Source: a candidate division WOR-3 bacterium
GTDB lineage: Bacteria; Hydrothermota; Hydrothermia; Hydrothermales; JAJRUZ01
Reading direction: 5' to 3'
DNA length: 64,000 nt
Assembly (NCBI GenBank): GCA_024277525.1
Contig: JAJRUZ010000058.1
Coordinates: 2,767 to 66,766, forward strand
Part shown: piece by piece, positions 1-64,000 of the stretch
How the letters are laid out: each line of letters begins with the position of its first letter
Position numbering within the stretch: position 1 is the stretch's first letter
Made by a program: the position numbers and the translations under genes
The notes under the pieces: generated by a model
Told to the model about the DNA's origin: nothing
Databases searched by the model: none
What the model saw: the letters and a program-made list of their open reading frames with translations, nothing else

Positions 1-262
1 CATATTCTGAGGGATATTTTGCGAGTTCCTCTTTTAAAGAATTTATTTCATTCCGAACAGCCTCAATTTCCTGATCAATGGGAGTAAGTTCATTTTTCAT
101 TGCCTCAAGTTCACTTTGACATGCATTCAGCTTCTCTTGAAGGTCATTAACCTGTGCCTGTAGTTCTTCAATTCTGCTTTGGGCTTCTTCTTCTGTTAAC
201 TTTTCCTCTTGAGCAAGGAGAGGAAGCGAAACAAATAAAGCAATTATTAATAGCCTTTTCAT
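1..262 (-). CDS. Small secreted coiled-coil protein. Partial: the C-terminus runs off the window start. Paralog of the downstream gene at 277-546.
   Basis: ATG at 260-262 (reverse complement). Translation MKRLLIIALFVSLPLLAQEEKLTEEEAQSRIEELQAQVNDLQEKLNACQSELEAMKNEL... has an N-terminal signal peptide and heptad-rich Q/E/L composition. It shares the ELQAQ..L..ACQ motif with the 277-546 ORF. Absent from the ORF track because there is no stop in the window. Confidence 0.45.
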   Translation of the reverse strand, partial: MKRLLIIALFVSLPLLAQEEKLTEEEAQSRIEELQAQVNDLQEKLNACQSELEAMKNELTPIDQEIEAVRNEINSLKEELAKYPSEY

Positions 263-276
263 CTTTTTCCTCCTTT

Positions 277-546
277 TTAATAACCTTTTTTAATGAGGTC
301 TAAAAGTGTTTTCAATGAGTCTCTTTCCGCTTTGAGCTTTTCAAGTAATTGCATCTTTTCGGCTTTCTGACTTTCAATATTTTTCTTCTCCTGTTCACAG
401 GCAGCTATTTCGGATTGCAGTTTTTCTATCTGTGCCTGAAGTTCCTGAATTTTTTGCATTGTCTCCTGGGACGCCATCTTCGGACCGCATGCAGCAGTGA
501 GCGCAAATATAATTGCCCCCCCAAAAATTATTAATTTCTTCTTCAT
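277..546 (-). CDS. Small coiled-coil lipoprotein
   Basis: 89 aa. N-terminal signal peptide with lipobox-like LTAAC, then a coiled-coil segment (QELQAQIEKLQSEIAACEQEKKNIESQKAEKMQLLEKLKAERDSLK). Confidence 0.55.
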   Translation of the reverse strand: MKKKLIIFGGAIIFALTAACGPKMASQETMQKIQELQAQIEKLQSEIAACEQEKKNIESQKAEKMQLLEKLKAERDSLKTLLDLIKKGY

Positions 547-635
547 ATTTTTAAAAAATTAATTAAAGGGGTTTGAACCCGATTTATTTTATACTATATA
601 ATAAGGTCTTAATTCAAAAATTTGCAAACTGAAAA

Positions 636-1742
636 ATGAAACTTGTAAATAGATTATTTCCCGAAAATAAAAAAATCCCTTCGGAAAGGGATTTAAAGAA
701 AATTGAAATTGATGAAGATATCCTTTTTGATCTCGAAAAAATAGCAATCGGCAGTTTTACTCCCCTTGAAGGATTTATGAAAAAAGAGGAACTGAAAAGT
801 ATTTGCGAAAAAGGAAGGTTGCCTTCAGGAAACCCCTTTACAATTCCAATTTTATTACAGATTAAAAAAGAAAATGTTAAAAATTTACCCGAAAAAGGTG
901 AAGTTCTCTTGTCTTACAGAGGTGAAATCTACGGTATGATTGAAATTGAAGAAGTTTATGAATTTGACCCTGGTTATGTTGCAAAAAAAGTGTTCGGGAC
1001 TGATTCTGAGGAACATCCCGGAGTCTCCTTGTTAAAATCAAAGGGGAATTATGCAATAGGAGGGAAAATATTCCTTTTTAAAAGACCGAAACATCCATTT
1101 TCTGACCATGAACTCACACCTTCTGAAACAAGGGAGATTTTTAAACAAAGAGGATTTAAGACAGTGTGTGCTTTTCAAACAAGGAATGCTCCTCACAGGG
1201 CACATGAATACCTTCAAAGAATTGCACTTGAGATTACAGATGGACTCTTTATTCATCCTATTCTCGGAAGAAAGAAAAAGGGTGACTTTTCCAATGATAC
1301 AATTTTAAAAAGTTATAAAGCACTTATTGAAAATTATCTTCCGAAGGAAAGGGTTGTGCTTTCCGGTCTTACAACTCCCATGAGATATGCAGGTCCTAAG
1401 GAGGCGGTATTTCATGCAATTGTAAGAAAAAACTACGGAGCAACCCATTTTATTGTCGGAAGAGACCATGCAGGAGTGGGAGATTTTTATGACCCCTATG
1501 CAGCACATAGAATTTTTGATGATTACCCTGATATAGGAATTGAAATTATAAAAGTAAAATCCGTTTTTATTTGTAAAAAATGTGATGGAATTGCTTCAGA
1601 AAGGACATGTCCTCATAAAGAAAGTTTCAGGGAAAGCATAAGTATGACAAGAATCAGAAATGCTTTAAAAAATGGAGAAGAATTGCCTGAGGGGATAATA
1701 AGAAAAGAAGTTTTTGAAGTCCTTAAAAAAGAATACAGATAA
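636..1742 (+). CDS. sat: Sulfate adenylyltransferase (ATP sulfurylase)
   Basis: 368 aa. Hallmark QTRN and HRAHE motifs (AFQTRNAPHRAHEYLQ) and a GRDHAG motif. The N-terminal PUA-like and catalytic domain layout is typical of Sat. Confidence 0.9.
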   Translation: MKLVNRLFPENKKIPSERDLKKIEIDEDILFDLEKIAIGSFTPLEGFMKKEELKSICEKGRLPSGNPFTIPILLQIKKENVKNLPEKGEVLLSYRGEIYGMIEIEEVYEFDPGYVAKKVFGTDSEEHPGVSLLKSKGNYAIGGKIFLFKRPKHPFSDHELTPSETREIFKQRGFKTVCAFQTRNAPHRAHEYLQRIALEITDGLFIHPILGRKKKGDFSNDTILKSYKALIENYLPKERVVLSGLTTPMRYAGPKEAVFHAIVRKNYGATHFIVGRDHAGVGDFYDPYAAHRIFDDYPDIGIEIIKVKSVFICKKCDGIASERTCPHKESFRESISMTRIRNALKNGEELPEGIIRKEVFEVLKKEYR

Positions 1743-3041
1743 ATGTTTTTTTTTAAAAAAAGAAAACCAAAAATTTTCATAATAGGACTTGATGGTGTTC
1801 CTTATTCTTTTTTAAAAGAAAACATAGAAAATAAAAACTTACCTTTTCTTTCAAATCTTTTTAAAAATGGCTCTTTTTTGCAAATGGAATCCGTTTATCC
1901 TACTTTATCTTCTGTTGCTTGGACGAGTTTTCTTACAGGAGCAAGACCCGGAACTCACGGAATTTACGGATTTATTGATGTAAAAAACGACTTATCCATT
2001 TTTATCCCGAATTATAATGATATAAAAATAAAAACTATTTTGGAAATCCTTGTTGAAAATAATAAAAAGATTCTTCATATAAATTTACCCATAACTTACC
2101 CTCCACCGAGATTAAATGGAACTTGCTGTATTTCCGGTTTTCTTTCTCCTTCCATAGAAAAAGGTGTCTACCCGGAAGAATTATCCGAATATTTAAAAAA
2201 AGAAAATTACATAATTGACCTTGACCCCTGGATGGCAAGGAATAAAGAAAAGAGAGGGGAATTTTATAAAAATCTTTTTAGAGCAACCGAAAAAAGATTC
2301 AGAGTCTGTGAATTTTTAATCAAAAAGAATGAATTTGATATTATAATCCTCCATATAATGGAACCTGACAGATTATTGCATTTTTTCATCAATGAAAAAG
2401 AAAAATTAAAGGAATATTTCAAATTCCTTGATAATAAACTTGAAAACTTCATAGAAAAAAATGTGTCAGATAAAGATGAATTAGTTTTACTTTCGGACCA
2501 CGGATTTACTCAATTAAAAAAAGAAATCAATGTACTTGCCATTTTTAAAAAAGAAAAAATAATAAAATTTGAGAAAGAAAAGCCGGATGGAATAAAGGAT
2601 ATAACTCCTGATTCAAAAGCATTCACTTTGACTCCCGGAAGGATTTATCTTTTTACAAATGAAAGATTTGAAAAGGCAAAGTTTAAATCAAAGGAAGTTG
2701 AAAAAGAGGTTAAAGGAATTTTAAATGAAGTTTTAAAAATTGAGGGTGTAAAGGATTGTAAAAAAAGGGAAGAGATTTTCGGAATCGAGCCCACCCCTTT
2801 TTCTCCTGATTTTCTTTTAATTCCTGAGAATGGATACGATTTAAAGGGTGATTTAAAAAGTGATGAAATTTTTTCAAGATCCGCTCTTGAAGGCACACAT
2901 ACTTATGATGATGCATTCTTATTTATCAGGGGAAGGAAGATAAAAAAGGAAAAACCTTCCATTTTGGACCTTGCTCCCACAATCTTGGAAATTTCAAAAA
3001 TAAAAAATAATTACAAATTTGACGGAGAGGTATTAATATGA
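1743..3041 (+). CDS. Alkaline-phosphatase superfamily protein (type I phosphodiesterase / nucleotide pyrophosphatase family)
   Basis: 432 aa. N-terminal GLDGVPYSF...YPTLSSVAWTSFLTGARPGTHGIYGF metal-site motifs of the PF01663-like AlkP-core family. The start codon directly abuts the sat stop codon. Confidence 0.7.
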   Translation: MFFFKKRKPKIFIIGLDGVPYSFLKENIENKNLPFLSNLFKNGSFLQMESVYPTLSSVAWTSFLTGARPGTHGIYGFIDVKNDLSIFIPNYNDIKIKTILEILVENNKKILHINLPITYPPPRLNGTCCISGFLSPSIEKGVYPEELSEYLKKENYIIDLDPWMARNKEKRGEFYKNLFRATEKRFRVCEFLIKKNEFDIIILHIMEPDRLLHFFINEKEKLKEYFKFLDNKLENFIEKNVSDKDELVLLSDHGFTQLKKEINVLAIFKKEKIIKFEKEKPDGIKDITPDSKAFTLTPGRIYLFTNERFEKAKFKSKEVEKEVKGILNEVLKIEGVKDCKKREEIFGIEPTPFSPDFLLIPENGYDLKGDLKSDEIFSRSALEGTHTYDDAFLFIRGRKIKKEKPSILDLAPTILEISKIKNNYKFDGEVLI

Positions 3042-3970
3042 AAGAAGAGGAATTTAAAAACTTAAAATTAATTTCAATAAAACAAAGAAGGAACAAATTA
3101 AAAGTTTCCGACTTTGTCTCAGAGAGGATACCGCAGGATTTTAAAGAATTTCTTTCCTTTTTGCCTCATGTTTTCAGAGCCGATGATTTAAGGGAATTCA
3201 TAAATGCCTTAAAGGATGCAAAGGAGAAGGGGAAACCGATTTTATGGATGATAGGGGATGCGGTAATTAAATGCGGACTTGCTCCTTTATTTGCAAAACT
3301 TGCTGATGCCGGTTATGTAAAATGGGTTGCAGGACAAGGAGCGGTTGCAATCCATGATTTTGAGATAGCAATGTTTGGTGAAACATCGGAATATGTTGAA
3401 GAAACAATTAAAGACGGAAAATTCGGGATGACAAAGGAAACCCTTGAATTTTTTGATAATGTATTAAAAAGAGGATTGAAAGAAAAAAAAGGAATGGGAG
3501 AGATAATTCCAGAGGTCTTAATAGAAAAAAATCCGCCTTATAAAGAAAAAAGTTTGATGTGCATTTTAAAAACCCGAAATATTCCCATGAGTTTTCATGT
3601 AGCAATAGGCACGGATATAACGCATTTATATCCGTTTGCGGACGGTGAATCCATCGGGTTTACGACTTATAAAGATTTTAAAAGGTTTGCTATGTATCTA
3701 TCGGAATTTGAAAAAGGAGGAGTGGTTATAAATGTTGCATCCGCTGTTATAATGCCGGAAGTCTTCTTAAAGAGTTTATCAATAGTCAGAAATCTCGGAT
3801 ACAAGGTTTATAACTTTTTTGCCTGTAATATTGATCAGATTCAGCATTATAGACCGATGCAAAATGTGGTTGCAAGACCGACAAAGGACGGTGGCAAAGG
3901 AATAGCAATAACAGCAAATATTGAAATATTTTTACCCCTGCTCGGTGTTATTTTATTAAATTATGATTAA
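3038..3970 (+). CDS. Deoxyhypusine-synthase-like (DHS-like Rossmann fold) protein, function unknown
   Basis: 310 aa. ATGA overlap with the upstream gene. The segments GDAVIKCGLAPLFAKLADAGYVKWVAGQGAVAIHDFE and HVAIGTDITH...GGVVINVASAV resemble the DHS family, but the catalytic Lys-His pair of true DHS (GGGVVKHH) is not conserved. Confidence 0.4.
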   Translation: MKEEEFKNLKLISIKQRRNKLKVSDFVSERIPQDFKEFLSFLPHVFRADDLREFINALKDAKEKGKPILWMIGDAVIKCGLAPLFAKLADAGYVKWVAGQGAVAIHDFEIAMFGETSEYVEETIKDGKFGMTKETLEFFDNVLKRGLKEKKGMGEIIPEVLIEKNPPYKEKSLMCILKTRNIPMSFHVAIGTDITHLYPFADGESIGFTTYKDFKRFAMYLSEFEKGGVVINVASAVIMPEVFLKSLSIVRNLGYKVYNFFACNIDQIQHYRPMQNVVARPTKDGGKGIAITANIEIFLPLLGVILLNYD

Positions 3971-4071
3971 ATTCTATAAAAACTTTGAAAAAGCAAGAAA
4001 AGATTTAATAAAAAGAGCGGTTAAAAATGCCGTTGAACGCTTTTGAGTATTTATATGAGCAAAAGTAAAAC

Positions 4072-4917
4072 ATGCATATTTTAATTTTCGGTCTTTCGGA
4101 TTTGCTCGGAAGAAGTTTGTATAAAAAATTAAAAGAAAAAAAATTTGATTTAAAAGGATTTTCAAGAAATAAAAAGGAATGGTTCGAGGATGAATTTCAT
4201 TTCTTTGAGGAATTTTTTGAGAAAGATTTTGAAGGAGATTTTTACATCTATCTATCAGCAATATCGGGTGATTTTCAGGTTGAAAAGGATTATATAGAGG
4301 CACTTGAAATAAATGTTATAAGTCCTTTAAAAATATTGGATAAAATTAAAAAGGGACATTTCATTTATATTTCTTCTGCAAGTGTTTATAAGAATAAATT
4401 ATTTCCCGAAGAAGAAGATGCAGAGTTCCATAATTCCCTTTACGGGTCTCAAAAATATTCAGCAGAAGGTTTATTAAATGTTTATTGTAACAAAAAAAAG
4501 ATAAGATTTACTGCTTTGAGATTTCCGAGAATTTACGGTCCTTATATGGAAAGGAATCCTGTTGCTGATTTTTTAAAAGCACTAAGGGAAAAAAGAAATG
4601 AAGTTATTTTGTATGATGATTATAATGCGAGATATGAATATATTTTTTCTTATGATGCAGCAGGATGTATTTTAGAAATAATTGAGAAAAAAATAGAAGG
4701 AATCTTTAACTGTGGAACCGGAGTAGTGAAAACAGTAAAAGAGGTGGAAGAGGCATTCAGAAAGTTAACAGGGAAGCAATTTGAAATTAAATTCATAAAA
4801 AAGAGGAAAGGTGTGGATATTTTGGATTCAAGTAAGTGGAAAAATCTGACAAAATTTAATTTTACTGATTTTGAAAAGGGATTAGAAATTACATTAAAAG
4901 AGGAGAAATTGATATGA
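4072..4917 (+). CDS. NAD-dependent epimerase/dehydratase family protein
   Basis: 281 aa. Degenerate N-terminal Rossmann motif (ILIFGLSDLLG) and a YxxxK catalytic motif (YGSQKYSAE). SDR-extended-like length. Confidence 0.6.
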   Translation: MHILIFGLSDLLGRSLYKKLKEKKFDLKGFSRNKKEWFEDEFHFFEEFFEKDFEGDFYIYLSAISGDFQVEKDYIEALEINVISPLKILDKIKKGHFIYISSASVYKNKLFPEEEDAEFHNSLYGSQKYSAEGLLNVYCNKKKIRFTALRFPRIYGPYMERNPVADFLKALREKRNEVILYDDYNARYEYIFSYDAAGCILEIIEKKIEGIFNCGTGVVKTVKEVEEAFRKLTGKQFEIKFIKKRKGVDILDSSKWKNLTKFNFTDFEKGLEITLKEEKLI

Positions 4918-5687
4918 AGGTAAAAAGAAATCAGAAAATCTTGCTTTTTAGTCCTGAGAAAAATTTTGAAATATTTGTGGATTATGAAGAAAACGGTGAA
5001 GTTCATACGCACGTAGGCAAGGTCGTATTAAAAAAGAATCTTAAATACGGAGACATTTTGAAGAGTTCAAAAAATAAAATTTTTTATGTTTTGAAACCTT
5101 CTTTAAGTGACCTGATGATAAAAATTAAAAGAAAAACGACTATAATTTATCCTAAGGACGCAGGGCTTATTATTCTTGAGCTCGGCATAAGGAGTGGTAG
5201 TAAAGTGTGTGAAGTGGGAACAGGTAGTGGTGCATTTTTGACTCTTCTATCAAGTATTGTAGGGAGTAAGGGTAAAGTCTATACATTTGAAAGAAGAAGG
5301 GATTTTCTGGAACTTGCGAAAGGAAATATTAAGGATTACGGATTAGGAAGTAATATTGAATTCAATTTAAGAGATGTTGAAAAAGAGGGTTTTCCGAAAA
5401 TAAAAGTTGATGCGGTTTTTGTGGATATTCCCGAACCTTGGAAAATTGTGCCTTTTGTTCCACGAATCTTAAAGCCCGGTCATGTACTCGGCTCTTTATC
5501 TCCGAATATTGAACAAATTCAGAAAACGAAAAAGGAGATGGAAAAAAATGGATTTATAAGAATAAGGATTTATGAAACAATATTAAGAGAAATAATGGTA
5601 AGGGATATAGGGACAAGACCGAAGGAATTCGGAATTGTTCATACAGGGTATTTGATTTTCGGTAATTTAGCGAATTATTTGCAATAA
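4914..5687 (+). CDS. trmI: tRNA (adenine-N1)-methyltransferase, TrmI/GCD14 family
   Basis: 257 aa. SAM-binding motif VCEVGTGSGAFLTLL and flanking residues typical of TrmI. ATGA overlap with the upstream gene. Confidence 0.75.
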   Translation: MKVKRNQKILLFSPEKNFEIFVDYEENGEVHTHVGKVVLKKNLKYGDILKSSKNKIFYVLKPSLSDLMIKIKRKTTIIYPKDAGLIILELGIRSGSKVCEVGTGSGAFLTLLSSIVGSKGKVYTFERRRDFLELAKGNIKDYGLGSNIEFNLRDVEKEGFPKIKVDAVFVDIPEPWKIVPFVPRILKPGHVLGSLSPNIEQIQKTKKEMEKNGFIRIRIYETILREIMVRDIGTRPKEFGIVHTGYLIFGNLANYLQ

Positions 5688-5787
5688 GGATACTACCTCT
5701 TCTATTTTTATAACAATAAAAGACATATCACCACCTTAATTCTGCAGAATCAAATGTATGTTTTTGACATCCCCTGGGTGTAAATAT

Positions 5788-7080
5788 CTAAATGATTATA
5801 TCAATTTCTTTTCCGCAATCAGGACATATTTTTTTGTCTTTTAATCTATTCTCTATAATTTCAAATCCGAATCTCTTTATTAATAAACTTTCACAATTCG
5901 GACAATAGGTGTCTTCGTATCTGTGCCCGGGAATATTACCGATATAAACATATAAAAGTCCTTCTTCTTTTGCTATGTTTCTCAAGATTTCAAGACGCTC
6001 AACGGACGTAGGAGGTGTGTTAAACTTATAAGCAGGATAATATCTTGTTAAATGATAAGGAGTCTCTTCTCCTACCTCATCCCTTACTCGTTTTGCAATC
6101 TCCCTTATATCTTTTTCTTTATCATTAAATCCTTCTATCACAAGTGTTATAATTTCAACCCATATTCCTTTTTTCTTTGCGATTTTAATATTTCTCCATA
6201 TTTTCTCCACATCCGCACCGCAGTATTTTTTTACAAATTCTTTATTTCCCTTTATATCAAAATTTATTGCATCAAGACCCGAATCTATTAAAATATTTAA
6301 GGTTTCCTCTGTCATATACCCATTAGAAACAAAAGTATTATAATAGTTTTTCTTTTTTGCTAATTTAAAGACATCCACGGAATATTCAAATAAAAGGGTC
6401 GGTTCATTAAAAGAGATGCTTGTTCCGTCGCATTTATATTTATCCATTATTTCAATAAACTCCTCGGGTGATATAAATTTTCCCCTCCCTATATTTTCTG
6501 CCCTTTTGCTTATATCGTAATTTTGACACCAGGGACATAAAAAGTTGCATGACCAAGAGCCGACCGTAAGTGCCATTGTTCCCGGATAAAAATGGAAAAA
6601 GGGTTTTTTTTCTATGGGATTAATACTTATGGAAGAAATTTCACCGTAAATTAAAGTATAAATTTTTCCATCAATATTTATTCTTGTTTTACAAAAACCC
6701 ATCCGTCCTTCTTTTATTTTGCATTTCCTCTCACAAACAAGACAAATTGAAAAATCTTTTTCCTTTTTATACAAAATACTTTCCTTCACTCTTCTCTCAT
6801 TTACAATCTTTATCGGATTTATATTTATTGTTTCAAAAACCGGATAAATTGACACACGGTCGCCCTCTTTTAATTCTTTATCAAGAAAAGAATTCTGTCC
6901 GTTAACAAGAACGAGATGAACTTCTTTTTCGGGAATTTTAAAAAATTTAAGAATATCCTTAACTTTTGAATTTTCTTTTATTTCAATCTCAAATTCTTTC
7001 TTTTTTAAATCAAAGGGTAAATAATCATTTAACTCTTCATAAAATCTTACTTTTATTTTCATCGTTAAAATTATAAACAA
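5788..7080 (-). CDS. Radical SAM enzyme (PFL-activase / AmmeMemoRadiSam-like) with N-terminal ThiS/MoaD-like beta-grasp domain and C-terminal zinc ribbon
   Basis: 430 aa. Residues 1-85 (MKIKVRFYEELNDYLPF...GDRVSIYPVFETI) fit the MoaD/ThiS fold pattern. A CNFLCPWCQNY CxxxCxxC radical SAM cluster motif follows. The C-terminus carries CPNC...CPDC. Confidence 0.7.
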   Translation of the reverse strand: MFIILTMKIKVRFYEELNDYLPFDLKKKEFEIEIKENSKVKDILKFFKIPEKEVHLVLVNGQNSFLDKELKEGDRVSIYPVFETININPIKIVNERRVKESILYKKEKDFSICLVCERKCKIKEGRMGFCKTRINIDGKIYTLIYGEISSISINPIEKKPFFHFYPGTMALTVGSWSCNFLCPWCQNYDISKRAENIGRGKFISPEEFIEIMDKYKCDGTSISFNEPTLLFEYSVDVFKLAKKKNYYNTFVSNGYMTEETLNILIDSGLDAINFDIKGNKEFVKKYCGADVEKIWRNIKIAKKKGIWVEIITLVIEGFNDKEKDIREIAKRVRDEVGEETPYHLTRYYPAYKFNTPPTSVERLEILRNIAKEEGLLYVYIGNIPGHRYEDTYCPNCESLLIKRFGFEIIENRLKDKKICPDCGKEIDIII

Positions 7081-7157
7081 TTTGTGATAAAGTATGCTTA
7101 TTTTTTAAAATATTCTTTTAAAAGGTTCAATTCCGTTTTAAAAATTTAAAAATAAAA

Positions 7158-8336
7158 ATGAACGAAGTATTCATTATATCAGGTGTAAGAACACCGATCG
7201 GGAGGGTTTTGGGGTCCCTTTCCTCATTTTCTGCCACAGAACTCGGTGGAATTGTAATTAAAGAAGCAGTTAAAAGAGCCAATATACCTGCTGAAAAAAT
7301 TGATGAGGTTATTATGGGATGTGTTTTACCTGCGGGACTCGGTCAAGGACCTGCGAGAATTGCTGCTTTAAAAGCAGAACTCCCTCCTACAATACCTGCT
7401 CTTACGATAAATAAAGTATGTGGTTCGGGTTTAAAAGCAGTTATGCTCGGCACTCAGGCAATAAGGCTCGGTGATGCCGACATTATTGTTGCAGGAGGAA
7501 TGGAATCAATGACAAATGCTCCTCATCTTGTCAGAATGAGAGCGGGAATTAAATACGGTGATGCAAAAGCAGTTGATCACATGGTTTATGATGGTTTATG
7601 GTGCTCTTTTAATGATCAACATATGGGGAATCTTGCTGAATATACTGCAAAAAAGGCAGGAATTACAAGAGAGGAACAGGATAAATTTGCATATGAGAGT
7701 CATATGAAGGCTGTTAAAGCAACAAAAGAAGGTAAATTTAAGGAAGAGATTATCCCACTTGAAATAAAAACAAAAAAAGGTGTTCAAATTATTGATAAAG
7801 ATGAATCACCGAGAGAGGATACATCCCTTGAAAAACTTGCAAGTTTAAAACCTGTTTTTGAAAAGGACGGAACAGTAACAGCAGGTAATGCTCCTGGTTT
7901 AAATGACGGTGCAGCAGCACTTATTATTGCCTCAGAAAAGGCTGTCAAGGAGTATGGATTAAAGCCTATTGCAAGAATTGTTGCATATACTTCTAACTTT
8001 GTTGAACCAAAAGACCTTTTCTTTGCACCAATAGGGGCGGTTGAAAAAATTGTCAAAAAGATGGGGCTTTCCTCTCCCAATGATTTTGATTTAATGGAAA
8101 TAAACGAAGCATTTGCGTCTCAGATTCTTGCGGATGGTAAAGCCTTAAATATTGACTGGAACAAGGTAAATGTTCACGGAGGAGCAATTGCCCTGGGACA
8201 CCCGATAGGTGCTTCGGGTGCAAGAATACTCGTTACCCTCCTTTACGCATTAAAACAATACGGAAAAACAAAAGGACTTGCTTCTTTGTGTCTCGGAGGC
8301 GGAGGAGCAGTTGCTTTGGCGATTGAAATGGTATAA
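7158..8336 (+). CDS. Acetyl-CoA C-acetyltransferase (thiolase II)
   Basis: 392 aa. Thiolase signatures: NKVCGSGLKAV (active Cys), GNAPGLNDGAAAL and CLGGGGAVALAIE. Confidence 0.9.
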   Translation: MNEVFIISGVRTPIGRVLGSLSSFSATELGGIVIKEAVKRANIPAEKIDEVIMGCVLPAGLGQGPARIAALKAELPPTIPALTINKVCGSGLKAVMLGTQAIRLGDADIIVAGGMESMTNAPHLVRMRAGIKYGDAKAVDHMVYDGLWCSFNDQHMGNLAEYTAKKAGITREEQDKFAYESHMKAVKATKEGKFKEEIIPLEIKTKKGVQIIDKDESPREDTSLEKLASLKPVFEKDGTVTAGNAPGLNDGAAALIIASEKAVKEYGLKPIARIVAYTSNFVEPKDLFFAPIGAVEKIVKKMGLSSPNDFDLMEINEAFASQILADGKALNIDWNKVNVHGGAIALGHPIGASGARILVTLLYALKQYGKTKGLASLCLGGGGAVALAIEMV

Positions 8337-8338
8337 AA

Positions 8339-9601
8339 ATGTTCAAATTTTTACTCTTAATATTTTTAGCACAGGATACTCTTTATAAGGATAAAGTTGT
8401 TGCGATTGTTGACAAAAACCCTATACTCCTGAGCGATGTTGAAGAAGCTTTTGAATTTTTTAAACTTTTAAAACCAATTTTAAAAGAAGAAGAAAAAGAA
8501 GCAAAGAAGAAAATTCTTGAACAGCTGATTGAAAATGAACTCATCCTTTATGAAGCAAAGAAAGATACAACAATTAAGGTAACCGAGGACGAAGTTGAAG
8601 AGTTCATTGAATCAGAAACAAAAAGAATGAAAATGCAGATGGGAGATTCTGCTTTTAAGGCAGAACTCCGGAGGGAAGGTTTAACAGAGGAGGATTTAAA
8701 GGAAAAATACAGGGACCAGGTTGAGAGAAACCTTTATATTCAAAAGTATATTGCAAGATATATCTCTCCAAAAATCCAGATAACACCTCAGGAACTTGAA
8801 GATTTTTATAAAAAATATATTGATTCATTACCGGAGGTGCCCGAGGGTTTTGAACTTGCTCATATATTTATACCTATAAGACCATCCGAAAAAATTGTGG
8901 AAAGGGCAAAAGAAAAGGCATATAATGTTTACAGAGAACTTAAAACAGGAGCAGATTTCGGCTATATTGCTCTTAAATACTCCGATGACAGGATATCCGC
9001 GGAAAAGGGCGGGGATATAGGGTTTATTGAAAAAGGAACATTTCCGCCTCAAATTGAGGAGAAGATATTCTCCTTAAAAAAAGGAGAAATAACAGAGCCG
9101 ATTCAGGGAGATTTCGGATTTTTCATCTTTCAACTTGTTGAAAAAAAAGAAAATAAAGTCCATCTGAGACAAATAGTTATAGCAACTTTGCCGGATAAAA
9201 ATGACACTTTAAGAACAAAGCAAAAAGTTCAGAAAGCACTTCTGTACGCAGAAGAAAAAGGATTTGAGGAAGCGGTTAAAAAATATTCAGAAGATCCTCT
9301 AACAAAACAGCGAGACGGGTATCTTGGCTTTGTTCCGATAGATAATTTAAAACCGGAGGTTAAAAATGCCCTTTTAAATGCAAAGGACGGTGATATTGTA
9401 GGACCGTTTTATCTTGATTTCGGGTACCATATATTTAAAAGAATATCTTACAAAAAAGGAGGTAAGCTTCCATTTGACGAACTTAAAATGCAGATACAAA
9501 ATATTTTGCTTCAAAGAAAAATTCAGGAGAAATTAAAAGAAAAGGCGGAGGAAATTAAAAAAAGAGTTTATGTTGAAATTTTTGATAAAGAATTGAAATA
9601 G
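8339..9601 (+). CDS. SurA-like periplasmic chaperone / parvulin-type peptidyl-prolyl isomerase
   Basis: 420 aa. SurA-N-like N-terminus (VVAIVDKNPILLSDVEE) and two parvulin-like segments (GDFGFFIFQL, FGYHIFKR). Confidence 0.7.
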   Translation: MFKFLLLIFLAQDTLYKDKVVAIVDKNPILLSDVEEAFEFFKLLKPILKEEEKEAKKKILEQLIENELILYEAKKDTTIKVTEDEVEEFIESETKRMKMQMGDSAFKAELRREGLTEEDLKEKYRDQVERNLYIQKYIARYISPKIQITPQELEDFYKKYIDSLPEVPEGFELAHIFIPIRPSEKIVERAKEKAYNVYRELKTGADFGYIALKYSDDRISAEKGGDIGFIEKGTFPPQIEEKIFSLKKGEITEPIQGDFGFFIFQLVEKKENKVHLRQIVIATLPDKNDTLRTKQKVQKALLYAEEKGFEEAVKKYSEDPLTKQRDGYLGFVPIDNLKPEVKNALLNAKDGDIVGPFYLDFGYHIFKRISYKKGGKLPFDELKMQIQNILLQRKIQEKLKEKAEEIKKRVYVEIFDKELK

Positions 9602-9604
9602 ATT

Positions 9605-9871
9605 GTGCGGATTGATAAGTTCATTCAGCTGATAAATGTTATAAAAAGTAGGAAATATGCAAAGATTGCCTGTGAAAAGGGTTATGTTTTTGTAAACAGT
9701 AAAAAGGTAAAACCTTCATTCAGAATAAAAAAAGGAGATAAAATTTTAATTGACCTTTTGGATAGAAGAATAGAGCTTGAAATTCTTGAAGTGCCTGACA
9801 AAAGTTTTCCAAAGAGCGATATTGAAAAGTATGTAAAATTCATAAGTTATACGAAGAAGAAACCGATATGA
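9605..9871 (+). CDS. RNA-binding S4 domain protein
   Basis: 88 aa. GTG start. MRIDKFIQLINVIKSRKYAKIACEKGYVFVNSKKVKPSFRIKKGDKI matches the S4 fold consensus. Confidence 0.55.
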   Translation: MRIDKFIQLINVIKSRKYAKIACEKGYVFVNSKKVKPSFRIKKGDKILIDLLDRRIELEILEVPDKSFPKSDIEKYVKFISYTKKKPI

Positions 9872-9887
9872 GTTATTTCCAAAAATT

Positions 9888-11327
9888 TTATTTAATCAAA
9901 ATAAACTTTTCTACTTTGGAAGAAGAGTTAATCCTTAGATTTACAATATACAAACCTGAGTGAAGTTTTTTTATGTTGAATTCCTTTTTATATTTTCCGG
10001 GGTACAACTTTTCTGAAATAAGGGTTAATTTTTCTCTTCCGGATATATCATAAATTTTCAATAAAACAGAGGAATATATTGATAGAGAAAAAGATACGGA
10101 AATTTTCCTATGTGATAAAAAGGGTGTAATTTGGAATTGATTATGTTTTAATTTTTCATTAAATTCTTTTACGAAAAGTCCTGTAATTTCAGCGCCGTAA
10201 ACATCACCATCATAAAAATAGAGAGAACTATCCGGGTTAAAACCGATATTTGCTCTGTTTGTGAAAACATAAAATTTATTATTTGAGAATATTGTGGGGT
10301 TACTTAAAGGAATTTTGGTTCCGGATGTATCAAATATTTTAAATTCTTCACTTAAAGGATTAGCAGAAAGGTCAAACAATCGTCCTAAAACTTTTAAAGA
10401 ATCAAGTGATGTCCAGGTTACAAAAAGATTGTCGTTAAAAGTTGAAGCACAGGGAGTTATGTGTCCGGAAGATGCTATTAAAGGTCTTAATGATTGAACC
10501 GTTCCGTCAGGATTTACGAATCTTGCATATATTTTCCATCCGTCCGTTTCTTCATCCGTAAATAAAACTATAAATTTTGTACTATCAAACAATGCAAAAA
10601 TAGGGTTATCACTCAATTGGGAAGATCCGTCTATCAGAAAATTTGAGCCCGTTAATGTCCCGTTCTCATTTATAAGCTGCCCCCATATCTCATAATTGTT
10701 TGTATTGTTTACCCAGCATACCAGGTATTCTGAATTTCCGTATGCGAGAGTATAAGCACTGCGCGGGTTCTGAGAAGTTATCTGCAATCCGGCTGTAACA
10801 CTTCCATTTGTATCAATAAACGAACCGAATATCCCGTTTAATGTATCATATGAAACCAAGAAATATAAATTTGTCACAGGATTAAAATGAAGGGTGGAAA
10901 ACCCGCTTAAAAGTGTAAAGGTATCAATGTTGAACTCATTGGTCATTTGGAAAGTTTGAGCATTTATAAATCTGCCTTTTATTACATAACTTCCTGAGAG
11001 TGTATCGGTCCATGCAACAAGAAATTGCTTTCCGTCAAAAGAGACCTGCGGTAAGGCGAGATCAATTTTCTCTTTCATGGATACCGGAGTTGTTCCAAAT
11101 ATATAAGGTGTATCTATAAGAGAATTATCGGTTTTTGATAAAAATTGACCTCTTATCTCTGCTCCGTCTGCCGGAAGCTCTTTTTTCATAACGATCAAAA
11201 ATTTCTCATTACTCTGAGAAAGAGATGTTGCGAATACCGATTCTCCGGATGTTTCTACAGGAAATTCGCTTATTGCCTGAGCCATCAGCCCTGCTGCTAT
11301 CATTGCTACTACTGCTAATTTTTTCAT
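9888..11327 (-). CDS. Secreted repeat (propeller-like) protein with T9SS C-terminal sorting domain
   Basis: 479 aa. Signal peptide MKKLAVVAMIAAGLMAQA. About 7 degenerate repeats of the form F-x-V-x-W-x-D...G...F-x-I-D. The C-terminal roughly 80 aa (KIYDISGREKLTL...GLYIVNLRINSS...KFILIK) fit the por-secretion-tail consensus. Strong RBS AGGAGG lies upstream. Confidence 0.6.
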   Translation of the reverse strand: MKKLAVVAMIAAGLMAQAISEFPVETSGESVFATSLSQSNEKFLIVMKKELPADGAEIRGQFLSKTDNSLIDTPYIFGTTPVSMKEKIDLALPQVSFDGKQFLVAWTDTLSGSYVIKGRFINAQTFQMTNEFNIDTFTLLSGFSTLHFNPVTNLYFLVSYDTLNGIFGSFIDTNGSVTAGLQITSQNPRSAYTLAYGNSEYLVCWVNNTNNYEIWGQLINENGTLTGSNFLIDGSSQLSDNPIFALFDSTKFIVLFTDEETDGWKIYARFVNPDGTVQSLRPLIASSGHITPCASTFNDNLFVTWTSLDSLKVLGRLFDLSANPLSEEFKIFDTSGTKIPLSNPTIFSNNKFYVFTNRANIGFNPDSSLYFYDGDVYGAEITGLFVKEFNEKLKHNQFQITPFLSHRKISVSFSLSIYSSVLLKIYDISGREKLTLISEKLYPGKYKKEFNIKKLHSGLYIVNLRINSSSKVEKFILIK

Positions 11328-11337
11328 TTTTTACCTC

Positions 11338-11366
11338 CTGACAATCGGGAATTTAACCCTTATACT
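11338..11366 (+). promoter_or_regulatory. Near-consensus sigma70-like promoter (CTGACA-17 bp-TATACT) facing into the 290-nt intergenic region
   Basis: Read from the sequence: the -35 element is CTGACA at 11338-11343, the spacer is 17 nt, and the -10 element is TATACT at 11361-11366. No annotated + strand gene lies downstream. Confidence 0.25.
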
Positions 11367-11619
11367 TTTATGTCTTTCTTTAAGATAACATGAAAAAGTG
11401 TCTTTTGCAAATATCCAATCTGCGAATTTATATTTTAGACCTCTTTGGAACAAAAAGCTTATCTTTCTCTTTTGTCTTGGTTAAAATAGTTAGGTATGGA
11501 TAAGAAAAAATTTCTTATAAACAGGATTTAGTTTTATCCAAATTTCCTGATGTTCTCCATGAAATTTTAGTTAAAATGGGGAAGGAGAATTTTTGGACAA
11601 CCTGTGCCTTACTATTGCC

Positions 11620-12132
11620 TTACACCTCTGTCATCTCACTCCATTTTTTTGCTAATTCATCCCTTCTCGGTTTGTAAACAATTTCATAAAAGGAACGCTG
11701 GGATAAAAGAATCCCTTTATCATAATTTTTGCATATTTCAACCGCCTCTTTAAATGCCTGCTCAAATTTCCCCTTAAACCTCCTCTCTATCTGTTTCTCA
11801 AAACTCTCGGGGGTCTGGACTTCATTCCCTATTACATAAAACTTTTTACCCTCTATCTCCACACAATAAGCCATCTCGTCCCCTATTCTGTCAATTTCAA
11901 ATCTCCCTTTTATCTCTTTTCTTTTCTCCGGTATTTTTATCCTTCTTTCCTCAAAAGGTTTTATCTTCGGTTTAAATCCCCTTTTTGCAGCAGCATAAAA
12001 TATTGCCCTGTTTAACCCGAAACTTTTTGCCTCTTCAATTGACTTACCCAGAACGTAGGCTCTTGCAGCCTGCAAGGTCGCCATCACCTGAAATCTTCCG
12101 ATTTTTGCCATTACTTTAAAATTATAATTCAA
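11620..12132 (-). CDS. Hypothetical protein
   Basis: 170-aa ORF, lysine-rich, with no recognisable motif. Confidence 0.35.
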   Translation of the reverse strand: MNYNFKVMAKIGRFQVMATLQAARAYVLGKSIEEAKSFGLNRAIFYAAAKRGFKPKIKPFEERRIKIPEKRKEIKGRFEIDRIGDEMAYCVEIEGKKFYVIGNEVQTPESFEKQIERRFKGKFEQAFKEAVEICKNYDKGILLSQRSFYEIVYKPRRDELAKKWSEMTEV

Positions 12133-12150
12133 ATGTTTTAAAATATTAAA

Positions 12151-12456
12151 ATGAGTAAAATAATTGCTGCGGTGAGCATTACCCCGCTCGGAACGAGTAA
12201 AACAAGTGTTTCAGAATACGTTGCTGCTGCTATTAAGGTACTCGAAAAATATCCCGAGATACAACACCAGACAGACCCGATGTTTACCATTCTTTACGGT
12301 GATAAGGAAGAAGTAATGAAAGTGATAATGGAAATGCAGGAAGCGGTGTTTGAAAAAGGTGCGAAAAGGGTATCTGTTCTGATAAAAATTGACGAAAGAC
12401 GGGATAAAGAAGTCAAACCCGAAAATAAGGTTGAATCTCTTAAAAAATACCTGTAA
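12151..12456 (+). CDS. MTH1187/YkoF family (thiamine-binding-like) protein
   Basis: 101 aa. The start (MSKIIAAVSITPLGTSKTSVSEYVAAAIKVL) and the overall size fit the MTH1187/DUF77 family. Confidence 0.55.
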   Translation: MSKIIAAVSITPLGTSKTSVSEYVAAAIKVLEKYPEIQHQTDPMFTILYGDKEEVMKVIMEMQEAVFEKGAKRVSVLIKIDERRDKEVKPENKVESLKKYL

Positions 12457-12497
12457 TTTTTAAATGGTTCAATCCCTTAAACTATTATTTTTAAAAT

Positions 12498-13691
12498 ATG
12501 AAATTGTCAAAAAGAATAAAAGAGGCTCAATTTTCCCCTATAAGAAAATTTTATACATATGCAAATCAGGCAAAGAAAAAGGGCATAAAAGTTTACCATC
12601 TTAATATCGGTCAACCCGATATTAAGGCACCGAATTCTTTTTTTGAGGCAATAAAGGAATTTAAAGAAGAAATAATAAAATATGCCCCATCCGAAGGCAT
12701 TGAAATTTTAAGGGAAGCATGGTTTAAGTATTACAGAAGAAAAGGTTATGATATTGAAATGGAAGATGTTCTGGTTACGACCGCAGGAAGCGAGGCACTT
12801 ATATTTTCATTTTTTTCTGTTGCAGACGAAGGAGATGAAGTGCTGGTGTTTGAGCCGTTTTATACAAACTATAACACCTTTGCAAAACTCGCGGGATTAA
12901 AACTTGTACCTGTGCCCACTTCAATAAATGAGGATTTTAAACTACCTGACATTAAAGTGATTGAACGATACATTACTTCCAAAACAAGAGCCATTCTTTA
13001 CGCCTCACCGAATAATCCGACCGGTAAGGTTTATTCCAAGGAAGAAATAGAAGGTCTGATTGAACTTTCAAAGAAACATAAACTTTTTATAATCGCGGAT
13101 GAAGTTTACAGGGAATTTGTTTACGGGAATATAAAACACCATTCCATCCTTGAATTTGAAGAGGCATCCGAATTTTCATTGGTCACGGATTCTGTCTCAA
13201 AAAGATATTCTTTATGCGGTGCAAGAATAGGATGCATTGTCACAAGGAATAAAGAATTAAGGGAAAATATATTAAAGCTCTCCCAGGCAAGACTTTCATC
13301 TCCTTTAATTGAACAATATGCATGTGCCAGAGTTATTAATGAAGAGGATGAGTTTATTGAAGAATCAAGAAAAGAATACGAAAAAAGAAAGGAAACTGCA
13401 ATGAAAATTCTCTTAAATAATGAAAAGGTTTTTTCCTTTGAACCTCACGGTGCTTTTTATACAATGGTGGAATTAAAAGGAATTGACGGAGAAGATTTTA
13501 CAAAATTCTTATTGGCCGATTTTAATAAAGATAAAAAAACCACAATGGTTGCTCCTGCAACAGGTTTTTATGTATCTGCTGGTAAAGGGAAAAATGAAAT
13601 AAGAATCGCATTTGTTCTGAACCCAAAAGACCTTGAAGATGCACTTAATATTCTTTTGGAAGGACTTGAGGAATACAGGAAAAGAAAGTGA
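12498..13691 (+). CDS. Pyridoxal-phosphate-dependent aminotransferase (class I/II, aspartate aminotransferase-like)
   Basis: 397 aa. PLP-lysine motif SVSKRYSLCGARIG, NPTGKV, and overall aminotransferase I/II architecture. Confidence 0.85.
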   Translation: MKLSKRIKEAQFSPIRKFYTYANQAKKKGIKVYHLNIGQPDIKAPNSFFEAIKEFKEEIIKYAPSEGIEILREAWFKYYRRKGYDIEMEDVLVTTAGSEALIFSFFSVADEGDEVLVFEPFYTNYNTFAKLAGLKLVPVPTSINEDFKLPDIKVIERYITSKTRAILYASPNNPTGKVYSKEEIEGLIELSKKHKLFIIADEVYREFVYGNIKHHSILEFEEASEFSLVTDSVSKRYSLCGARIGCIVTRNKELRENILKLSQARLSSPLIEQYACARVINEEDEFIEESRKEYEKRKETAMKILLNNEKVFSFEPHGAFYTMVELKGIDGEDFTKFLLADFNKDKKTTMVAPATGFYVSAGKGKNEIRIAFVLNPKDLEDALNILLEGLEEYRKRK

Positions 13692-14839
13692 AGAAGAAAT
13701 TGAAAATACTCTTTGCCTCAGACATTTATTACCCTTACATAGGCGGTATATCCGAACATATTTATCATTTATCCAAGGAACTGATAAAGAAAGGACACGA
13801 GGTTGAAATCCTTACAAGCGGGTATAAAAAAGAGGATTTCCCTGATTATAAAGATGAAGAAAATGTTATAAGAATAGGTAAAGGTGTTCCTCTTGTATTA
13901 AATAAATCAGTGGGAAGGATTGCTTTTTCAACAAAAGCAGGCTCCAAAATCAAGGAAATTCTTGAAAGAGGAAATTATGATATTGTTCACACTCACGGTC
14001 CGCTTGCTCCTGTTATTCCCTATTTTACTTTAAAACATTCAAACTCTTATAACTTTTCAACCTTCCACGCTGCTCATGACCCATCAAAACTTTATGAATT
14101 ATTTAAAAGATATCTAATCAAAATTTTCCAAAAAATACACGGTTTAATCGCAGTATCACCTGTTGCAAGGGACTCAATAAAAAGACATTTTGACGGTGAT
14201 TACAGAATAATACCGAATGGTGTGGATATTGAAAGGTTTAATCCATCCAAGAAAGGCTATTTTAAGATGCCGGAAAACAAGAAAATCGTACTTTTTGTTG
14301 GAAGGTTTGAACAGAGAAAAGGCTTCAGGTACTTAAGAAAAGCATTCAAAAAAGTAATTAAAGAGGTAAAGGACGCACATCTTGTGGCAGTGGGAACGGG
14401 TCCGCTTTATAAAGTAGAGAGGCAAAAGGCAAAGGTCCAATTAAAAGATAATGTAACTTTTCTCGGAAGGGTGAGTTTTGAAGAGCTTCCTTTTATTTAC
14501 GCATCTTCCCATATATTCTGCTCTCCTGCTATCGGGTATGAATCATTCGGCATAGTTCTTTTGGAAGCAATGGCTTCGGGTATCCCGATTGTTGCGTCCG
14601 ATATTGATGGATACCGATTTGTTCTGGAAAATGAAAGGGAAGGGTTCCTTGTTAAACCTAAGGACCCTGATTCACTCGCAGAAAAAATTATCTTTTTGTT
14701 AAAAAATGAAGATTTAAGAAAAAAAATGGGAGAAAAGGGCAGAAAAAAGGTAGAAGAAAAATTCTCATGGACTAAAATAGCAAATATGGTTGAGGATTAT
14801 TATTATGAAATAATGGAGAAATACAGAGTTGAAGAATAA
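13688..14839 (+). CDS. Glycosyltransferase family 4
   Basis: 383 aa. GTGA overlap with the aminotransferase. GT4 motifs GRFEQRKG...ESFGIVLLEAMASGIPIVAS. Confidence 0.85.
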   Translation: MKKKLKILFASDIYYPYIGGISEHIYHLSKELIKKGHEVEILTSGYKKEDFPDYKDEENVIRIGKGVPLVLNKSVGRIAFSTKAGSKIKEILERGNYDIVHTHGPLAPVIPYFTLKHSNSYNFSTFHAAHDPSKLYELFKRYLIKIFQKIHGLIAVSPVARDSIKRHFDGDYRIIPNGVDIERFNPSKKGYFKMPENKKIVLFVGRFEQRKGFRYLRKAFKKVIKEVKDAHLVAVGTGPLYKVERQKAKVQLKDNVTFLGRVSFEELPFIYASSHIFCSPAIGYESFGIVLLEAMASGIPIVASDIDGYRFVLENEREGFLVKPKDPDSLAEKIIFLLKNEDLRKKMGEKGRKKVEEKFSWTKIANMVEDYYYEIMEKYRVEE

Positions 14840-16118
14840 AACAATTTATAAAGTTTTAAAAAATAAAGGCTTTATCCTATTCTCGTTAGCTCAAACGATT
14901 TCATTGATGGGCGATAAGTTGGACCATATGGCTTTAATAGCCCTTATAAGAGCAAAAGCATACGGGCATACACTTGCTTTTTCACATCTTGCTTTTTTCT
15001 TTACATTGCCCGCTATTTTATTCGGACCGATTGCAGGTATAATCGCAGATAGACTGAACAGAAAAAAAATTCTCGTTATGGGTGATTTTTTAAGAGCATT
15101 GCTTGTTATTTTAATTCCATTTTCAGTAACTTTACTGAACCATATCTATCCGATGTATATTCTTGTATTTTTTATATTTTTAATAGGTATTTTATACAAC
15201 TCAACCAAAATGGCAATAATTCCAAGTTTATTGAAAAGTAAAGACGAGATACTTTCTGCAAACTCCGTAATGGCTCTTACAGGAAGGTTAGCAACCGTAT
15301 CGGGTCTCTTATTGGGTGGTTTGCTCGTGGACTGGGAAATCTGGAGAAGAATAGGAATTGAAGGTTGGGAGGCAGGCTTTTACTTGGATGCAATAACCTT
15401 TTTTCTATCCGGTCTTTTTCTGGTTTTTATTTTTATACCTGACTACAGGAAAGAAATAAAAAAAGAGGAAGATCTGGCTCATTTAATAATTGAAAAGGAA
15501 AAGAGTTATTTTGAAAAAGCAATCAGAGATTTAAAGGAAGCATTTAAACTCATTGTCAAGGATAAAAACGTTTCCTTTGTTCTCTTTTCCCTTCTTGTCC
15601 TTGTATATGTAGGTGCAACGGTCTATGTGTTGATAGTAATTCTTGTGCAGCAATTTTTGGGTTACGGAACAACAGGAGTGGGTAAATTGGGTGCCTTGAC
15701 CGCCTTCGGCATGATGTTCGGTGCCTTTTTATTCGGAACTTTCGGAGATAGATGGAATAGAAAAAAAGTAATCCTTTACTCTTTCTTTGTTCTCTCTCTC
15801 TTATTTTTAATTTTTCCTTTTCTCAAAAAATTTTTTTACATAGGCATATTTGCCTTTACGGGCGGACTTCTTTTATCCCCCATTATGATTTCTCAGGATA
15901 CCCTTTTACATGAAAATGTACCCCAGGAATTAAGAGGCAGAATATTTTCAACAAAGGAACTGCTTTTAAACGGCACATTTCTACTTCTATCTTATCCCTT
16001 TGGTCTTGTTGCAGAATGGATTTATCCCGGAAAAATTGTATTTTTTAACGGTATTATCCTTTTTCTTTTAACTTTATTTTTCTTTTTAAGAACAAAATTA
16101 AAAATAAAAAAATTTTAA
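14829..16118 (+). CDS. MFS transporter
   Basis: 429 aa with 12 predicted TM helices. MFS loop motif GIIADRLNRKK between TM2 and TM3. Confidence 0.75.
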   Translation: MKNKTIYKVLKNKGFILFSLAQTISLMGDKLDHMALIALIRAKAYGHTLAFSHLAFFFTLPAILFGPIAGIIADRLNRKKILVMGDFLRALLVILIPFSVTLLNHIYPMYILVFFIFLIGILYNSTKMAIIPSLLKSKDEILSANSVMALTGRLATVSGLLLGGLLVDWEIWRRIGIEGWEAGFYLDAITFFLSGLFLVFIFIPDYRKEIKKEEDLAHLIIEKEKSYFEKAIRDLKEAFKLIVKDKNVSFVLFSLLVLVYVGATVYVLIVILVQQFLGYGTTGVGKLGALTAFGMMFGAFLFGTFGDRWNRKKVILYSFFVLSLLFLIFPFLKKFFYIGIFAFTGGLLLSPIMISQDTLLHENVPQELRGRIFSTKELLLNGTFLLLSYPFGLVAEWIYPGKIVFFNGIILFLLTLFFFLRTKLKIKKF

Positions 16119-18148
16119 TCGTTGAATCACCGACAAAGGCAAAAACCATTGAAAAATACTTAAAAGGAAAAATTAAAGTTATTGCGTCAAAAGGTCATAT
16201 AAAGGATTTACCGGAAAAAAGATTCGGTGTTGATATTGAAAACGGATTTGAACCCGAATTTACGGTCATTAAAGGAAAAGAAAAAGTTATAAAAGAACTT
16301 AAAAAAGAAACAAAAAATGCGAAAGAAGTTTATATAGGATGTGACCCTGACAGGGAGGGTGAGGCAATTGCTTATCATATAAAAGAGGAAATCAAAAGGG
16401 AAGACGCAAAAAGGGTTCTATTTTATGAAATCACAGAGGATAAAGTAAGGGAAGCACTTGAAAATCCGGGTGAAATAGACCTTAAAAAAGTTGAGTCACA
16501 GTTTTCAAGGAGGATACTTGACAGGATTGTGGGATACAGAATCTCACCTATTTTGTGGAAATTGATAAAACGGGGGCTTTCCGCAGGAAGGGTTCAGACG
16601 GTCGCATTAAGGCTGATCGTTGAAAGGGAAAAGGAAATAGAAAAATTTGTTCCGGAAAAATATTACAGTATTGAAGTTATATTTAAAAAAGAAGGAAAAA
16701 AATTTAAAGGTGAATTAAAAAAATTTGAAGGAGAAGATGTAAAAAAGATATTTGATAAAAAGAAAGCAGAGGAAATAAAGGAAGAAATATTTAAATCAGA
16801 TATTTTTGTGAAAAAAATCATAAAGAAAATAAAAAAAATAAAACCGCCTCCGCCCTTTAAGACTTCCACACTTCAGGAGGAGGCTTCCAAGAGACTCAAT
16901 TTTTCTCCTGGTAAAACAATGAGACTTGCACAATCACTTTTTGAAGGAAAGGAAACACCCGAAGGAAGAACAGGACTTATAACATATCACAGAACGGACT
17001 CTGTAAGAATAAGTGAAAAGGTTATTCCCGAAATTAAAAGAAAAATAGAAGAATTATTCGGCAAGGAGTATGTGTATGAGAAGGAAAGGAAAATCAAGGA
17101 AAAAGGAAAAGTTCAGGGTGCTCATGAGGCAATAAGACCGACAAAAATTCATTTGCTCCCTGATTTATTGAAAGATTATTTAAATGATGACGAGCTTTCT
17201 CTTTATAGAATGATATACAAAAGAACGCTTGCATCTTTCTCCAAGGATGCAGAAGTTGAGGAAAAAATTGTTAGATTTGAAGGGAAAAATTTTGAAGGAG
17301 AAATCAAGGGAAAGGAAATTTTGTTTGAAGGATTTTATAAGATAATAGGCAAAGAAATAGAAGAAATCAAAATTCCTGAATTAAAAGAAAATGAAAAATT
17401 GAAACTTATTGAAGTTAATATCATTGAAAAAGAAACACAGCCACCCTCAAGATATACAGAGGCATCACTCATTAAAACCCTTGAAAAACTCGGAATAGGA
17501 AGACCTTCAACTTATGCTCCTACCCTTGAAATTCTTTATCAGAGAAACTATGTGGAAAGGAAAGGAAAGACACTCTTTCCGACAGAACTCGGGAAAAAGG
17601 TAAGTGATATACTGGTTCATGAATTTCCGGAAATTTTTGATGTTAATTTTACAAGAAAAATGGAAGAATATCTTGATGAAATAGAGGAAGGAAATCTTAA
17701 AAGAAAAGAATTTCTGGAAAATTTCTGGAAGGAATTTGAACCTTTACTTTTAAAAACTCAGGAAAGACTGAGAAAAATAAAACAAAAACATCTTGAGGAA
17801 AAGATAGATGAAAAATGTCCTTTATGTTCTTCCCCTCTTCTTATAAAATGGGGTAAATATGGGAAATTTATTTCCTGTTCAAACTTTCCGAAATGCAAAT
17901 ATAAAAGGGATTTTTATCAAAAAAAGTTCTTATGCCCGGAGTGCAAAAAGGGATATCTTATAAGGAGAAAAAAAGATAAAAAATTATTTTTCGGTTGCAC
18001 AAACTTTCCTGAGTGCAGGTTCACCTCTTCCTATGAACCGGTTGAAATCAAATGTCCTCATTGCTCTTTTGAATATTCCTTTAAAATAATAAAAAAGAAA
18101 AAATTATTTTATAAATGTCCTTACTGTGGAAAATTTTTTAAAAAATAA
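16118..18148 (+). CDS. topA: DNA topoisomerase I (start codon unresolved; no canonical start)
   Basis: The open frame from 16049 encodes a TOPRIM N-terminus (ILIVESPTKAKTIEKYLKGK...DPDREGEAIAYHI) upstream of the first GTG, which is at 16529. The C-terminus carries four Cys4 zinc ribbons. The only possible start codons are ATT at 16097 or 16112, or ATC at 16118. The first codon overlaps the MFS stop codon. Confidence 0.85.
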   Translation: MVESPTKAKTIEKYLKGKIKVIASKGHIKDLPEKRFGVDIENGFEPEFTVIKGKEKVIKELKKETKNAKEVYIGCDPDREGEAIAYHIKEEIKREDAKRVLFYEITEDKVREALENPGEIDLKKVESQFSRRILDRIVGYRISPILWKLIKRGLSAGRVQTVALRLIVEREKEIEKFVPEKYYSIEVIFKKEGKKFKGELKKFEGEDVKKIFDKKKAEEIKEEIFKSDIFVKKIIKKIKKIKPPPPFKTSTLQEEASKRLNFSPGKTMRLAQSLFEGKETPEGRTGLITYHRTDSVRISEKVIPEIKRKIEELFGKEYVYEKERKIKEKGKVQGAHEAIRPTKIHLLPDLLKDYLNDDELSLYRMIYKRTLASFSKDAEVEEKIVRFEGKNFEGEIKGKEILFEGFYKIIGKEIEEIKIPELKENEKLKLIEVNIIEKETQPPSRYTEASLIKTLEKLGIGRPSTYAPTLEILYQRNYVERKGKTLFPTELGKKVSDILVHEFPEIFDVNFTRKMEEYLDEIEEGNLKRKEFLENFWKEFEPLLLKTQERLRKIKQKHLEEKIDEKCPLCSSPLLIKWGKYGKFISCSNFPKCKYKRDFYQKKFLCPECKKGYLIRRKKDKKLFFGCTNFPECRFTSSYEPVEIKCPHCSFEYSFKIIKKKKLFYKCPYCGKFFKK

Positions 18149-18162
18149 TTTAAAATAAAACA

Positions 18163-19881
18163 ATGTTTATATATTTAATTCATATTTTGATTATTGCCCT
18201 TTCCCTTTATCTGCATTTACATTTATCACAGTTAATGGGTTTTCCTTTATTCTCGGTCAATATCTTCCTCTTGGGTTTTACCCTTGTTTTCTTATTGAGA
18301 TTTATAAGATTTACCTTGAGACATTTTTATTTTCTGAGCTTCTGCCCTGTAGTTGCCCTTTTCTTCTCTTATTTAAATCCGGTATCAGGAGCAACCGCTG
18401 CTTTTCTTGCAATATTCCTTTTTGAAATCTTACTTTTAAAGAAAAGTGTAAAAGATCCGTTTTACAGTGCTTTGGTGTATTTTTCCGGGGCCTCCTTTAT
18501 TACCCTTATAAAATATCTTCCTCTTTCATCTAACTTAATTCTTTTTCTCTTCTTCATCATCGGTGCCCTTTTATATCCGCTTTTCTTCTATTTACCCTTG
18601 ATTATAAAATCCAAAGACAACCTTAAAGAACATCTATATATTCTCTTCTGGGAACACGCATTTTTGTTTTTTTATCTTGTCCTTACCTTTTTATTTTATG
18701 AGTCATTTTTGCAAGCGAATTATTTAAGAGTTACTTTTCTTCTTATTTTCTTTCTTATAAGTGTAGCCGCTTTAAAGGACTCCCTTAAAGTGGATAAGCT
18801 TTCCCTTTTACATAAAATTGAAAATTATCTGGCAGGCTCTTTCTCGCTTGAATCTTCTTTAAATAAAATTTTCAGATTCTTAAAAGCACACCTCTCTTTT
18901 GAACATATGAAAGTTTTTGTTCAGAGGGAAGGTGAAATTACATGCATATTTTCTGATGAAGATAGTTATAAAAATAAAAAATTTGCCCAGGAGGATTTCA
19001 AAGATATTATCAACAAAAACAGGGTATATGTAAAACATTTAAAGGATAAAAAAACATTTCTCTCACCAAAAACATTATCTTTTTATGCAACTTCATTAAA
19101 AACAGAAGGTGATATTCAAGGTTTTATTGTATTTGAATCAAAAAACATGGATAATTTTTCCGAGGATGATATAGAAAGACTAAATTCTGTATGTGACCTC
19201 ATATCAAGAATTATAGGTTCATATTTAACAATTCAAAATTTACCCAAAGTTTCGGAAGATTTAAAAGTGAATACAGTAAAAATAAAAGAATTTATGGAAG
19301 GAACCCTTTCGTTTTTAAATAGGATAGACCTTTCCTTTAAGGAGTTAAGCAGGGTATTTACCGGCATATCCGAGAAATTACATAAAAATTTTGAGGTGCT
19401 TGAAAACCTTGCAAGTAATTTTGAGGGCGGTTCACAGGATTTAAGAAAATATTCGGAAATTTTCAAAGAGAAAAGACTTAAATTATCAGAGATGTTGTTT
19501 CCCTTAAAAGAAGCGGAGGAAAGTATGGCAGAGCTTAAAAAGAGTTTTTCCAAACTGAAAGAAAACATTTTAAAGAGTATCTCTTTAAACGAAAGAATGC
19601 AGGGTTTTGTTGAGTTTATGAAGGATTACGCTTCAAAAACAAGGCTTTTATCTTTGAATGCTGCAATTGAAGCAACAAGATTAGGAGAGGAAGCAAGGGG
19701 ATTTTCTATAATTGCCGAAGAAATAGGAAATCTGGCGCAATCGGTTGAGAATGTTATAACAAAATTAACAGAGGAATTTGAATCTTCTGTTTCAATTCTT
19801 GAAGAAACAAAATCGCTTCTTGATGAATACGATAAGTTGCTTGAAATAAAAAGAAACAAATTTCTACCCTCAAGCGAATAA
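18163..19881 (+). CDS. Polytopic membrane sensor: multi-TM domain, then GAF-like domain, then methyl-accepting-chemotaxis-protein signalling domain (truncated by an in-frame TAA)
   Basis: 572 aa. The first roughly 200 aa are hydrophobic helices. A GAF-like segment follows (GFIVFESKNMDNFSEDDIERL). The MCP signalling hairpin is TRLLSLNAAIEATRLGEEARGFSIIAEEIGNLAQS. Confidence 0.65.
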   Translation: MFIYLIHILIIALSLYLHLHLSQLMGFPLFSVNIFLLGFTLVFLLRFIRFTLRHFYFLSFCPVVALFFSYLNPVSGATAAFLAIFLFEILLLKKSVKDPFYSALVYFSGASFITLIKYLPLSSNLILFLFFIIGALLYPLFFYLPLIIKSKDNLKEHLYILFWEHAFLFFYLVLTFLFYESFLQANYLRVTFLLIFFLISVAALKDSLKVDKLSLLHKIENYLAGSFSLESSLNKIFRFLKAHLSFEHMKVFVQREGEITCIFSDEDSYKNKKFAQEDFKDIINKNRVYVKHLKDKKTFLSPKTLSFYATSLKTEGDIQGFIVFESKNMDNFSEDDIERLNSVCDLISRIIGSYLTIQNLPKVSEDLKVNTVKIKEFMEGTLSFLNRIDLSFKELSRVFTGISEKLHKNFEVLENLASNFEGGSQDLRKYSEIFKEKRLKLSEMLFPLKEAEESMAELKKSFSKLKENILKSISLNERMQGFVEFMKDYASKTRLLSLNAAIEATRLGEEARGFSIIAEEIGNLAQSVENVITKLTEEFESSVSILEETKSLLDEYDKLLEIKRNKFLPSSE

Positions 19882-19902
19882 GAAAGAGAAATTCTGAGTA
19901 GT

Positions 19903-20166
19903 TTGTCCGAGATAATTCCGAAAATAGAAAACTTACCCAAAATTTTTGAAGAGTCAACAAATGAATTAACAGAAGTCATAAGGAGAATAGGGGAGCAATT
20001 GGAAGAGATAAATTCCGGTAATGAAAGAATAAGGGAAATAGAGGATGAGTTTGAAAGTATTAAAGAAAACATTGAAAAACTTAAGAAAATTTCCGAACTT
20101 TTCAGAATTTTTGCAAAGGAAATTGCAACTATAACAGAGGTTTTCAAAAAAGGTGAGGGAAAGTAG
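19903..20166 (+). CDS. Probable C-terminal helical segment of the upstream MCP-like protein (same frame, separated by a single TAA)
   Basis: 87 aa from a TTG start, in the same reading frame as 18163-19881. Helical E/K-rich composition typical of the C-terminal methylation helix. Confidence 0.35.
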   Translation: MSEIIPKIENLPKIFEESTNELTEVIRRIGEQLEEINSGNERIREIEDEFESIKENIEKLKKISELFRIFAKEIATITEVFKKGEGK

Positions 20167-21133
20167 GTTAAATATCGGAATAATCGGAGTAGGACATATA
20201 GCTCAGATAGGATACATTCCTTCTATTAAAAAATTAAAGGACAGGGTTAATTTATATGCTCTATGTGACTTGGATGAAGCAAAACTTTACAAAGCAAGGG
20301 AAATTCACGGAGCAAATATTATTTATACTGACTTTGAGGATTTGCTTTCCGACCCTGATGTTGATTGTGTAATCATTTCAACTCCGAATCATCTTCATTA
20401 CCCGATGAGTTTTGCATCAATAAGTTTCGGAAAACATACTTTATGTGAATTACCCCCTGCCCTTAATCTGGAAGAAGCAAGGGAGTTAAAATTCAAAATT
20501 GAAGACTCAAAAAATATATATATGCCTGCAATGAACTATTCAATGAGGCCCGATATTGTAAAGATAAAAGAACTTATCATTGAAAAAAAATTGATCGGTG
20601 ATGTTTTTCATGCGAAATTTATAAGGAAAAAGAAAAGATATTCCTTTTCAGAGCCTTCATGGATGAGGGACCCTAATTCTGCGGGTTCTATTTTCCATTC
20701 CTCACTTGTGCATTCATTTGAAGTATTCCTTTTTCTTTTTCAAAGAATTCCGGAAAGTTTTATTAAAATCTTCAACAAAGATAAAGATACCGGTATTGAA
20801 TCCGAAGGAACACTTTACATAAAACTGGATGAGAAAATTTCTATCCTTTTTGAAGTTCTTTGGGAACCCTATATAGAAAGTGATAAATTTCAGATTGAAA
20901 TCTACGGTGAAAAAGGAAATGCTTATTTAAGTCCTTTTAAAATTGTTCAAAAACATTTCGGAAGTGTTATTGATGTTACCCCCCGTTTAACGGAGTTTGA
21001 AAGTTTCTACCGATTATCCTTTGAGTTCCTTCTTGAGCATTTTATAAACTGTATTGAGAAAAAAGAAAAGCCGAAATTCTCCATAGATGAGGGAATAAAA
21101 ATTCTGGAAATAATTGAAAAAATAAGGGATTGA
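20153..21133 (+). CDS. Gfo/Idh/MocA family oxidoreductase
   Basis: 326 aa. N-terminal Rossmann motif IGIIGVGHIAQIGYIPSI and a conserved EKP-like region. Confidence 0.8.
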   Translation: MRESRLNIGIIGVGHIAQIGYIPSIKKLKDRVNLYALCDLDEAKLYKAREIHGANIIYTDFEDLLSDPDVDCVIISTPNHLHYPMSFASISFGKHTLCELPPALNLEEARELKFKIEDSKNIYMPAMNYSMRPDIVKIKELIIEKKLIGDVFHAKFIRKKKRYSFSEPSWMRDPNSAGSIFHSSLVHSFEVFLFLFQRIPESFIKIFNKDKDTGIESEGTLYIKLDEKISILFEVLWEPYIESDKFQIEIYGEKGNAYLSPFKIVQKHFGSVIDVTPRLTEFESFYRLSFEFLLEHFINCIEKKEKPKFSIDEGIKILEIIEKIRD

Positions 21134-22573
21134 AATATTTTTATTTCCTTTTATCTCTTCTATTTTTATTGGTTTCTTTTCCTCCTTTTTATCTTTATCC
21201 CTTTGCCTTTTTCTCTTTCGTTCCCCTTTTTTATTTTTTAAAAAAGACAAAAAAAAAATTTTTTAGCAGGTTTTATTTACGGGACAGTTTTTTCCGGACT
21301 TCAACTTCATTTTCTTTATAATTTATCAAAAATTGAAAAAGAATCAGCCTTTTGGATATTAATCGGAGTTTCTATTCTTTTTTTGTTTCACGGGCTCTAT
21401 TTCGGGCTCTTCACATTTTTTTTCAAAAAATTTCATAAAAAACCTCTCGGGGTTTTAGCAATTTCCCTTCTCTGGGTTTTTCTGGAGATAATAAGGGCAA
21501 AAGGCGAAATCGGTTTCCCCTGGATTGTTCTTTTCTTGTCCCAAAAAAACAATTTACCTCTTATTCAACTTTCCGAATTTACAGGACCATTTTTTATAAG
21601 TTTTCTAATCATATTTTTCAATGTTTCTTTATTTTCAAAGAAAAAAACTTATATTATATCTTCTTTTTCTGTTCTTATCATTTGTGAAATTTTTGGGTTT
21701 TTATTGTTAAAAAGAAATCTAAAATATTTTGACAAAATAAGGGTCGCAATTTATCAACCGGATATTCCCCTTACCTCTTCTATAAATGAGGAATTCAGGG
21801 CTTGCTCAAAAATCTATGATTCTCTTGCGGTTAAAAATGTTTATCTTTCAATATTTCCGGAATCTTCTATTCCTTCCTTTGCAAGGTATGATACAGTTGT
21901 AAGAAAAATTGTTAAAAATTTTGTTAATAAGACAAACTCATATTTAATATTCGGAAATGCGGATGCTATAAAGATTAAAGGTAAATATAAATTTTATAAT
22001 ACTGCTTTTCTTGTGAATAAAAAGGGGCAAATAATTAATTATTATTATAAAACCCATCTTACACCTTTCGGAGAAGCATTGCCTTATGATGAGAGATTTC
22101 CGATTTTAAGGAAACTTCAATTCGGACAAGGCAATTATTCAAGGGGTAAAGAATTAAGAATTTTTGATTTAAAAAGATTTAGGGCATTTGTTCTTATATG
22201 TTTTGAGTCCATATTTACAGAAATCTCAAGGGAGGCGGTTAAAAAGGGAGCAAATGTTTTAATAAATATAACAAGTGATGGATGGTTTGGGCCCTCACTG
22301 GGACCCAGGGTTCACAGGGACCTTGCAATTTTCAGAGCAATTGAAACAAGGAGGTATATATTAAGGTCTGCAAGAAGCGGAATAAGTTGTATAATTGATG
22401 AAAAAGGTAGAATTTTAAAAGAGATTCCTCTTTTTAAAAGGGGAGTTTTGACTTATGAAATTCCGGTTTTTAACTATTTAACCTTTTATGTAAAATACGG
22501 AAATTTAATAGAAATTTCTTTTATTTTATTTTTTATCATTTTCTGGATGTGTTCTTTGTTTTTTAAAATTTAA
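21130..22573 (+). CDS. lnt: Apolipoprotein N-acyltransferase Lnt, interrupted by a frameshift in an A10/T6 homopolymer (21249-21264)
   Basis: The 63-aa ORF (FPPFYLYPFAFFSFVPLFYFL) is the Lnt N-terminal TM region. The downstream frame encodes ...FLAGFIYGTVFSG... from 21263 and the 396-aa CN-hydrolase part (CFESIFTEISRE...ITSDGWFG). Removing one A from the A10 run gives a continuous FYFLKKTKKNFLAGFIYG. Confidence 0.8.
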
Positions 22574-22575
22574 AA

Positions 22576-23502
22576 ATGAACAAAATTATCTGCCCGGTAT
22601 GCAGGAATAAAGATACAGTTCTTTTTTTAAAATTAAAATTCAGAAACATAAGAAAGGCGTTTAGTCTTTATAAATGCAAAAATTGTGCCCTCTTGTTTCA
22701 ATATCCTCTTTATCCGGATGAAGTTATAAAAAATTTTTACAGAAAGAATTATTATTTTTTTTTAAGGGACGAAAATTATGAATTTAAAAGAGCGGGTATG
22801 AATTATGTAAAGATATTCGGACAAAATCTTTTTGAATTTAAAAGAAAAAAAATTATTGAAATAGGGTGCGGAAAAGGATATTTGCTTTATATTTTAAAAA
22901 ATTTGGGATGTTTTGTAAAAGGTGTAGAAATTTCAAAAGAAGCAAGTTTTTATGCCAAGGATAAATTTAAATTGGATGTATATAATGGAACAATTGAAGA
23001 TTTTGTTAAGCAGAGTAAAGAAAAATTTGATATAATTTTACTTATCGATGTTATTGAACATATAAAGAATCCGCGTGATTTTTTTAAAAGCATCTCTGAG
23101 ATTTCCAAAAACCGAAGTATAGTTGTAATAGATACTCCGAATGCTGAATCAAAATATATCTCTTATCATAAAGAAAAATGGTCCGGTTTCAATCCTTTTC
23201 ATATAAGGATTTACAGTTTAAAAGCTATAAAATCCCTCCTTTGTGATTTCGGGTTTGAAATATTTAAATATTTATATTACGGTGAAGAAAAGGAAAAAAA
23301 TTTGATGAAAAGAAAAATAAGGGAATTTTTGGATGCATTAAATCTCTCATATCCATGGGATATTACAAAAAAGTTCGTGAAAGAAAAAATAAGGAATCCG
23401 GATAAGACATTTGAGGAACTCATTCTTGACTTAAAGAGCGGAAGATTTAAAGTCGAATTAAAGGGAGATAGCAATCTTTTGGTTTTTGCAAGAAAGTGTT
23501 AA
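22576..23502 (+). CDS. Class I SAM-dependent methyltransferase with N-terminal Cys4 zinc ribbon
   Basis: 308 aa. CPVC...CKNC zinc ribbon, then SAM motif EIGCGKGYLLYIL and motif II DIILLIDVIEH. Confidence 0.7.
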   Translation: MNKIICPVCRNKDTVLFLKLKFRNIRKAFSLYKCKNCALLFQYPLYPDEVIKNFYRKNYYFFLRDENYEFKRAGMNYVKIFGQNLFEFKRKKIIEIGCGKGYLLYILKNLGCFVKGVEISKEASFYAKDKFKLDVYNGTIEDFVKQSKEKFDIILLIDVIEHIKNPRDFFKSISEISKNRSIVVIDTPNAESKYISYHKEKWSGFNPFHIRIYSLKAIKSLLCDFGFEIFKYLYYGEEKEKNLMKRKIREFLDALNLSYPWDITKKFVKEKIRNPDKTFEELILDLKSGRFKVELKGDSNLLVFARKC

Positions 23503-23609
23503 AATGTCCTTTGAGATTGCGGATGTAATTCTTCTGAGAATGTTATAAACAATTTAGAAAGTATTATAAAACCCTTAATCTAACCCTAAACACCCTTTAC
23601 AGCAAATCT

Positions 23610-24620
23610 TTATTGAGAATAAAAATTAATTAACTTTTCAATATAATTTTCAATGTTAAATTTTTCTATTATTTTTTCTCTTGCATTTCTTCCAATTTCT
23701 TTTCGTAGATTTTTATTCTTAATCAATAAAATAGTTCTTTTCACAAATTCATTTAAATTCTTATTATTCACCAAAAAACCGTCTTTTTCATTATCAATTA
23801 TTTCAGGAACAGCTCTTTCTGAGAAGGCAACACAGGGCAGTTCGGATGACATTGCTTCAAGAAGGGAAAACCCCAGGGCCTCTGAGTGAGAAGGGAAGAG
23901 AAATATATCAGAACCGCAGAGCAATTCCCTTACATCATGAGAAAAGTTCAAAAAATAAACATCAGGAACATTTAATTTTTTTAATTCCTCAAAATATTTT
24001 TTATTTTCAACTGCACCTTTTAAAAAAAGTTTCACATTTTTAAATTCTTTCTTAATAATTTTAAAAGCCTCTATTGCCTCTCTTTGACCTTTCAAAGGAT
24101 CAAATCTTGAAGTCATTGAAAGGACAATTTCATTTTCTTTTATATTAAATTCTTTCCTGAATTTTTCTCTCAAATTTCTGTTTTTTTTAAAATATTCTGT
24201 ATCAATACCCGGATAAAGCAAAATGATTTTTCCCTTCCCGACAGGCAGATTTTCTTCAAGTTCTTTTTTTACAGCATTTGATATGGCAAATATTTTGTCA
24301 ATGTTTTTATACAAAAATCTGTGATAAATATCTTTTTTTGAGATATTCAACCCCATCATGTTTGTGAAGAATTTTTTATGTGCTTTTAAAAATCTTGAGA
24401 ATATTATGTCCTGTGACCTGAAAAAGTGAATTATTTCATATTTTTCTATTAATGCTTTTAAAAGATTTAATCTTTTAATATTTTTTATTTCTATTTCGGA
24501 TTTCGGGTTAATACAGATATGCACATTTATACCTTTTTCTTTTAATTTCCGGGCTGTTTTAATTGTATAGATCTCAAGCCCTCCTTTTGATTTCGAATTC
24601 AGAAAAAAAAGGATCTTCAA
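23610..24620 (-). CDS. Glycosyltransferase family 4
   Basis: 336 aa. C-terminal GT-B motif SHSEALGFSLLEAMSSELPCVAF. Confidence 0.8.
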   Translation of the reverse strand: MKILFFLNSKSKGGLEIYTIKTARKLKEKGINVHICINPKSEIEIKNIKRLNLLKALIEKYEIIHFFRSQDIIFSRFLKAHKKFFTNMMGLNISKKDIYHRFLYKNIDKIFAISNAVKKELEENLPVGKGKIILLYPGIDTEYFKKNRNLREKFRKEFNIKENEIVLSMTSRFDPLKGQREAIEAFKIIKKEFKNVKLFLKGAVENKKYFEELKKLNVPDVYFLNFSHDVRELLCGSDIFLFPSHSEALGFSLLEAMSSELPCVAFSERAVPEIIDNEKDGFLVNNKNLNEFVKRTILLIKNKNLRKEIGRNAREKIIEKFNIENYIEKLINFYSQ

Positions 24621-24640
24621 TTAGAAAATTTAAATTAAAA

Positions 24641-24713
24641 AGCGGGCGACGGGATTCGAACCCGCGACCACCAGCTTGGGAAGCTGATGCTCTTCCGACT
24701 GAGCTACGCCCGC
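24641..24713 (-). tRNA. tRNA-Gly (anticodon CCC)
   Basis: The reverse complement GCGGGCGTAGCTCAGTCGGAAGAGCATCAGCTTCCCAAGCTGGTGGTCGCGGGTTCGAATCCCGTCGCCCGCT folds as a cloverleaf. Acceptor stem is GCGGGCG/CGCCCGC, D stem GCTC/GAGC, anticodon loop TTCCCAA, T stem GCGGG/CCCGT, discriminator U. CCA is not encoded. Confidence 0.85.
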
Positions 24714-24727
24714 ATTATTAAATTTTA

Positions 24728-26194
24728 TCAGATTTTTTTAATTTTATCAAATTCATAAAAATTTTTAACCCAGAGTCCTATTGCTGTCCAAAATATCGGT
24801 CCTAAGAAATACTGGGTTAAAAGTTGCCCTATTGAAATTGATATAATAAGTAATAAAGGAAAGAAAACTCTTGTTTTTTGGGAGGTATGAATAATTCTCA
24901 AACTTTTCCAGATTATGGAAAAAAGTAAATAAAAAAGAAGGAATCCGCCGATTAATCCGCAAGCTGCAAACATTCCGAAAAATGTAGAATCGGCTATTGA
25001 GACAAAACCGCGAAATTTAATTGATGCCAAGGTAGCGGCTCCGAGACCTACTCCGAAAGGCTTTTCGGTAAAACTCCTTCTTAATATTGTTTTCCATGCA
25101 TCCAATCTGGGATGAAGGGATGACCCTTTTCTTAAAGGGTCAAGTATACCCTGAAGGAATCTCCCTTGGTATGAAAGCGGATCCAGGGAGGAAGGAACAC
25201 TTAACAGATTCACCATCAGTATCCAACCTATCATTATGAAAAGGGATATTTTAATAAAACTTTTAAAGTTTTTTGATTTTAAATAAATTATTCCGAAAAT
25301 TGAGGTAAGAATAAAAGAATATACACCCAACCTTATACCGGAAATTATTATACCGGATAAAAATAAAAATAAAAGTAAAAATTTTAAGTATCTTCTTATA
25401 AAAAATAATGTAATTACACATAATACTCCCATAAATTCTCCGAACTCTCCCACACTTGAAAAGAATGAAAAAGGTCTTACGTTTCCTCCTATGATTGCCA
25501 GAAGAGATAGGTATTTCTCCTTTATATTTGCTATCCACATTTCTTCAAATGAGAAATATTTTACTTTTAATTGGAAAAAGGCATATAAGAGAGAGATTAT
25601 TCCCAGTATAAGAAGATAATTTTTCATTTTTTTTAATGACTTCGAATTCACAATAAATACTATATAAGAAAAAAGTGAAGGAATTAAGAGAAATTTAGCA
25701 CCTCCGAAACCCGCAAGTAATGATTTCTGGAGGGGATTAAAAATTTCCAGAAACATTATAATCTGCAAAAAGAAAAGAATCTTAAATTCCGGAAATTTAA
25801 GAATCTCTCTAAAGTTATCTATATTTGATAAAAATATATAAGTAAAAAATAAAAGAACAAGAATATCCGGAACAAGATAAAGTATATCTATGGGTACATA
25901 CTTTTCATGTAAAAGAACCCACCTTCTTAAAAAGGGCATAAAAAATATATAAGTTAATATGTAATAAAAACCGATTGTTTTATTACAAATTATAAAAATT
26001 ATTCCGATTGTTATAAAAAAGACAAAGGTGAGTACTCTTATTTTCTGATGAATAAGCATGTAAATGATAAAGATGCTTATAAGCATAATTATGAATACTG
26101 CTACAAATTGAATTTCCACATTTCGGAAACTGAATCTATGAGATTTGAATGAACCGATGAGTTGGATGCCTTTTAAATTATTTCTTCTAAACAT
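24728..26194 (-). CDS. Polytopic membrane protein, O-antigen ligase/polymerase-like
   Basis: 488 aa with 10 or more predicted TM helices. Flanked by GT4 genes. Confidence 0.45.
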   Translation of the reverse strand: MFRRNNLKGIQLIGSFKSHRFSFRNVEIQFVAVFIIMLISIFIIYMLIHQKIRVLTFVFFITIGIIFIICNKTIGFYYILTYIFFMPFLRRWVLLHEKYVPIDILYLVPDILVLLFFTYIFLSNIDNFREILKFPEFKILFFLQIIMFLEIFNPLQKSLLAGFGGAKFLLIPSLFSYIVFIVNSKSLKKMKNYLLILGIISLLYAFFQLKVKYFSFEEMWIANIKEKYLSLLAIIGGNVRPFSFFSSVGEFGEFMGVLCVITLFFIRRYLKFLLLFLFLSGIIISGIRLGVYSFILTSIFGIIYLKSKNFKSFIKISLFIMIGWILMVNLLSVPSSLDPLSYQGRFLQGILDPLRKGSSLHPRLDAWKTILRRSFTEKPFGVGLGAATLASIKFRGFVSIADSTFFGMFAACGLIGGFLLFYLLFSIIWKSLRIIHTSQKTRVFFPLLLIISISIGQLLTQYFLGPIFWTAIGLWVKNFYEFDKIKKI

Positions 26195-27261
26195 TTCTTT
26201 ACCCCTTCTATCATTTTATCTATTGTGAATAATTCTTTATACCTTTTATATCCTCTATCGGATAAATTTTTTTGTAATTTTTTATCCTTATATAAGCGGA
26301 TAATTTTTTCGCATATATCATTTATACTTTCCTTTTTTGCAAGTAATCCTGCATCCCCGACTATCTCAGGAACAGCCGCAACTGCGGTAGCAACTATCGG
26401 CTTTCTAAAAGCCATCGCCTCAACAAGAACGCGTCCGAAACCTTCCCTCTCACGCGGAACATGTAAAAATATATCACATTTTTTATAAAAAGAAAAAACA
26501 TCATCCCTTTTACCGAAAAATCTCACATTTTTTATGTTTTCTTTTCTTACTTTTTCTATCAATTTCTTTTTAAATTTATCCTCTCCCGGATGTATCGCAT
26601 CTCCTACAATCCAGAATTCAAAATCTTTTAATTTTTTTGCACACTCAATTATTATATCCTGACCTTTCCAGTGCTGTATATTTCCTACGCTTAAAATTGT
26701 AAACTTTTCTTTTTTAATTTCATTATCTATAAACCCGTTCGGAATCCTGATTCCGTTATATACAACCCTTATTTTATTTTTTCCCAAATAAAAGAAATCT
26801 TTCACACGCTCGGAAATTGTTATAATCATGAAAGGAAAAATAGCAAATAATCTAAACACAAACTTGGAAACCTCCTCGGGCACATCCCTGAAATGCCATA
26901 CCAATTTTTTATTCTTTCTCACAAAAGGGATAGAAAAGAATAAATGCATTTTCATTGAATGCGTGTATATCAAATCAGGGTTATATTTCTCAATTATTTT
27001 CCTTAATTCTTTCAAAATTTTAATAATTTCTTTTTTAAATAAGGGTAAAAACAATCCCCTTTTGACCCTCCATATATCCGAATCAGGTAAGGGAAGCTCA
27101 AAAAGGGTTATATTTTGCTTTTTAGCCATTTTCCATAGTTCCCCTTTTCTTGTTAAAAGAGCAACTTCATATTTATCTTTTATCCCTGTTAAAACATCCC
27201 ACATGCTTCTTTCACCGCCTATATAATAAGGAGAGTGTGTAGCAAATAGAATTTTTTTCAT
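26173..27261 (-). CDS. Glycosyltransferase family 4
   Basis: 362 aa. GT-B motif EGFGRVLVEAMAFRKPIVATAVAAVPEIV. Confidence 0.8.
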   Translation of the reverse strand: MKKILFATHSPYYIGGERSMWDVLTGIKDKYEVALLTRKGELWKMAKKQNITLFELPLPDSDIWRVKRGLFLPLFKKEIIKILKELRKIIEKYNPDLIYTHSMKMHLFFSIPFVRKNKKLVWHFRDVPEEVSKFVFRLFAIFPFMIITISERVKDFFYLGKNKIRVVYNGIRIPNGFIDNEIKKEKFTILSVGNIQHWKGQDIIIECAKKLKDFEFWIVGDAIHPGEDKFKKKLIEKVRKENIKNVRFFGKRDDVFSFYKKCDIFLHVPREREGFGRVLVEAMAFRKPIVATAVAAVPEIVGDAGLLAKKESINDICEKIIRLYKDKKLQKNLSDRGYKRYKELFTIDKMIEGVKKCLEEII

Positions 27262-28391
27262 TCCGGATAAAAACCTTCCTTAATCTCAAAATCCTTTATA
27301 TTCTTTAATCTTTCATTTCTGAACTCCTTCGGAACAGGGAGATTATCAATTATACATTCTGCAAGTATTTCAGACAGAGCAGGCGCTCTCATTATACCGA
27401 GTCCATTAAATCCACAAATGATGTATAAATTTTCAAAATTTTCTATTTTACCTATAATGGGCTTTTTATCAGGGGTCGCAAGACACAAACCCGCCCATCC
27501 CCCTTTATATTCTGAATCTTCAAATTCTTTTGAAATTTTTGAAACCTTCTGCGCAATTTCAAATATAAATTCATCATCATTTGAAGGATTGTAATTTGAT
27601 ATATTTGCTTCTTTTCCCTCTGTTCCATCACCGACAAGAATTTCGTTTTTTATCTCCTTTCTCATATAAATATTATAATCAAGGTCATTAAAAATAGGAA
27701 AATCAACATCTTTTTTTAAAATCAAAATCCCTGCCTGTGTTCTGTAAGGTTTTACTTTTAATTCAATACCGATTTTTTTTAAAATCTTTTTACTCCATAC
27801 ACCTGCTGATATTACATAAATATCAAAATAAAATTTTCCCCTTGAAGTTGTGATAGATTCGACTCTTTCGTTTTTTATATTTAAATTTTCTATTTTATAA
27901 AAGAATTTAAAATCATGTCCTTTTTTGCGGAGATAGGAATAAACAGAATATAAGAGTTCACCGGTATCCACATAAATTCCGTCATCGGTCCTTAAATATT
28001 TTTTTTCTTCATTAAAAAAATCATATTTATTTTTAATTTCTTTAAGACTCAAAATTTCAAACCCTATGAATTTTTTCTTTAATTTTTCCTGAAGTGTATC
28101 TATTAATTTTTCATCTCTGCTTGCACTTATTGTTTCATATTTTTTCAAAAACTTAAATTTGTTTTTCTCATTTATTTCATTTAAGATTTTTTGTGTCCTT
28201 TTTGAGAGTTCAATATCAATTTCATCAAAAAGATGAGTAACAACAAGACCTGCGCTTCTTCCTGTTGCTCCTGAGGCAATAACCTCTTTATCAAAAACCG
28301 TTATTTTATCTGCTCCGAATTTATCAAGAAAATATGCTGTTAAAACACCTGCTATTCCTGAACCGATTATACATACTCTCAGATTACTCAA
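27258..28391 (-). CDS. FAD-dependent oxidoreductase (DAO family; D-amino-acid / sarcosine oxidase-like)
   Basis: 377 aa. N-terminal dinucleotide-binding motif VCIIGSGIAGVLTAYFL. Confidence 0.75.
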   Translation of the reverse strand: MSNLRVCIIGSGIAGVLTAYFLDKFGADKITVFDKEVIASGATGRSAGLVVTHLFDEIDIELSKRTQKILNEINEKNKFKFLKKYETISASRDEKLIDTLQEKLKKKFIGFEILSLKEIKNKYDFFNEEKKYLRTDDGIYVDTGELLYSVYSYLRKKGHDFKFFYKIENLNIKNERVESITTSRGKFYFDIYVISAGVWSKKILKKIGIELKVKPYRTQAGILILKKDVDFPIFNDLDYNIYMRKEIKNEILVGDGTEGKEANISNYNPSNDDEFIFEIAQKVSKISKEFEDSEYKGGWAGLCLATPDKKPIIGKIENFENLYIICGFNGLGIMRAPALSEILAECIIDNLPVPKEFRNERLKNIKDFEIKEGFYPE

Positions 28392-29569
28392 GACTTTTTC
28401 AATGCATTATCAATATCCCTTATTATGTCTTCTATTTTCTCAATCCCGACCGAAATTCTTATAAGACCAGGATCAATACCCGCTTTTAGAAGTTCTTTTT
28501 CTTCCATTGTGGAATGTGTCATTGAGGCAGGATGTTCAACGAGTGTCTCAACCGCTCCGAGACTGACTGCTTTTACGCATAATTTTAAAGAATCTATGAA
28601 TTTAATTGCTCCCCTTTTTCCGTTTTTATGAATAAATGAAAGCATACCCGAAAACCCTTTTTTCATCTGTTTTTTTGCTATTTTATGTCCCCAGAATGAA
28701 GGTAACCCCGGATAAAACACCTCTTTTACTTTCGGATGTTCCTCAAGAAATTTTGCAAGTAAAAGTGCATTTTCGGAATGCGCTTTCATTCTTATTGCAA
28801 GTGTTCTAATTCCTCTTAAAACAAGCCATGCATTGAAGGGAGATATTATTCCTCCCAGATGCGCCTTTTCTTCCTTATCAATTTCTTCAATCAGTTCCTT
28901 TTTTCCTATAAGGGCTCCTCCGATTAAATCCGTATGCCCTCCTAAATATTTTGTGAGAGAATACAATGAAATATCTGCCCCCAATTCCAAAGGTCTTTGA
29001 TGATAGGGGGTTGCGAAGGTGTTATCAACCGCAAGGTAGATGTTTTTCTTTCTTGCAATTTTGGAAACTTCCTCAATGTCAATAACATCCATTGTAGGAT
29101 TTGTGGGAGTTTCAATATAAATCAGTTTTGTCCTTTTATCAATTTCCTTTTCCAATTTTTTCACAAATTCCTTTGCTTTTATTCCTTTAAATTCAAAAAG
29201 TCCTTTATTCTCCAGTCTCTTAAAGAGTGCGTAAGTTCCTCCGTATACAGGGTCAGAAAATATCACTTTTTCTCCTTTTTTCAATAAGCCTATAATAAGT
29301 GAGGAAATAGCAGCCATACCCGACGCAAAGCAAATAGCCTTTTCCCCTCCCTCAAGTTCGGCAAGTGTTTTTTCAAGAATTTCTATTGTCGGATTTGAAA
29401 GTCTTGTATAAATATAACCATCTTTTTTACCTTCAAAAAGTTCTCCTCCTTCTTCTGCTGATTTAAAGTAAAAGGTTGAAGAAAGGTGAATCGGAGGTGC
29501 TATGTCTCTTAATTCATATTCTATTTTAGCACCGTGCACACACTTTGTTTCAAAATTTGTTTCTTTCAT
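28388..29569 (-). CDS. Cys/Met-metabolism PLP-dependent enzyme (methionine gamma-lyase / O-acetylhomoserine sulfhydrylase family)
   Basis: 393 aa. PLP-Lys region SLTKYLGGHTDLIGG and the N-terminal LSNPTIEILEKTLAELEGGE motif of the family. Confidence 0.85.
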   Translation of the reverse strand: MKETNFETKCVHGAKIEYELRDIAPPIHLSSTFYFKSAEEGGELFEGKKDGYIYTRLSNPTIEILEKTLAELEGGEKAICFASGMAAISSLIIGLLKKGEKVIFSDPVYGGTYALFKRLENKGLFEFKGIKAKEFVKKLEKEIDKRTKLIYIETPTNPTMDVIDIEEVSKIARKKNIYLAVDNTFATPYHQRPLELGADISLYSLTKYLGGHTDLIGGALIGKKELIEEIDKEEKAHLGGIISPFNAWLVLRGIRTLAIRMKAHSENALLLAKFLEEHPKVKEVFYPGLPSFWGHKIAKKQMKKGFSGMLSFIHKNGKRGAIKFIDSLKLCVKAVSLGAVETLVEHPASMTHSTMEEKELLKAGIDPGLIRISVGIEKIEDIIRDIDNALKKS

Positions 29570-29599
29570 TACCCCTCCCGTAGGGAATTAGAAAGGGAT

Positions 29600-31138
29600 T
29601 TAAACCCTTCCCCAAATTTTTTCGAGTTCATAAGAAATTTCTCCTAAGGTGCAGTTCATTCTTGCGCAGTTTAAAATAAATTTCATCAAATTTTCATTTT
29701 CAGAGACGGCTGTTCTCAGCTCTTCAAGTGCAATTCGCACCCCTTTTTCATCCCTTTTCTTTCTGAATTTTTTTATTTTTTTTATCTCCTCTTTCTCTCC
29801 TTTGCTTTTAATTTTAAAAATTTTAATTTTTTTAATTTTTTCTCTTTTAAATACATTAACACCTACAATTTTTTTCTTCCCCTCTTCCACTTCCCTTTGT
29901 TCTTTATAAGCATTTTCTTCGATCCATCTTTGGAAATAATTCCTTTCTATACATTCTGCTGCTCCCCCTTTTTCTTCAATTTGTTTTAATAAATCAAAGA
30001 TTTTCCCTTCCAATTCCCTTGTTAATTTTTCAACATAATAGGAACCACCGAGAGGGTCAACCGTTTCCGGAATACCTGTTTCGTATGCGAGAATTTGCTG
30101 GGTCCTTAAGGCTATAAGTGCCGCTTCTTCGGAAGGGAGTGAAAGGGCTTCATCAAAACTGTTCGTGTGCAGACTCTGTGTCCCTCCGAGTACAGCAGCC
30201 ATTGCCTGATATGCGGTTCTTATTATATTTAACATAGGCTCCTGTGCCTGCAGGGTTGAACCTGCTGTCTGAGTATGAAACCTTAAATGCATTGCCTTTT
30301 CATCTTTAACATTGAATTTTTCCTTTACAATTTGAGCCCAAACTCTCCTTGCTGCTCTGAATTTTGCAATTTCTTCAAAGAAATTATTATGCGAAGCAAA
30401 GAAAAAAGAGAGTCTTTTTAAAGCAAGTTCAGGGTCAACTCCCCTTTCCGCAAGCCCTCTCACATATTCAATTGCATCAGCAATTGTAAAAGCGACTTCC
30501 TGAACCGCACTTGCTCCCTTTTCCCTGTAATGATAACCGCTTACAGAAACCGGGTAAAACTTCGGGACATTTTTAAAAGAGAATTCCATCACATCAAGTG
30601 CGAGTCTCAATGAATGCCTGACAGGATAAATATAATTTCCCCTTGCTGCAAATTCTTTCAAAATATCATTTTGTAATGTACCCCTGAGATTTTTCCATTC
30701 AATTCCTCTCTCCTCTGCTATTACAAGATAAAAGGCAAAAAGAATGCCTGCTGTTGCGTTTATTGTCATGGAAAGAGAAATCTTCTCTATATCAATATCT
30801 CTTAATACCCTCTCCATTGATTCTTTGCTCCATATTGAAACACCTACCCTTCCCACTTCCCCTTTTGAGAGATGATGGTCAGGGTCATACCCGAGTTGGG
30901 TAGGCAAATCAAGTGCTAAGGAAAGCCCTGTCTGCCCCTCTTTTATCATTTTTTTAAACCTTTGGTTTGTTTCTTCGGGTGTCCCGAATCCTGTGTATTG
31001 TCTCATTGTCCACAATTTTTTAATATACATTTCAGGATAAATTCCGCGTGTGAAAGGGTATTTACCGGGATGAATATCTCCTTCTAAAAATTTACAATCA
31101 CTTAAATCCTCATCTGTAAAATAAGGTTTATTTTTCAT
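29600..31138 (-). CDS. Methylmalonyl-CoA mutase family, catalytic (N-terminal TIM-barrel) subunit without a B12-binding domain
   Basis: 512 aa. YPFTRGIYPEMYIKKLWTMRQYTGFGTPEETNQRFKKMIKEGQTGLSLALDLPTQLGYD matches the MCM substrate-binding barrel. Confidence 0.85.
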   Translation of the reverse strand: MKNKPYFTDEDLSDCKFLEGDIHPGKYPFTRGIYPEMYIKKLWTMRQYTGFGTPEETNQRFKKMIKEGQTGLSLALDLPTQLGYDPDHHLSKGEVGRVGVSIWSKESMERVLRDIDIEKISLSMTINATAGILFAFYLVIAEERGIEWKNLRGTLQNDILKEFAARGNYIYPVRHSLRLALDVMEFSFKNVPKFYPVSVSGYHYREKGASAVQEVAFTIADAIEYVRGLAERGVDPELALKRLSFFFASHNNFFEEIAKFRAARRVWAQIVKEKFNVKDEKAMHLRFHTQTAGSTLQAQEPMLNIIRTAYQAMAAVLGGTQSLHTNSFDEALSLPSEEAALIALRTQQILAYETGIPETVDPLGGSYYVEKLTRELEGKIFDLLKQIEEKGGAAECIERNYFQRWIEENAYKEQREVEEGKKKIVGVNVFKREKIKKIKIFKIKSKGEKEEIKKIKKFRKKRDEKGVRIALEELRTAVSENENLMKFILNCARMNCTLGEISYELEKIWGRV

Positions 31139-31532
31139 CTCCTTTTATGATATAAAGAATTTCTCCCCTTTTAACTGTTTTATTCTCTTTTGCTTCTGCT
31201 TTGATTATCTTTCCGTTTATTTTTGCTTTAATTTCATTTTGCATTTTCATTGCTTCAATTACACACAGGGATTCGTTCTCATTTACATAGTCTCCTTCCT
31301 TTTTAAAAACCTTTACAATTTTTCCGGACATGGGAGAGATTATTTTTCCGTCCGAATCCTCTTTTCCTTTCTCCTTAAATGTTTTTCTTTCCTTTTTTAT
31401 TAAGTAAAAACCTAAGGGAGTGTATAAATTATATATATCTTTGTTCTTTTCTATATAAAAAGTAAAAAAACTGTTATTTTTTATTACTACTTTTAAAGGT
31501 GTACCCGGGATATCCTCAATTTTTCCATTCAT
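31128..31532 (-). CDS. Biotin-requiring (biotinyl/lipoyl) carrier domain protein
   Basis: 134 aa. C-terminal biotinylation motif CVIEAMKMQNEIKA. Confidence 0.7.
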   Translation of the reverse strand: MNGKIEDIPGTPLKVVIKNNSFFTFYIEKNKDIYNLYTPLGFYLIKKERKTFKEKGKEDSDGKIISPMSGKIVKVFKKEGDYVNENESLCVIEAMKMQNEIKAKINGKIIKAEAKENKTVKRGEILYIIKGDEK

Positions 31533-32473
31533 TCGAGCCCCTGAAGATTGAGAATTGTTCCTTTATCAGAGATGATCACTTTCACTTTATCGGACAATTT
31601 ATCAACATAAAGGTAATTTATGTATTCCGGATGTTTTTCCAGTTCTTTGCTTATGATTTTTATTGCTTCTGCCTTTCCTTCTGCTTCTATTTTTATTCTT
31701 TCTGCCTCTTTTCTTTGTTTTTCAAGTAAGTATTCCATCCTTTCTGCTTCCTGTTGTGCTATCTGTTTCTCTTCAATTGCCTTTGCAAAATCGGGAGTGA
31801 AGTGAACATCCCTTAATATTACTGCTTCAATTAAAAACCCATCCTTTTCCAGTTTTTCTTTAACCCTTTTCTCAATTTCCTCTTGTATTTCCTCCCTTTT
31901 TGAAGAATATATTTCGGTGACCGAATGCGAGGAAATTACATGTCTTACTTCTGACCTTATTGCAGGTCTTATTACCTTTTCATCGTAGTCGGGTCCGATA
32001 TTTTTATGGACTTTTATAATATTTTCCTTCGGAATCCTATACCAGCATGTTAAGTCAAGACCGATCTGAAGTCCTTCTTTTGTAGGTGACCACAAGGAGT
32101 CATCGATGTTTTTTTTCTTCCCTTCTCCTTTTCTTGCTGTCATTGTATATTCTTGTCTTCTTATATTATACAGATAAGTTTTATAAAAAAATCTCGGGAC
32201 GAACTGGAGTCCTTCGCTTTTAACCCCGTATTTTTTGGTGAAAATATTGAAGGTAAGAAGTGCATACCCGATAGGGACTTCTCTAAAACTTGAAATTATA
32301 TAAAAAAATAAGACAGCACCTATTATTATAAAAATGAGTCTCGGGGTAAATTCCAGTTTTCTTACAGGGATTATTTCTCCCCTTCTTTCTGTTAAGACTA
32401 CTTTAAATGCAAATTTATAAATCAAGTATGCGATTAGCCAGAATAAAATTATTAAAATTAAAAGTTCAAACAT
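31529..32473 (-). CDS. SPFH/band-7 (prohibitin/HflC-like) membrane protein
   Basis: 314 aa. N-terminal TM helix, an SPFH core, and a C-terminal coiled coil (EEKQIAQQEAERMEYLLEKQRKEAERIKIEAEG). Confidence 0.8.
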   Translation of the reverse strand: MFELLILIILFWLIAYLIYKFAFKVVLTERRGEIIPVRKLEFTPRLIFIIIGAVLFFYIISSFREVPIGYALLTFNIFTKKYGVKSEGLQFVPRFFYKTYLYNIRRQEYTMTARKGEGKKKNIDDSLWSPTKEGLQIGLDLTCWYRIPKENIIKVHKNIGPDYDEKVIRPAIRSEVRHVISSHSVTEIYSSKREEIQEEIEKRVKEKLEKDGFLIEAVILRDVHFTPDFAKAIEEKQIAQQEAERMEYLLEKQRKEAERIKIEAEGKAEAIKIISKELEKHPEYINYLYVDKLSDKVKVIISDKGTILNLQGLE

Positions 32474-32512
32474 TTTTCCTCCTTGTTGAAATTTTTTTGA
32501 TTTTATATTATA

Positions 32513-33604
32513 ATGAAAAAATGGAACATAAGTTCAATTCTTATAAAAAATTTGAAAAAATTTATGCTCGGTAGAAAAAAAGGATTGCTCGGAGTTGATA
32601 TAGGTTCTTCAAGTGTTAAAATTTCCCTCCTTGAAGGAACAAAGGAGGGTGCGAAGGTAAAGGATTTATGGATTTCTCCTTTGCCTCCTGAAGCGATAGC
32701 AGAAGGTGATATTATGGAAAGGGATGCTGTGGTTGAGACTTTAAAAAGATATATTGATGAAAAAAAGCCTTCTACCAAAAATGTTGCTTCTTTTATTCCC
32801 AATCCCAGAGCTTTAAATATTAAAAGAATAAAAATGGACAAACTGCCACCCGAAGAAGTAAAGGAACAGATAAAATGGCAAGCAGAGCAGTATTTCGGTC
32901 TTGACCCGACCGAGATTTCTGTAGATGGAGATATTGTGGATCCGGATGTAAGCGAGACTGAAATAGAGGTAATGCTTGTTGCAGCAAGAAATGATGCTGT
33001 ATTGGATTATGTATCGGTCCTCAAATCATCGGGACTTGCACCGAAGGTACTTGATGTTCATGTGTTTGCCTTATACAATGTTTTCGAATTCAATTATCCT
33101 GATATAGCGAAATCCGAGGATATAAACGGTGTGCTTCATATCGGTAAGAATTTTTCCACTGTTTTTTATTTTGCAGGCAAGGGTCCTTATCTTATAAGGG
33201 ACATTCGCATAAGTATCAGGGATTTAATCAATATGATGCAAGAAAGACTTGACCTCTCTTATGAGGACAGTGAGGCAATAATAAAGGGTGAAAAAGAGGC
33301 TTCCTCTGCGATGACATTTGAAATTTATAGGGAATATACTTCACGTGTTGCTGATGAAGTCAAGAAGACTTTTCCTTATATTGAGAAAAAAGAGACCCCT
33401 GACAGAATTTATGTTTCAGGGGGAGGTTCTCTTGTGCCTGAGTTTATTCAGAATCTTGCTGAGGAACTCGGAGTGCAGACAGAGAGGATGAATCCTTTTG
33501 AGAGAATTTCATTATCCGACGAATTTTATGAACTCGGAACACCGGAAATATTAGGAGCACTATTTGCTCCTTCACTCGGATTATCATTAAGGGGGGTTTT
33601 ATGA
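32513..33604 (+). CDS. pilM: Type IV pilus assembly protein PilM (likely true start at 32567, MLGRKKGLLGVDIG)
   Basis: Actin-like ATPase fold motifs GVDIGSSSVKISLLE and DIGKNFSTVFYF. Followed by pilN, pilO and pilP. Confidence 0.8.
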   Translation: MKKWNISSILIKNLKKFMLGRKKGLLGVDIGSSSVKISLLEGTKEGAKVKDLWISPLPPEAIAEGDIMERDAVVETLKRYIDEKKPSTKNVASFIPNPRALNIKRIKMDKLPPEEVKEQIKWQAEQYFGLDPTEISVDGDIVDPDVSETEIEVMLVAARNDAVLDYVSVLKSSGLAPKVLDVHVFALYNVFEFNYPDIAKSEDINGVLHIGKNFSTVFYFAGKGPYLIRDIRISIRDLINMMQERLDLSYEDSEAIIKGEKEASSAMTFEIYREYTSRVADEVKKTFPYIEKKETPDRIYVSGGGSLVPEFIQNLAEELGVQTERMNPFERISLSDEFYELGTPEILGALFAPSLGLSLRGVL

Positions 33605-34191
33605 TAAAAATAAATCTTTTACCGCCCGAAGAAAAAATAGAAAGAAAAATAAAGATCACTTTGCCCCCTATAGGAATATATGAAATTGCAGGAACTCTTA
33701 TACTTCTGGTTTCCCTCCTCTGGACATTCTTTTCCTGCAGTACCACAAAGGCAAAAATTTCCGATTTACGCAACAAAATAAAAAGGGATAGCACGGAACT
33801 TGCCTCACTTAAAGAAGTCCAGAAAAAAGTGCAAATGCTTGAAAAAACAAAAAATGATTTCCAGAGGAAGGTTAACATTGCAAAGAGACTTTTGTCAAGC
33901 ATAAATACCGAAGTGATGATTCTTGACGAACTTTCAAAGGCGCTTCCGGATTATGTGTGGCTTAAATCTTTTACTCATACCGGGAATATGGTAAAAATTG
34001 AAGGAGCCTCCTTTTCCAATCTTTTCATCGCGGACTTTATTCAAAATCTTAAAGCTTCTCCTGTTTTCAGTAAAGAAATTATACTTGAGAAAATAAGTGT
34101 TTCCAAGGAAGGCGAGTCCGAATATTTGGCGTTTTCTTTACGGGTACCTGTAAAAATGGGTTTACTTTCTCAACCAACGGAGGGCAAGTAA
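33601..34191 (+). CDS. pilN: Type IV pilus assembly protein PilN
   Basis: 196 aa. MIKINLLPPEEK start, a single TM helix, then a coiled coil. ATGA overlap with pilM. Confidence 0.75.
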   Translation: MIKINLLPPEEKIERKIKITLPPIGIYEIAGTLILLVSLLWTFFSCSTTKAKISDLRNKIKRDSTELASLKEVQKKVQMLEKTKNDFQRKVNIAKRLLSSINTEVMILDELSKALPDYVWLKSFTHTGNMVKIEGASFSNLFIADFIQNLKASPVFSKEIILEKISVSKEGESEYLAFSLRVPVKMGLLSQPTEGK

Positions 34192-34192
34192 A

Positions 34193-34795
34193 ATGGATAA
34201 TAAATTAAAATATTTCATAGTTACTGCTGCCTTGGGAGTGATAATCTTTGCGGTCTATCATTTTTTCTTTTATAACAAGATGAAAGCAAAAATTGAGAAA
34301 CTTGAGAAGAAATATCAGAGAATAAGCATGGACTTACAGACAGCCCGCCTTGCTGCAAACAGGTTACCTCAGCTTGAAATTGAGATAAAAAAACTTCAAT
34401 ATCTATGGGAAAAGGCGATAAAACTTTTACCTACCAAAGAAAAGCCCGAAGAAATTATAAATCTTTTACAACAGAGAGCAACACAAAACGGAGTGAAGAT
34501 TAACAAATTAACCAGGAATGCACCCGTAGCAAAAGGGGAATATACAGAGCTCCCCTATTCTTTGGAAGTAACTGCAAATTATCATGACCTTGTAAAATTT
34601 ATTTCCGAACTTTCTACACTTTCAAGACTTGTTACGGTTGAAGGAATAAAAATTACGACTTCAAAAACGGATGAGAAGACATGTAGTGCTTCATTTGTTG
34701 CAAAGTTTTACTCTGTAGGAACAGCAGCCGGTGCAAAGGTTGAAAAAAAGAAAGGAGTAAAACCTAAAAAAGGAAAAAAGAGGAGGAAGAAATAA
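34193..34795 (+). CDS. pilO: Type IV pilus assembly protein PilO
   Basis: 200 aa. One TM helix, a coiled coil, and a ferredoxin-like C-terminus. Position and architecture fit PilO. Confidence 0.6.
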   Translation: MDNKLKYFIVTAALGVIIFAVYHFFFYNKMKAKIEKLEKKYQRISMDLQTARLAANRLPQLEIEIKKLQYLWEKAIKLLPTKEKPEEIINLLQQRATQNGVKINKLTRNAPVAKGEYTELPYSLEVTANYHDLVKFISELSTLSRLVTVEGIKITTSKTDEKTCSASFVAKFYSVGTAAGAKVEKKKGVKPKKGKKRRKK

Positions 34796-35283
34796 TGACA
34801 AAACAATTGAAACTTTTTCTGGTTTTGGTTCTGTTTATGACTTTTGTTTCATGTAAAAAGAAAAAAGTGGTTAAAAAACCCGAAGAAGGTATAAAAAGTG
34901 TTCAACCGCAAAAGGGATTTGTTCTCGGTCAGGAAATAGATACAACAGAACTAAAAAAAGAGCTTTTACCCAAGGGTTACAATTATGAACCTGGGGGAAG
35001 AAGGGACCCGTTCGTTTCACTTATCGGAAAAGGTTATCAACGAGGAGAGGAGGAGGTTATAGACCTTTCCAATTTGAAACTTGTAGGAATAATGAAAGGA
35101 CCTAAGGGTGCTGTAGCCTTATTTGAGGCACCCGATGGAAGAAGTTATACGGTAAGACAGGGAGACGCGGTCAGAAATGGGTATGTAAAAGAAATCACGG
35201 ATAAAGAAGTTATAGTTGAGGTTACTGCATACGGTGTTCCCATAACAGTAAAATATGAATTAAAGAGAAGCAAATTAAAATAA
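34795..35283 (+). CDS. pilP: PilP-like lipoprotein
   Basis: 162 aa. Lipoprotein signal (LVLVLFMTFVSC), a proline- and charge-rich linker, and a beta-rich C-terminus. Sits at the PilP position. Confidence 0.45.
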   Translation: MTKQLKLFLVLVLFMTFVSCKKKKVVKKPEEGIKSVQPQKGFVLGQEIDTTELKKELLPKGYNYEPGGRRDPFVSLIGKGYQRGEEEVIDLSNLKLVGIMKGPKGAVALFEAPDGRSYTVRQGDAVRNGYVKEITDKEVIVEVTAYGVPITVKYELKRSKLK

Positions 35284-35284
35284 A

Positions 35285-37102
35285 ATGTGCGGTATTGTCG
35301 GATATATCGGAAATAAAGATGTAGATAGTGTAATTCTTGTCGGTCTTGAGAAACTTGAATACAGGGGTTATGATTCTGCAGGATTTGCAAGTATTATTGA
35401 TGGTGAGTTATTGATAAAGAAAAAGAAAGGCAGGATAAGAGAACTTGCTGCGCTCTTAAATGGAATTCCTATTTCTTCGAATATCGGAATAGGGCATACA
35501 AGATGGGCAACACACGGAAAACCTACGGATGAAAACGCACATCCTCATACGGATTGTAAAAAGCTTTTTGCAGTTGTTCATAACGGAATAATTGAAAATT
35601 TCAGGGAATTAAGAAAAAAACTTGAGAAAAGTCATAAATTCATCTCCACCACTGATACTGAGATAATTGTGCACCTGCTTGAAGAGAATTATGAAGGTAA
35701 ATTTTTAGAATCCGTATTAAAAACAATCAAATCTTTGGAAGGTTCGTTTGCACTTGCTATTATAAACAGAAACCATCCCGAAATGCTTATAGGAGTGAGA
35801 AAGGGTTCTCCTTTAATTGTAGGGATAGGAAAGGATGAGAATCTTCTTGCATCGGATATTCCTGCCATAATTTCTCATACAAGAAGAATAATTCCTATGG
35901 AAGATGGTGAAATTGCTGTGCTTACGCAAAATAAAGTTGAGATATACGATTTTGATGGAAAAAGAAAAAGAAGGAGGTCGGTTTATATAGAATGGGAAGA
36001 AGATATGATAGAGAAAAGGGGTTATCCGCATTTTATGCTTAAAGAAATTCATGAACAGCCGAGGGTAATAGAGGATAATTTAATCAGGGTTATAGAAGAG
36101 GGAAAAGTCAGGATTCCTTCCGAAGAAGTAAAAAACCTTTTGATAAATTCAAAATATATAATAATTCAGGCTGCAGGCACGAGTTTTCATGCGGGATTAT
36201 ACGGAAAATATTTGTTTGAAAAATATATGAAAACATTTACCGAATGTGAATTATCATCGGAATTCAGATATAAAGAACTTATTACCGATGCAAAAGCCCT
36301 CTGTATAGGAATTTCACAATCAGGGGAAACAGCAGATACGCTTGCAGGGATTCGTAAAGCAAAAGAATTGGGTATTCCCATTTTGTCCCTTGTGAATGTC
36401 AGAGGAAGCACAATTGACAGGGAATCGGATGTTACGATTTACATAAATGCAGGACCGGAAATAGGGGTTGCTTCTACAAAGGCATATACTGCACAGCTAT
36501 TTAATCTCCTCGTTATGGCAATTGATGTAGGAAGAGAGAAGGGGACTTTAAAAGAAGAGGAAGAAAAGGAAATTATAAAGGAATTAAAGCAGATTCCTGA
36601 TAAAATGAGATATATTTTGGGAAGGGAAGATGAAATATCCCAGATAGCCAAAAAATATTACAATGTTAGAAATACGATGTTTCTCGGAAGGGGCTTATTA
36701 TATCCGACCGCACTTGAAGGTGCTTTAAAATTGAAAGAAATTTCATATATTCATGCTACGGGTTATGCAGCAGGTGAAATGAAACATGGACCTATCGCCT
36801 TAATTGATGAAAATTTTCCTGTCATTGCGATTGCTCCGAAGAATGAACTGTACGAAAAGATGATGTCAAATATTGAAGAAGTAAAAGCAAGGGAGGCACC
36901 TGTTATCGGCATCGGAACAGAAGGAGACCAGGATTTAAGAAAAATCTGTGATGATTTCATTCCCATACCCCACATACATTATCTTCTTCAGCCCTTAATT
37001 GCAATTGTACCGCTTCAATTACTTGCCTATCATATCGCACTTTTAAGGGGTTGTGATGTGGATAAACCGAGAAACCTTGCCAAAAGTGTGACTGTTGAAT
37101 AA
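35285..37102 (+). CDS. glmS: Glutamine--fructose-6-phosphate aminotransferase
   Basis: 605 aa. MCGIVGYIG N-terminal nucleophile, two SIS domains, and a C-terminal ...KSVTVE. Confidence 0.95.
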   Translation: MCGIVGYIGNKDVDSVILVGLEKLEYRGYDSAGFASIIDGELLIKKKKGRIRELAALLNGIPISSNIGIGHTRWATHGKPTDENAHPHTDCKKLFAVVHNGIIENFRELRKKLEKSHKFISTTDTEIIVHLLEENYEGKFLESVLKTIKSLEGSFALAIINRNHPEMLIGVRKGSPLIVGIGKDENLLASDIPAIISHTRRIIPMEDGEIAVLTQNKVEIYDFDGKRKRRRSVYIEWEEDMIEKRGYPHFMLKEIHEQPRVIEDNLIRVIEEGKVRIPSEEVKNLLINSKYIIIQAAGTSFHAGLYGKYLFEKYMKTFTECELSSEFRYKELITDAKALCIGISQSGETADTLAGIRKAKELGIPILSLVNVRGSTIDRESDVTIYINAGPEIGVASTKAYTAQLFNLLVMAIDVGREKGTLKEEEEKEIIKELKQIPDKMRYILGREDEISQIAKKYYNVRNTMFLGRGLLYPTALEGALKLKEISYIHATGYAAGEMKHGPIALIDENFPVIAIAPKNELYEKMMSNIEEVKAREAPVIGIGTEGDQDLRKICDDFIPIPHIHYLLQPLIAIVPLQLLAYHIALLRGCDVDKPRNLAKSVTVE

Positions 37103-37243
37103 TCGGTGAATTTCCGGGTACGGAAGGGTGAAACAACGGATGAGGCAAACTAAGAGCGATGGGGGAGTAACATTCTTGTTGCGAATTTTAAGGCAGGAGC
37201 AACTGTAGGGGCGATTTCCGAATTGCGGATTTGAGAGCTTATA

Positions 37244-38436
37244 TTGGGTAATATTATGAAATCGGGAAAATCAGGAGGATTATATCTTCATTTACCCGTA
37301 AAATATTACTTCGGAATCGGAATATGGGAGAAAAAACTTTCGGATTTGTTACCTTTGCTCGGAAAAAGGGTTCTTTTAATCACAGGCAGAAAATTTGCAC
37401 AAAAACACGGATATGTGGATAAAATAAAAAACATATTTGAAAGTTGTAATATCAAATTTTTCCATTACAATAAAATATCTCCTAATCCTAAGACTCATGA
37501 AATAGAAACCGCAGGAGAACTTGCAAGGAGGGAAAAGATAACAGGACTTTTGGGTTTCGGAGGAGGAAGTGTAATGGATGCAACAAAGGCAATCTCAATG
37601 TCTGCGGTAAATAAAGATAAAATATGGAGTTACACCATGAGACAAAAAACACCAGAAATTTCTCCTCTCCCTTTCGGTCTTATACCAACAACTCCTGCTA
37701 CGGGTTCTGAACTTAATTCCTCCGCAATCATTACAAATACCCGCGAAAAAAGAAAATGGGGAATTTTGATGATAGCATTTTCCCGAAATTTTCAATTGTG
37801 GACCCCTTACTTTCAAAAACTCTTGATTTAAATTATTTATCTCTATGTGCAATTGACATAATTACCCATATGTTAGAACCCTTTATAACAGGGTTTTATA
37901 AAGCGGAAATTCAAAGGGGCATAGCCAAATTTTTTATAAAAAAAACAATTGACACAATCAGAGCATTAAAAAAAGAGCCGAATAATACAGATTTAAGGGG
38001 AAACATGCACATTTTATCTGGTCTTGCCCTTTCAGGAATTGCAACAAGGGGAACGGGAGGTTTTCATGAATTGCACTGGCTGGAACATATTGTATCAGGT
38101 TTTTTTGATAATGTTTCACATCCTGCAGGTCTCTCAATTCTTCTTATTCCTTGGTTAAAATACAGATGGGAGAAAAATAAAGAAAATATAACTGATTTGT
38201 TTTCATTTATACTTCAAAAAGAAAATGTTAAAAAAGAAGAAATTTTTGAATATCTTGATAAGTTTTATAAAGAAATAAATCTGGAAAGGAGTTTCAGGAA
38301 ATACGGAATTAATGAAAAAGACATTGATAATTTTGTAAAAGAATATGCATTTCTTACCGCTAAATTTCCGAAATTCTTTCCGGAAAAAATTGATGAAAAG
38401 AATTTAATAAAAATTTTTGAACAAACATTATTATAA
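37244..38436 (+). CDS. Iron-containing alcohol dehydrogenase, split into two ORFs by a frameshift in the homopolymer-rich 37744-37770
   Basis: The N-terminal part has the GGGSVMD motif. The C-terminal part (37756-38436) continues the Fe-ADH fold (…LEPFITGF…HELHWLEH…). One extra base around AAAATGGGGAATTTT restores REKRK(W/M)GNFDDSIFP. Confidence 0.75.
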
Positions 38437-38454
38437 AGGAAAATTTAAAAAAAC

Positions 38455-39299
38455 ATGTTTACATCCTTGCTCATGAAATAGGGGAAAGGAATGTTTTTAA
38501 ATATGAGAATTTAAAAAAAGCAGAAAATTATATAAGGGAGGAATTAAAAAAATTAAATTTTGATTTAAATGAAATATTTTACAAATCTTACGGTTTTGAT
38601 GTTTGCATATTTGAAATTAAAAGAAAAATTTTAAAAGGCAAAAAAATTTTTATTATCGGCGCGCATTATGATACGGTTATGGGTTCTCCTGGTGCCGATG
38701 ATAATGCAAGCGGTGTAAGTTTATTGCTTGAAATAGCAAAGTTTTTTTCCGATAAAGATTTAAATATTGACTTAAGATTTTTATTTTTCCCGAATGAGGA
38801 GCCCCCTTTTTTTGAGACAAAAGAAATGGGTTCGGTGGTTTATGTGAATGAAATATTAAAAAGAGAGGAAAAAGTGGAATTAATGATTTGTTTGGAATCA
38901 ATCGGGTATTTCAGGGAAGAAGAAAAAACCCAGGAATATCCTTTTCCTTTAAATTTATTTTATCCTGATAAAGGGAATTTCATAGGTATTGTGAGTAATT
39001 TAAAATCAAAAAGGTGGATGAAAAAGTTGGTGGAAGTATTTAAAAGGAAAACTAATATTCCTGTTCAGTATATTGCTTTTCCGCCCGTAATCCCCGGAAT
39101 GACCTTTTCCGACCACTCTGCCTTCTGGAAAGCAGGATTCAACGCACTTATGATAACCGATACCGCTTATTTAAGGAACCCGAATTATCATACCGAATTT
39201 GACCTCCCCGAAACACTTGATTATAATAAATTATATGAGGTTTTTAAAGGACTTGAAATTTTTTTAAAAAAATTGTATAATATAAAACATAAAAGGTGA
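38455..39299 (+). CDS. M28 family metallopeptidase; ATG at 38455 is out of frame with the body (T-run 38458-38460)
   Basis: Body frame: HVYILAHEIGERN...IIGAHYDTVMGSPGADDNASGVSLLLE, a classic M28 zinc-site motif. The only upstream ATG (38455) is in frame 1. One extra T gives MFYILAHEIGERN. Confidence 0.7.
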
Positions 39300-39348
39300 T
39301 ATACAAATTGTAGGGGTCCGAATCCCCTTAACCAGAGGAGTATAAAAT

Positions 39349-42186
39349 ATGGTAAAACTCCTCCTAATAATGCTTTTTAGCGGAGTATCAAATGAGAGCA
39401 TCCCCATCAGTATGGTGGGATTAAGGTTTGACCCGTTGAAGGACGGAGAACCTGTGATACCTGCTGCTTTGAAGGCTGAGGAGAAGGGAACTTGTCTTTA
39501 CATTGTTCAGTTTACAGGTCCCATCAGGCAGGAGTGGAAACAAGCCTTAAAGAATAAGGGGGTAGAAGTCTACGGTTATATTCCTTATTATGCTGTATTT
39601 GCGAGGATGGATGCAAGTAAGAAGAAAGAAGTTTCGTCTCTTCCTTTTGTGAGGTGGGTCGGACTTTTTCATCCTTATTATAAAATTTCTCCGAAGGTAT
39701 TGAATCCTGAGCCTATAAAAGAATCGCGCGGGACGCTTATAAAGGGAAAGGGATGGAAGCATTATGAGGATCCTTTATATGTTGATGCTCCGAATTTAAA
39801 GAGTTATGTTTTATATGGTCTTCCTTATGTTGATTGGTCATCTGTTGCGGTGCAGGTAATGGGCTTAGGAGGCGAAGTGAAGAAGGTTGAGGGAATATTT
39901 CCCGGTAGAATGATAATATGGGCTCCTCCTTCTGTAATAAATGACCTTGCAAAGATTGACGGAATTTATTACATTTATCCTTATCATCCAAAAACTTTTC
40001 TTAATAATACCACCAAATATGTTATACAAAGTTACATATTGACAGTTGGTCCTGATGACTGGCCTGATGCAACCGCGGATACGGTTCTTTCCGGAGCATT
40101 GCCCATTTGGGACCATAATATAAAGGGGCAGAAACAGCTTGTTACGGTAATGGACACAGGGGTTGATGATGCTTCTTGTTGGTTTGTTGACCCTCTTGGG
40201 AATCCTATAGGTCCAAATCATATAGTGCTCAGACAATACACAGATGAGGGTGGAGATTTAATAGATGACCAGACTTGCGGACATGGAACACATGTTGCAG
40301 GAACCGTGGCGGGAGATCCGACACGTGGAACTGGAGGAGTAGGAGAGCCAGGATTTGACTATGCAGGAAATGCTTACATGGCAAAAATATATGTTCAAGA
40401 TATTGGATATGCAAGAGGAACATCGTGTGTATTAAATATTTTATCTTTTGCTACTTCTGCTCAAGTTGCCCATGATACCGTACCACTGGCAAACCATAGC
40501 GGTGCAAGAATTCACACAAATTCATGGGGATATGGAAGCACAACAGCAGGAGATTATAATTATGAAGCAATAGATGTAGATGCTCTTAGTTTTTTACTCC
40601 CGTATCAAGATTTTCTTTTCACTTTTGCAGCAGGAAATGATGGCCCGGCTGACAGTTCGGTGACACCCCCCTCAACTGCAAAGAATTGTATTTCAGTGGG
40701 TTCAACATACAGGTATAGTTATGATTCAAATTCGGATACATTATCTGCTTTTTCGTCAAGGGGACCTACGGATGATAACAGGTTCAAGCCTGATTTAACT
40801 GCACCCGGTGGAAGATATACAGAAGACCCAGTTACTCCTTACAGGGGAGATTGGAGGGAGTTCATTCTTTCTGCATATCCCAATAGTGCAACATCAACTT
40901 GCGTAAGCGCCGGAATGATGGGAACTTCAATGGCAACACCTGCGATGGCGGCTGCTGCTGCAATGGTGAGGCAGTATTATGAAAAGGGATTTTATCCATC
41001 CGGTGATTCCTCTGCTGTTGATTCATTTAATCCTTCCGCAGCGCTTGTTAAAGCTACACTTATTGTTTCAGCAGAAGATATGAAAGCGGATAGTGCCGGA
41101 ATAGATCATTCCATTCCTAATTTTGAAGAAGGTTTCGGAAGAATAAAGCTTGACAGTGCTTTGTATTTTTTGGGGGACCTAACGAAGTTGCTTGTTCAGG
41201 ATACAAGGATAGAGACAAATTTGGTCTGGATCATCGGAGACCCCACAACCCCTACTTATGAGCAAAAACCTTTGGATGCTCCTCGTTTGTTAACTACAGG
41301 GGATGCTGATACTTTTGGGATTGAGGTGCTTTCTGATACTGTGCCCTTCAAAATCGCGCTTGTCTGGAATGATACAGCAGCAGCTGCGCTTGCTGCTGTT
41401 ACCCTTATTAATGACCTTGACTTAATAGTAATAGACCCTGCTGGGGTTGAATATCACGGTAACGATCTTACGAATGGACAATCAAATCCCGGTAGTGTGG
41501 TCTTTGACAGAAGAAACAATGTTGAAATTTTCCAAGACACGCTCCCCGCGGTAGGGACATGGCTTGTAATAGTGAGTGCATTTCAGGTTGCAACATCTCA
41601 ACCCCAACCTTATGCAATTGCTGCGATAGGAGATATTGCATGGGCAAATATTGTTGGTATTAAGGAATGCTGGGTATCTGCCTATGTTAAATCGGATGGA
41701 ATACTTTTGAAATGGACTGGAAATGAGAAGTCTTTATATAAAATTGAAAGAAAAACAGAAGGTGAAAAGGACTTTATAAAAATTGCAGAAGTGCGGGCTA
41801 CGGAATATCTCGATAAAGATGTGAAGGAGGGATTTATATATGAATATAAAGTTTTTAAAGGAAAGAAACTCATAGGTAAAGTAAAGGTCACATTTAAAGG
41901 TCTAAAAACACAGCTTTATGCTCCGAAACCTTCCTTCTTAAAAGCAGGGGAAAAGATTCAGATTTCATACACACTTGCAAAAGACGCCTTTGTTGTTTTT
42001 AAGGTTTATAATACCGCGGGAAGACTTGTAAGAACTATTACACTCGGAAAACAAAAACGCGGATTTCACTCAATAGATTTTGACGGAAGGGATAATAAAG
42101 GCAGACTGTTACCTCCCGGTAAATACTTCTACCGAATGTTTGCGGGAAAGATAACAAAACAGAAACACTTTGTTATTGTTGAATAA
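39349..42186 (+). CDS. Subtilisin-like S8 serine peptidase with T9SS C-terminal sorting domain
   Basis: 945 aa. Signal peptide. Catalytic triad motifs VMDTGVDD (Asp), CGHGTHVAGTVAG (His) and GTSMATPAMAAAAAMV (Ser). C-terminal roughly 80 aa (FKVYNTAGRLVRTITL...GKYFYRMFAGKI...FVIVE) is por-secretion-tail-like. Confidence 0.85.
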   Translation: MVKLLLIMLFSGVSNESIPISMVGLRFDPLKDGEPVIPAALKAEEKGTCLYIVQFTGPIRQEWKQALKNKGVEVYGYIPYYAVFARMDASKKKEVSSLPFVRWVGLFHPYYKISPKVLNPEPIKESRGTLIKGKGWKHYEDPLYVDAPNLKSYVLYGLPYVDWSSVAVQVMGLGGEVKKVEGIFPGRMIIWAPPSVINDLAKIDGIYYIYPYHPKTFLNNTTKYVIQSYILTVGPDDWPDATADTVLSGALPIWDHNIKGQKQLVTVMDTGVDDASCWFVDPLGNPIGPNHIVLRQYTDEGGDLIDDQTCGHGTHVAGTVAGDPTRGTGGVGEPGFDYAGNAYMAKIYVQDIGYARGTSCVLNILSFATSAQVAHDTVPLANHSGARIHTNSWGYGSTTAGDYNYEAIDVDALSFLLPYQDFLFTFAAGNDGPADSSVTPPSTAKNCISVGSTYRYSYDSNSDTLSAFSSRGPTDDNRFKPDLTAPGGRYTEDPVTPYRGDWREFILSAYPNSATSTCVSAGMMGTSMATPAMAAAAAMVRQYYEKGFYPSGDSSAVDSFNPSAALVKATLIVSAEDMKADSAGIDHSIPNFEEGFGRIKLDSALYFLGDLTKLLVQDTRIETNLVWIIGDPTTPTYEQKPLDAPRLLTTGDADTFGIEVLSDTVPFKIALVWNDTAAAALAAVTLINDLDLIVIDPAGVEYHGNDLTNGQSNPGSVVFDRRNNVEIFQDTLPAVGTWLVIVSAFQVATSQPQPYAIAAIGDIAWANIVGIKECWVSAYVKSDGILLKWTGNEKSLYKIERKTEGEKDFIKIAEVRATEYLDKDVKEGFIYEYKVFKGKKLIGKVKVTFKGLKTQLYAPKPSFLKAGEKIQISYTLAKDAFVVFKVYNTAGRLVRTITLGKQKRGFHSIDFDGRDNKGRLLPPGKYFYRMFAGKITKQKHFVIVE

Positions 42187-42222
42187 AGGTAAGAGATAAT
42201 ATACCTTTACAAGGTTAATCAG

Positions 42223-43116
42223 ATGATGGGTATATTTTTAATATTTTTTATATTTTTCCCCAGGATAGATGTATTTCCGAGGGTGCATGATGTGGGAAAA
42301 ATATATGAAGGAGAATTAATAAGAGAAGTATTTAAAATAGTGAATACAGGAGATGATACACTTAAAATAGAAAAAGTCGGCACAACCTGTTATTGCACAG
42401 CTGCCCTTCTGGACAGGGATTATGTTATAAAAGGAGATACTTTAAAAATGCTTGTTACCGTGGATACAAAAAACAGGGAAGGAGAAATAGAGGAACAAAT
42501 ATTTGTTAAAACAAATGACCCTTATGAGCCCGTTGTGCGCTTAAAGGTTATTGCTACCGTCATTCCGAAACCGAAGCCGGAGATAGAAACTCCCGAAGTT
42601 GTTAATGCAGGCTTTCTTTATGTAGGGGAAACAGTAAATATTCCTTTAACAATAAAGAATCCTGGTCTTGCTGACCTTATAATACCGAGGGTGGTCTCTT
42701 CACTCAGTTGTGACGTTATTGCAGATTTTCCGTTGGTCGTGCCCCCCGGAAAGAAAAAAATTGTGACACTTCAAATAAAGCCTTTTAAACCGGGTGTTCT
42801 GAATGAAGAAATTCGGCTTGTAACCAACATTCGTTATTATCCCTATCATCGCATAAAAGTCACGGGAACGGTAAGAAAATCCTCCTCGGTTGTCTTTTTA
42901 CCTTTTGTTTTTGATAAAATAAATGATACCCTGTATCTTATAAACCAGACTCAGAATCCTCTTTATATTGAAAATCTTAGCATTACCGATGATATTGTTA
43001 TTAACTCATCCAAAATTGCTCCGAAAGGGACCTTGAAAGTTTTTATCCCGATTGAGAAATTACCGAAAAAAGGTGAAATAAAGCTTAATTTGCGTTTGCC
43101 TTATGAAAAAGAATAA
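42223..43116 (+). CDS. DUF1573-like (Ig-like fold) protein, two tandem domains
   Basis: 297 aa. N-terminal hydrophobic segment. Domain 1 has VHDVGKIYEGE...FKIVNTGDDTLKIEKVGTTCYCT and domain 2 has GFLYVGETVNIPLTIKNPGLADLIIPRVVSSLSCDV. These match the F-x-F-x-N-x-G…L-x-I…SCGCT pattern of DUF1573. Confidence 0.55.
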   Translation: MMGIFLIFFIFFPRIDVFPRVHDVGKIYEGELIREVFKIVNTGDDTLKIEKVGTTCYCTAALLDRDYVIKGDTLKMLVTVDTKNREGEIEEQIFVKTNDPYEPVVRLKVIATVIPKPKPEIETPEVVNAGFLYVGETVNIPLTIKNPGLADLIIPRVVSSLSCDVIADFPLVVPPGKKKIVTLQIKPFKPGVLNEEIRLVTNIRYYPYHRIKVTGTVRKSSSVVFLPFVFDKINDTLYLINQTQNPLYIENLSITDDIVINSSKIAPKGTLKVFIPIEKLPKKGEIKLNLRLPYEKE

Positions 43117-43121
43117 ATAAT

Positions 43122-44789
43122 TTGCTTAAAAAAATAGTTTCTTATCTTGAAGAGAAAGCGGAGAAAATTAATGAGATTAATCTTTTATTTTATGTCTTTT
43201 CTTTTCTTTATTTAAGACAACTTTTAGAGACAGCTTTGGCATGGAACATGAGAATAGGAACATCTCTAATTTTCTGGAACGGGGTTCGTCTTTTGCTGTT
43301 AGATTATCCCATTTTTTATTTGAATGCCTTTTTGCTTATTGCTCTTTTAGTCTCTTGGTTTCTTAAAGAAGACAGAATCAAAATATTAAAACTTGTTTTT
43401 CTTTTCACTCCATGGGTCTTATTCCCTCCTCTCTGGGATTTTTTAATTCACGGTGGAGGATTCAAATACTATTACATTATTAAAACCGAAGAAGTTTTAA
43501 AAAGTTTATTAAAAGACCCTTGGACCCAGTACGGACTGGGGTTCTCTCAGGGACAGTTTATTGAAATCGCAGGAGCCTCTGTTTTCGGTTCCCTTTATAT
43601 TTATTTAAAAAATAAAAAATTGAAAGCCCTTTTATTTTTACCTCTACCTTTCTTAGGGATTGTACTTCTCGGCTCGCCTTTTTATATTTCTTTAAAATTA
43701 TTCGGAAAAATGGTCTTCGGAAGAGGAGGATTTCTTTATTATAACTTAGATAAAGTTCTTATATATAACATCATTTTACTTATCATACTTTCGGGATTTT
43801 TTCAGAATTTTTCTATTTTAAGACTCAATTTTAAATTTACTCCTCTGGTATTTTTTCTCATATTCGGATGGATAACAGCCTGGCATAAGACCGATTTCTG
43901 GTCCCTTTCCTTTTTTGATGCCTTTTCCCTTCCTTTAATGATTTTTGTTTTACTTATAGAACGCAATTCCGTTTTATCATGGTTTATTTCCCTTTCCATT
44001 TCTTTTGCCTTAGAACAGGTTCCTTTCATATTTTTAACCGGGTATTTTCTTTTTGAATTAGCCTCTATTGATAAAAATATCAAAGAAGGATTACTTTCTT
44101 TGTTTGCCTTTTATGCAGGAGCAGGTTTTTTTCTTAAAACAAGGGTTCACTTCGCATATCCCTTTTATTATCCATTTGTTATTTCTTTATTATGGGTCAT
44201 CTTTTCTAAATTTTTTCAGAAATACAAGTGGGTCTGTATACTTTTACTTTTTACAGGATTTTTATTCAAAAAAAGTTCTATTTTCAAACCTTTTCCTTAT
44301 ATGACCCTTCTTGAAGAAATAGAATATAAATATACTCTCACCCAGGACCCTGCATATTTATACGACTTATGGAGTTTGTATATGAAAATAGGGAAATTAA
44401 AAAAAGCAAATGAACTAACAAAATCTTTCCCCTTTGAATATTCTCCTGCTGATTATTACGGTAAAAAAGCAGATATATCTTTATTAAAAGGAGATGTCTT
44501 ATTAGCAGAGCAAGAGGCACTTAAATCATTACCCCTGGGCAATCCTTTCGCCCTTTTAACACTCGGGCATGTTTATTATATTAAAAATGATTTAGAAAAG
44601 GCTTTGAAATATTTGAAAAGAGCACATTCCTTGAAATTAAATCCTGAAAGAAGTTTCTTTCTCTTAATAATGAGTTTTTTAAACAAAGGAGACACTGTTT
44701 CTGCTTTAAATACGCTGAAACGCATGGAAAAATGGAATCCAGAAAGTCCGGTTTATAAAAAATTGGCTGAGAAGATATTAATGAAATAA
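43122..44789 (+). CDS. Polytopic membrane protein with C-terminal TPR repeats (glycosyltransferase-39/TMTC-like architecture)
   Basis: 555 aa. TTG start. About 11-12 TM helices, then TPR-like repeats (…LLTLGHVYYIKNDLEKALKYLKRAHSLKLNPE…). Confidence 0.5.
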   Translation: MLKKIVSYLEEKAEKINEINLLFYVFSFLYLRQLLETALAWNMRIGTSLIFWNGVRLLLLDYPIFYLNAFLLIALLVSWFLKEDRIKILKLVFLFTPWVLFPPLWDFLIHGGGFKYYYIIKTEEVLKSLLKDPWTQYGLGFSQGQFIEIAGASVFGSLYIYLKNKKLKALLFLPLPFLGIVLLGSPFYISLKLFGKMVFGRGGFLYYNLDKVLIYNIILLIILSGFFQNFSILRLNFKFTPLVFFLIFGWITAWHKTDFWSLSFFDAFSLPLMIFVLLIERNSVLSWFISLSISFALEQVPFIFLTGYFLFELASIDKNIKEGLLSLFAFYAGAGFFLKTRVHFAYPFYYPFVISLLWVIFSKFFQKYKWVCILLLFTGFLFKKSSIFKPFPYMTLLEEIEYKYTLTQDPAYLYDLWSLYMKIGKLKKANELTKSFPFEYSPADYYGKKADISLLKGDVLLAEQEALKSLPLGNPFALLTLGHVYYIKNDLEKALKYLKRAHSLKLNPERSFFLLIMSFLNKGDTVSALNTLKRMEKWNPESPVYKKLAEKILMK

Positions 44790-44791
44790 AT

Positions 44792-47020
44792 TCATATAAT
44801 ATTTTTTAATTCCTCTGAATATTTTATTATCTGAAGGGCTTTCTTTTGGATTTGCCGAGCCAGATATACTTCATGATGATTTAAACATTCTTTTATAAAT
44901 TCAATAAATTTTTTTTCCATTTCAAATATAATTCCGAGTCTTACATCTTCACTCCACCGGTCATACATTTTTTTAAAAGGCTCTCCCCTGATAAGGGAGA
45001 ATGCTTTTAAGAATTCTTTCTTAGACGATTTCCAGTCATCTGCTCTTTTTAAATTTGCCCGTGAGATCCTCTGTTTAAACTCAGAATAATCAGTGGTGAA
45101 ATATATTCCTTTATTTATTAAAACCCGAACCCTTCCTCTCCAAGAGATTTTAATGAGGTGTCCGGGAATTTTTAATAATTTTTTCAGTCTAAATAAAACA
45201 GCAGATAAACTGCGTGAAGGTTTTAAACTGTTATACCAGAAATTATTATAGAGAGATTTAACAGGAATTTCTTTGCCGGGCTCTCCTGCTCTCAATACAA
45301 AATGAATAAGAAAAGCGGCATCCTTGGGATATAATTTTGCTTTTATGCGTTTATGGTTTTTATAAATGACTAAGGGTCCCAAGAATTTCAAGGTATATAC
45401 AGGTATTTTTTTGTTAAAGATAGGCAATTTCAGGATGAAATGGGGTAACCCTGTATCTTCACCTTTCTCAAGCAGTTTTATAACCGGTAAAGGAAAGAAA
45501 AATATGTTAAAATATATAACATCTTCATGTCCCTTTTGTTTTGCAAATTTTATAGCCTTTTTATAAAAACTCAATTTTCCTGTCCTCTGTGCTTCCCTGA
45601 GTAAGAACACAATATAGAGATGGGGTATTTTCTTTTCTTTGTTTGTAAAGGGAATGTTTTTATTCATCAAAAGAGCGCAATATAACATGTATTTTCGGAG
45701 TCCAAATTTCTCCATGAGCTCGTAATTCTGGTTAAGCAGTTCAATTGCTTGCTCTTCTTTATTAAGTGCTTTATATACAGAAGCCATTTTAAGAGAAGCT
45801 ACATTTATATAATGAAGATATTGAAGCCTATCAGAAAGGTCAAGGGTTTCGGCGAGATAATGCAAACACTCTTCCAAGTTTCCGCGAAAGAATGCACAGT
45901 TTGCTCTTGCAAGTGAGAGAGCCGAGCCGGAACCGACTAAATTTTTTTCTGCTTTTCTTATACATTTCTTTGCCTCATCAACCCTGCCTTTTCCGGAAAG
46001 GGAGACTGCAAGTTTTTGTAAAATAATCCCCCTCATTTCGCCCTTTTCTACTTTAAGGAGTCTTTTCAAAATATTTATATTTTCACCGCATTCCCTGAGG
46101 TGTGAATGAAAAGAAGCAATCGCGCGTTCATAAAAAGGATAAGGAAGAAGGGGAAGCAATTCTTTACATTTTGATAACATTTTATATGCTTTTTCCTCAT
46201 CACATAGAAAAGAGGCAGTGGCCCCGATATGAAAATAAAAAATGAATTTAAGAGCAGGCTCCTTTATTCCGGACATCTTTTTTTTGAGAAGAGGTAAAAG
46301 TTTTTCCAATTCCCTTATATTGCCCATCCAGTGAAGTGTAAGAATCTCCAAGAATAATGTTTTAAGCGCAGAATAGTTTAATCCCTTCTTTTCAAATTTT
46401 TTTCTTAAATTCTTCAATTTTTCATAATATTCGGGAAACGGAATCTCCCTGAATAAAATTGAAAGTTTATCAAATTTTCTTCGGTCCGAAAGGTATTCAT
46501 CCGGAATTTTCTTCAAAATCATAACTTTCGGACAGGATGGCAGATTACTGAGCAATAAACCGGCTTTTTCATAATCACCGTTTTTTACATATTCCTTTAC
46601 CTCCGAAACAATTTTCATTGACTCTGCTGTTTTTTCTCCGAAAAATTGATATGGATTTTCTCTACTCCTTCCCGTAAGTGCATATCGCTTCCATATATTC
46701 CATATCCCTTTTACTGAAATTTCAATTCCATCCTTTTTAAGAATTTCTCTTGCTTTTTTGATAGTTAAAGAGGGGTCCTTTTCTTTCAGAAACATAACCT
46801 TGTGTTCAATTTCATCAGATGTTCTGTTCCATGCTCTTTTATATATTCTCTTTCTTTTAAGCCCATCAATTCCGTTTTCTTTATACCATCTCACCCACCT
46901 GTGAACCGTTTGATAAGGAATTTTGAAAAAACGGGAAGTCTGTCTCAGAGCCTCTCCGTTTTTTAGATAATATTCTATTATTTTAATCCTTTTTTTAAAT
47001 AATTCATCCGTTTTGTTCAT
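44792..47020 (-). CDS. Chimeric transcriptional regulator: IS630/Tc1-type transposase paired HTH (no DDE domain), TPR-like helical region, then C-terminal OmpR-type winged helix plus BTAD (SARP-like)
   Basis: 742 aa. N-terminus ALRQTSRFFKIPYQTVHRWVRWYKENGIDGLKRK plus a second HTH. Middle region has TPR-like repeats. C-terminus has KLYPKDAAFLIHFVLRAGEPGKEIPVKSLYNNFW...LSAVLFRLKKLL (trans_reg_C-like) followed by a BTAD-like helical tail. Confidence 0.55.
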   Translation of the reverse strand: MNKTDELFKKRIKIIEYYLKNGEALRQTSRFFKIPYQTVHRWVRWYKENGIDGLKRKRIYKRAWNRTSDEIEHKVMFLKEKDPSLTIKKAREILKKDGIEISVKGIWNIWKRYALTGRSRENPYQFFGEKTAESMKIVSEVKEYVKNGDYEKAGLLLSNLPSCPKVMILKKIPDEYLSDRRKFDKLSILFREIPFPEYYEKLKNLRKKFEKKGLNYSALKTLFLEILTLHWMGNIRELEKLLPLLKKKMSGIKEPALKFIFYFHIGATASFLCDEEKAYKMLSKCKELLPLLPYPFYERAIASFHSHLRECGENINILKRLLKVEKGEMRGIILQKLAVSLSGKGRVDEAKKCIRKAEKNLVGSGSALSLARANCAFFRGNLEECLHYLAETLDLSDRLQYLHYINVASLKMASVYKALNKEEQAIELLNQNYELMEKFGLRKYMLYCALLMNKNIPFTNKEKKIPHLYIVFLLREAQRTGKLSFYKKAIKFAKQKGHEDVIYFNIFFFPLPVIKLLEKGEDTGLPHFILKLPIFNKKIPVYTLKFLGPLVIYKNHKRIKAKLYPKDAAFLIHFVLRAGEPGKEIPVKSLYNNFWYNSLKPSRSLSAVLFRLKKLLKIPGHLIKISWRGRVRVLINKGIYFTTDYSEFKQRISRANLKRADDWKSSKKEFLKAFSLIRGEPFKKMYDRWSEDVRLGIIFEMEKKFIEFIKECLNHHEVYLARQIQKKALQIIKYSEELKNII

Positions 47021-47196
47021 AAAAAGGCGGAAAATTATAAGGAGATTTCTTTAAAAAAATCAAATAAAAATTTAAATTGATGAAATCATTGAGCCACGAG
47101 CAAATCAGAGTATGTAAATAGCCCGATTTTATGAACAATTTGATTTATTATTTTTATATAAGGTTCAAATCCTTTTTAAATTTAGGAGAATTAAAA

Positions 47197-50100
47197 ATGG
47201 TGAATATTTTTATAATGTTCTTATTTGTATTTGACACTCCGAATCCTGCCCCGCAAAATGAATTTCTCCCTTATAATAGCCCGAAAATCGTTTCTGAGCA
47301 TCCTGATTTTTCTTTATTTTCCTCGGTTTTGCCGAAAAAAGAGCAAGTTTTTTTCGGGCTTCCTGAAGATTTTATAGTAAATGATGACACATCAGGATAC
47401 GGAACCCATCAATATTCACCTGCAATTGCAGTGGATTCCAGGGGAAATTATGTTATTGTATGGAGGGATTCAAGATACGGCGGTGCCCCTTATGTAATTA
47501 TGATGAGAAGGTTTGATAAATTTGGTAATCCCCTTGGTTCTGCAATTCGTGTAAGTGAAAATCCCTCTATAAATACAGACGAAATGTCTCCTGATGTTGC
47601 AATTGACTCTGCTGGTAATTTTGTTGTTGTGTGGCAGGATTCCCGAAATGGAACCATCATGGCACAACGCTTTGATGCGGAAGGAAACAAAATAGGAACA
47701 AATTTTCGAGCAGACAATTCTGAGGGAATAAGTACTGGACAGAATTCTCCATCCGTTGCAATGGACCCTGCGGGCAATTTTATAATAGTGTGGCGGGGAT
47801 ATGCAGGCGGTTATTACATATTTGCGCAGATGTGGGACCCTAAAGGAAATCCGATAGGAAATAATTTCAGAGCGGACAATAATCAGGGAGTATCCCCTCA
47901 ATCATCTCCGGATATTGCTGTTGATTCTTCTGGAAATTTCGTTGTTGTATGGGTGGATACATCGGAAGGCTCAGGGATACTTACTGTCCGTTTTCAAAGA
48001 TGGCTTAAAGTAGGATTCCCATTAGATGCTGCAATCAGAGCGGATAATAATCAAGGAAAAGCACCTCAATATGACCCTGTGATTGCAATGGACCGCGAGG
48101 GCAACTTCGTTGTTGCGTGGAGGGACACAACAGCAGGATACGGACAATGGAGAATCAGTGCCCAAAAATGGTCAGCAGCCGGAAACCCGGTTGACACACT
48201 TTTCAGAGCAGATAATTTGGAAGGAACTTCATATCAATATTATCCCTCAACAGCATTTTTACCAAACGGAGATTTCATTATTGCTTGGCAGGACAGAAGC
48301 TCCTATCCTTATTTAATAATGGCACAGAGGTGGACCTTTTGGACAAATACCCCGATTGGGACAAATTTCAGGCTTGATAACGGCGAGGGAACCGGTATCC
48401 AGTCTTATCCGGATATAGCATTCCTCTCGGAGATGGACAGATTCATAGGTGTGTGGCAGGATAGAAGAATCACTGGGTCAATATATCGGATATACGGGCA
48501 AATATGGGATTCTACGGTTGCATCAGGAAGTAATATATTGATTGATGAGAACAAAGGAGATATATATCAGTATTATGCAAGTTGTGCCATGGATTCCGCA
48601 GGGAATTCGGTTGTAGTATGGGTAGATTACAGAGAAGGCTCGGCTTATATTTATGCTCAGAGATATGATGTTAATGGAAATCCTATCGGCACAAATTTCA
48701 GGGCGGATAATGGCAGAAACCGTAGAAGTGAATACTCACCCTCTGTTGCTATGGATCCGACCGGGAACTTTGTTGTTGTATGGAGGACTTCTTACCCTTA
48801 TTACATATACGGTCAACGCTGGGATGCCAACGGCAATCCGGTAGGAGATACCTTCCGGGCTGATAACTGGACAGGGGACCCCGGGCAATACACCCCGGAT
48901 GTCGCAATGGATGCAAATGGAAATTTTGTAATTGTATGGTATGACACATCATTAGCTGGCTACACAAACTTTAGAATCACTGCTCAAAAATGGGATGCTA
49001 ATGGAAATCCTGTGGGAACCCTTTTCAGAGCAGACAACGGGGAAGGAACAGCGGTTCAGTTTTCCCCGATAGTAGAAACAGATGCAATAGGGAATTTTGT
49101 GGTTGCCTGGGTTGACGGAAGAGAAGGGCGGTATAAAATTTATGCTCAGAGATGGGACCTTAATGGACTCGCAGTAGGAACAAATTTTAGGGCAGATAAT
49201 AATGGAAGTGAAATTTATTCTTCTCAATACGAGCCGAGCATAGGAATGGATAATGCAGGAAATTTTGTAATTGCGTGGAGAGAGTATTACAGCGGACAAG
49301 ATAGAATACGAGCGCAAAGATGGAATTCTGCGGGAACTCCACTGGGTTCAAACTTCCGTGCAGACAATGGAGAAGGAACAAACACACAAAGGTTTCCGAG
49401 CGTTGCTATGCATCCGCAAGGAACACGCTTTGTCATATCCTGGCTTGACCAACGCTATCCGGATTGGGATATAATCGCACAAGTATGGGATGATTCAATA
49501 CCCATCGGGAATAATAAATTGATGAACAATGACCCCCTTCCTTTTGCACATCAGAGAGGTTACAGCAAAAAAGCAATTGCATTTAAAAATAATAAAGTGA
49601 TGCAAGTATGGGAAGACAGCAGAAGAGGAAAAAATTGGGATATTTATGCAAAAATTATTCCACTGGAACCTCCGATAGGTCCGCCCACACTTATTTCTCC
49701 CTCTGATAATGCCTATCTAAATAACACTGCAACTATTTTTCATTGGTCAAAGGTCCAAAATGCTTTCTCCTATGAATTCCAATTATCACCCGATTCTTTA
49801 TTTTCTGCATACTTGAGCTTTGAAACCGATGATACTTTCTTTATCCAAAGTCTACAAGAAGGGGGCTATTACTGGCGTGTTAGAGCGGTATCATTTGTAA
49901 ATGTCAAAAGCTCATGGTCTGAAACTTGGAAATTTGAAGTGGATTTAACCGCCCCTGATGCACCCGTGCTCAATTTCCCGACAAACGGCATATGGCTCGG
50001 AGATACTGCGATATCTTTTGACTGGAGCCCGGTAACTTTCTCTTCACAAAAACAAATCCTAAAAGATATAGAAATTCTTTCAAGCGCACCCGTACATTAT

Positions 50101-50892
50101 ATTATTCAGATAGATACACTCCTCTCCTTTACAACCCCTGTTTATGTTGATACCGTTGATGTCACTCCCCTCACGGTTACACTTCCTTATCATCTCGTTT
50201 ATTTCTGGAGGGTAAAAGCTTTTGATGACGCGGGAAATACAGGAAATTTCAGCCCTGCTGACTTTTTCAGAATAGATACAATCCCCCCGCTCATTGACTC
50301 TACAACCCGATATCCAAAAGCAGTAGCCTCTTCGGGTCCTTTCCCGATACAAACATGGGTCTGGGATAATGCAGGAGTTGATACGGTTTATCTTGCTTAT
50401 AAAAGACAAGAAGATACCGACTGGATTTTAACACAAATGCAACACATCGGAAATAACTGGTTCACAGATACAATTCCTTCCGTAAGTCAACAGGATGATA
50501 CGATACAATACTATATTCTTGCAAAAGATATCACGCTTCCGGCAAATATATCTTCTGATCCGAAAAATGCTCCTACCCTCTTTTATTCATTTATCGCAAA
50601 TACTGTCTCGGTGTCAGAAAACTCCTCAACGGGTCAAAAATTTTCTTTTACCCTCTTAAAAAATATAGGCAACAAATTTATATTTAAGCTGTTTTTACCA
50701 AAAGAAGACAGAATTATACTCCGCATTTTTGATGCCTCTGGTCGATTGATAGGTTCCCCGATAAAAGGTGTTATAAAAAGAGGTAATGTAAAAATTATAT
50801 GGACACCGTCAAATAAAAAAAGTGGTATTTATTTTTATCATCTTAAAAGTTATTATGGAAAATATCAAGGAAAGGGGATAATAATAAAGTAA
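47197..50892 (+). CDS. Giant secreted repeat protein: signal peptide, about 14 propeller-like tandem repeats, two FN3-like domains, and a T9SS C-terminal sorting domain
   Basis: RBS GGAG lies 8 nt upstream of ATG 47197. Signal MVNIFIMFLFVF. Repeat consensus: SP-x-VAMD-x-x-GNFVVVW-x-D...IYAQRWD-x-x-GNP-x-G-x-x-FRADN-x-x-G. FN3-like YYWRVRA and YFWRVKA. C-terminal RIFDASGRLIG...GIYFYHLKSYYG...IIIK. Confidence 0.7.
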   Translation: MVNIFIMFLFVFDTPNPAPQNEFLPYNSPKIVSEHPDFSLFSSVLPKKEQVFFGLPEDFIVNDDTSGYGTHQYSPAIAVDSRGNYVIVWRDSRYGGAPYVIMMRRFDKFGNPLGSAIRVSENPSINTDEMSPDVAIDSAGNFVVVWQDSRNGTIMAQRFDAEGNKIGTNFRADNSEGISTGQNSPSVAMDPAGNFIIVWRGYAGGYYIFAQMWDPKGNPIGNNFRADNNQGVSPQSSPDIAVDSSGNFVVVWVDTSEGSGILTVRFQRWLKVGFPLDAAIRADNNQGKAPQYDPVIAMDREGNFVVAWRDTTAGYGQWRISAQKWSAAGNPVDTLFRADNLEGTSYQYYPSTAFLPNGDFIIAWQDRSSYPYLIMAQRWTFWTNTPIGTNFRLDNGEGTGIQSYPDIAFLSEMDRFIGVWQDRRITGSIYRIYGQIWDSTVASGSNILIDENKGDIYQYYASCAMDSAGNSVVVWVDYREGSAYIYAQRYDVNGNPIGTNFRADNGRNRRSEYSPSVAMDPTGNFVVVWRTSYPYYIYGQRWDANGNPVGDTFRADNWTGDPGQYTPDVAMDANGNFVIVWYDTSLAGYTNFRITAQKWDANGNPVGTLFRADNGEGTAVQFSPIVETDAIGNFVVAWVDGREGRYKIYAQRWDLNGLAVGTNFRADNNGSEIYSSQYEPSIGMDNAGNFVIAWREYYSGQDRIRAQRWNSAGTPLGSNFRADNGEGTNTQRFPSVAMHPQGTRFVISWLDQRYPDWDIIAQVWDDSIPIGNNKLMNNDPLPFAHQRGYSKKAIAFKNNKVMQVWEDSRRGKNWDIYAKIIPLEPPIGPPTLISPSDNAYLNNTATIFHWSKVQNAFSYEFQLSPDSLFSAYLSFETDDTFFIQSLQEGGYYWRVRAVSFVNVKSSWSETWKFEVDLTAPDAPVLNFPTNGIWLGDTAISFDWSPVTFSSQKQILKDIEILSSAPVHYIIQIDTLLSFTTPVYVDTVDVTPLTVTLPYHLVYFWRVKAFDDAGNTGNFSPADFFRIDTIPPLIDSTTRYPKAVASSGPFPIQTWVWDNAGVDTVYLAYKRQEDTDWILTQMQHIGNNWFTDTIPSVSQQDDTIQYYILAKDITLPANISSDPKNAPTLFYSFIANTVSVSENSSTGQKFSFTLLKNIGNKFIFKLFLPKEDRIILRIFDASGRLIGSPIKGVIKRGNVKIIWTPSNKKSGIYFYHLKSYYGKYQGKGIIIK
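47416..49660 (+). repeat. In-frame tandem degenerate repeats (about 50-56 codons each, about 14 copies) inside the giant protein gene
   Basis: Recurrence of the GNFVVVW / FRADN / SP motifs at a 150-170 nt period in the translated frame. Confidence 0.6.
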
Positions 50893-50948
50893 TTAAGCTC
50901 GGTTCTAAAGGACTTGAAATTATTTTTTAAAAATGGTATTAATTATTT

Positions 50949-51812
50949 ATGAATTACAGATTAAAAACTGTATTATTCCTGGGTGTATTAACGGGATTAC
51001 TTCTTTTCATCGGTAAAGTAATAGGCGGTTATTACGGAATGCTTTTTGCCCTTATATTCGCAGGAATAATGAATTTTGTGTCTTACTGGTTTTCTGACAG
51101 AATTGTTCTTGGAATGTACGGGGCTAAAAGGATAAGCTACGAAGAAGCTCCGTGGCTTCATGAAATTGTTGCCGAACTTTCACATAAAGCGGGAATAAAA
51201 AAACCCGAAATATATCTTATTCCGATGGAACAACCCAATGCCTTTGCAACAGGAAGAGGACCGGAAAAATCCGCGGTTGCTGTAACTTCTGGCATATTGA
51301 ACCTCTTAAATAAAGAAGAATTAAGAGGTGTTCTTGCACACGAAATATCTCATGTAAAAAACAGGGATGTGCTTGTTGCATCAATAGCAGCAACAATTGC
51401 AGGTGCTATTTCAATGATAATAAATTGGCTTCAATGGGCTTTAATTTTCGGATTCGGAAGGGACGATGACGAAAATCCTTTATCTTTCATAGGGACCTTA
51501 CTTTTGATAATAATAACACCGATAATCGCAATGATTATTCAACTTGCAATTTCAAGGTCAAGGGAATATCTTGCTGATGAGGAGGGTGCAAGAATTTCCG
51601 GAAATCCCTTAGGACTTGCAAAAGCCCTTGAGAAAATTTCATATGCTGTAAGAAAAATTCCTGCACAAGTAAACCAAGGCACAGCCCATTTATTTATTGA
51701 AAATCCTTTAAAAGGACAAAATATAATTGAACTCTTTTCAACCCACCCACCGGTTGAAAAAAGAATAGAAAGACTTCTGAGATTAGCACGAAAGACCGGA
51801 GATTTATGTTAA
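50949..51812 (+). CDS. htpX: Zinc metalloprotease HtpX (M48)
   Basis: 287 aa. HEISHVKNRD HExxH motif, four TM segments, and a typical HtpX N-terminus. Confidence 0.85.
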   Translation: MNYRLKTVLFLGVLTGLLLFIGKVIGGYYGMLFALIFAGIMNFVSYWFSDRIVLGMYGAKRISYEEAPWLHEIVAELSHKAGIKKPEIYLIPMEQPNAFATGRGPEKSAVAVTSGILNLLNKEELRGVLAHEISHVKNRDVLVASIAATIAGAISMIINWLQWALIFGFGRDDDENPLSFIGTLLLIIITPIIAMIIQLAISRSREYLADEEGARISGNPLGLAKALEKISYAVRKIPAQVNQGTAHLFIENPLKGQNIIELFSTHPPVEKRIERLLRLARKTGDLC

Positions 51813-51927
51813 ATTTGGGTTCAGCAGGCTGTCTAAAAACTTGCAAATTCCCATTCCCTTGATGGGAGAAGATTAAGGGGAGGGTGAAGATTTTATTGTA
51901 GCACATAGACTTTCACCCCCGCTCAGC

Positions 51928-51955
51928 CTCCCTCATCAAGTGGAAGGAGAGTTTT
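51928..51955 (+). terminator. Candidate rho-independent terminator downstream of htpX
   Basis: Hairpin CTCCCTC-(8 nt loop)-GAAGGAG (6/7 bp) followed by TTTT, in a GC-rich intergenic region between convergent genes. Confidence 0.35.
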
Positions 51956-51981
51956 CGGACAACCGGTCGAGCCGATTTGAT

Positions 51982-53679
51982 TTATTTAATTCTTATATAA
52001 CTATAAATAGAAAGCAAGATCAAAGTAAAAAATCCCCAAAACGGGTTTGTGATGTTAAAACTAAATAGGGAAATTCCCGATAAAATCAATATTGCAAGAA
52101 CTATACCGCTTATTGCATCTCCTGCCACAAAACCCGAAGCAAGAAGAACTCCTTTTTCTTTTTTCTTTACCAAATCAGAAATAATTCCTCCGATTGCAAT
52201 AGGTGTTGAAAGTGATAAAGGAAGATAAAGCCCGACAGCAACGGGTAATGAAGAGACGCCGAGCAACTCAAGGAATACCGTAATCATTATTCCGGTTGTT
52301 ATAAGAACATAAGGTAGATTTCCCTCAAATATTCCTTTTACAATCAAAGACATTAAGGTTGCCTGAGGCGCGGATAACTCCCCGCTTCCTATGGTATAAG
52401 CCTTATGCAATAGAAATAAAGTGAAACCTATGAATACTGCAGAAGTTAAAACCCCGATGATTTCTCCTATTTGCTGTAATCTGGGTGTAGCCCTTACCAG
52501 ATAACCTGTTTTTAAGTCTTGTGATGTATCACCTGCTATTGCTGCTCCTATACATACAAGTGCTCCTATTGTAAGTGCGGTTATCATTGCGGACTTTCCC
52601 CTTGCTCCGAGTGAATAAATAATTATGCTTACCGTAAAAAGAGTTGCAATTGTCATTCCGGAAACAGGATTTGAAGACGACCCCACCAATCCTACAATTC
52701 TTGAGGATACCACAACAAAAATAAGGGAAAAGACTATTATTAAAAGTGATGTGAACAAATTCTGTTTAAAAGAAGGAAAAAAAGAAAGGAAAAAATAAAT
52801 TATTATTACCGAAATTAGAATAAATGACAAAGGAAGGTCTCTTTCGCCCGGTTTAAAAGAAAGGAATTTTTTTTCTTTTATTACAGGAATAATTACTTTC
52901 ATGAATGAAATGAATCCGCCTGCAAAAACAGCACCTGCACCTATATATCTTATATATTTGCTCCATATTTCGATAGGTTCCAAAACTTTTGCGTCAGGGA
53001 CAAAATTTCCTATTAAAGGAATTAACACAAACCAGCCGATAAGCCCTCCTGATAATAAAAAGAAAGATATTCTTCTTCCCAGAATTATTCCGACGCCAAA
53101 CAGTGCGGGTGAGTTCTCAAAGCCGAGTTCAAATTTGTTTTTAAAAGAAAAACTGAATACATCAGGAAACAATTTAAAGCCTATGGCAAAGAACCGATAA
53201 ATAAAACCGAAGAAAAGCCCTTCAAAAACCGATTTTGCCTTTTCTCCTCCTTCGTCTCCTGCTTTTAAGACTTCTGCACATGCCCTTCCTTCTGGATAAG
53301 GGAGCTCCTTATCCTCCTCCTCTATGAACCTTTTTCTTATCGGTATCATGAAGATAACTCCCAAGAGTCCTCCTGCAAGGGAAACAAGGAATATATAAAA
53401 AATTGAAGGGTTCAGTCCCAAAAGTATAAGTGCAGGAACTGTAAATATAACACCTGCTGCAAGTGATTCTCCTGCTGATGCAATTGTCTGAACGATATTA
53501 TTTTCAAGTATTGTTCCTCTTCTTAAAATTCCTCTCAATATTGCCATTGAAACAACCGCTGCGGGAATTGATGCGGAGACGGTCATTCCTGCTTTAAGAC
53601 CCAGATACGCATTTGCTGCTCCGAAAATTATTGAAAGAATTATTCCGAGAATAACTGCTTTTATTGTAAATTCTTTCAT
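51982..53679 (-). CDS. OPT-family oligopeptide transporter
   Basis: 565 aa, polytopic. N-terminal AVILGIILSIIFGAANAYLGLKAGMTVSASIPAAVVSMAILR is characteristic of the OPT superfamily. Confidence 0.8.
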   Translation of the reverse strand: MKEFTIKAVILGIILSIIFGAANAYLGLKAGMTVSASIPAAVVSMAILRGILRRGTILENNIVQTIASAGESLAAGVIFTVPALILLGLNPSIFYIFLVSLAGGLLGVIFMIPIRKRFIEEEDKELPYPEGRACAEVLKAGDEGGEKAKSVFEGLFFGFIYRFFAIGFKLFPDVFSFSFKNKFELGFENSPALFGVGIILGRRISFFLLSGGLIGWFVLIPLIGNFVPDAKVLEPIEIWSKYIRYIGAGAVFAGGFISFMKVIIPVIKEKKFLSFKPGERDLPLSFILISVIIIYFFLSFFPSFKQNLFTSLLIIVFSLIFVVVSSRIVGLVGSSSNPVSGMTIATLFTVSIIIYSLGARGKSAMITALTIGALVCIGAAIAGDTSQDLKTGYLVRATPRLQQIGEIIGVLTSAVFIGFTLFLLHKAYTIGSGELSAPQATLMSLIVKGIFEGNLPYVLITTGIMITVFLELLGVSSLPVAVGLYLPLSLSTPIAIGGIISDLVKKKEKGVLLASGFVAGDAISGIVLAILILSGISLFSFNITNPFWGFFTLILLSIYSYIRIK

Positions 53680-53681
53680 TT

Positions 53682-54937
53682 TTATTTTTTTCGCAGAATA
53701 ACTATATATTCATATTTCATCGTTTCTTCTTTTTCTCCCTTTATGTTACCGGGTGATGTGAGGGAAAGCATTCTTTTGTTAAATATTCCCCTTACTATGG
53801 TTTTTTTATGTTTGAATCCGAAATTTTCAAAAAAAACGGCACAAATTTTATCTGTTGGAAGTTGGATTCCTTTGACCCTCCTATTTCCCACTACAAAGCA
53901 TACATATTTATTTGTTTTAACTTTTCTTGATATAACGGAGATTGAATTGTATAAATCATAATAAAAAGAATAAACTTCTTTTGCCCTTTTTTCGTCTTTT
54001 TGTTTTATTTTATATAAAAATTTATAAAGAACATCCGAAGGCAGGTTTTCTTTTATTTCCCTTTTTTGACTTCCTAAGGATTCCTTATCAACTTTTTCCT
54101 CAATTCCTAACCATTGAAGCGGTAATCTTGAGAATTGACCGTAAGCTACGGTAGTCTTTGAATCTCCATAAGGCGGAGAGGTTATAACTAAGTCTATACT
54201 TTTGTCTTTTATATTGATTTCATGTAATATGTTTTTATTATCAACCAAGATTTCTACCCTTTGAGGTTTATTTTCTTTATAAAAATTTGTTAATAAACTA
54301 ATATTTCCGAAAACAATTTGTTTAAAAACATTAAATACATTTTTATTTCCGTTTTCTTTTTTTAAAAGTTTAAATTCGTTATATTTAATATTTGCGACCC
54401 TTTTCACTGTTTCGGAAAAAGATACGATAAAGAAATTTCTGAGATTATGGTCTTCAATCTTGTGAATAGTTTTTTCAGTTTTGACAATTCATCTATTACT
54501 TCTTTTTTAAACCAGTAATTTATATTAAAGAAATTTACTTTTTCCGGCTTTGTTTTTTTAAATTCTTTTTCTAATTTTAAGAAACTTTTCAAAAGAGATT
54601 TTTGATTAAGTGGGGTTATTCTAACTTTTGTAATTAACACTGCCAAAGGATTTATATCATATCCTATGAAGTTTCCGCCATTTATTAAACATTCTACACC
54701 TACCACACCTGAACCCATAAAAGGGTCCCATATCACATCTTTTTCTTTGGAATATAGATTCAAAAGTCTTCTTACAACCAAAAAATGAAACATTGCAGGA
54801 TAAGGATGAATGCCGTATACTCCTTTTGACGCAGGAACCTCACTGAAGTCAAAACTTTCATCCCTTATTCTTTTAAATACGGATTTCTCTTTTTTTATTT
54901 TTGAATCTTTTATTTTAAACAATTCTTTTTGTTTCAT
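53682..54937 (-). CDS. DNA methyltransferase (N6-adenine/N4-cytosine; motif I DPFMGSG then motif IV SPPYGD), split at an A5/T5 homopolymer (54416-54420)
   Basis: The upstream ORF has the SAM motif WDPFMGSGVVGVEC. The downstream ORF has DLVITSPPYGD. The two ORFs overlap by GTGA. Adding one T on the coding strand yields a continuous ...ISLSYLFSETVKRVANIKYNEF... Confidence 0.75.
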
Positions 54938-55656
54938 ATTCTTAATTCTTTTGGTAAGTCCTTTAATCTTCTGATCCAGGGCAAACTTTTAAGATAATCC
55001 AATTCTTTCAATTCGTCTCTCACATATGCAATAAATCCTTCTTCATTTATTTCATTCGTTTTAGAAAGAGGTAATTTAGTATCTATGGTTATCAAGTATG
55101 TCCGTTGATTTAATCTTACTTGGGGAACTTCTTGTTTCCATCTTTCTCTTAAGGTTCTTTTACATGTTATAAAAATAGCTCTGTCAGGGGTTTTGATTGC
55201 AACTTCTGTGGAAGGTATTACAATATCTATTCTACCTAAGATTTTACTTTCCTTGCCCTTTGGAATCTCACATTCTATCCCTATGAACGAAAGGAACTTA
55301 TATACCATTTTTTCAAAATTTTTACCTCCCCTTGCTTTTCTCATACTTCCTAAATCCTTTTCTAACTTTTGAACTAATTTTGCGAATTCCAAAAATATAT
55401 CGGTAGTTTTCTTAACAAAATTTTTAATGCCTTCTGTTTCTAATATTTTTTTAAACTTATTTCTAGTCTCCTTACTTTGCGCCGTTAACCATTCTTTTGC
55501 TAATGTTCGGAGAGCTTTTTCCTCGTACTTTAGAAAAATTTCATGTCCTGTTTCATCTGCTTTAACAAGTGCTTTTCCGAAATTTTTCTTTATTTTCGCT
55601 TTAATAATGATGCTTTCCACAAATTCATTATAATAAATTAAATTTGATTTATTCAA
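54934..55656 (-). CDS. Candidate type II restriction endonuclease (PD-(D/E)xK-like), partner of the downstream methyltransferase
   Basis: 240 aa. A 4-nt overlap with the methyltransferase start suggests translational coupling. Possible nuclease core GRIDIVIPSTE...ECEIPKGK / FITCKRTLRERW. No other homology is recognisable. Confidence 0.4.
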   Translation of the reverse strand: MNKSNLIYYNEFVESIIIKAKIKKNFGKALVKADETGHEIFLKYEEKALRTLAKEWLTAQSKETRNKFKKILETEGIKNFVKKTTDIFLEFAKLVQKLEKDLGSMRKARGGKNFEKMVYKFLSFIGIECEIPKGKESKILGRIDIVIPSTEVAIKTPDRAIFITCKRTLRERWKQEVPQVRLNQRTYLITIDTKLPLSKTNEINEEGFIAYVRDELKELDYLKSLPWIRRLKDLPKELRI

Positions 55657-55688
55657 TATATGTAAAATAAAAATGTTATGCTTTATAA

Positions 55689-56513
55689 TTGAATATGTTT
55701 TTCAGAAAACCTTTTAAACCTGATAAAAAAGAAATAAAGGCAGAGGTGTGGAGAAAGTGCGATAGTTGCGGTGAAACACTTCATATTGCCCAACTCGAAA
55801 AAAATCTCTGGGTATGCCCGAAATGCTCTTTTCATTTCAGAATACCCGCAAAAAAATATATTGAATATATTTTTGAAAAAGAAAGTTTTGTAGAACTTTT
55901 TAATGAGATTGAATCCGATGACCCTTTAAATTTCCCTGATTATAAAAAGAAGTTAAAAAAAGCAAAAGAAAAAACAGGCTTAAAGGAAGCATGTATAACA
56001 GGAAAAGGAAAAATTGATAAATTTACAGTGTGTGCCTTTATTTCCGATTTCTCATTCATAGGCGGAAGTATGGGGTCTGCTTATGGAGAAAAATTTTACC
56101 GTATCTGTGAACACGCTGTTAGTGAAAAATTACCTTTAATTTCCATCACATCTTCCGGTGGAGGTGCAAGAATGCAGGAAGGAATCCTGTCCCTTATGCA
56201 ACTCGTTAAAACAAACCTCGGAGTAAAACTTCTGGAAGAAAATAAAATACCTTATATCACCGTTCTGTGTGATCCAACAATGGGAGGAGTAATGGCTTCA
56301 TTTGCTGCACTCGGAGATATTTCACTTGCGGAAAAAGGAGCATTGCTCGGTTTTGCAGGACCGAGAGTTATTGAACAAACAATAAGACAGAAACTCCCCG
56401 AAGGATTCCAAAGAGCGGAATTTCAACTTGAACACGGAATGATTGACGAAGTGATTGATAGAAGAGAATTAAAGAAAAAACTGATAAAAATTTTAAATAT
56501 TCTTTGGGATTAA
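55689..56513 (+). CDS. accD: Acetyl-CoA carboxylase carboxyltransferase subunit beta
   Basis: 274 aa. N-terminal Cys4 zinc finger (CDSCGETLH...CPKCSFH) and the carboxyltransferase domain. Confidence 0.9.
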   Translation: MNMFFRKPFKPDKKEIKAEVWRKCDSCGETLHIAQLEKNLWVCPKCSFHFRIPAKKYIEYIFEKESFVELFNEIESDDPLNFPDYKKKLKKAKEKTGLKEACITGKGKIDKFTVCAFISDFSFIGGSMGSAYGEKFYRICEHAVSEKLPLISITSSGGGARMQEGILSLMQLVKTNLGVKLLEENKIPYITVLCDPTMGGVMASFAALGDISLAEKGALLGFAGPRVIEQTIRQKLPEGFQRAEFQLEHGMIDEVIDRRELKKKLIKILNILWD

Positions 56514-58510
56514 TATTATTTTTTCTCCTTACAAAACCGATAAAATTCTATGCGGATTCTTTGTTTTACGACGGAAAGAACAAAATTCTCTATCTTTATA
56601 AAAATGTAAGAATAGAATACGAAAACATCACACTTTTTTCCGATACCCTCTTATTTTATTATGAGAAGGACCTAATATATGCATTCGGAAACGCAAAGCT
56701 GAAAGCAGGAAAAGATTCTTTAAAAGGAGATAAAATCATTTATAATACAAAAACACAAAAAGGAAAAGCAGTTAAGGGCAAAACAAAAGTTGAAAAGGGT
56801 TTTTTATGGGCTGAGGAAATATTCAGGGTGGATAAAAATATATTAAAAGCATATAAAGGACATTATACAACCTGTGATTTGAATCCTCCCCATTATTATT
56901 TTGTTGCGGAAAAGATAAAAATAATACCCAAAAAAGACATAATTGCCGAACCCGTTTTTTTATTTATAAAAGATTTTCCCGTTCTGGGTCTTCCTTTCTG
57001 GATTTTTCCTGCTACAAAGAAAAGAAAATCTGGTTTTTTATCTCCCAGACCGGGTAGAAATTCGCGTCTCGGACTTTATATCAAAAACCTCGCATATTAC
57101 TGGGCTATAAATCCCTATATGGACTATACAATCGGTTTTGATTTATATGAAAGAAAGGGCATAACCTTTTTAAGCAACTTTGTGTACAGAAAATATAAAT
57201 TACTCGAAGGAAATATAAAAGGAACCTTTACAAGGGAAATAGAACCAAAAAGGGAAAGATGGAGTATCAACGGAATTCATTCTCAAAATATGCCCTTTGG
57301 AGCAAGATTACAGGCAAAACTTGATTTTATTTCCGACCAAAAATATGCAACCGACTATTCGGAATACAGACCTCAAAGATTGAAAAATGAAGCCTATTCC
57401 TATGTTGCATTATCAAAGAATTTCAAAATTCTTTCTTTTAATCTCATGGCTGATTACCGGGATAATTATCTAACAAAAACAAAGGAAATGACGGTTTATA
57501 ACATCGGGCTTAATTTTTACGGAAAATCCATCGGACCTTTACGTGTTTCAGGTTCTGCGACGGTTTTAAGAAAGATAAAAAAGGATACACTGGGAAAAAA
57601 AGAAATAAAAAATGGAAACCTGAATGAGGGAATTCTAATGCAGAATACTTTATTTAATTTTTTTGTCGTAGAGACCAAGGTTTCAGCAACACAAACAATT
57701 TATCCCGAAGATACTCTTTCCAATAAATTCCCTGTGCAGCATTCACTTTTATTCAGTCTCACATCCGCAATTACCTTTTACGGAACTTCAATTATAAAAC
57801 CTCCCTTTTTTGATAAATTTTATCATTTTGCAACGCTTAATTTCGGATATTCATATTCACCCGGCTTTAAATCGCTCCATTTGGAAGGTTCACAGCCGAA
57901 AAACCCTTCTTCAAGTTTGAACTTCACATTAAAGAATGATTATTTTGCAAAAAAAGAAAAGAATAAATATCCCCTTTTAAATTTTTCAATTTCAGGGAAT
58001 TATGATTTTTTAAAAAAAGAAAAAAAGTTATCAAATCTCGGCATCAATTTTACGATTCCGCTTCCGAAAGGATTTTCCGGAGGAGGAAGAGCGGTTTATA
58101 ATCCTTATTCAGGGAAAATAGAACAGTCTTTTTTCAGGTTATCCTTTAATTTTCCTTTATTTTTAACGGATATTTTATTGCCCTCCTCCAAAAAGTTAAA
58201 TTCAAACGGAACATGGGTATATTCAAAGAGACCGGAAAAGGAGGATGTGTCTTTCAGTGGTTCAATTTCCGGAAATATAACCGAGAACTGGAGTTTTTCT
58301 TATAATTTTGTATATTCCGGTGAAGAGAAAAGAATTACCTCACAGAATCTTGTTTTGAATAGAAATTTACACTGTTTTTCCCTTCAGATAAGATGGTCAA
58401 GGACTATGAAATTCTGGGATTATCAATTTAGAATATGGATTAAAGAGCTTCCTGATTTAAAAATTGAAAGGAACTTTTTTGAGACAATTTTACCTTCACT
58501 TCAGGAGTAA
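56504..58510 (+). CDS. lptD: LPS-assembly protein LptD (OstA) homolog
   Basis: 668 aa. OstA-like N-terminal beta-jellyroll (DSLFYDGKNKILYLYKNVRIEY...), motifs TTCDLNPPHYYF, RKSGFLSPRPG and YYWAINPYMD, and a long beta-barrel. Confidence 0.7.
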   Translation: MGLILFFLLTKPIKFYADSLFYDGKNKILYLYKNVRIEYENITLFSDTLLFYYEKDLIYAFGNAKLKAGKDSLKGDKIIYNTKTQKGKAVKGKTKVEKGFLWAEEIFRVDKNILKAYKGHYTTCDLNPPHYYFVAEKIKIIPKKDIIAEPVFLFIKDFPVLGLPFWIFPATKKRKSGFLSPRPGRNSRLGLYIKNLAYYWAINPYMDYTIGFDLYERKGITFLSNFVYRKYKLLEGNIKGTFTREIEPKRERWSINGIHSQNMPFGARLQAKLDFISDQKYATDYSEYRPQRLKNEAYSYVALSKNFKILSFNLMADYRDNYLTKTKEMTVYNIGLNFYGKSIGPLRVSGSATVLRKIKKDTLGKKEIKNGNLNEGILMQNTLFNFFVVETKVSATQTIYPEDTLSNKFPVQHSLLFSLTSAITFYGTSIIKPPFFDKFYHFATLNFGYSYSPGFKSLHLEGSQPKNPSSSLNFTLKNDYFAKKEKNKYPLLNFSISGNYDFLKKEKKLSNLGINFTIPLPKGFSGGGRAVYNPYSGKIEQSFFRLSFNFPLFLTDILLPSSKKLNSNGTWVYSKRPEKEDVSFSGSISGNITENWSFSYNFVYSGEEKRITSQNLVLNRNLHCFSLQIRWSRTMKFWDYQFRIWIKELPDLKIERNFFETILPSLQE

Positions 58511-58524
58511 TATAGAATTTAAAA

Positions 58525-59448
58525 ATGAAAATATTAACCGCCGGAATTGACATAGGGGGAACCAGGGTTAAACTTTGCCTTTTTGACGGAAATAAATTTT
58601 TTGATGAAAAAATATTTGAAATAAACCCTGAAGAGGATTTTTTGACAGGTATAATTGAATATCTTAATGGCATAGAAGAACTTGAAGGTGTGGGTTTCGG
58701 AATTCCCGGTGTTATTGAAGATGGCAAAATTCTGAAATTTGCCCCGAATCTCCCGTTTCTTTTCGGAAAAAACCTTGAAAAAGAAATAAAAGAAAAACTG
58801 AAGGTGAAAAATGTTTATTTTGATAATGATTGTCATATGAATGCCTACGGTGAATGGAAACTCGGAAAAGCAAAGGGTCTTGAATGTTTTATTTTTTTAA
58901 CACTCGGAACAGGGGTCGGTGGTGCTGTTTTTATTGAAAAAAAACTCTTCAGGGGTTATAAGAATCTGGGAGCAGAATTCGGACATATAACTGTTGACCC
59001 CGAAGGACCCGTTTGCAATTGCGGAAACAGGGGGTGTCTTGAAAGTTATGCATCAAAAAACGGTATAAGGAATTTTTTGTTTAAAAAGAAAAAAGAAGGA
59101 GCCCAGCATTTTTTAACAAAAAATCCCGAGAAGGTTGAACCCGAAGTTGTTTATAAATTTGCAAAAAACGGGGACTTGCTTGCCCTTGAATGCTTTAAAT
59201 ATATAGGCTGGGCTTTAGGCATTGCCTTATCCGATTTTGCAAAGGTTTTTTCACCTCAGAAGTTTATTATCGGTGGCGGAATTGCAAATGCCTTTGAAAT
59301 TTTTTATCCCTATATTCTTGAGGAATACTCCCAAAGGGTTCCTTCATATCTTTTAAATATACCCGTTGAAAAAGCAGAACTCTCGGACAAAGCAGGTATG
59401 TACGGTGCCTGCCTTTATGCCTATGATAGAGTTTCTGAAAAAAAATAA
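58525..59448 (+). CDS. ROK family sugar kinase (glucokinase-like)
   Basis: 307 aa. GIDIGGTRVKL ATP motif and the ROK zinc motif CNCGNRGCLE. Confidence 0.85.
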   Translation: MKILTAGIDIGGTRVKLCLFDGNKFFDEKIFEINPEEDFLTGIIEYLNGIEELEGVGFGIPGVIEDGKILKFAPNLPFLFGKNLEKEIKEKLKVKNVYFDNDCHMNAYGEWKLGKAKGLECFIFLTLGTGVGGAVFIEKKLFRGYKNLGAEFGHITVDPEGPVCNCGNRGCLESYASKNGIRNFLFKKKKEGAQHFLTKNPEKVEPEVVYKFAKNGDLLALECFKYIGWALGIALSDFAKVFSPQKFIIGGGIANAFEIFYPYILEEYSQRVPSYLLNIPVEKAELSDKAGMYGACLYAYDRVSEKK

Positions 59449-60907
59449 AATTTCATTTTTAATCATTTTTCTTATTTTTATTTTCGGAATTATATTCATA
59501 AACAAATATCCTCATTCAATTTTCCATCCCACAAGTGATACCTATGAATATGCCGATATAGCAAGAAATCTTTTGAAATATAAAAAATTTGTTGTTCATA
59601 ATGTTTATTCGTTACAGCTTGCCTTTGATTTTTCAAGAAAAACTCCTCCCCCTTCAATACTCAGAATGCCCATGTATCCGATTGCAATTTCATTTTTCTT
59701 CAAGATATTCGGTATATCCGATAAATCTATCCTTCTGTGCAGTTTTACATTCTACATCCTCTCAGGAATACTTCTGATTATATTTTTGGGTAAATTCAAT
59801 ATTGATGAAAAGATAAAAATTCTTACCCTTTTATTTTTTATACTTAATCCTATATTTGTGAATCTCACTTTTCGCGGTCTTTCGGAATCCTTTGCGGTTT
59901 TTCTTTTTCTTCTTTTTCTGATTTTTTTATTTCATGCGAGAACTTTTTCTGATTTTTTTATTTCAGGTCTTTTTCTCGGACTTTTCACTCTTACAAGATA
60001 TTATATATCTCTTTTATTTTTAATCCCTGTTTCTTATTGTTTTTATAAAAAAGAAACCCCAAAAAGAGAAATTTTTTTATTTTTAATCGGTGTTTTTTTG
60101 CCACTTTTACCTTGGTTTTTCAGGATGTATAAAATAACAGGAAATCCCTTTTTCTCCCTTGCCTTTTATTCCTTAGATGGATATGAAAGGGTCAATATTC
60201 CGTATATAACCTCCTGTTCAAATATATTCAGAAACTTTTTAGGATTTATTGATAAAAAACTTGATTCTTTAATGTTTTATCTCAAAACGCTCGGGAATAT
60301 AACTCCTTTTTATTTTATGCCGTTTGCCATTATTTATATCTTCTCAAAAAAGGATGAAAGTTTAAAAAATCTATCCGATTTCTTTTTCATCTCTCTTGTC
60401 ATATTTTCAATCCTTTACGGAGTTATAAATCCTGAGCACAGATTCCTTTTTTATCTTTCCTTTTTTGTTATTTTATTTTCCCTTATGTTTCTGAAAGATT
60501 ACGGGAAATTTTTTAATTTTTTTGTTATTTTTACCCTGTTTCTTGTAATTCATGAGGACAGAAAAATATTAAGGGAAGCTGTCAAAAGAAATAAAAATTA
60601 TTTCAAAAGTGAAAAGGTGTTTGAGGAAATAAAAGAACTCACAAAAGAGGATGAATTCATTATTACAAATTCTGATGCTCTTCTCGGGTTTTACACCGAG
60701 CGTTCATGTATTTTCCCTTTAACATACAAAAGGGATTACGAATATCTCTTTAAGATAGTCCCTGTTCAGGGTTTTTTCATTTATAGGGGAAGATTCAAAT
60801 TGTTTTATATGAAATATAATTTTAAGGACATAAAAAAAATTATTGAAAAAGAATTTGCTTTTAAGAAGAAATTCCGGGATGGTTCCCTGATATATTTAAG
60901 AAAATAA
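59417..60907 (+). CDS. Polytopic membrane glycosyltransferase-like protein (GT39/GT83, ArnT/PMT-like)
   Basis: About 497 aa from the MPMIEF start (the ORF-track start at 59366 overlaps the ROK gene). About 11 TM helices. N-terminal periplasmic-loop motif resembles the acidic DE/DY loop of GT-C enzymes (PTSDTYEYADIARNL). Confidence 0.45.
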   Translation: MPMIEFLKKNKISFLIIFLIFIFGIIFINKYPHSIFHPTSDTYEYADIARNLLKYKKFVVHNVYSLQLAFDFSRKTPPPSILRMPMYPIAISFFFKIFGISDKSILLCSFTFYILSGILLIIFLGKFNIDEKIKILTLLFFILNPIFVNLTFRGLSESFAVFLFLLFLIFLFHARTFSDFFISGLFLGLFTLTRYYISLLFLIPVSYCFYKKETPKREIFLFLIGVFLPLLPWFFRMYKITGNPFFSLAFYSLDGYERVNIPYITSCSNIFRNFLGFIDKKLDSLMFYLKTLGNITPFYFMPFAIIYIFSKKDESLKNLSDFFFISLVIFSILYGVINPEHRFLFYLSFFVILFSLMFLKDYGKFFNFFVIFTLFLVIHEDRKILREAVKRNKNYFKSEKVFEEIKELTKEDEFIITNSDALLGFYTERSCIFPLTYKRDYEYLFKIVPVQGFFIYRGRFKLFYMKYNFKDIKKIIEKEFAFKKKFRDGSLIYLRK

Positions 60908-62040
60908 TGAGAAAGATTTTTCCTAAATTTATCATAACTTTTGTTATATTGATAGATTTTGTATGGATTATGAAATACAGAGATACCCTGTTTTTAATGG
61001 ATTTTGCTCCGAGATATGTTGGTGTAATTTTTTTTAAAGAAGGAAAATTTGAAGAAGCATATTTCACAGATAAAAATACAGGATTTTCAAATTCCGAAAT
61101 ATTTTTAAAAGAACTAAATAAAAGGGGTTATAATTTAGATTGGACAAATTCTTACGGTTATTTTCCTTTTACCGTTTTTTTATTTTTACCCTTTACAATT
61201 TTCAGTCTAAAAATAGGGGGACTGCTTTTTCTGGTGATTATTATTTTAATTTTTTTATATGCTTTATATTTTCTCAAGAAAAATTTAAACATTGATTTTC
61301 CGGAAAGTTTATTTTTTTCTTTAATTCTCATCTCAACCCCTTTCAGACAATGTGCATTAACAGGTAATCCTGAATTCTTAGTTGTTGCCTTTCTGGTCTT
61401 TTCTTTGTTCTTCTCTCCCTTTTTATCAGGTCTCCTTCTCTCAATTGCAATCCTTATTAAACCCCATTCCATTTTTCTGCTTCCTTATTTTTTACTAAAA
61501 AAAGATAGAATCAAAACATTTTTATGTACTCTTATATTTATAATAATTGAAATATCTTTAAGTTTTCTTATTTTCGGATATAAAGTTATCTTTTTATATT
61601 TTGATAGTCTTCTTTTAGTTATTAAGGGTTTTAAAGATTATGCCACTGCTTACAACTTCTTTCATTCTTTTATCGGTAAAGATTATGCATTTTTATTTTA
61701 TGTTTTTATTTTTATTATTTCAGTTTTACCTTTTATCCTTCTTTTAAAAAAACATGTTAATTTTCTCATAGAATCAGGGATTTTTCTTACTGTCTCTTTA
61801 ATTTTTGTCCCGCTTTTCCAACCCTATTATATTTTAAGACTTTTCCCGTATTTCGGTTTAATATTTGTTGATAAAAATGTATTAACAAAATATTTTATAA
61901 TTCCCATTTTATTTCTCATATCTCTGATACCTTACAGCATCATAAAAGTGTTTCCATGGACTTATGCACTTTCTTTCTTAGGCATTTATGTTGTTTCTCT
62001 GGTATATATAAATAAATATGGAACTGAAAAAATTACTTGA
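60907..62040 (+). CDS. Polytopic membrane protein (GT87/DUF2029-like)
   Basis: 377 aa with 10 or more TM helices. Coupled to the upstream GT-C-like gene (stop and start overlap). Confidence 0.35.
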   Translation: MRKIFPKFIITFVILIDFVWIMKYRDTLFLMDFAPRYVGVIFFKEGKFEEAYFTDKNTGFSNSEIFLKELNKRGYNLDWTNSYGYFPFTVFLFLPFTIFSLKIGGLLFLVIIILIFLYALYFLKKNLNIDFPESLFFSLILISTPFRQCALTGNPEFLVVAFLVFSLFFSPFLSGLLLSIAILIKPHSIFLLPYFLLKKDRIKTFLCTLIFIIIEISLSFLIFGYKVIFLYFDSLLLVIKGFKDYATAYNFFHSFIGKDYAFLFYVFIFIISVLPFILLLKKHVNFLIESGIFLTVSLIFVPLFQPYYILRLFPYFGLIFVDKNVLTKYFIIPILFLISLIPYSIIKVFPWTYALSFLGIYVVSLVYINKYGTEKIT

Positions 62041-63709
62041 ACAAATAAATAAAAAAGGATACTCAAATTACAAAAAACTTGAAAATAAAAGATTTGTAAT
62101 TTCCTTTTTTGAAATACATTTTGACCATATCCAACCCGACCCCTTTGCTCCTGGTTCAAGGGTAAGGATAAGGGTTCCTCAGAAAGTTGCAAATTTTCCT
62201 TATGATACCTTTAAAAACAAATCAAGGGAAATTGCCTTAAAGGATTTTCTTTTAAGAAATTTTCTGAAAGTTTCAAAAAAATATTCTTTAAATATGGGAG
62301 AAGGAAAATCAGGGAAGATATATGCCTATACTCCTTCACAGGAGATTCTTGATAGAACATGTTGCATGATTAATAAAGATTTTGTTGAATTCAGATTTTT
62401 TGTCGGGCTTCCATCAAGGGGAAGGAGAATTCTGGGTAATGAGGCAGTAAAAATCTTTTATAAATTTTTACCCGAGATAACTGAAAAATGTTTTATTTTT
62501 AAAAACCTTGATAGAAGAGAATTATACAAATGGGTGGAAACAAATGAGGATGCGGATTATATAAGAAGAAAATTATCCGAACTCGGTCTTGTAACCTTTA
62601 TTGCGGATGGCAGTATCCTTCCCAGAAGAAGCGGAATAGATGACAGACCCCTTGAATCAGCGATACCTTTTAAATCTCCTGATAGTTTAAGAATTAAAAT
62701 CAGAGTTCCGAACAGGGGAGAAATAACAGGAACGGGAATAAAAAAGGGTATAACGCTTATTGTCGGAGGAGGATTTCACGGGAAATCTACGCTTTTAAGG
62801 GCAATTGAAAGGGGAGTTTATAATCATATCCCGGGTGATGGAAGGGAATTTGTTATAACCATAAAAAATGCAATTAAAATAAGGGCGGAGGATGGAAGAA
62901 GTGTTAAAGGTGTTGATATATCGCCCTTTATAAATAATCTTCCGCAGGGAATGGATACAGAAAATTTTTCAACCGACAATGCAAGCGGTTCAACATCACA
63001 GGCTGCAAACATAATAGAGGCAATTGAAGCAGGAGCAAAACTTCTATTAATAGATGAGGATACATCTGCGACAAATTTCATGATAAGGGATGAAAGAATG
63101 CAGAGATTAATAAATAAAGAAAATGAGCCCATAACGCCTTTTATTGACAAGGTCAAATTGCTTTACAGAGATTATGATGTTTCAACAATTCTTGTAATGG
63201 GGGGGTCGGGTGATTATTTTGATGTTGCGGATACGGTAATAGGGATGTTTGAGTATATCCCGAGAGATTTGACATCAGAAAAAGATAAAATTGTAAAAGA
63301 ATTTCCCCTCTCAAGGAAATCTGAGGGAGGGGATAAATTCGGGGTTATAAGGAAAAGGGTTCCTTTAAGAAAAGGATTGAATCCCGAGAAAAAAAGCGGA
63401 AAAATTAATATAAAGATAAAGGGTAAAAATAAAATAATTTTCGGAAGAGAGGAGATAGATTTAACCTATGTGGAGCAGATTGTTGAGGAAGGGCAGACAA
63501 GAGCAATTGCTTATGCAATTTTCAACATTCTTAGATACATTGATGGAAAAAGGGCTTTAAAAGAGATATTTGAAATTTTAGAAAAGGAGATAAAAAATAA
63601 AGGACTTGAATCACTTTCCCTTTATAAAAACCCTCCTGATTTATCCGAATTCCGAATAATAGACTTCGCCTTTGCTTTCAACAGGATGAGGGGACTGGAG
63701 GTGAGATAA
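62018..63709 (+). CDS. ABC-ATPase domain protein (predicted ATPase of the ABC class family)
   Basis: 563 aa. Walker-A-like GGGFHGKSTLLRAIERG in the middle of the protein. Overall size and motif placement match the ABC_ATPase family. Confidence 0.55.
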   Translation: MELKKLLEQINKKGYSNYKKLENKRFVISFFEIHFDHIQPDPFAPGSRVRIRVPQKVANFPYDTFKNKSREIALKDFLLRNFLKVSKKYSLNMGEGKSGKIYAYTPSQEILDRTCCMINKDFVEFRFFVGLPSRGRRILGNEAVKIFYKFLPEITEKCFIFKNLDRRELYKWVETNEDADYIRRKLSELGLVTFIADGSILPRRSGIDDRPLESAIPFKSPDSLRIKIRVPNRGEITGTGIKKGITLIVGGGFHGKSTLLRAIERGVYNHIPGDGREFVITIKNAIKIRAEDGRSVKGVDISPFINNLPQGMDTENFSTDNASGSTSQAANIIEAIEAGAKLLLIDEDTSATNFMIRDERMQRLINKENEPITPFIDKVKLLYRDYDVSTILVMGGSGDYFDVADTVIGMFEYIPRDLTSEKDKIVKEFPLSRKSEGGDKFGVIRKRVPLRKGLNPEKKSGKINIKIKGKNKIIFGREEIDLTYVEQIVEEGQTRAIAYAIFNILRYIDGKRALKEIFEILEKEIKNKGLESLSLYKNPPDLSEFRIIDFAFAFNRMRGLEVR

Positions 63710-63803
63710 TGAGTTTAAATAAGTCATTCCTGCGGAATTGTTTGAAAAGAATTGAAATTTAGTGTAGAATGATGTTAAAATTTATCATATATCAGGAGAA
63801 AAT

Positions 63804-64000
63804 GATGAAAAAAATTAAATTTGATAATATACGTATGGTTCTGTTCAGTCCGGGTATTGTAATAATGAATAAACTGGAAGTTGCTCATAATATTAATAAG
63901 GTGTTATCCTTTCTTTTTGATGGTGATCCTGTAATTGTCCCACTTTCAGAAGATGCTCCTTCCGAACTCCCGCGAATTCAGCTAAACTCGAAAAAGGGAA
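63804..64000 (+). CDS. Hypothetical protein, partial (runs off the window end)
   Basis: ATGATG start at 63804. Open to the end of the window (MMKKIKFDNIRMVLFSPGIVIMNKLEVAHNINK...). Confidence 0.3.

Follow-up and report, generated by a model that had tools for sequence, protein, structure and literature searches.

A Ub-Mut7C-type beta-grasp domain fused to an AmmeMemoRadiSam-type radical SAM enzyme in a narrow candidate division WOR-3 lineage

Why should a radical SAM enzyme carry a small beta-grasp domain at its N-terminus? This question is raised by one gene in a 64-kb stretch of DNA (the window, as we call the whole stretch analysed here), whose features are collected in Table 1. The uninterrupted open reading frame spans 5788..7080 on the minus strand; because the N-termini of the homologues read MKIKV or MKVKV, translation probably starts at the ATG at 7062 rather than at the TTG at 7080. 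The encoded protein is 100% identical to a database protein (P0001). A merged gene call or a misassembly as the source of the fusion is ruled out, since the frame is continuous and the fusion is kept in six assemblies. The first-pass annotation of this gene proposed the order of a ThiS/MoaD-like domain, a PFL-activase-like core of the AmmeMemoRadiSam type and a Cys ribbon, and the Pfam and NCBIfam models confirm the order of beta-grasp, core and ribbon. One flank holds a convergent gene for a GCD14/TrmI-type methyltransferase, and the other holds, in order, the genes for a thiolase, a SurA-like isomerase and an S4-domain protein. The divergent layout of the fusion and thiolase genes recurs in L001-L003, and the gene contexts of the fusion were read at P0004 and P0005. 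Promoter-like matches in the intergenic region between the divergent genes are not above shuffle expectation, and an Rfam scan of window positions 3000-10000 finds no family.

Table 1. Coordinates of the fusion gene, its domains and motifs, and the adjoining intergenic region in the window.
Feature	Position	Strand	Remarks
Beta-grasp + radical SAM fusion CDS	5788..7062	minus	424 aa + stop; stop codon 5788-5790
Beta-grasp domain, Ub-Mut7C family, MoaD/SAMP/ThiS-like fold	6823..7062	minus	aa 1-80
Conserved beta-grasp tail 'ININPIKIV' (aa 81-89) and short basic connector to aa 104	6751..6822	minus	
N-terminal Cys knuckle (C107, C110, C114, C124)	6658..6750	minus	aa 105-135; inside the TIGR04337 match
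Radical SAM core	6103..6549	minus	aa 172-320; Pfam PF04055, E=4.8e-27
CX3CX2C cluster motif, C172/C176/C179	6526-6549	minus	cysteines invariant
C-terminal 4-Cys ribbon, CPNC...CPDC	5815..5904	minus	aa 387-416; part of the TIGR04337 family model
Intergenic region	7063..7157		95 bp, AT-rich; between the divergent fusion and thiolase genes; read from the sequence

We consider the enzyme portion of the protein before its N-terminal domain. The NCBIfam model TIGR04337 ("AmmeMemoRadiSam system radical SAM enzyme") is matched nearly end to end over residues 105-420, with 263.2 bits against a cutoff of 220, and the Pfam radical SAM model (PF04055) is passed as well. The glycyl-radical activase models fail (TIGR02493 with 47.2 bits for a cutoff of 231.75, TIGR02495 with 64.9 bits for a cutoff of 131.15). 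No variation is seen across 120 aligned family members at C107, C110, C124, C172, C176, C179, C387, C390, C413 or C416; C114 is conserved in at least 90% of the members. The C-terminal zinc ribbon had been listed in the first-pass annotation beside the core. It is present, but since ribbon and N-terminal knuckle are invariant across the 120 members and lie inside the TIGR04337 model, both are features of the family and nothing particular to this gene; the ribbon is lacking only in some enzymes of the distant clade described below. The unfused TIGR04337 enzymes, of which hundreds from bacteria and archaea, 335-370 aa long, are 57-65% identical to residues 105-424, have all the invariant cysteines and motifs in common with this protein and differ in being without its extra N-terminal beta-grasp.

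AlphaFold2, given 120 aligned homologues, models the full-length protein with a mean pLDDT of 91.6 and a pTM of 0.80, and the pLDDT falls to 65-71 only at residues 71-90, near the junction of the two parts. Among known structures the core, a partial barrel, comes closest to the PFL activating enzyme (3cb8, E=2.8e-14, TM 0.77-0.79 on target), with lipoyl synthase (LipA), NifB and viperin next in line. PflA and the other glycyl-radical activases share the cluster motif; PflA, however, is without the two extra 4-Cys elements, and the sequence scores stay far under the family cutoffs. A viperin-type defence identity was considered and rejected, as the defence-system library gave weak similarity only, of a kind typical of any radical SAM enzyme.

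We turn to the N-terminal domain. Pfam Ub-Mut7C (PF14451) matches residues 2-79 with E=3e-18 and 65.9 bits for a cutoff of 23, while ThiS (PF02597), at 25.6 bits for a cutoff of 22.5, is passed by a narrow margin and is thus outscored. The Ub-Mut7C invariant residues R6, Y8, E9, E10, L11, L15, P74 and F76 are kept; all residues that are invariant over 76 aligned Ub-Mut7C domains (stand-alone, Mut7-C-fused and radical SAM-fused) are present here, and the motifs RFYEELNDxLP, LVLVNG and YPxFE are invariant or nearly so over the same 76 domains. The TatD-fused relatives largely keep these motifs, as judged by eye. A Mut7-C domain is absent from the fusion protein, PF01927 giving no match. The conserved tail reads ETININPIKIV in this gene for a consensus of ETIDISPIKII in its relatives, and this tail motif is common to stand-alone relatives of 91-114 aa and to the TatD fusions. 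With a pI of 5.9 the beta-grasp is mildly acidic, and it contains zero Cys and just 2 Gly, whereas the tail and connector stretch is basic (pI 9.7); the tether to the enzyme is about ten residues long. In a model of the N-domain alone, built on 76 Ub-Mut7C sequences, residues 1-75 have a pLDDT above 90. Its structural matches have the MoaD/SAMP/TtuB-like fold, and its best PDB sequence matches are SAMP2 (PF1061) and MoaD (E=1e-5). The ThiS/MoaD-like fold proposed for this domain is therefore borne out by structure prediction; the identity as a carrier that came with it is not, as the family is Ub-Mut7C and a free Gly-Gly is missing. The fold by itself cannot tell a carrier from a TGS-like binder.

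Could the beta-grasp still be a sulfur carrier or ubiquitin-like modifier of the ThiS/MoaD type, fused to its partner enzyme for sulfur insertion or protein tagging? Its fold would suit such a role, as would the weak pass of the ThiS model, the top PDB matches to SAMP2 and MoaD, and the additional Cys clusters of the enzyme. These clusters, however, are found in all unfused family members too, and the Ub-Mut7C match is far stronger than that of ThiS. Carriers such as ThiS, MoaD, SAMP and TtuB are separate small proteins with a free Gly-Gly and an E1-like enzyme, unlike the fusion protein, where the N-terminal placement leaves the C-terminus of the beta-grasp not free. The segment 'SIYPVFETI' aligns with 'VIPVVSGG' of SAMP2; the Gly-Gly is missing, and the chain runs on into the conserved tail. 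None of the stand-alone or TatD-fused relatives ends in GG either. An E1-like (ThiF/MoeB) or JAMM gene is not listed within 10 kb at the syntenic loci L001-L003, and there is none among the eight neighbouring window ORFs scanned (636-9871). Given the internal position, the lack of a C-terminal Gly-Gly and the lack of an E1-like neighbour, a role of the beta-grasp as sulfur carrier or conjugatable modifier is unlikely, and the suggestion that the fusion points to sulfur transfer is abandoned on the same three grounds. As an account of the whole fusion protein, the carrier reading is very improbable.

With which other domains does this beta-grasp travel? The N-domain profile was searched exhaustively against 1.84 billion representatives, which gave 1296 matches, and the best 150 were examined for domains. 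Ub-Mut7C is present in 150 of these 150 and Mut7-C, an RNA-binding, RNase-like domain, in 94 of them. Radical SAM occurs in one of the 150, this gene's own cluster, and TatD likewise in one, the closest relative (E=3e-30). Proteins with a Ub-like domain, Mut7-C and a zinc ribbon, such as TM_0779 of Thermotoga and Rv0579 of Mycobacterium, have the same N-terminal beta-grasp with its motifs and, like the fusion protein, end in a Cys ribbon; their catalytic partner is Mut7-C, in place of which a radical SAM enzyme is found here. The TatD fusions (P0121, L075, L076) have the closest N-domains, and their 'ETIDISPIKI' tail likewise abuts the catalytic domain, which, unlike here, is a TatD-type metal-dependent nuclease.

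Some minor partners and relatives of the beta-grasp can be recorded as well. DUF4416 is found in one of the 150 best representatives (P0208); P0159 joins the beta-grasp to an unassigned C-terminal region of 270 aa; and Ldh_2, NIR_SIR, tRNA-synt_1 and Fn3-like are each matched a single time. The TatD-fused copies lie at L075 180-1208 and L076 96-1112, the latter being the same protein as P0121 and sharing its metagenome project (FWWL01) with two contigs of the fused radical SAM enzyme. A stand-alone beta-grasp (P0271) was considered as a split form of the fusion and rejected, for a radical SAM gene is not found nearby. Its gene stands directly 3' of a nucleotidyltransferase/HepT-like toxin-antitoxin pair (L010 7256-8282), and two genes downstream of it is an archaemetzincin-like Peptidase_M54 gene (L010 8862-9545).

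The fusion had been called unusual, and rightly so: it is confined to one small WOR-3/Hydrothermales group, besides making up the single radical SAM case among the 150 beta-grasp representatives. Among the best 120 of 3875 homologues, PF14451 and PF04055 occur together only in P0001-P0006 (73-100% identity), and the remainder are unfused, 335-394 aa long and 56-65% identical. Where the organism is named, the fused copies come from metagenome-assembled genomes (MAGs) of candidate division WOR-3 or Candidatus Hydrothermales, now named Caldifarciminales. When 241 million metagenome records were scanned across the junction, the fused loci found were L071, L072, L073 and a disrupted L074; the same scan gave two fusions to TatD, several beta-grasps standing alone and many joined to Mut7-C, and a scan of the contigs of species-representative genomes with P0001 finds unfused enzymes only. 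Three loci with tblastn matches that seemed to start within the beta-grasp (L031, L036, L053) were checked and hold no fusion; P0270 is a truncated copy of the fusion. The six intact fusions group as a single clade in a simple neighbour-joining tree, with P0007 nearby, within a group that also holds unfused enzymes. The fused proteins carry only the label AmmeMemoRadiSam enzyme in the databases, and a literature search found no paper that characterises the enzyme family or mentions a fusion of beta-grasp and radical SAM. Each of the two domain families is known; their pairing is a new architecture of narrow distribution.

Such a narrow distribution suits a chance fusion in one lineage, near-neutral or decaying, whose N-domain adds little beyond folding or stability, and the unfused enzymes at 57-65% identity evidently function without a beta-grasp. 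Two imperfect copies bear on the same point. In P0007/L116 (61% identity) a beta-grasp lies upstream and in frame but is interrupted by a TAA, which stands in place of the GAA of its relatives (L116 1-230, FWWL01079272.1), and its signature motifs are weaker; this stop reflects either a decaying N-domain or an error in sequencing. In L074 (1016-1499, on a 2.2-kb metagenome contig) a stop or frameshift seems to disrupt the copy just past the beta-grasp. As one lesion lies inside the beta-grasp and the other near its junction with the enzyme, the module may be dispensable. Against a near-neutral fusion stand the six intact copies, each from its own assembly, which keep the fusion in frame with every family-invariant residue and, in the N-domain, a column identity averaging 86%; moreover, the capture of the same module subtype by TatD suggests selection for what the module contributes. 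We therefore judge a near-neutral fusion quite improbable.

The next question is whether the isolation of the gene from AMMECR1 and Memo, both of which have human homologues, sets it apart from its family. The AmmeMemoRadiSam system is named for adjacency or fusion to AMMECR1 and Memo, whereas the clade of the fusion gene is not adjacent to them. We split 59 loci from species-representative genomes by bit score against the window protein. The close clade (396-495 bits for complete genes; 49-63% identity to the window protein among these loci, 49-65% for the clade overall) comes from Dehalococcoidia, WOR-3, Clostridia, Anaerolineae, Bathyarchaeia, Nitrososphaeria, Hadarchaeota, Helarchaeota and others, and the distant clade (at most 247 bits, 28-42% identity) from Bacilli, Patescibacteria, Izemoplasma, Pacearchaeota and Atopobiaceae. 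Both pass TIGR04337, the close unfused relatives with 260-298 bits and the AMMECR1-adjacent enzymes with 281-353 bits; the label thus covers at least two clades with differing gene contexts, which is relevant to annotation. Neither the 64-kb window nor any of about 55 close-clade loci yields an AMMECR1 or Memo ORF in searches by motif, phmmer and HMM, and the same searches detect AMMECR1/Memo beside six enzymes, all of the distant clade. An AMMECR1-motif match at L067 (9216) is the radical SAM gene itself and was dismissed. In three more unfused close relatives, looked up directly, AMMECR1/Memo neighbours are absent. That the gene lacks these partners in the window, as the first-pass annotation had remarked, is correct; taken as a peculiarity of this gene the remark does not hold, for standing apart from AMMECR1/Memo is the norm of the close clade. 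No neighbour gene is conserved across this clade, where synteny is lineage-specific only.

A Helarchaeota MAG (JAHPZH010000002.1, L036) has two TIGR04337-type genes in tandem (10139-11167 and 11231-12268), of which one belongs to the close clade and the other, scoring 352.8 bits with TIGR04337, resembles the AMMECR1-adjacent enzymes. This pair suggests that the clades are paralogous and differ in role. The AMMECR1-adjacent enzymes of Bacilli and Patescibacteria (L058 10001-10885; L060 1644-2540) are about 290 aa long, end in 'HLGNV/I' and are without the C-terminal 4-Cys ribbon that the clade of the window protein keeps invariant.

What, then, might the fusion protein do? Enzymes of the TIGR04337 family occur widely among anaerobic bacteria and archaea, and to our knowledge no reaction has been assigned to the family. 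Our preferred reading, for which we put the probability at about one half, is that a complete radical SAM enzyme here carries, tethered in cis, a beta-grasp module for binding or targeting, whose ligand is most likely nucleic acid or a ribonucleoprotein; the targeting role and the kind of ligand are the parts that we infer. In the proposed mechanism, the [4Fe-4S] site formed by CX3CX2C in residues 105-424 would cleave S-adenosylmethionine to give a 5'-deoxyadenosyl radical. This site would lie within a PFL-activase-like open partial barrel, flanked by the 4-Cys knuckle and the 4-Cys ribbon, and the open shape would suit a macromolecular substrate. Residues 1-88, the Ub-Mut7C beta-grasp, would bring the enzyme to its substrate or partner in cis.

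Nucleic acid or ribonucleoprotein is the favoured ligand because Mut7-C is the usual fusion partner of the module and because the closest relative of the module is joined to a TatD nuclease. The invariant residues shared across different partners suggest that the module carries a function or ligand of its own. The Ub-like domain fused to Mut7-C has been predicted to bind RNA (PMC1779556), MUT7-C has been shown to bind RNA (PMC11347159), and the set of AMMECR1, radical SAM enzyme and dioxygenase has been predicted to carry out an uncharacterised RNA base modification (PMC2034487). A nucleic-acid ligand fits this older prediction of RNA modification by the enzyme family. Several findings speak against RNA as the ligand, however: the acidic beta-grasp (pI 5.9) is unlike a simple electrostatic binder of nucleic acid; the nearest structural relatives of the core, the PFL activases, act on proteins; the gene neighbourhoods, which vary among relatives, give no RNA link; and the published RNA prediction covers the AMMECR1/Memo-linked enzymes, which this clade is never found adjoining.

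A rival reading is that of a protein-protein adaptor, in which the beta-grasp would dock a protein partner or substrate (for example an AMMECR1/Memo-like protein encoded elsewhere) instead of nucleic acid. In structure the core stands nearest to activases with protein substrates (3cb8/3c8f, E about 3e-14), beta-grasps of this fold often make protein contacts, as in MoaD-MoaE, TtuB-TtuA and SAMP-JAMM among its matches, and the domain is mildly acidic. On the other hand, nearly all the other catalytic partners of the Ub-Mut7C beta-grasp handle nucleic acid, and no conserved candidate for a partner gene stands beside the fused gene or recurs across the close clade. An adaptor seems to us somewhat unlikely. 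A further proposal goes beyond the fused copies and takes the whole unlinked clade, in which identity between bacteria and archaea is 57-65%, to be a stand-alone modifier of RNA (tRNA/rRNA) or ribonucleoprotein, apart from the AMMECR1/Memo-linked paralogues, with the beta-grasp as an RNA-targeting domain; this we count as unlikely.

This natural fusion, to a module whose other partners are RNA-binding or nuclease domains, is among the few hints that context gives to the class of substrate. If the proposal for the whole unlinked clade is true, the fusion would open a large family to experiment for the first time, as a "Rosetta stone" for its function. If the beta-grasp is only a lineage-specific accessory, the finding is a minor variant of domain architecture.

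A few observations on the surroundings of these genes complete the picture. Near the start of the window is an ATP-sulfurylase gene (PUA_2 + ATP-sulfurylase, 636-1742). Rfam and tRNA scans of the surroundings gave nothing relevant; the sole tRNA gene in the 64 kb, for tRNA-Gly(CCC), lies at 24641-24713. In the close clade, an archaemetzincin-like Peptidase_M54 gene adjoins the unfused enzyme at six Dehalococcoidia loci (L015, L016, L018, L020, L021, L056), and the proximity of this peptidase to the enzyme and to the stand-alone beta-grasp P0271 may be a coincidence. At L015, L016, L018, L024 and L036 the close-clade enzyme has beside it another radical SAM-like ORF, Cys-rich and distantly related, for example at L018 11066-12340 on the minus strand.

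What the first reader, a model, noticed from the sequence alone, without database searches (positions are those of the whole stretch)
47197..50892. 1232-aa secreted protein with about 14 novel propeller-like repeats plus FN3-like domains and a T9SS sorting tail
The gene encodes a signal peptide followed by about 14 tandem repeats of roughly 50 aa each. The repeat consensus is SP-x-VAMD-x-x-GNFVVVW-x-D…IYAQRWD-x-x-GNP-x-G-x-x-FRADN-x-EG, which I cannot assign to a named repeat family. The count is compatible with two 7-bladed beta-propellers. Two FN3-like domains (YYWRVRA / YFWRVKA) follow, and then a C-terminal por-secretion-tail-like domain. The repeat region may also be prone to assembly collapse or expansion.
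Basis: seen in the sequence. Interest (0 to 1): 0.6.

Follow-up and report, generated by a model that had tools for sequence, protein, structure and literature searches.

The report
Secreted double beta-propeller surface protein
This gene encodes a large surface or secreted protein of an uncultured WOR-3-like bacterium, in which 14 repeats form two seven-bladed propellers on a stalk of three Ig-like domains ending in a type IX secretion tail; it is a divergent member of a very large family that is already catalogued but has never been studied.

Summary

The repeats are not new. Of 49 homologues, 46 match NCBIfam TIGR04275 ("beta-propeller repeat protein") and 33 match NF053835 ("PDIAV motif-containing lipoprotein"). 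At least 27,779 50%-identity clusters match at E<=1e-30. The query is a divergent member below both cut-offs. No Pfam model, solved structure or paper covers the family.

Assembly collapse is unlikely. Repeat DNA is only 60-72% identical, and 13-14 repeats is the usual count in relatives.

Conservation is strictly periodic, with no blade-specific polar residues. This favours a non-catalytic, possibly Ca2+-stabilised, binding or adhesion module over an enzyme.

The find is ordinary in kind, uncharacterised in detail, and of modest interest.

The parts
47184..47189 (+). Shine-Dalgarno-like AGGAGA, 7 nt upstream of ATG 47197
   Evidence: Read directly from the sequence. It supports the 47197 start over the upstream in-frame ATG at 47131.
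47197..50892 (+). CDS, 1231 aa plus stop codon
   Evidence: ORF list. A database entry from NCBI has the identical 1231-aa sequence (P0001).
47197..47256 (+). Hydrophobic N-terminus MVNIFIMFLFVF..., a putative but atypical Sec signal peptide
   Evidence: Read from the sequence. There is no basic n-region and no lipobox Cys. Homologues have canonical signal peptides. No signal-peptide predictor was available.
47368..47388 (+). N-terminal DFIVNDD strand, which carries the outer-strand (strand D) motif and probably completes the truncated 14th blade ('velcro' closure)
   Evidence: The family conserves D58 (0.95), F59 (0.97) and N62 (0.99). Repeat 14 lacks strand D. The model shows a short beta bridge at aa 59-60. 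The closure itself is inferred.
47407..48564 (+). Repeats 1-7 (aa 71-456), predicted first 7-bladed beta-propeller
48565..49671 (+). Repeats 8-14 (aa 457-825), predicted second 7-bladed beta-propeller; repeat 14 is truncated to three strands
49672..49944 (+). FN3-like domain 1 (aa 826-916, contains YYWRVRA)
49945..50277 (+). FN3-like domain 2 (aa 917-1027, contains YFWRVKA)
50278..50598 (+).
50599..50640 (+). Flexible linker NTVSVSENSSTGQK
   Evidence: pLDDT is below 50 at model residues 313-320.
50641..50889 (+). C-terminal sorting domain, a divergent T9SS type A CTD (aa 1149-1231)
   Evidence: TIGR04183 scores 13.8 bits (cut-off 23) and PF18962 scores 13.4 bits (cut-off 27). BLASTP to P0122 residues 516-612 gives E 1e-9; that stretch overlaps P0122's PF18962 match at residues 543-623, 43.4 bits. 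The model shows a confident beta-sandwich.

Best explanation
The gene encodes a cell-surface or secreted protein of an uncultured WOR-3/Hydrothermales-like diderm bacterium.

Proposed route and layout:
- After Sec export, the C-terminal beta-sandwich tail (a divergent T9SS type A sorting domain) directs passage through the type IX secretion system. The tail is probably removed and the protein attached to the surface, or else the protein is released.
- A stalk of two FN3 domains and one Ig-like domain holds out a rigid head.
- The head is two seven-bladed beta-propellers built from 14 repeats of the PDIAV/TIGR04275 type. The N-terminal DFIVNDD strand probably clasps the last blade.
- The head most likely acts as a non-catalytic binding or adhesion platform. 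The ligand is unknown; a glycan or another repetitive surface polymer is the best guess.
- The periodic acidic motif (W-x-D after strand B; N/D-D/N-x-G in the loop joining blades) plausibly forms Ca2+ sites between blades that stabilise the fold outside the cell.

What is shown: the repeats, the predicted fold and domain order, family membership by homology, and homology of the tail to a validated sorting domain.

What is inferred: T9SS use in this organism, surface attachment, the binding function, and Ca2+ binding.

Confidence by part: about 0.85 for the fold, the domain order and extracellular targeting; about 0.5 for the non-catalytic binding role; about 0.3 for the Ca2+ sites. The overall figure of 0.6 is a composite.
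For: Repeats and fold:
- There are 14 repeats of four strands each. The model has pLDDT 88 and pTM 0.83.
- Foldseek aligns double-propeller proteins over the whole model: GH74 at TM 0.46-0.48 and Elp2 at 0.43.
- In giant relatives the best-matching stretch covers about 380 profile positions, which is 7 repeats.
- Repeats 7, 13 and 14 are the most diverged, as expected for the blades at the ends of each propeller.

Stalk and tail.

Extracellular setting:
- Among the 119 listed homologues other than the query itself, I counted about 61 with a precomputed PF18962 (T9SS tail) hit and about 29 with PF00404 (dockerin).
- 31 of the 50 proteins scanned match TIGR04183.
- Relatives also carry cohesin, FG-GAP, VCBS and RTX modules.
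- Two other proteins in the window carry such tails. One (9888-11327) passes the TIGR04183 cut-off at 30.3 bits.

Non-catalytic reading:
- Every position in the propeller region conserved at 0.75 or more across 96 sequences is part of the periodic motif or is a Gly or hydrophobic residue. No blade-specific polar residue is conserved.
- No neighbouring gene is conserved across 80 loci.

Ca2+ idea: in CylK, the best structural match, the loops connecting subsequent blades hold blade-bridging Ca2+ sites, one at each blade junction (PMC8916777).
Against: - No member of the family has been studied experimentally, and no ligand is known.
- The tail is below the curated T9SS cut-offs for this protein.
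- T9SS machinery genes are not in the window, and the rest of the genome was not available.
- The N-terminus lacks a basic n-region.
- In the query the family's acidic positions are partly eroded: the D of DIYAQ is lost in 12 of 14 blades, and VNDD has become ADN-x. This weakens the Ca2+ analogy for this particular protein.
- The structure is a prediction, and I could not inspect its coordinates.
Confidence: 0.6

Rival explanations
1. The double propeller is an enzyme, for example a polysaccharide hydrolase or lyase, with its active site in the cleft between the two propellers as in GH74 xyloglucanases, or on a propeller face as in CylK or Vgb.
Against: Sequence identity to these enzymes is 11-13%. 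No glycoside hydrolase family gives a significant match: only one giant relative (P0067) has a Glyco_hydro_43 hit, and it scores 23.9 bits, below the 32.2 cut-off. Family conservation is purely periodic, with no blade-specific Asp, Glu or His that could mark a single active site. There is no conserved neighbourhood of carbohydrate-utilisation genes. The module is reused up to dozens of times in giant adhesin-like proteins.
Confidence: 0.12
2. The protein is a structural component of the cell envelope, such as a coat or S-layer-like lattice or a spacer, or a protein-protein docking hub. On this reading it does not bind an external ligand.
For: The protein is large and highly regular, and genomes carry many paralogues, including tandem copies. 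Dockerin and cohesin partners occur in relatives. PorZ, a T9SS component with two 7-bladed propellers plus a CTD, shows that this layout can serve the envelope machinery itself (own knowledge; its CTD matches weakly).
Against: There is no evidence of self-assembly. Paralogue numbers and C-terminal anchors vary widely between genomes, which suits variable adhesins better than a core envelope part. The query gives no match to the PorZ model, and homologues match it only in the tail.
Confidence: 0.15
3. The 14 repeats form one very large 14-bladed ring rather than two 7-bladed propellers.
For: The N-terminal outer-strand motif appears to complete repeat 14, and there is no obvious break in the array. 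A preprint reports single-ring 13- and 14-bladed propellers among AlphaFold database models (10.64898/2026.05.19.725729).
Against: Complete 7-bladed propellers superpose on the model at rmsd 2.4-3.4 over about 300 residues, which a 14-bladed ring could not allow. Double-propeller proteins align over the full length. The family's module in giant proteins is 7 repeats, and single-propeller relatives of about 460-490 aa exist.
Confidence: 0.03
4. The repeat number is an assembly artefact caused by collapse or expansion of the array.
For: Tandem repeats can be misassembled. One likely frameshift elsewhere in the window (the Fe-ADH gene at 37244-38436) shows that the assembly is not perfect.
Against: The copies are only 60-72% identical in DNA and share no long exact matches. 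Each repeat has its own sequence. In relatives from many assemblies the repeat HMM detects 13 or 14 repeats in 60 of the 102 repeat-bearing proteins found in the fetched loci, and the alignment of 96 sequences holds 14 repeats throughout.
Confidence: 0.02

Closest known systems
NCBIfam TIGR04275 'beta_prop_Msarc' (beta-propeller repeat protein)
   Same: The query's homologues (33-41% identical, E down to 1e-241) are members: 46 of 49 match, and P0012 and P0002 score 133.8 and 95.2 bits against a cut-off of 85. The repeat has the same register, and the usual count in relatives is 13-14 repeats.
   Different: The query itself gives no TIGR04275 match. Its W-x-D-x-R-N-G...D-I-Y segment, the part that model aligns to, is eroded. 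The family is uncharacterised, and a full-text search found no paper that mentions it.
NCBIfam NF053835 'PDIAV motif-containing lipoprotein'
   Same: It shares the S-P-D-I/V-A-V/M-D repeat motif. It is the only significant NCBIfam match of the query's repeats (E 1.6e-15).
   Different: The score is 57.4 bits against a cut-off of 90. That model is 458 positions long, about the size of one propeller, and describes a lipoprotein. The query has two propellers, no lipobox Cys, and a T9SS-type tail.
CylK C-terminal propeller (PDB 7ron)
   Different: Identity is 11-13% and there is no match at the sequence-profile level. CylK is a Friedel-Crafts alkylating enzyme whose active site lies at the interface with an N-terminal beta-roll domain, and the query has no such domain.
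Seven-bladed propeller lectins of the PLL/BP39L/CV39L family
   Different: Identity is 6-11%. The query does not match the lectin model. No sugar-binding residues could be mapped.
T9SS cargo and components with propeller heads, such as PorZ (PDB 5m11: two 7-bladed propellers plus a CTD), and cargo with an Ig-like domain before the CTD (PPAD, 5ak7)
   Different: The propellers have no sequence relation to PorZ. The family has many paralogues per genome and swaps its anchor for a dockerin in about a quarter of the listed relatives.

Membership tests
TIGR04275 beta_prop_Msarc repeat family | Whole-protein HMM score of at least 85 bits | tested here: not met
   The query gives no match at E<=1. 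Of 49 homologues, 46 match at E<=1e-5, and two that were checked pass the cut-off. The query is therefore a divergent relative by homology, not a member by the curated test.
NF053835 PDIAV motif-containing lipoprotein | HMM score of at least 90 bits | tested here: not met
   57.4 bits, E 1.6e-15.
NF053835 PDIAV motif-containing lipoprotein | Lipoprotein signal peptide with a lipobox Cys | tested here: not met
   The first 70 residues contain no Cys.
T9SS type A C-terminal sorting domain (TIGR04183 / PF18962) | HMM score above the curated cut-off (23 and 27 bits) | tested here: not met
   13.8 bits and 13.4 bits.
T9SS type A C-terminal sorting domain (TIGR04183 / PF18962) | Homology to a validated sorting domain, located at the extreme C-terminus, with a beta-sandwich fold | tested here: met
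   BLASTP to P0122 residues 516-612 gives E 1e-9; that stretch overlaps P0122's PF18962 match (residues 543-623, 43.4 bits). The last 83 residues form a confident beta-sandwich after a flexible linker.
T9SS type A C-terminal sorting domain (TIGR04183 / PF18962) | T9SS machinery encoded in the same genome | not testable with these tools
   Only 64 kb is available and no T9SS core gene was identified in it. Another protein in the window (9888-11327) passes TIGR04183 at 30.3 bits, which is indirect support.
Seven-bladed beta-propeller fold (two copies) | Closed ring of seven four-stranded blades | tested here: met
Fibronectin type III / Ig_Rha78A_N-like domains | Pfam gathering score, or the FN3 fold | tested here: inconclusive
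GH74 xyloglucanases | Sequence family membership and a catalytic Asp pair in the cleft between the propellers | tested here: not met
   The query gives no GH match in Pfam or NCBIfam. No blade-specific acidic residue is conserved. The only similarity is in the double-propeller fold (TM 0.46-0.51).
BP39L/PLL propeller lectins (NF052349) | HMM match and sugar-binding pockets between blades | tested here: not met
   The query gives no match. The pockets cannot be tested without the coordinates.

The most novel reading that the evidence does not exclude
The PDIAV/TIGR04275 double propeller is the head of a very large, wholly unstudied class of surface adhesins or lectins, possibly Ca2+-dependent. 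These proteins are displayed through T9SS tails or dockerins across the FCB superphylum and beyond. The query would represent a divergent sub-type that has lost part of the acidic motif and gained an FN3-FN3-Ig stalk. If so, solving one structure and finding one ligand would annotate tens of thousands of environmental proteins at once.
Probability: 0.3. Interest if true: 0.45.

Novelty: new member of a known kind. Interest (0 to 1): 0.3.

Why it matters
The protein itself is an ordinary kind of bacterial surface protein. Its value is as an example of a very abundant propeller family: at least 27,779 clusters at 50% identity match at E<=1e-30. That family has no Pfam model, no solved structure and no known function, and it is one of the commonest heads on T9SS- and dockerin-anchored proteins of uncultured sediment and hot-spring bacteria. 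Knowing what it binds would help explain how these organisms attach to particles, polymers or other cells.

Tried and rejected
Searches that found nothing:
- Pfam on the query gave no significant repeat family.
- PDB sequence searches with the protein, the family profile and a single-repeat profile matched no propeller; only sorting-domain tails matched.
- Literature searches for PDIAV, TIGR04275, and WOR-3 with type IX secretion found nothing relevant.
- Exact look-up of the protein's contig returned 'not on record', and its cluster carried no name.
- The source genome is not among the GTDB species representatives; the best relative there is 39% identical.

- The AFDB50 fold library was unavailable.

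Ideas tested and dropped:
- Conserved gene neighbourhood: none was found across 80 loci.
- Duplication of a 7-repeat unit: identity at offset 7 (0.44) is no higher than at offsets 1 or 6 (0.43), so there is no clear 7-repeat super-period.
- Horizontal transfer as the cause of the raised GC content (43% against about 33%): the excess lies mainly in codon positions 1 and 2, and GC3 is only slightly raised (0.33-0.35 against 0.26-0.31).
- Asp-box/BNR and NHL identity: the motif spacing differs, and there are no HMM matches.
Full report
**1. The observation**

The frame is open over 47131-50892 (+). ATG 47197 is preceded by AGGAGA 7 nt upstream. It gives a 1231-aa product identical to a database entry from NCBI (P0001).

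Residues 71-825 (window 47407-49671) are 14 tandem repeats. Thirteen are 52-57 aa, and the last is truncated to 41 aa. The motif is Q-x-x-P-x-V-A-M-D-x-x-G-N-F-V-V-V-W ... I-Y-A-Q-R-W-D-x-x-G-N-P-x-G-x-x-F-R-A-D-N. Mean pairwise identity is 40%. The two halves of the array align at 44-47% identity with E 3e-87 and 5e-85, in several registers.

The DNA copies are only 60-72% identical, with one 36-nt pair at 83%. Tandem Repeats Finder reports nothing. The array is therefore old and diverged, and it is not a substrate for assembly collapse.

**2. Structure**

I aligned residues 37-851 with 95 homologues. The resulting AlphaFold2 model has pLDDT 88 and pTM 0.83, is all-beta, and has four strands per repeat.

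Three further observations fit two rings of seven:
- Repeats 7, 13 and 14 are the most diverged.
- In giant relatives the best-matching stretch spans about 380 profile positions, which is seven repeats.
- Single-propeller relatives of about 460-490 aa exist.

Repeat 14 lacks the outer strand. The family-conserved N-terminal segment D-F-x-V-N-D-D (aa 58-64) carries the outer-strand motif. It probably completes that blade and clasps the structure. This closure is inferred, because I could not inspect the coordinates.

**3. C-terminal region**

The model of aa 826-1231 has pLDDT 92.4 and contains four beta-sandwich units:
- FN3-like domain 1 (aa 826-916, YYWRVRA).
- FN3-like domain 2 (aa 917-1027, YFWRVKA).
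- A low-confidence linker, then a terminal sandwich (aa 1149-1231).

The query's own tail is below the curated cut-offs: TIGR04183 scores 13.8 against 23, and PF18962 scores 13.4 against 27. It nevertheless aligns to P0122 residues 516-612 with E 1e-9. That stretch overlaps P0122's PF18962 match at residues 543-623. I therefore regard it as a divergent T9SS type A sorting domain.

Two other proteins in the window end in such tails. The 479-aa protein at 9888-11327(-) passes TIGR04183 at 30.3 bits. The S8 protease at 39349-42186 has a FlgD_ig match and a TIGR04183 score of 19.9 bits.

**4. Family**

The word-indexed search returned more than 1,800 relatives. A profile search of 1.84 billion cluster representatives found 386,717 matches at E<=1e-3, 211,054 at E<=1e-10 and 27,779 at E<=1e-30. 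The weaker matches may include proteins that match only in the tail, because the profile contains the tail columns. The E<=1e-30 set cannot.

Typical members are 880-960 aa: 14 repeats followed directly by an anchor. Among the 119 listed relatives other than the query, I counted about 61 with a T9SS tail and about 29 with a dockerin. Others are giants of up to 7.9 kaa with many 7-repeat modules, together with cohesin, FG-GAP, VCBS and RTX parts.

Named hosts include candidate division WOR-3, Zixibacteria, Calditrichota (including a MAG labelled Caldithrix abyssi), Ignavibacteria, Bacteroidales, Gemmatimonadota, Fermentibacteria, Stahlbacteria, Cloacimonadota, KSB1 and Planctomycetaceae. Several paralogues per genome are common, and tandem copies occur in 16 of 80 loci. 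No neighbouring gene is conserved.

Pfam has no model for the repeat. NCBIfam does. Of 49 homologues, 46 match TIGR04275 'beta_prop_Msarc', and P0012 and P0002 pass its cut-off. Thirty-three match NF053835 'PDIAV motif-containing lipoprotein', and five match the delta-60 repeat.

The query is an outlier. It matches only NF053835, below the cut-off (57.4 against 90 bits). The reason is that its W-x-D-x-R-N-G...D-I-Y segment and its V-N-D-D loop are eroded. No solved structure is detectable by sequence, and no paper mentions these families.

**5. Source and context**

The window's GlmS is 76-82% identical to proteins of WOR-3 or 'Candidatus Hydrothermales' MAGs. The source genome is not among the GTDB species representatives.

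The surroundings are an ordinary chromosome. Genes include PilMNO, GlmS, methylmalonyl-CoA mutase, SurA, LptD, HtpX and an OPT transporter. The gene is transcribed divergently from a 742-aa HTH plus TPR protein, with a 176-bp spacer.

The raised GC content of the gene (41-43% against about 33%) lies mainly in codon positions 1 and 2. It therefore reflects amino-acid composition more than foreign origin.

**6. Function**

All positions in the propeller region conserved at 0.75 or more across 96 sequences belong to the periodic motif or are Gly or hydrophobic residues. No blade carries a conserved polar residue of its own.

This pattern, the lack of a conserved operon, and the reuse of the module in giant adhesin-like proteins all argue against a single active site. 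They favour a scaffold or a multivalent binding head.

The periodic polar residues sit at the end of strand B (W-x-D-x-R) and in the loop that joins one blade to the next (V-N-D-D-x-G). By propeller topology both lie on the same face. In CylK, the best structural match, the loops joining blades hold a Ca2+ site at every junction (PMC8916777). By analogy the acidic motif may bind Ca2+ and stabilise the fold outside the cell. This would fit the co-occurrence with dockerin and RTX modules. It is an inference only, and the query has lost part of the motif.

My best account is a T9SS-sorted, stalked, double-propeller binding protein whose ligand is unknown. Rival readings are an enzyme of the GH74 or CylK kind (0.12), an envelope or docking component like PorZ (0.15), a single 14-bladed ring (0.03) and an assembly artefact (0.02).

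**7. Verdict**

The label 'novel' is overstated. The protein is a divergent member of a very large repeat family that is already modelled but uncharacterised, in a standard layout for FCB-group surface proteins.

Novelty: new member of a known kind. Interest: 0.3.

Noticed in passing
window 9888-11327 (-): A 479-aa protein with a canonical signal peptide. It is a degenerate single-propeller relative of the target's repeats (repeat HMM E 1.7e-11; BLASTP E 4e-6) and has a bona fide T9SS type A tail (TIGR04183, 30.3 bits against a cut-off of 23). It is a distant paralogue in the same window.
   Followed up: partly
window 39349-42186 (+): A 945-aa S8 subtilase with a FlgD_ig / T9SS-like C-terminal tail (TIGR04183, 19.9 bits). 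It is the other GC-rich (41%) gene of the window and is probably another secreted cargo protein.
   Followed up: partly
window 37244-38436 (+): An iron-containing alcohol dehydrogenase is split into two ORFs that overlap in different frames. The N-terminal domain (PF00465) is at 37244-37831 and the C-terminal domain (PF25137) is at 37756-38436. This is a frameshift, caused either by a pseudogene or by a sequencing or assembly error.
   Followed up: partly
window 53682-55656 (-): An N6/N4 DNA methylase is encoded as two ORFs that overlap by 4 nt. The upstream ORF (54404-54937) matches the C-terminal part of the Pfam profile (positions 127-218). The downstream ORF (53682-54407) matches the N-terminal part (positions 1-106). 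An EcoRII-C-like endonuclease ORF (54934-55656) lies next to them. This may be a permuted or split restriction-modification system.
   Followed up: no
window 44792-47020 (-): A 742-aa protein with an N-terminal HTH_28/HTH_32 (IS630-like) domain and TPR repeats, transcribed divergently from the target across a 176-bp spacer. By eye its C-terminus resembles a winged-helix/BTAD activator, but Pfam did not detect this. It could be a regulator of the target, but it is not a conserved neighbour in related loci.
   Followed up: no
loci L026, L030 and L043 (Bacteroidales MAGs); proteins P0183-P0192: Tandem arrays of two or three full-length double-propeller paralogues (about 1190 aa each) occur in some Bacteroidales MAGs. 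Giant proteins of 2.5-7.9 kaa hold up to 27 matched stretches of the same propeller module.
   Followed up: partly
window 42223-43116 (+): A DUF1573 / HYDIN-VesB-like Ig-domain protein. It matches the NCBIfam 'OS_HP2 family (seleno)protein' domain model at 84.7 bits, just below the cut-off of 100.
   Followed up: no
window 24641-24713 (-): The only RNA gene detected in the window is tRNA-Gly (anticodon CCC).
   Followed up: yes
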